Origin: a virus
Lineage: Duplodnaviria; Heunggongvirae; Uroviricota; Caudoviricetes
Virus record (IMG/VR): IMGVR_UViG_2703719367_000015
Length of the DNA: 4,481 nucleotides
Reading direction: 5' to 3' (one strand)
Shown here: in pieces, positions 1-4,481 of the stretch
Position numbering within the stretch: position 1 is the stretch's first letter
Layout of the letters: each line of letters opens with the position of its first letter
Translations under genes and position numbers: made by a program
The notes under the pieces: model-generated
The model's input: only the letters and a program-made list of their open reading frames with translations
What the model was told of the DNA's origin: nothing
The model's database searches: none

Positions 1-17
1 CGGGCGCTGCAGGGTAA
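1..17 (+). CDS. 3' end of an upstream gene, probably the major tail tube protein (V-like); partial, only 5 codons visible
   Basis: Frame-3 reading (codons from nt 3) ends at TAA 15-17, leaving a 13-nt spacer before the G start, similar to the V-G spacing I recall in lambda. Too short to identify from sequence; the call is based on gene order only. Confidence 0.3.
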
Positions 18-19
18 AC

Positions 20-25
20 GGAGGT
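20..25 (+). promoter_or_regulatory. Shine-Dalgarno sequence (GGAGGT) for G
   Basis: GGAGGT at 20-25, 5 nt upstream of the ATG at 31. Confidence 0.6.
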
Positions 26-30
26 AATAC

Positions 31-453
31 ATGTTTCTGAAAACAGAACAATTTGAATATAACGGTGTGTCCGTCACGCTTTCCGAATTGTCTGCGCTGC
101 AGCGGTTTGATTATATAAAGTTTGTTTCAGACGCAGAACAACAGGAGACAACGAAGCATGATGTCGTGCACATTAACCAGCGATATCTGGAAACGGCATC
201 CCTGCTTGTGGCGATGTCGCTATGGCATTCCCATTCCCTCAAAGGCACTCTGGCCTCTCCGGAGACAGAGATGCAGCAGATCCGCCGTGAAGTGATGCTG
301 GGATGGCCTGCTGATGCACTGAATCAGGCAACGAACCGGGTGCTTTATCTTTCAGGTATGCTGGATAACCGGCACGATGCCGATCCTGAACAAACCGGTA
401 AAGCAGAAGCGACTGAGTCGGTAACATCAAAAAAGCATTCGAAGGCGAGCTGA
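31..453 (+). CDS. G: Tail assembly chaperone G (lambda gpG family)
   Basis: 140-aa ORF with strong SD. N-terminus MFLKTEQFEYNGVSVTLSELSALQR and the internal ...LLVAMSLWH... motif match my recollection of lambda gpG. Sits immediately upstream of the T frame and contains the slippery heptamer near its 3' end. Stop TGA 451-453. Confidence 0.9.
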   Translation: MFLKTEQFEYNGVSVTLSELSALQRFDYIKFVSDAEQQETTKHDVVHINQRYLETASLLVAMSLWHSHSLKGTLASPETEMQQIRREVMLGWPADALNQATNRVLYLSGMLDNRHDADPEQTGKAEATESVTSKKHSKAS

Positions 454-893
454 ACTTTGTCCTGAAACTGGCGCGAGAGATGGGGAGACCCGACTGGCGC
501 GCCATGCTTGCCGGGATGACATCCACCGAATATGCCGACTGGCGACGTTTTTACTGCACGCATTATTTTCAGGATACCCAACTGGACGCTCATTTTTCCG
601 GGCTGATGTACGCCGTACTCAGCCTGTTTTTTGGCGATCCGGATATGCATCCGGCGGATTTCAGTCTGCTTGCTCCAGCGTGTGAGGAAGAGCAGACGGA
701 GATGCCGGACGAGGAAGAAATGCTGATGCAGAAAGCGACAGGAGTTGCCGGAGGCGTCCGGTTCGGAGGGGACGGAGGGCGCGATATTTCACCTTCTGCG
801 GATGTGGTGGATGTCAGCGAGGATGATGTTGCATTAATGATGGCTTCAGCGGGGATTTCCGGAGGTGTGAGATATGTCCCAGCCAGCGGGTGA
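31..893 (+). CDS. GT: Tail assembly chaperone G-T fusion, made by -1 frameshift (join 31..435, 435..893)
   Basis: Predicted junction reads ...ESVTSKK / AFEGELNFVLKLAREMGRPDWRAMLAGMTSTEYADWRRFY..., which matches the lambda gpGT junction and T portion as I recall them. The T frame has no SD or convincing start of its own. Stop TGA 891-893. Confidence 0.85.
429..435 (+). promoter_or_regulatory. Programmed -1 ribosomal frameshift slippery heptamer A AAA AAG (G to G-T recoding site)
   Basis: In the G frame the codons are tcA AAA AAG (430-432, 433-435). The -1 frame is open from 417 (after TGA 414-416) through 893, and G stops at 451-453, so this is the only X XXY YYZ heptamer inside the 417-453 overlap window. 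Confidence 0.8.
435..893 (+). CDS. T: T portion of the tail assembly chaperone (expressed only as the G-T fusion; automated callers would likely annotate it as 480..893 from the internal ATG)
   Basis: -1 frame relative to G; translation (...MGRPDWRAMLAGMTSTEYADWRRFYCTHYFQD...FSGLMYAVLSLFFGDPDMHPADFSLL...GGVRFG...GGVRY...) is lambda gpT-like with an acidic patch (EEEQTEMPDEEEM). Confidence 0.8.
   Translation, partial: AFEGELNFVLKLAREMGRPDWRAMLAGMTSTEYADWRRFYCTHYFQDTQLDAHFSGLMYAVLSLFFGDPDMHPADFSLLAPACEEEQTEMPDEEEMLMQKATGVAGGVRFGGDGGRDISPSADVVDVSEDDVALMMASAGISGGVRYVPASG
861..866 (+). promoter_or_regulatory. Shine-Dalgarno sequence (GGAGGT) for H
   Basis: GGAGGT at 861-866, 7 nt upstream of the ATG at 874; lies inside the 3' end of the T frame. 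Confidence 0.6.
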
Positions 894-3375
894 TCTGGTT
901 ATTGATTTGAGTCTGGATGCGGCCCGGTTTGATGAACAGATGGCCCGGGTACGCCGTCATTTTTCCAGTCTGGAGGCGGATGCCAGAAAAACCGCCAGTA
1001 CTGTTGAACAGGGGCTGAGCCGACAGGCGCTGGCGGCACAAAAAGCCGGGATATCAGTCGGACAGTATAAGGCTGCCATGCGCACACTGCCCGCACAGTT
1101 CACGGATATTGTCACTCAGCTTGCCGGTGGTCAGAATCCCTTCCTTATCATGCTGCAGCAGGGGGGGCAGATCAGCGATTCATTCGGTGGACCGCTCAGC
1201 CTGCTTACCCTGCTGAAGGAGGAACTTCTCGGGATCAGGGATGCCTCTGAATCATCAGAGGAGTCGCTGTCAGATACGGCAAATGCACTGGCTGAAAATG
1301 CCCGGAATGCCGGTGAGCTGGGACGATTTATGTCGGTGGCCCGTGTGGCGGCAGGTGGCGGGGTTGCCGTACTGGCCGCGCTTGCTGCCGCCGCCTGGCA
1401 GGCAGAGCAGGCTGACCGGGCCTTATTGCGTTCACTGATCCTGACCGGAGGGGCGGCTGCCACCACAACGGCAGAATTGTGGAAAATGGCCGGGGTGATC
1501 AGCGATGAAGCCGGTGGTGGTATCAGACAGGCGGCAGAAAATCTGGCCCGTCTGGCAGAAAGCGGGAAATATACCGCCGGGCAGCTACGGATCATGGGGG
1601 AAACCTCTCAGAGATGGCTGCAGACGGTGGGGGACGATGCCGGGAAGGTGGAAAAAGCCTTTGAAGGGATTGCAGCAGATCCGGTGAAGGCGCTGGCCTC
1701 CCTGAATCAGCAGTATAACTTCCTGAGCGTTTCCCAGTTACGCCATATTGATGAGCTTGAGCGCACGAAAGGTAAACAGGTTGCGGTGACGGAGGCGATG
1801 TCCCTGTTTGCGGATGTCATGAATGCACGTCTGGAGCAACTTGATAAAGCGGCCACGCCGGTGGAAAAAATCTGGGACGATGTTAAAACCTGGACTTCTG
1901 ACGCATGGGCATGGATAGGTGATCATACACTGGGGGCACTCAGTCTGATCACTGACGTGGTGGCCGGAACCGTTGAACAAGTGAAGCTGCTGCTTGTGCA
2001 GGGGGATCTGGCGCTGGCTGAATTTATTCAGTCAGCCTGGGAAACGACAAAGAATGTGCCCGGCGTTGGTGCGTTGTTTGGTGAACTGGCAGAAGAGAAC
2101 CGCGTATTTATTGAGAAAACAAAACGCGATGAACTGGCGCTGAGAAAATCCATTGCGGAACGGGATGCGCGTATACGCCAGGGGGAAATGGGGTACATCA
2201 ACCGCTCGCGTGCAACAGGCGTCAGCAAAGGTCCGGGGCAGCAGGAAGCCGTCAGCCGTCTGGCTGAAGAGCTGACAGGTAAAAAGCATACATCACCGAA
2301 AACGCGCTCTGCCGGGGAGAGGGAAGAGGAGCAGGCAAGAGAGGCTCTGCTTGCCCTTGAAGCTGAGCTCAGGACGCTGGAAAAACACAGCGGTGCGAAT
2401 GAGAAAATCAGCCGGCAGCGCCGTGATTTATGGAAGGCGGAAAATCAGTATGCGGTCCTGAAAGAGGCTGCCACGAAACGGCAGTTATCTGAGCAGGAAA
2501 AATCCCTGCTGGCGCATAAAGACGAGACGCTGGAGTACAAACGCCAGCTGGCTGAGCTGGGAGACAAAGTTGAACACCAGAAACGCCTGAATGAGCTGGC
2601 ACAGCAGGCGGTGCGGTTTGAAGAGCAGCAGAGCGCGAAGCAGGCCGCCATCAGCGCAAAAGCCCGCGGTCTCACTGACCGTCAGGCGCAGCGGGAGTCT
2701 GAAGCGCAGCGTCTTCGGGACGTGTACGGTGATAATCCGGATGCGCTGGCGAAGGCCACATCNNNNNNNNNNNNNNNNNNNNNNNNNNNNNNNNNNNNNN
2801 NNNNNNNNNNNNNNNNNNNNNNNNNNNNNNNNNNNNNNNNNNNNNNNNNATTCACCCGTTCGGTGCTGTCCATGATGACAGAAATCCTGCTTAAACAGGC
2901 CATGGTGGGCATTGTCGGGCGTATCGGCAGCGCCATTGGCGGTGCTTTCGGTGGTGGTGCATCTGCTTCCTCGGGGACGGCCATTCAGGCTGCGGCGGCG
3001 AACTTCCATTTCGCGACCGGAGGATTTACGGGGACGGGCGGCAAATATGAGCCTGCGGGGATAGTTCACCGCGGGGAGTTTGTTTTCACGAAAGAGGCAA
3101 CCAGCCGGATAGGTGTGGGGAATCTTTACCGTCTGATGCGCGGCTATGCGGAAGGTGGTTATGTGGGTGGTGCCGGAAGTCCGGCGCAGATGCGGCGGGC
3201 GGAAGGTATTAATTTTAATCAGAACAATCACGTGGTGATTCAGAACGACGGCACCAACGGACAGGCGGGGCCGCAGCTGATGAAGGCGGTGTATGACATG
3301 GCCCGCAAGGGGGCGCAGGATGAGCTCCGGCTGCAGTTGCGTGATGGCGGTATGTTATCGGGGAGCGGGCGATGA
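874..3375 (+). CDS. H: Tail tape measure protein (lambda gpH family); interrupted by an in-frame masked segment
   Basis: 834-codon ORF (833 aa). N-terminus (MSQPAGDLVIDLSLDAARFDEQMARVRRHF...QALAAQKAGISVGQYKAAMR) and C-terminal third (ALLALEAELRTLEKHSGANEKISRQRRDLWKAE...SVLSMMTEILLKQAMVGIVG...FHFATGGFTGTGGKYEPAGIVHRGEFVFTKEA...) closely match lambda gpH as I recall it. Has the hydrophobic segment, long coiled-coil-like charged region and glycine-rich C-terminal region typical of tape measure proteins. Start overlaps the T stop by 20 nt. Stop TGA 3373-3375. Confidence 0.92.
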   Translation: MSQPAGDLVIDLSLDAARFDEQMARVRRHFSSLEADARKTASTVEQGLSRQALAAQKAGISVGQYKAAMRTLPAQFTDIVTQLAGGQNPFLIMLQQGGQISDSFGGPLSLLTLLKEELLGIRDASESSEESLSDTANALAENARNAGELGRFMSVARVAAGGGVAVLAALAAAAWQAEQADRALLRSLILTGGAAATTTAELWKMAGVISDEAGGGIRQAAENLARLAESGKYTAGQLRIMGETSQRWLQTVGDDAGKVEKAFEGIAADPVKALASLNQQYNFLSVSQLRHIDELERTKGKQVAVTEAMSLFADVMNARLEQLDKAATPVEKIWDDVKTWTSDAWAWIGDHTLGALSLITDVVAGTVEQVKLLLVQGDLALAEFIQSAWETTKNVPGVGALFGELAEENRVFIEKTKRDELALRKSIAERDARIRQGEMGYINRSRATGVSKGPGQQEAVSRLAEELTGKKHTSPKTRSAGEREEEQAREALLALEAELRTLEKHSGANEKISRQRRDLWKAENQYAVLKEAATKRQLSEQEKSLLAHKDETLEYKRQLAELGDKVEHQKRLNELAQQAVRFEEQQSAKQAAISAKARGLTDRQAQRESEAQRLRDVYGDNPDALAKATXXXXXXXXXXXXXXXXXXXXXXXXXXXXXXFTRSVLSMMTEILLKQAMVGIVGRIGSAIGGAFGGGASASSGTAIQAAAANFHFATGGFTGTGGKYEPAGIVHRGEFVFTKEATSRIGVGNLYRLMRGYAEGGYVGGAGSPAQMRRAEGINFNQNNHVVIQNDGTNGQAGPQLMKAVYDMARKGAQDELRLQLRDGGMLSGSGR
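2763..2849. other. Run of 87 N (masked or unresolved sequence) inside H
   Basis: Directly visible. 87 = 29 x 3, and the H reading frame is continuous across it (30 X codons in the ORF track). Confidence 0.99.
3361..3365 (+). promoter_or_regulatory. Shine-Dalgarno sequence (GGGAG) for M
   Basis: GGGAG at 3361-3365, 6 nt upstream of the ATG at 3372; embedded in the 3' end of H. Confidence 0.55.
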
Positions 3376-3701
3376 AAACCTTTCGCTGGAAAGTGAAGCC
3401 GGATATGGAGGTGAACTCGCAGCCATCGGTGCGTGAAGTGCGTTTTGGTGACGGGTACTCACAGCGTATGGCGGCAGGGCTGAATGCTGACCTGAAAACA
3501 TACCGTGTGACGCTTTCCGTGACCCGGGAGGAGGCCCGGCATCTGGAAGCGTTCCTGGCAGAGCACGGAGGCTGGAAGGCATTTTTGTGGAAGCCACCCT
3601 ATGCATACCGGCAGATAAAGGTGACCTGTGCCGGGTGGTCTGCGCGGGTCGGGATGTTGCGCGTTGAGTTCAGCGCGGAGTTTAAGCAGGTGGTGAACTG
3701 A
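3372..3701 (+). CDS. M: Minor tail protein M (lambda gpM family)
   Basis: 109-aa ORF. MKTFRWKVKP...VRFGDGYSQR...LKTYRVTLSV...FLWKPPY...RQIKVTCAGWSARVGMLRVEFSAEFKQVVN matches lambda gpM in length and sequence as recalled. ATGA overlap with the H stop. Confidence 0.93.
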   Translation: MKTFRWKVKPDMEVNSQPSVREVRFGDGYSQRMAAGLNADLKTYRVTLSVTREEARHLEAFLAEHGGWKAFLWKPPYAYRQIKVTCAGWSARVGMLRVEFSAEFKQVVN

Positions 3702-4399
3702 TGCAGGATATTCACGAAGAAAGTCTGAACGAGTCGGTTAAATCAGAGCAGTCACCGCGGGTGGTACTCTGGGAAATCGACCTGACGGCGCAGGGCGGTG
3801 AGCGGTATTTTTTCTGCAATGAGCTGAATGAAAAAGGGGAGGCGGTTACCTGGCAGGGGCGGCAATATCAGGCATACCCGATTGACGGCAGTGGCTTTGA
3901 GATGAACGGGAAGGGCAGCAGTGCCAGACCGTCGCTGACGGTGTCGAATCTGTTTGGTCTGGTCACCGGGATGGCGGAGGACCTGCAGAGCCTGGTGGGG
4001 GCCACGGTGGTCCGCCGCCGGGTGTATGCCCGTTTTCTGGATGCGGTGAATTTTGTGGCAGGCAATCCTGAGGCAGACCCTGAGCAGGAGCTGACGGACC
4101 GGTGGGTGGTGGAGCAGATGTCATCGCTGACGGCCATGACGGCCTCGTTTGTGCTGGCCACACCGACGGAGACGGACGGAGCGCTGTTTCCCGGTCGCAT
4201 TATGCTGGCGAATACCTGTATGTGGACCTACCGCTCTGATGAGTGTGGTTACACGGGCGGGGCAGTGGCGGATGAGTTCGACAACCCCACCACGGATATC
4301 CGTAAGGACAGATGCAGCAAGTGCATGCGCGGGTGTGAGATGCGCAGCATGGTGGCTAATTTTGGCGGTTTCCTTTCCATTAATAAACTTTCGCAGTAA
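3701..4399 (+). CDS. L: Minor tail protein L (lambda gpL family; tail tip complex protein with a C-terminal cysteine cluster)
   Basis: 232-aa ORF. MQDIHEESLNE...VVLWEIDLTAQGGERYFFCNE...VTWQGRQYQAYPIDGSGFEMNGKG...FPGRIMLANTCMWTYRSDECGY...CSKCMRGC...NFGGFLSINKLSQ matches lambda gpL as recalled, with the same length. TGATG overlap with the M stop. Stop TAA 4397-4399. Confidence 0.93.
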   Translation: MQDIHEESLNESVKSEQSPRVVLWEIDLTAQGGERYFFCNELNEKGEAVTWQGRQYQAYPIDGSGFEMNGKGSSARPSLTVSNLFGLVTGMAEDLQSLVGATVVRRRVYARFLDAVNFVAGNPEADPEQELTDRWVVEQMSSLTAMTASFVLATPTETDGALFPGRIMLANTCMWTYRSDECGYTGGAVADEFDNPTTDIRKDRCSKCMRGCEMRSMVANFGGFLSINKLSQ

Positions 4400-4409
4400 A
4401 TCCCGGTTT

Positions 4410-4481
4410 ATGACACAGACTGAATCAGCGATTCTGGCGCATGCCCGGCGGTGTGCGCCTGCGGAGTCGTGCGGCTTCGTG
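4410..4481 (+). CDS. K: Tail tip assembly protein K (lambda gpK family); 5' partial, first 24 codons only, continues beyond the window
   Basis: ATG at 4410, 10 nt after the L stop. Translation MTQTESAILAHARRCAPAESCGFV matches the N-terminus of lambda gpK as I recall it. Not in the ORF track because it is truncated by the window end. Confidence 0.8.
   Translation, partial: MTQTESAILAHARRCAPAESCGFV

What the first reader, a model, noticed from the sequence alone, without database searches (positions are those of the whole stretch)
429..435. G to G-T programmed -1 frameshift uses A AAA AAG rather than lambda's G GGA AAG
The only slippery heptamer in the 37-nt G/T overlap window (417-453) is A AAA AAG, the same heptamer as the E. 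coli dnaX frameshift site, whereas lambda uses G GGA AAG (Levin, Hendrix and Casjens 1993). The recoding mechanism is conserved but the slip site is not, and A AAA AAG pairs with tRNA-Lys and is intrinsically very slippery. The G:GT ratio may therefore differ from lambda's roughly 30:1, which matters for tail assembly. No tightly spaced downstream hairpin is evident.
Basis: partly seen in the sequence, partly recalled or inferred. Interest (0 to 1): 0.5.

Follow-up and report, generated by a model that had tools for sequence, protein, structure and literature searches.

The report
Prophage tail-chaperone G/GT frameshift site
This is the well-known ribosome-slippage site that lets a lambda-like E. 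coli O157 prophage make a little of a longer tail-assembly protein (GT) alongside the short one (G); it uses a known spelling variant of the slip sequence and is ordinary.

Summary
A_AAA_AAG (429-435) is in phase with gene G (31-453). It is the only canonical slippery heptamer in the 37-nt G/T overlap (417-453), and a -1 slip gives ...TSKK-AFEGEL.... The window is 100% identical over 1-900 to E. coli O157:H7 prophages.

G and T meet the curated lambda G and T family models. The heptamer sits at exactly the position of lambda's G_GGA_AAG. Only the P-site triplet differs; the A-site A_AAG, the pyrimidine 3' of it and the downstream T sequence are shared.

In 227 related loci, 226 have an in-phase slip site there: G_GAA_AAG about 140, A_AAA_AAG 48, G_GGA_AAG 37, G_GGA_AAA 1. 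The variant tracks the G-body allele, and a mosaic joint lies at the slip site.

Independent initiation at ATG 480 is unlikely. It has no Shine-Dalgarno, the Met is Phe in relatives, and T-frame conservation starts right after the heptamer.

The suggestion that the G:GT ratio differs is not supported. Published E. coli measurements give the two heptamers near-equal efficiency (0.29 vs 0.28%, 4.3 vs 3.8%, 39 vs 43%). The dnaX stimulators are absent. A_AAA_AAG in O157 prophage tail chaperones is already catalogued. Low interest.

The parts
31..453 (+). Gene G, tail assembly chaperone (140 aa), zero frame
   Evidence: ORF. PF06894 Phage_TAC_2 120 bits; TIGR01674 phage_lambda_G equivalog 118.6 bits against a cutoff of 74.45. 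Strong SD GGAGG, -10.8 kcal/mol.
414..416 (+). TGA that closes the -1 (T) frame upstream and sets the left edge of the overlap
417..453 (+). G/T overlap window (37 nt), where both frames are open
429..435 (+). Slippery heptamer A_AAA_AAG. The P-site codon is AAA (430-432) and the A-site codon is AAG (433-435). Both are read by tRNA-Lys.
   Evidence: In phase with G. Homologous position to lambda G_GGA_AAG. Present in 48 of 48 loci of this G clade.
436..436 (+). 3' context base C, directly after the heptamer
   Evidence: Always C or T in the 224 loci that carry an in-phase N_NNA_AAG. Atkins et al. 2016 report that 3' C is generally more shift-prone than U on A_AAA_AAG in E. coli.
435..893 (+). 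T segment, read in the -1 frame after the slip. It is the C-terminal 152 aa of the 287-aa GT fusion. Stop at 891-893.
   Evidence: TIGR01715 phage_lam_T equivalog 197.7 bits against a cutoff of 77.35, matching fusion residues 140-249. PF06223 43.9 bits. T-frame peptide conserved from the first codon after the heptamer.
480..482 (+). ATG that database annotation uses as the start of T; probably an internal Met of GT
   Evidence: PGAP annotates T from here. Anti-SD duplex only -3.0 kcal/mol, against -7.2 to -10.8 for G, H, M and L. The codon is TTC (Phe) in all seven homologues of the G_GAA_AAG group in alignment A2, namely phi80, mEp213, HK225, the Enterobacter phage, Gifsy-1, cdtI and the Providencia phage. 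The TIGR01715 match starts 11 residues upstream.
469..504 (+). Distal hairpin enclosing ATG 480. Predicted; not supported as a frameshift stimulator.
   Evidence: Predicted in the window and in lambda, z about -2. It starts 33 nt after the heptamer. The covariation term is 0.04 over 10 homologues, and the outer stem breaks in Gifsy-1 and cdtI.
874..3375 (+). Gene H, tape measure protein. This is the assembly partner that G and GT bind in lambda. It contains an assembly gap of N at 2763-2849.
   Evidence: PF06791 TMP_2 164.8 bits. Gene order V-G-T-H-M-L in the identical O157:H7 prophage.

Best explanation
The site is the programmed -1 ribosomal frameshift of a lambda-family tail assembly chaperone gene pair, in an Stx1-type lambdoid prophage of E. 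coli O157:H7.

Proposed mechanism. Most ribosomes read G to its stop at 451-453 and make the 140-aa chaperone G. A small fraction slips back one base. This probably happens when tRNA-Lys occupies both the P site (AAA, 430-432) and the A site (AAG, 433-435). Both tRNAs then re-pair with AAA AAA (429-434), and translation continues with GCA TTC GAA... in the T frame to 893. The product is a 287-aa GT fusion.

The driving feature is the A-site AAG-to-AAA shift of the single E. coli tRNA-Lys, which pairs better with AAA. That feature is the same as in lambda. The P-site triplet (AAA here, GGG in lambda, GGA in phi80, N15-like phages and Gifsy-1) is an interchangeable variant that travels with the G-body allele.

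The site has no dnaX-type stimulators. The expected efficiency is therefore low, a few per cent as in lambda, not 50-80% as in dnaX.

Shown here: the anatomy, the family membership, the positional homology, the conservation and the absence of stimulators. Inferred from lambda and published measurements: that GT is actually made, its level, and its role in bridging the tape measure protein H and the tail tube protein V.
For: - Identity. Positions 1-900 are 100% identical to O157:H7 prophages and 99.7% identical to Stx1a-converting phages. Gene order there is V-like, G, T, tape measure, M, L.
- Family. G and T exceed the curated equivalog cutoffs TIGR01674 and TIGR01715, and Pfam PF06894 and PF06223.
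- Phase and uniqueness of the heptamer.
- Positional homology. The heptamer aligns column for column with lambda's G_GGA_AAG.
- Junction peptides align: TSKK|AFEGELNFVLKLAREMGRPDW against lambda SAGK|VFDGELSFALKLAREMGRPDW and phi80 TAEK|ALASELKFVLNLAREFGRPDW. The G-frame tails diverge (HSKAS*, CSTVS*, PLPAS*, S*).
- Survey. 226 of 227 related loci have an in-phase slip site at this spot, with a 3' pyrimidine in the 224 that carry N_NNA_AAG.
- No independent T start. There is no ATG, GTG or TTG in the T frame between 417 and 480. ATG 480 has no SD and is Phe in all seven G_GAA_AAG-group relatives aligned.
- Published measurements. AAAAAAG and GGGAAAG are equally efficient in E. coli (PMC4066793 supplement). 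A_AAA_AAG tail-chaperone cassettes gave 6-7% (PMC3711429).
- Lambda biology of G and GT as summarised in PMC5009743.
Against: - No protein or ribosome data for this locus. GT synthesis, its junction and its level are inferred.
- The prophage copy could be defective overall, so the site may not be expressed in this genome.
- Database records annotate T as a free-standing ORF from ATG 480.
- The 3' base is C here and U in lambda. The P-site tRNA also differs. A modest difference in efficiency cannot be excluded.
Confidence: 0.9

Rival explanations
1. T is translated on its own from ATG 480, as RefSeq and GenBank annotate it, and no frameshift is needed.
For: PGAP and several GenBank records annotate T as a separate CDS from this ATG. 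ATG 480 is the first start codon in the open -1 frame.
Against: - No Shine-Dalgarno: -3.0 kcal/mol, against -7.2 to -10.8 for G, H, M and L.
- The Met codon is TTC (Phe) in all seven G_GAA_AAG-group homologues aligned, including phi80, mEp213, HK225, Gifsy-1 and cdtI. Annotated T starts there fall elsewhere.
- T-frame amino-acid conservation begins immediately after the heptamer, 15 codons upstream of the ATG.
- The TIGR01715 match begins 11 residues upstream of the ATG.
- The ATG lies inside a predicted hairpin.
- From memory of Levin et al. 1993: in lambda, T is made only as GT.
Confidence: 0.03
2. The frame change is made by RNA polymerase slipping on the A6 run (transcriptional slippage), not by the ribosome.
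For: The site contains a homopolymeric run of six A (429-434). Poly-A runs are known slippage sites (PMC3711429).
Against: - Antonov et al. describe transcriptional realignment at runs of A longer than 7 or T longer than 8. Six A is below that.
- Homologues make the same junction with only three or four A (GGGAAAG, GGAAAAG). The conserved feature is therefore the phased N_NNA_AAG, not run length.
Confidence: 0.03
3. The site works like dnaX: a high-efficiency frameshift (tens of per cent) that gives a G:GT ratio very different from lambda's.
For: Same heptamer as dnaX. P-site re-pairing is perfect (AAA to AAA). The 3' base C is reported as generally more shift-prone than U on A_AAA_AAG. A distal hairpin exists at 469-504.
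Against: - dnaX needs its stimulators. My control recovers them in dnaX (SD duplex -7.4 kcal/mol at a gap of 7-9 nt; hairpin -18 kcal/mol at a spacing of 5 nt). The window has a -4.0 duplex and no proximal hairpin.
- The distal hairpin starts 33 nt downstream, is equally present in lambda, and shows no covariation.
- The bare heptamer gives about 0.3% in E. coli, the same as GGGAAAG.
- Measured A_AAA_AAG tail-chaperone cassettes gave 6-7%.
Confidence: 0.06
4. The site is real, but its efficiency is modestly higher than lambda's (about 2-fold) and is co-adapted with this G allele.
For: The heptamer type tracks the G-body allele. The 3' base is C, against U in lambda. Another A_AAA_AAG tail-chaperone family gave 6-7%, against about 4% for lambda (PMC3296357).
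Against: Heptamer efficiencies are equal in a common context. The 6-7% figure comes from a different G family, where the heptamer is followed directly by a TAG stop. No measurement exists for this site.
Confidence: 0.25

Closest known systems
Bacteriophage lambda G/GT programmed -1 frameshift (Levin, Hendrix and Casjens 1993; Xu, Hendrix and Duda 2004, 2013, 2014)
   Same: - Same gene families: TIGR01674 G and TIGR01715 T.
- Same gene order, between the major tail gene and the tape measure gene.
- Slip site at the homologous codon pair.
- Same A-site A_AAG and a 3' pyrimidine.
- Same 5-codon G tail ending in AGC TGA.
- T 68-70% identical in protein.
- No close stimulatory structure.
   Different: - The P-site triplet is AAA (Lys) instead of GGG/GGA (Gly), so both slipping tRNAs are tRNA-Lys.
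- The 3' base is C instead of U.
- The G body is only about 45% identical.
- The overlap is 37 nt instead of 64 nt.
A_AAA_AAG tail assembly chaperone of O157 Sakai prophage Sp9 (ECs1801; cluster A_AAA_AAG_25 of Sharma et al. 2014; GeneTack programmed-frameshift cluster 10)
   Same: Same host lineage. Same heptamer, in phase, at the end of the chaperone gene. Downstream -1 frame ORF of the same T family, PF06223.
   Different: The G part belongs to another family (PF06222 Phage_TAC_1) and has no detectable similarity to the window's G (E = 0.99). The heptamer there is followed directly by the TAG stop. G is 124 aa and GT 226 aa.
phi80, N15-like phages, HK225, Gifsy-1 and cdtI G/T sites (G_GAA_AAG)
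   Same: Homologous G and T, the same junction position, the same A_AAG and a 3' pyrimidine.
   Different: The P-site codon is GAA, which would re-pair on GGA. This is not a perfect X_XXY_YYZ heptamer. T is 25-48% identical.
E. coli dnaX tau/gamma frameshift
   Same: Identical heptamer A_AAA_AAG and a tandem tRNA-Lys slip.
   Different: dnaX has an upstream SD-like AGGGAG and a strong hairpin 5-6 nt downstream, and shifts at 50-80% to a shorter product. The window has neither stimulator, and the shift extends the protein.

Membership tests
Lambda-type G/GT tail assembly chaperone with programmed -1 frameshift | Upstream ORF is a lambda G homologue | tested here: met
   TIGR01674 equivalog 118.6 bits (cutoff 74.45). 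PF06894 120.2 bits (cutoff 27).
Lambda-type G/GT tail assembly chaperone with programmed -1 frameshift | Downstream ORF in the -1 frame is a lambda T homologue that overlaps the end of G | tested here: met
   TIGR01715 equivalog 197.7 bits (cutoff 77.35). PF06223 43.9 bits. The -1 frame is open 417-893 and overlaps G by 37 nt.
Lambda-type G/GT tail assembly chaperone with programmed -1 frameshift | Located between the major tail gene and the tape measure gene | tested here: met
   H (PF06791) starts at 874. In the identical O157:H7 prophage, a V-position tail protein gene ends 13 nt before G.
Lambda-type G/GT tail assembly chaperone with programmed -1 frameshift | In-phase slippery sequence within the overlap, at the position of lambda's proven site | tested here: met
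   A_AAA_AAG at 429-435 aligns with lambda G_GGA_AAG.
Lambda-type G/GT tail assembly chaperone with programmed -1 frameshift | T segment lacks its own translation start | tested here: met
   No start codon in 417-479. ATG 480 has no SD and is not conserved.
Lambda-type G/GT tail assembly chaperone with programmed -1 frameshift | A GT fusion protein is made at a low fixed ratio to G, and both are required for tail assembly | not testable with these tools
   Needs western blot or mass spectrometry and genetics. Inferred from lambda (PMC5009743).
dnaX-type stimulated -1 frameshift | A_AAA_AAG heptamer in phase | tested here: met
dnaX-type stimulated -1 frameshift | Internal Shine-Dalgarno-like stimulator about 10 nt upstream | tested here: not met
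   The best anti-SD duplex upstream is -4.0 kcal/mol, against -7.4 for the dnaX control.
dnaX-type stimulated -1 frameshift | Stable hairpin 5-8 nt downstream | tested here: not met
   436-475 has an MFE of -4.1 kcal/mol, z = +1.74. The only strong hairpin starts 33 nt downstream and has no covariation support. The dnaX control gives -18 kcal/mol at a spacing of 5 nt.

The most novel reading that the evidence does not exclude
Both slipping tRNAs here are tRNA-Lys(mnm5s2UUU), whereas lambda uses tRNA-Gly plus tRNA-Lys. GT production in this widespread Stx-prophage tail module could therefore be more sensitive than lambda's to the host's tRNA-Lys U34 thiolation or charging state. That is the TusA/MnmA versus IscU competition that Maynard et al. 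2012 showed sets lambda's G:GT ratio. Alternatively, the site could run at a roughly 2-fold different set-point that is co-adapted with the G-body allele it always travels with. Either way the P-site triplet would be a tuning knob rather than a neutral variant.
Probability: 0.2. Interest if true: 0.35.

Novelty: already known. Interest (0 to 1): 0.12.

Why it matters
The finding has little importance as a discovery. The G/GT frameshift has been textbook since 1993. Its conservation with varied slip sequences has been known since 2004. A_AAA_AAG tail-chaperone sites in O157 prophages were catalogued, and cassettes from a related tail-chaperone cluster measured, in 2013-2014.

The practical value is for annotation. 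RefSeq and GenBank records for this very common prophage module show T as a free-standing ORF from ATG 480 (514 E. coli records have a best match at 99% identity or more). The 287-aa GT fusion is therefore missing from protein databases.

The family-wide picture could be a modest natural data set for how P-site identity tunes an unstimulated -1 frameshift. In that picture the A-site A_AAG and the 3' pyrimidine are invariant, the P-site triplet varies, and a mosaic joint lies at the slip site.

Tried and rejected
1. A downstream stimulator. The proximal region has no stable hairpin. The distal hairpin at 469-504 looked interesting because it is conserved in lambda and encloses ATG 480. However, it starts 33 nt from the heptamer, has a covariation term of 0.04, and has broken outer pairs in Gifsy-1 and cdtI. 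I rejected it as a stimulator. Its conservation is explained by the conserved peptide LAREMGRPDWRA.

2. An upstream SD-like stimulator. None was found.

3. Other slip sites in the overlap. None was found.

The survey therefore rests on IMG/VR and phage records. It is seeded by three queries, so the variant counts are not population frequencies.

5. I took ECs1801 (Sharma's A_AAA_AAG_25) at first for the same gene. It is a different G family, PF06222, joined to the same T family. It shows precedent for the heptamer, not prior description of this exact site.

6. Xu et al. 2004 and 2013 could not be read because they are not held. I could not check whether VT1-Sakai-type G/T is in their table.

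7. The supplements of Antonov 2013 did not reveal which heptamers the two tested tail-chaperone cassettes carried.

8. I expected lambda's RefSeq record to carry a joined G-T CDS. In this copy it does not.

Full report
**What the window is.** The 4,481-base window is the G-T-H-M-L part of a lambda-like tail module. The ORFs are G (31-453), a -1 frame ORF open from 417 to 893 (T), H (874-3375, interrupted by N at 2763-2849), M (3372-3701), L (3701-4399) and the start of K.

Pfam assigns these to Phage_TAC_2 (G), Phage_tail_T, TMP_2, Phage_min_tail and Phage_tail_L. NCBIfam's equivalog models for lambda G (TIGR01674) and lambda T (TIGR01715) are both passed well above cutoff.

Positions 1-900 are 100% identical to prophages in E. 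coli O157:H7 chromosomes and 99.7% identical to Stx1a-converting phages. 514 E. coli records have a best match at 99% identity or more. In the identical O157:H7 prophage the module follows the head genes and a V-position tail gene.

- The G frame reads ...GTA ACA TCA AAA AAG CAT TCG AAG GCG AGC TGA, so 429-435 is A_AAA_AAG in phase.
- The -1 frame has TGA at 414-416 and is then open to 893. The overlap is 417-453, 37 nt.
- It is the only in-phase X_XXY_YYZ heptamer in the overlap and in all of G.
- A -1 slip gives ...VTSKK|AFEGELNFVLKLAREMG... and a 287-aa fusion.

AAAAAAG occurs once in the window against 0.57 expected, so its presence alone is not significant. Its phase and location are. There are about 10 eligible positions out of about 8,950, roughly 6e-4 by my arithmetic. 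Its conservation is significant too.

**Relation to lambda.** Aligned with lambda, the heptamer falls column for column on lambda's G_GGA_AAG: TCAAAAAAGCATTCGAAGGCGAGCTGA against GCGGGAAAGTGTTCGACGGTGAGCTGA.

Only the first three bases differ. The A-site A_AAG, a pyrimidine 3' of it, the five-codon G tail ending AGC TGA, and the T-frame peptide are shared (window AFEGELNFVLKLAREMGRPDW, lambda VFDGELSFALKLAREMGRPDW). The statement 'the slip site is not conserved' should therefore be narrowed. The position and the A-site half are conserved; the P-site triplet is not.

**Family survey.** I gathered 227 loci. They are the window, named phages (lambda, VT1-Sakai, phi80, mEp213, HK225, Gifsy-1, cdtI, a Providencia phage and an Enterobacter phage) and IMG/VR contigs from three scans seeded with the T parts of the window, phi80 and Gifsy-1.

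For each locus I located the T frame, its upstream stop and the G stop, and listed in-phase sites.

| Slip site | Loci | Representative phages |
|---|---|---|
| G_GAA_AAG | about 140 | phi80, HK225, Gifsy-1, cdtI |
| A_AAA_AAG | 48 | the window, VT1-Sakai, Stx phages |
| G_GGA_AAG | 37 | lambda |
| G_GGA_AAA | 1 | IMG/VR locus L140 |
| none | 1 | IMG/VR locus L046, where a 31-nt deletion removes the site |

The base after the heptamer is C or T in all 224 loci that carry N_NNA_AAG. The sampling is seeded, so these are not population frequencies. They do show that the P-site triplet is the variable part of a conserved site, and that A_AAA_AAG is one of three common spellings.

**The variant travels with the G allele.** Loci with AAAAAAG have a G body at least 88% identical to the window's. 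Loci with GGGAAAG have a G body only 40-47% identical, but a T part 82-94% identical.

Nucleotide identity between the window and the E. albertii locus is 98-100% at 1-90 and about 40-62% over 91-450. It then jumps to 91-100% from 451 on. A mosaic joint therefore lies at or next to the slip site, which is also the G/T domain boundary.

**Is T translated independently?** This is unlikely.

- There is no ATG, GTG or TTG in the T frame between 417 and 480.
- ATG 480 has an anti-SD duplex of only -3.0 kcal/mol, against -10.8 (G), -10.8 (H), -7.6 (M) and -7.2 (L).
- The codon is TTC (Phe) in all seven G_GAA_AAG-group homologues aligned, including phi80, mEp213, HK225, Gifsy-1 and cdtI. Annotators chose other T starts there.
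- The TIGR01715 match begins at fusion residue 140, 11 residues before that Met.
- T-frame conservation starts at the first codon after the heptamer, whereas the G-frame tails diverge.

The separate-ORF annotation in RefSeq and GenBank is therefore best read as an annotation convention or gap.

**Stimulators.**

- Downstream, close: 436-475 folds at -4.1 kcal/mol, worse than shuffled sequence (z = +1.74).
- Downstream, distal: a stronger hairpin at 469-504 is predicted in both the window and lambda (z about -2). It begins 33 nt after the heptamer. Across ten homologues its covariation term is 0.04, and its outer stem breaks in distant relatives. Its conservation is accounted for by the conserved peptide.
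- Upstream: the best anti-SD duplex is -4.0 kcal/mol.
- Control: the same scripts recover the dnaX SD (-7.4 kcal/mol) and the dnaX hairpin (-18 kcal/mol, spacing 5 nt).

The site is thus lambda-like (unstimulated), not dnaX-like.

**Will the G:GT ratio differ?** The published systematic measurement in E. coli (Sharma et al. 2014, PMC4066793, supplementary table) gives near-identical values for the two heptamers in all three contexts.

| Context | AAAAAAG | GGGAAAG |
|---|---|---|
| No stimulator | 0.291% | 0.277% |
| IS911 stimulators | 4.26% | 3.80% |
| IS3 pseudoknot | 39.0% | 43.0% |

The main text names C_CC.A_AA.G, G_GG.A_AA.G and A_AA.A_AA.G together as the three best motifs. The heptamer change alone therefore predicts no difference.

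Context could matter modestly. The review by Atkins et al. 2016 reports that on A_AAA_AAG in E. coli a 3' C is generally more shift-prone than U. The window has C and lambda has U.

Antonov et al. 2013 measured 6-7% for two prophage tail-chaperone cassettes from a cluster selected for A-rich heptamers. Maynard et al. 2012 state about 4% for lambda. A difference of up to about 2-fold is possible but untested. A dnaX-scale difference is not expected.

**Is it known?** The mechanism and its conservation are established (Levin 1993 and Xu 2004, as summarised in PMC5009743).

Sharma et al. 2014 list a prophage cluster 'A_AAA_AAG_25, ECs1801, tail assembly chaperone [true]' beside 'G_GGA_AAG_4, gpG [true]', and link the former to GeneTack cluster 10.

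I checked ECs_1801 in Sakai prophage Sp9. Its heptamer is in phase and directly precedes TAG. Its G part belongs to a different family (PF06222, no similarity to the window's G). The downstream -1 ORF is the same T family, PF06223. So A_AAA_AAG driving G-to-GT in O157 prophages is documented.

I found no paper that names this particular site in the PF06894 G clade, and I could not read Xu 2004. Given identical copies in hundreds of genomes and a fully known mechanism, I rate it as already known in kind, with only an annotation gap.

**Residual idea.** With AAA in the P site, both slipping tRNAs are tRNA-Lys. Maynard et al. 2012 showed that U34 thiolation of this tRNA sets lambda's G:GT ratio and phage yield. 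This site might respond more steeply to that host variable. This is speculation and can be tested with reporters in tusA, mnmA and iscU mutants.

**Verdict.** The core interpretation is supported, and the functional extrapolation is not. The site is an ordinary member of a well-known system. Interest is low.

Noticed in passing
window 2763-2849: A run of 87 N lies inside the tape measure gene H. The identical O157:H7 prophage has a 2,613-nt H gene (L001 4874-7486), against 2,502 nt here. The gap therefore stands for about 198 nt of real sequence, and the window's H length (833 aa) is an underestimate.
   Followed up: partly
L046 (IMGVR_UViG_2869970738_000006), around 1190-1210: A 31-nt deletion (ATCAAAAAAGCATTCGAAGGCGAGCTGAACT) removes the slippery heptamer and the G stop. 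G then ends after a few out-of-frame codons and T cannot be reached. This is probably a defective prophage or an assembly error. It is the only one of 227 loci without a slip site.
   Followed up: partly
window about 91-450 versus 451-893: There is a mosaic joint at the slip site. Against GGGAAAG-type loci the G body is 40-62% identical in DNA, while the first 90 nt and everything from about 451 on are 87-100% identical. The heptamer's P-site triplet belongs to the divergent G module and the A_AAG to the shared T module.
   Followed up: yes
L085-L091, L093-L226 (phi80, mEp213, HK225, Gifsy-1, cdtI and IMG/VR relatives): The commonest slip site in the sampled family is G_GAA_AAG. This is not a perfect X_XXY_YYZ heptamer, because P-site tRNA-Glu would re-pair GAA to GGA with a middle-position G-U. 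One locus (L140) has G_GGA_AAA instead.
   Followed up: partly
window 469-504: A predicted hairpin of roughly -20 kcal/mol encloses ATG 480 and is also present in lambda. It is too far (33 nt) to stimulate the frameshift and has no covariation support. It could in principle mask the internal ATG from spurious initiation.
   Followed up: partly
window 480-893; L001 4480-4893; L002 1980-2288; L229 466-900: Public records annotate T as a free-standing CDS, with inconsistent starts among relatives, and none of those inspected shows a joined G-T product. This includes the lambda RefSeq copy held here. The GT fusion protein is therefore absent from protein databases for this module.
   Followed up: yes
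L227 15002-15681 (Sakai prophage Sp9, ECs_1801/ECs_1802): A second, unrelated chaperone family (PF06222 Phage_TAC_1) in the same host uses the same A_AAA_AAG heptamer, directly followed by TAG. It shifts into a T-family (PF06223) ORF, so the same T domain is combined with two different G families.
   Followed up: partly
window 1161-1167 and 3808-3814: There are other in-phase homopolymeric heptamers inside genes: G_GGG_GGG in H and T_TTT_TTC in L. There is no sign of an extended -1 ORF. The G7 run is a likely hotspot for sequencing or replication errors.
   Followed up: no
window 874-893, 3372-3375, 3698-3703: The gene junctions are tightly coupled. The H start overlaps the T end by 20 nt and has a strong GGAGG. 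H and M share ATGA. M and L share TGATG.
   Followed up: no

Follow-up and report, generated by a model that had tools for sequence, protein, structure and literature searches.

The window, the whole stretch of 4481 nt that was analysed, carries tail genes in the lambda-type order G, G-T, H, M, L, K. The genes are laid out as follows.

31-453, plus strand: tail assembly chaperone gene G (Pfam Phage_TAC_2, E = 6e-35; annotated as gpG in a relative)
429-893, plus strand: slippery heptamer A AAA AAG at 429-435, followed by the T extension in the -1 frame at 435-893 (putative G-T fusion)
874-3375, plus strand: tape-measure gene H of the lambda gpH type, 833 codons as written (Pfam TMP_2; alignments to lambda H and to the H of relative L003)
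3372-3701, plus strand: minor tail protein gene M (Pfam Phage_min_tail, E = 4e-38)
3701-4399, plus strand: minor tail protein gene L (Pfam Phage_tail_L, E = 1e-91)
4410-4481, plus strand: start of gene K (C40 peptidase), ended by the window edge; the C40 family peptidase of the relative starts at L003 6521

The T extension is open in the -1 frame and matches Pfam Phage_tail_T (E = 1e-11). By comparison with the conserved G/GT arrangement of lambda, a -1 frameshift would give the G-T fusion. The stop codon of H and the start codon of M overlap in the motif ATGA. Coordinates of locus L003, a near-identical relative, convert to those of the window with an offset of 2111, which places L003 6521 at window 4410.

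Both the protein matches and the neighbourhood assign the open reading frame at 874-3375 to the gpH family. Its residues 147-293 match Pfam TMP_2 (PF06791) with E = 5e-46, and the H protein of L003 matches lambda gpH (PDB 8iyk) with E = 2e-249. The gene sits between the G and G-T chaperone genes on one side and the tip genes M, L and K on the other, and it is collinear with lambda gpH, the first 110 and the last 400 residues aligning. Judged from its sequence and its place in the gene order, the frame is a lambda-type tail tape-measure gene, and an earlier note on this DNA had named it correctly as H. Lambda gpH itself (NP_040595.1, 853 aa; PDB 8iyk, 8iyl, 8k35) is highly similar to the window H over those N-terminal 110 and C-terminal 400 residues, and differs from it in a divergent middle third, with an overall identity of 53%.

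The closest sequence is a lambdoid prophage of E. coli O157:H7 strain 319, which differs from the window at 7 of 4394 comparable bases. Strain 319 belongs to the O157-type genomes at the top of the match list. Its H protein (WP_000081804.1; NZ_CP018241.1 1834839-1837451), annotated as a phage tail tape measure protein, has 870 aa, 17 more than lambda gpH. Like the window, this prophage has G, T, M, L and K as the neighbours of H.

Three features within H bear on how the gene is to be read.

2444-2741, plus strand: mosaic just left of the gap that accounts for 6 of the 7 mismatches to the closest genome; alleles of other co-resident H copies
2763-2849, no strand: run of 87 N's, most likely standing in for a 198-nt stretch of the relatives and short by 111 nt (37 codons)
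2851-2916, plus strand: visible C-terminal 22 residues of the Tape_meas_lam_C domain (FTRSVLSMMTEILLKQAMVGIV...), the same as the residues of the relative

The run at 2763-2849 is the only one in the window and is exactly 87 bases long. On its left the readable sequence ends in ...GCGAAGGCCACATC, and on its right it resumes with ATTCACCCGTTCG... The H frame stays open through the run, and of its 833 codons 30 read as X. Although its length equals 29 codons, the run lies out of codon register: it opens on base three of codon 630 (TCN, serine with any base), stops on base two of codon 659 and touches 30 codons. The claim of the earlier note that a run of 29 codons leaves the H frame unbroken holds for the full reading frame at 874-3375.

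Both flanks of the run align with relatives to the last base, and between these flanks the relatives have 198 nt, or 66 codons. In the strain 319 prophage the flanks match in the same way, with 198 nt (L003 4763-4960) in place of the 87 N's. We fetched 132 loci in which both flanks align fully, comprising 30 distinct nucleotide variants; the intervening segment is 198 nt in 131 of them and 199 nt in the remaining one. Two more loci whose flanks align in part, L020 and L036, also retain the full segment. An apparent 129-nt segment in these two came from projecting the partial alignment and was rejected, as both retain all 198 nt. What L020 and L036 do lack is 23 codons further downstream, in a Gly-rich stretch of H.

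The same distance was found in wider searches. Among the matches listed, all 30 phage records and all 30 complete E. coli genomes span the query length plus 111 nt. With the whole window as the query, 24 of 25 complete E. coli genomes among the matches listed span the query plus 111 nt, and one spans it plus 110. An even sample of relatives reaching down to about 85% identity gave plus 111 at 19 of 20 places with two flanks, and plus 110 at one. At the protein level, the spacing from DNPxAL to FTRSVLSMM is 71 residues in lambda gpH and in the O157 relative, against 34 in the window. Even a distant tape measure of 957 aa (PDB 9l9p) aligns across the segment without a gap.

A shorter allele was sought directly. 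The pattern AAGGCCACATC-N{72,102}-ATTCACCCGTTC had no match in IMG/VR, and the same flanks with N{72,102} had two matches in JGI metagenome contigs, both of them unrelated chance sequence. We verified that this pattern also matches literal N runs, so the contig from which the window was taken is absent from both collections. In IMG/VR, exact searches with flanks of 57 and 60 nt were also without a match; in genome_contigs, a flank of 39 nt matched one unrelated MAG contig, and no recorded protein carries the X's. The control pattern with N{183,213} matched 70 contigs, all with 198 nt bar one with 199. An allele with about 87 nt between the flanks was found in none of the 134 fetched loci and in none of the approximately 105 E. 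coli and phage matches listed.

Since all relatives have 198 nt, the N run would be short by 111 nt, barring a deletion confined to the allele of the window. Comparison with these relatives makes it most likely that the true sequence at the run is about 198 nt long, with the 87 N's 37 codons short, and that the real H protein is most likely 870 aa with its domain intact, not 833. The 37-residue shortening is, on this evidence, most likely a data artefact in a well-known gene and not biology. The earlier note had put forward as its leading suggestion a deletion of roughly 38 residues in H, which does not agree with the 198 nt that lie between the flanks in the relatives and in lambda. Its alternative, that the N run understates the true length, is favoured by lambda and by relatives whose nucleotide identity ranges between 99.8% and about 85%, all of which have 198 nt. 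The discrepancy that it saw between the window and the DNPxAL-FTRSVLSMM length of lambda is real, the length in gpH being 71 residues where the note gave about 68; likewise the shortfall stands and its size becomes 37 (71 in lambda less 34 in the window) in place of 38.

The intact reading frame had been taken as a sign of same-length masking. That step fails, as the H frame is kept across the 87 N's simply because 198 - 87 = 111 divides by three. An N run that stays in frame is not thereby shown to have the correct length. N runs do not arise by chance. Chance enters here only through the frame, which would survive a gap-length error of arbitrary size with a probability of 1/3.

The residues under the N's belong to a conserved domain. 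Going by the H of L003, they are residues 631-696, ALKNTRSAEEQLRGSWMAGLKSGWGEWAESATDSFSQVKSAATQTFDGIAQNMAAMLTGAEADWRG, equivalent to residues 614-679 of lambda gpH. Pfam Tape_meas_lam_C matches the L003 protein at residues 644-718 with 73 bits, so the hidden stretch takes in the first two thirds of the domain. With about 53 of its 75 matched residues covered by the N's, Tape_meas_lam_C went undetected when the 833-codon product was searched against Pfam. Taken at face value, the window would make a conserved domain seem to be missing. The lambda counterpart of the hidden stretch is the C-terminal end of the gpH* part, and downstream of it come a hydrophobic segment (691-712) and then the Gly-rich region in which gpH is cleaved (PMC12617516).

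The genomic setting of H bears on how such a run may have come about. In complete E. coli genomes, among the matches listed, H is found at a median of 2 places per genome and at up to 13, and the O157-type genomes heading the match list have 8-11. Strain 319 has a second prophage whose H (L141) disagrees with the closest copy at 2 of the 198 hidden bases. Over the 851 nt downstream of the run, 2850-3700, both strain 319 copies are identical to the window and to each other, and at least three different H genes, two of them in one genome, share this right flank at 100% identity. The paralogues do differ further upstream, at window 2310-2364. The run therefore lies, as a scaffold gap would be expected to, in sequence that is repeated within the genome. 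It also shares with scaffold gaps the combination of flanks that are collinear with finished genomes and a count of N's that is off, 87 against 198 nt.

The differences from strain 319 are far from evenly spread. Mismatches fall at 2444, 2481, 2562, 2568, 2575 and 2741, and at 4159, and a cluster of six out of seven left of the gap has P = 6e-7 under uniformity. Three of the six clustered SNPs change a residue (N524S, H568Y, D623A). Five of the six alleles are those of the same-strain paralogue L141, and site 2504, which is interleaved with them, retains the allele of the first copy. The remaining allele belongs to a third class and is a common one, present in 68 of the 132 loci. None of 5,426 complete E. 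coli genomes is identical to the window over 2380-2762, the 383 nt upstream of the gap. The mosaic could alternatively be the product of real gene conversion between prophages.

If the run marks a break in an assembly graph, its edges should lie beside sites at which the copies differ. The left edge fits exactly: in three of six same-genome pairs, co-resident copies have G in one and T in the other at the first masked base. The right edge adjoins a variable cluster (segment position 178 to the first base after the run) and does not lie precisely one base past a polymorphic position, where the simplest graph model would put it, which leaves a model of two bubbles unestablished. Draft contigs also end near the gap: L008 ends inside the segment, L099 ends 23 nt and L125 30 nt after it, and further contigs end at the window equivalent of 2386-2596. 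Around the gap, 8 of 29 true ends fall in 13% of the length (P ~0.03), an excess that lends weak support, as presence of the flank was the basis on which loci were chosen, and several of them stop at storage cuts, not at contig ends. The contigs of L063 and L042 end 2-7 nt from the two ends of the window itself.

Our data support a model in which the N run is, with good confidence, a placeholder of the wrong length and not the trace of a shortened gene, its origin being most likely a sized scaffold gap. Sized scaffold gaps at multi-copy prophage genes in draft genomes resemble the window in having an N length that is not standard, in having flanks that are collinear at the wrong distance and in falling within a gene that is found at 2-13 places in a genome. 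Gaps of fixed size are not conventionally given 87 N's. The window would then be one of the short scaffolds that a short-read draft assembly yields for an O157-like E. coli carrying several lambdoid prophages. From about 2437 on, the H genes of different prophages in one genome are almost identical, and the assembler would mix alleles of the paralogues, giving the SNP cluster at 2444-2741. The contig would break at the first masked base, a site of difference between the copies, and the break would be closed with N's in a number estimated from read pairs. The error of 111 nt in that sizing would happen to be a multiple of three, keeping the frame.

There are several other ways in which the run could have arisen. 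The two sides of the gap, 2762 bases on the left and 1632 on the right, may have come from different prophages of the same genome, which would make the H frame chimeric. With the right flank at 2850-3700 identical in several H genes, read pairs cannot separate the copies, and the stretch 2444-2741 already combines alleles from more than one copy. Such a mis-join is nevertheless unlikely, if not to be dismissed lightly: the best match to the whole window is a single strain 319 prophage, which mismatches it at 6 sites before the gap and 1 after it, and gene order and frame are intact. A mis-join is also compatible with the N's being a placeholder of the wrong length. A second kind of origin leaves the assembly without fault: a data preparer or a collection filter may have put in the N's on purpose without keeping the length, the true sequence again being 198 nt. 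The genome_contigs collection is described as having a few stretches masked as N runs, and the contig behind the window turned up in none of the collections searched. We consider a purposeful mask improbable, as masking would normally preserve length and 1.27 Mb of related loci from the same collections are free of long N runs. The adjacent allele mosaic, and the start of the run at a base that distinguishes paralogues, also fit an assembly break better than a purposeful mask.

The N's may instead mask bases one for one, in which case the window would hold an unseen in-frame deletion of 111 nt, with the loss of 37 residues from the Tape_meas_lam_C region and a tape measure of 833 aa. The preserved frame speaks for this, an in-frame length being three times likelier than under an arbitrary gap size, as does the practice of some collections of deliberately masking stretches, since masks normally keep length. 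The direct repeat GCTGA, 5 nt long, has copies at segment positions 58 and 169, a spacing of exactly 111 nt through which a deletion of this size could have arisen, though we estimate the odds of one repeat this short occurring by chance at a set distance at about 1 in 5. Natural in-frame variants of H do exist elsewhere in the gene, namely the 23-codon deletion of L020 and L036 in the Gly-rich stretch, and the unique 383 nt upstream of the gap point to an unusual allele. Against these observations, no relative as short as this was seen in the 134 fetched loci, in the approximately 105 matches listed, or in IMG/VR and the JGI metagenomes; the length of the segment is kept even in lambda and in the distant tape measure; and about half of a conserved domain would be lost. 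We therefore regard a deletion as very improbable. If it were true, it would be a natural counterpart of the H deletions engineered by Katsura, with 87 nt between GGCCACATC and ATTCACCCG, and the tail would be about 5.5 nm shorter, roughly one tube ring, or the prophage would be dead or defective.

The preferred reading of the N's as a wrong-length placeholder has a direct consequence for estimates of tail length. The tail measures about 0.15 nm per tape-measure residue, a figure of Katsura and Hendrix 1984 as it is cited in PMC5099701. Tail length scales with tape-measure length, and therefore a calculation from 833 residues would come out about 5.5 nm shorter than one from 870. For any inference on tail length, 870 residues is the appropriate working length. 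More broadly, the multi-copy lambdoid tail genes of E. coli O157-type genomes are a predictable spot for assembly gaps and for the mixing of alleles.

The tape-measure gene H varies in length among relatives of the window. In two IMG/VR prophage H genes, L020 (about 2409-2938, minus strand) and L036 (about 8493-9022), the 66-codon segment that corresponds to the masked stretch is kept, and 23 codons are absent from the Gly/Ala-rich stretch directly downstream of it (...GSAIGFAGGGFTGTGGK...). The two genes represent natural variation in tape-measure length that leaves the reading frame intact. The stretch that is shortened lies near the site at which lambda gpH is cleaved to gpH*. On one further IMG/VR contig (L116, 5982-6203) the segment measures 199 nt rather than 198, the extra nucleotide being either a frameshift or a sequencing error.

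Six of the seven differences between the window and its closest genome, E. coli strain 319, are grouped at window 2444-2741, left of the masked stretch. At these six sites the window carries, in alternation, alleles from two or three different H copies that reside together in O157-type genomes, and no complete E. coli genome carries a stretch identical to window 2380-2762. This mosaic comes either from paralogues that the assembly collapsed or from true gene conversion among the prophages.

The two ends of the window (1 and 4481) fall within 2-7 nt of true contig ends in independent draft assemblies (the ends of loci L063 and L042). This coincidence suggests that the window represents an entire scaffold bounded by repeats and not an arbitrary cut. 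Several related IMG/VR loci (L016, L017, L038, L084 and L134) end at window-equivalent 2385-2603, inside H and just upstream of the masked stretch. These loci were cut from the interior of longer contigs, so that their ends are stored ends and not contig ends. If the stored loci are scaffolds split at N runs, draft genomes of E. coli would frequently have gaps at this position.

One relative, L074 (SFGJ01000081.1, the whole 2807-nt contig), has about 92% identity to the window's E. coli lambdoid H-M-L region. The contig has been placed in a metagenome-assembled genome labelled 'Clostridiales bacterium', most likely as a binning contaminant.

Two features mark the junction of the tail genes G and T:

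429-435, plus strand: slippery heptamer A AAA AAG, read in G's own frame, 18 nt upstream of the G stop
435-893, plus strand: T extension, open in the -1 frame, matching Pfam Phage_tail_T

Together, the heptamer and the open -1 frame make up the predicted site of the conserved G/G-T tail-chaperone frameshift. The heptamer of lambda is G GGA AAG, from which the A AAA AAG of the window's G differs.
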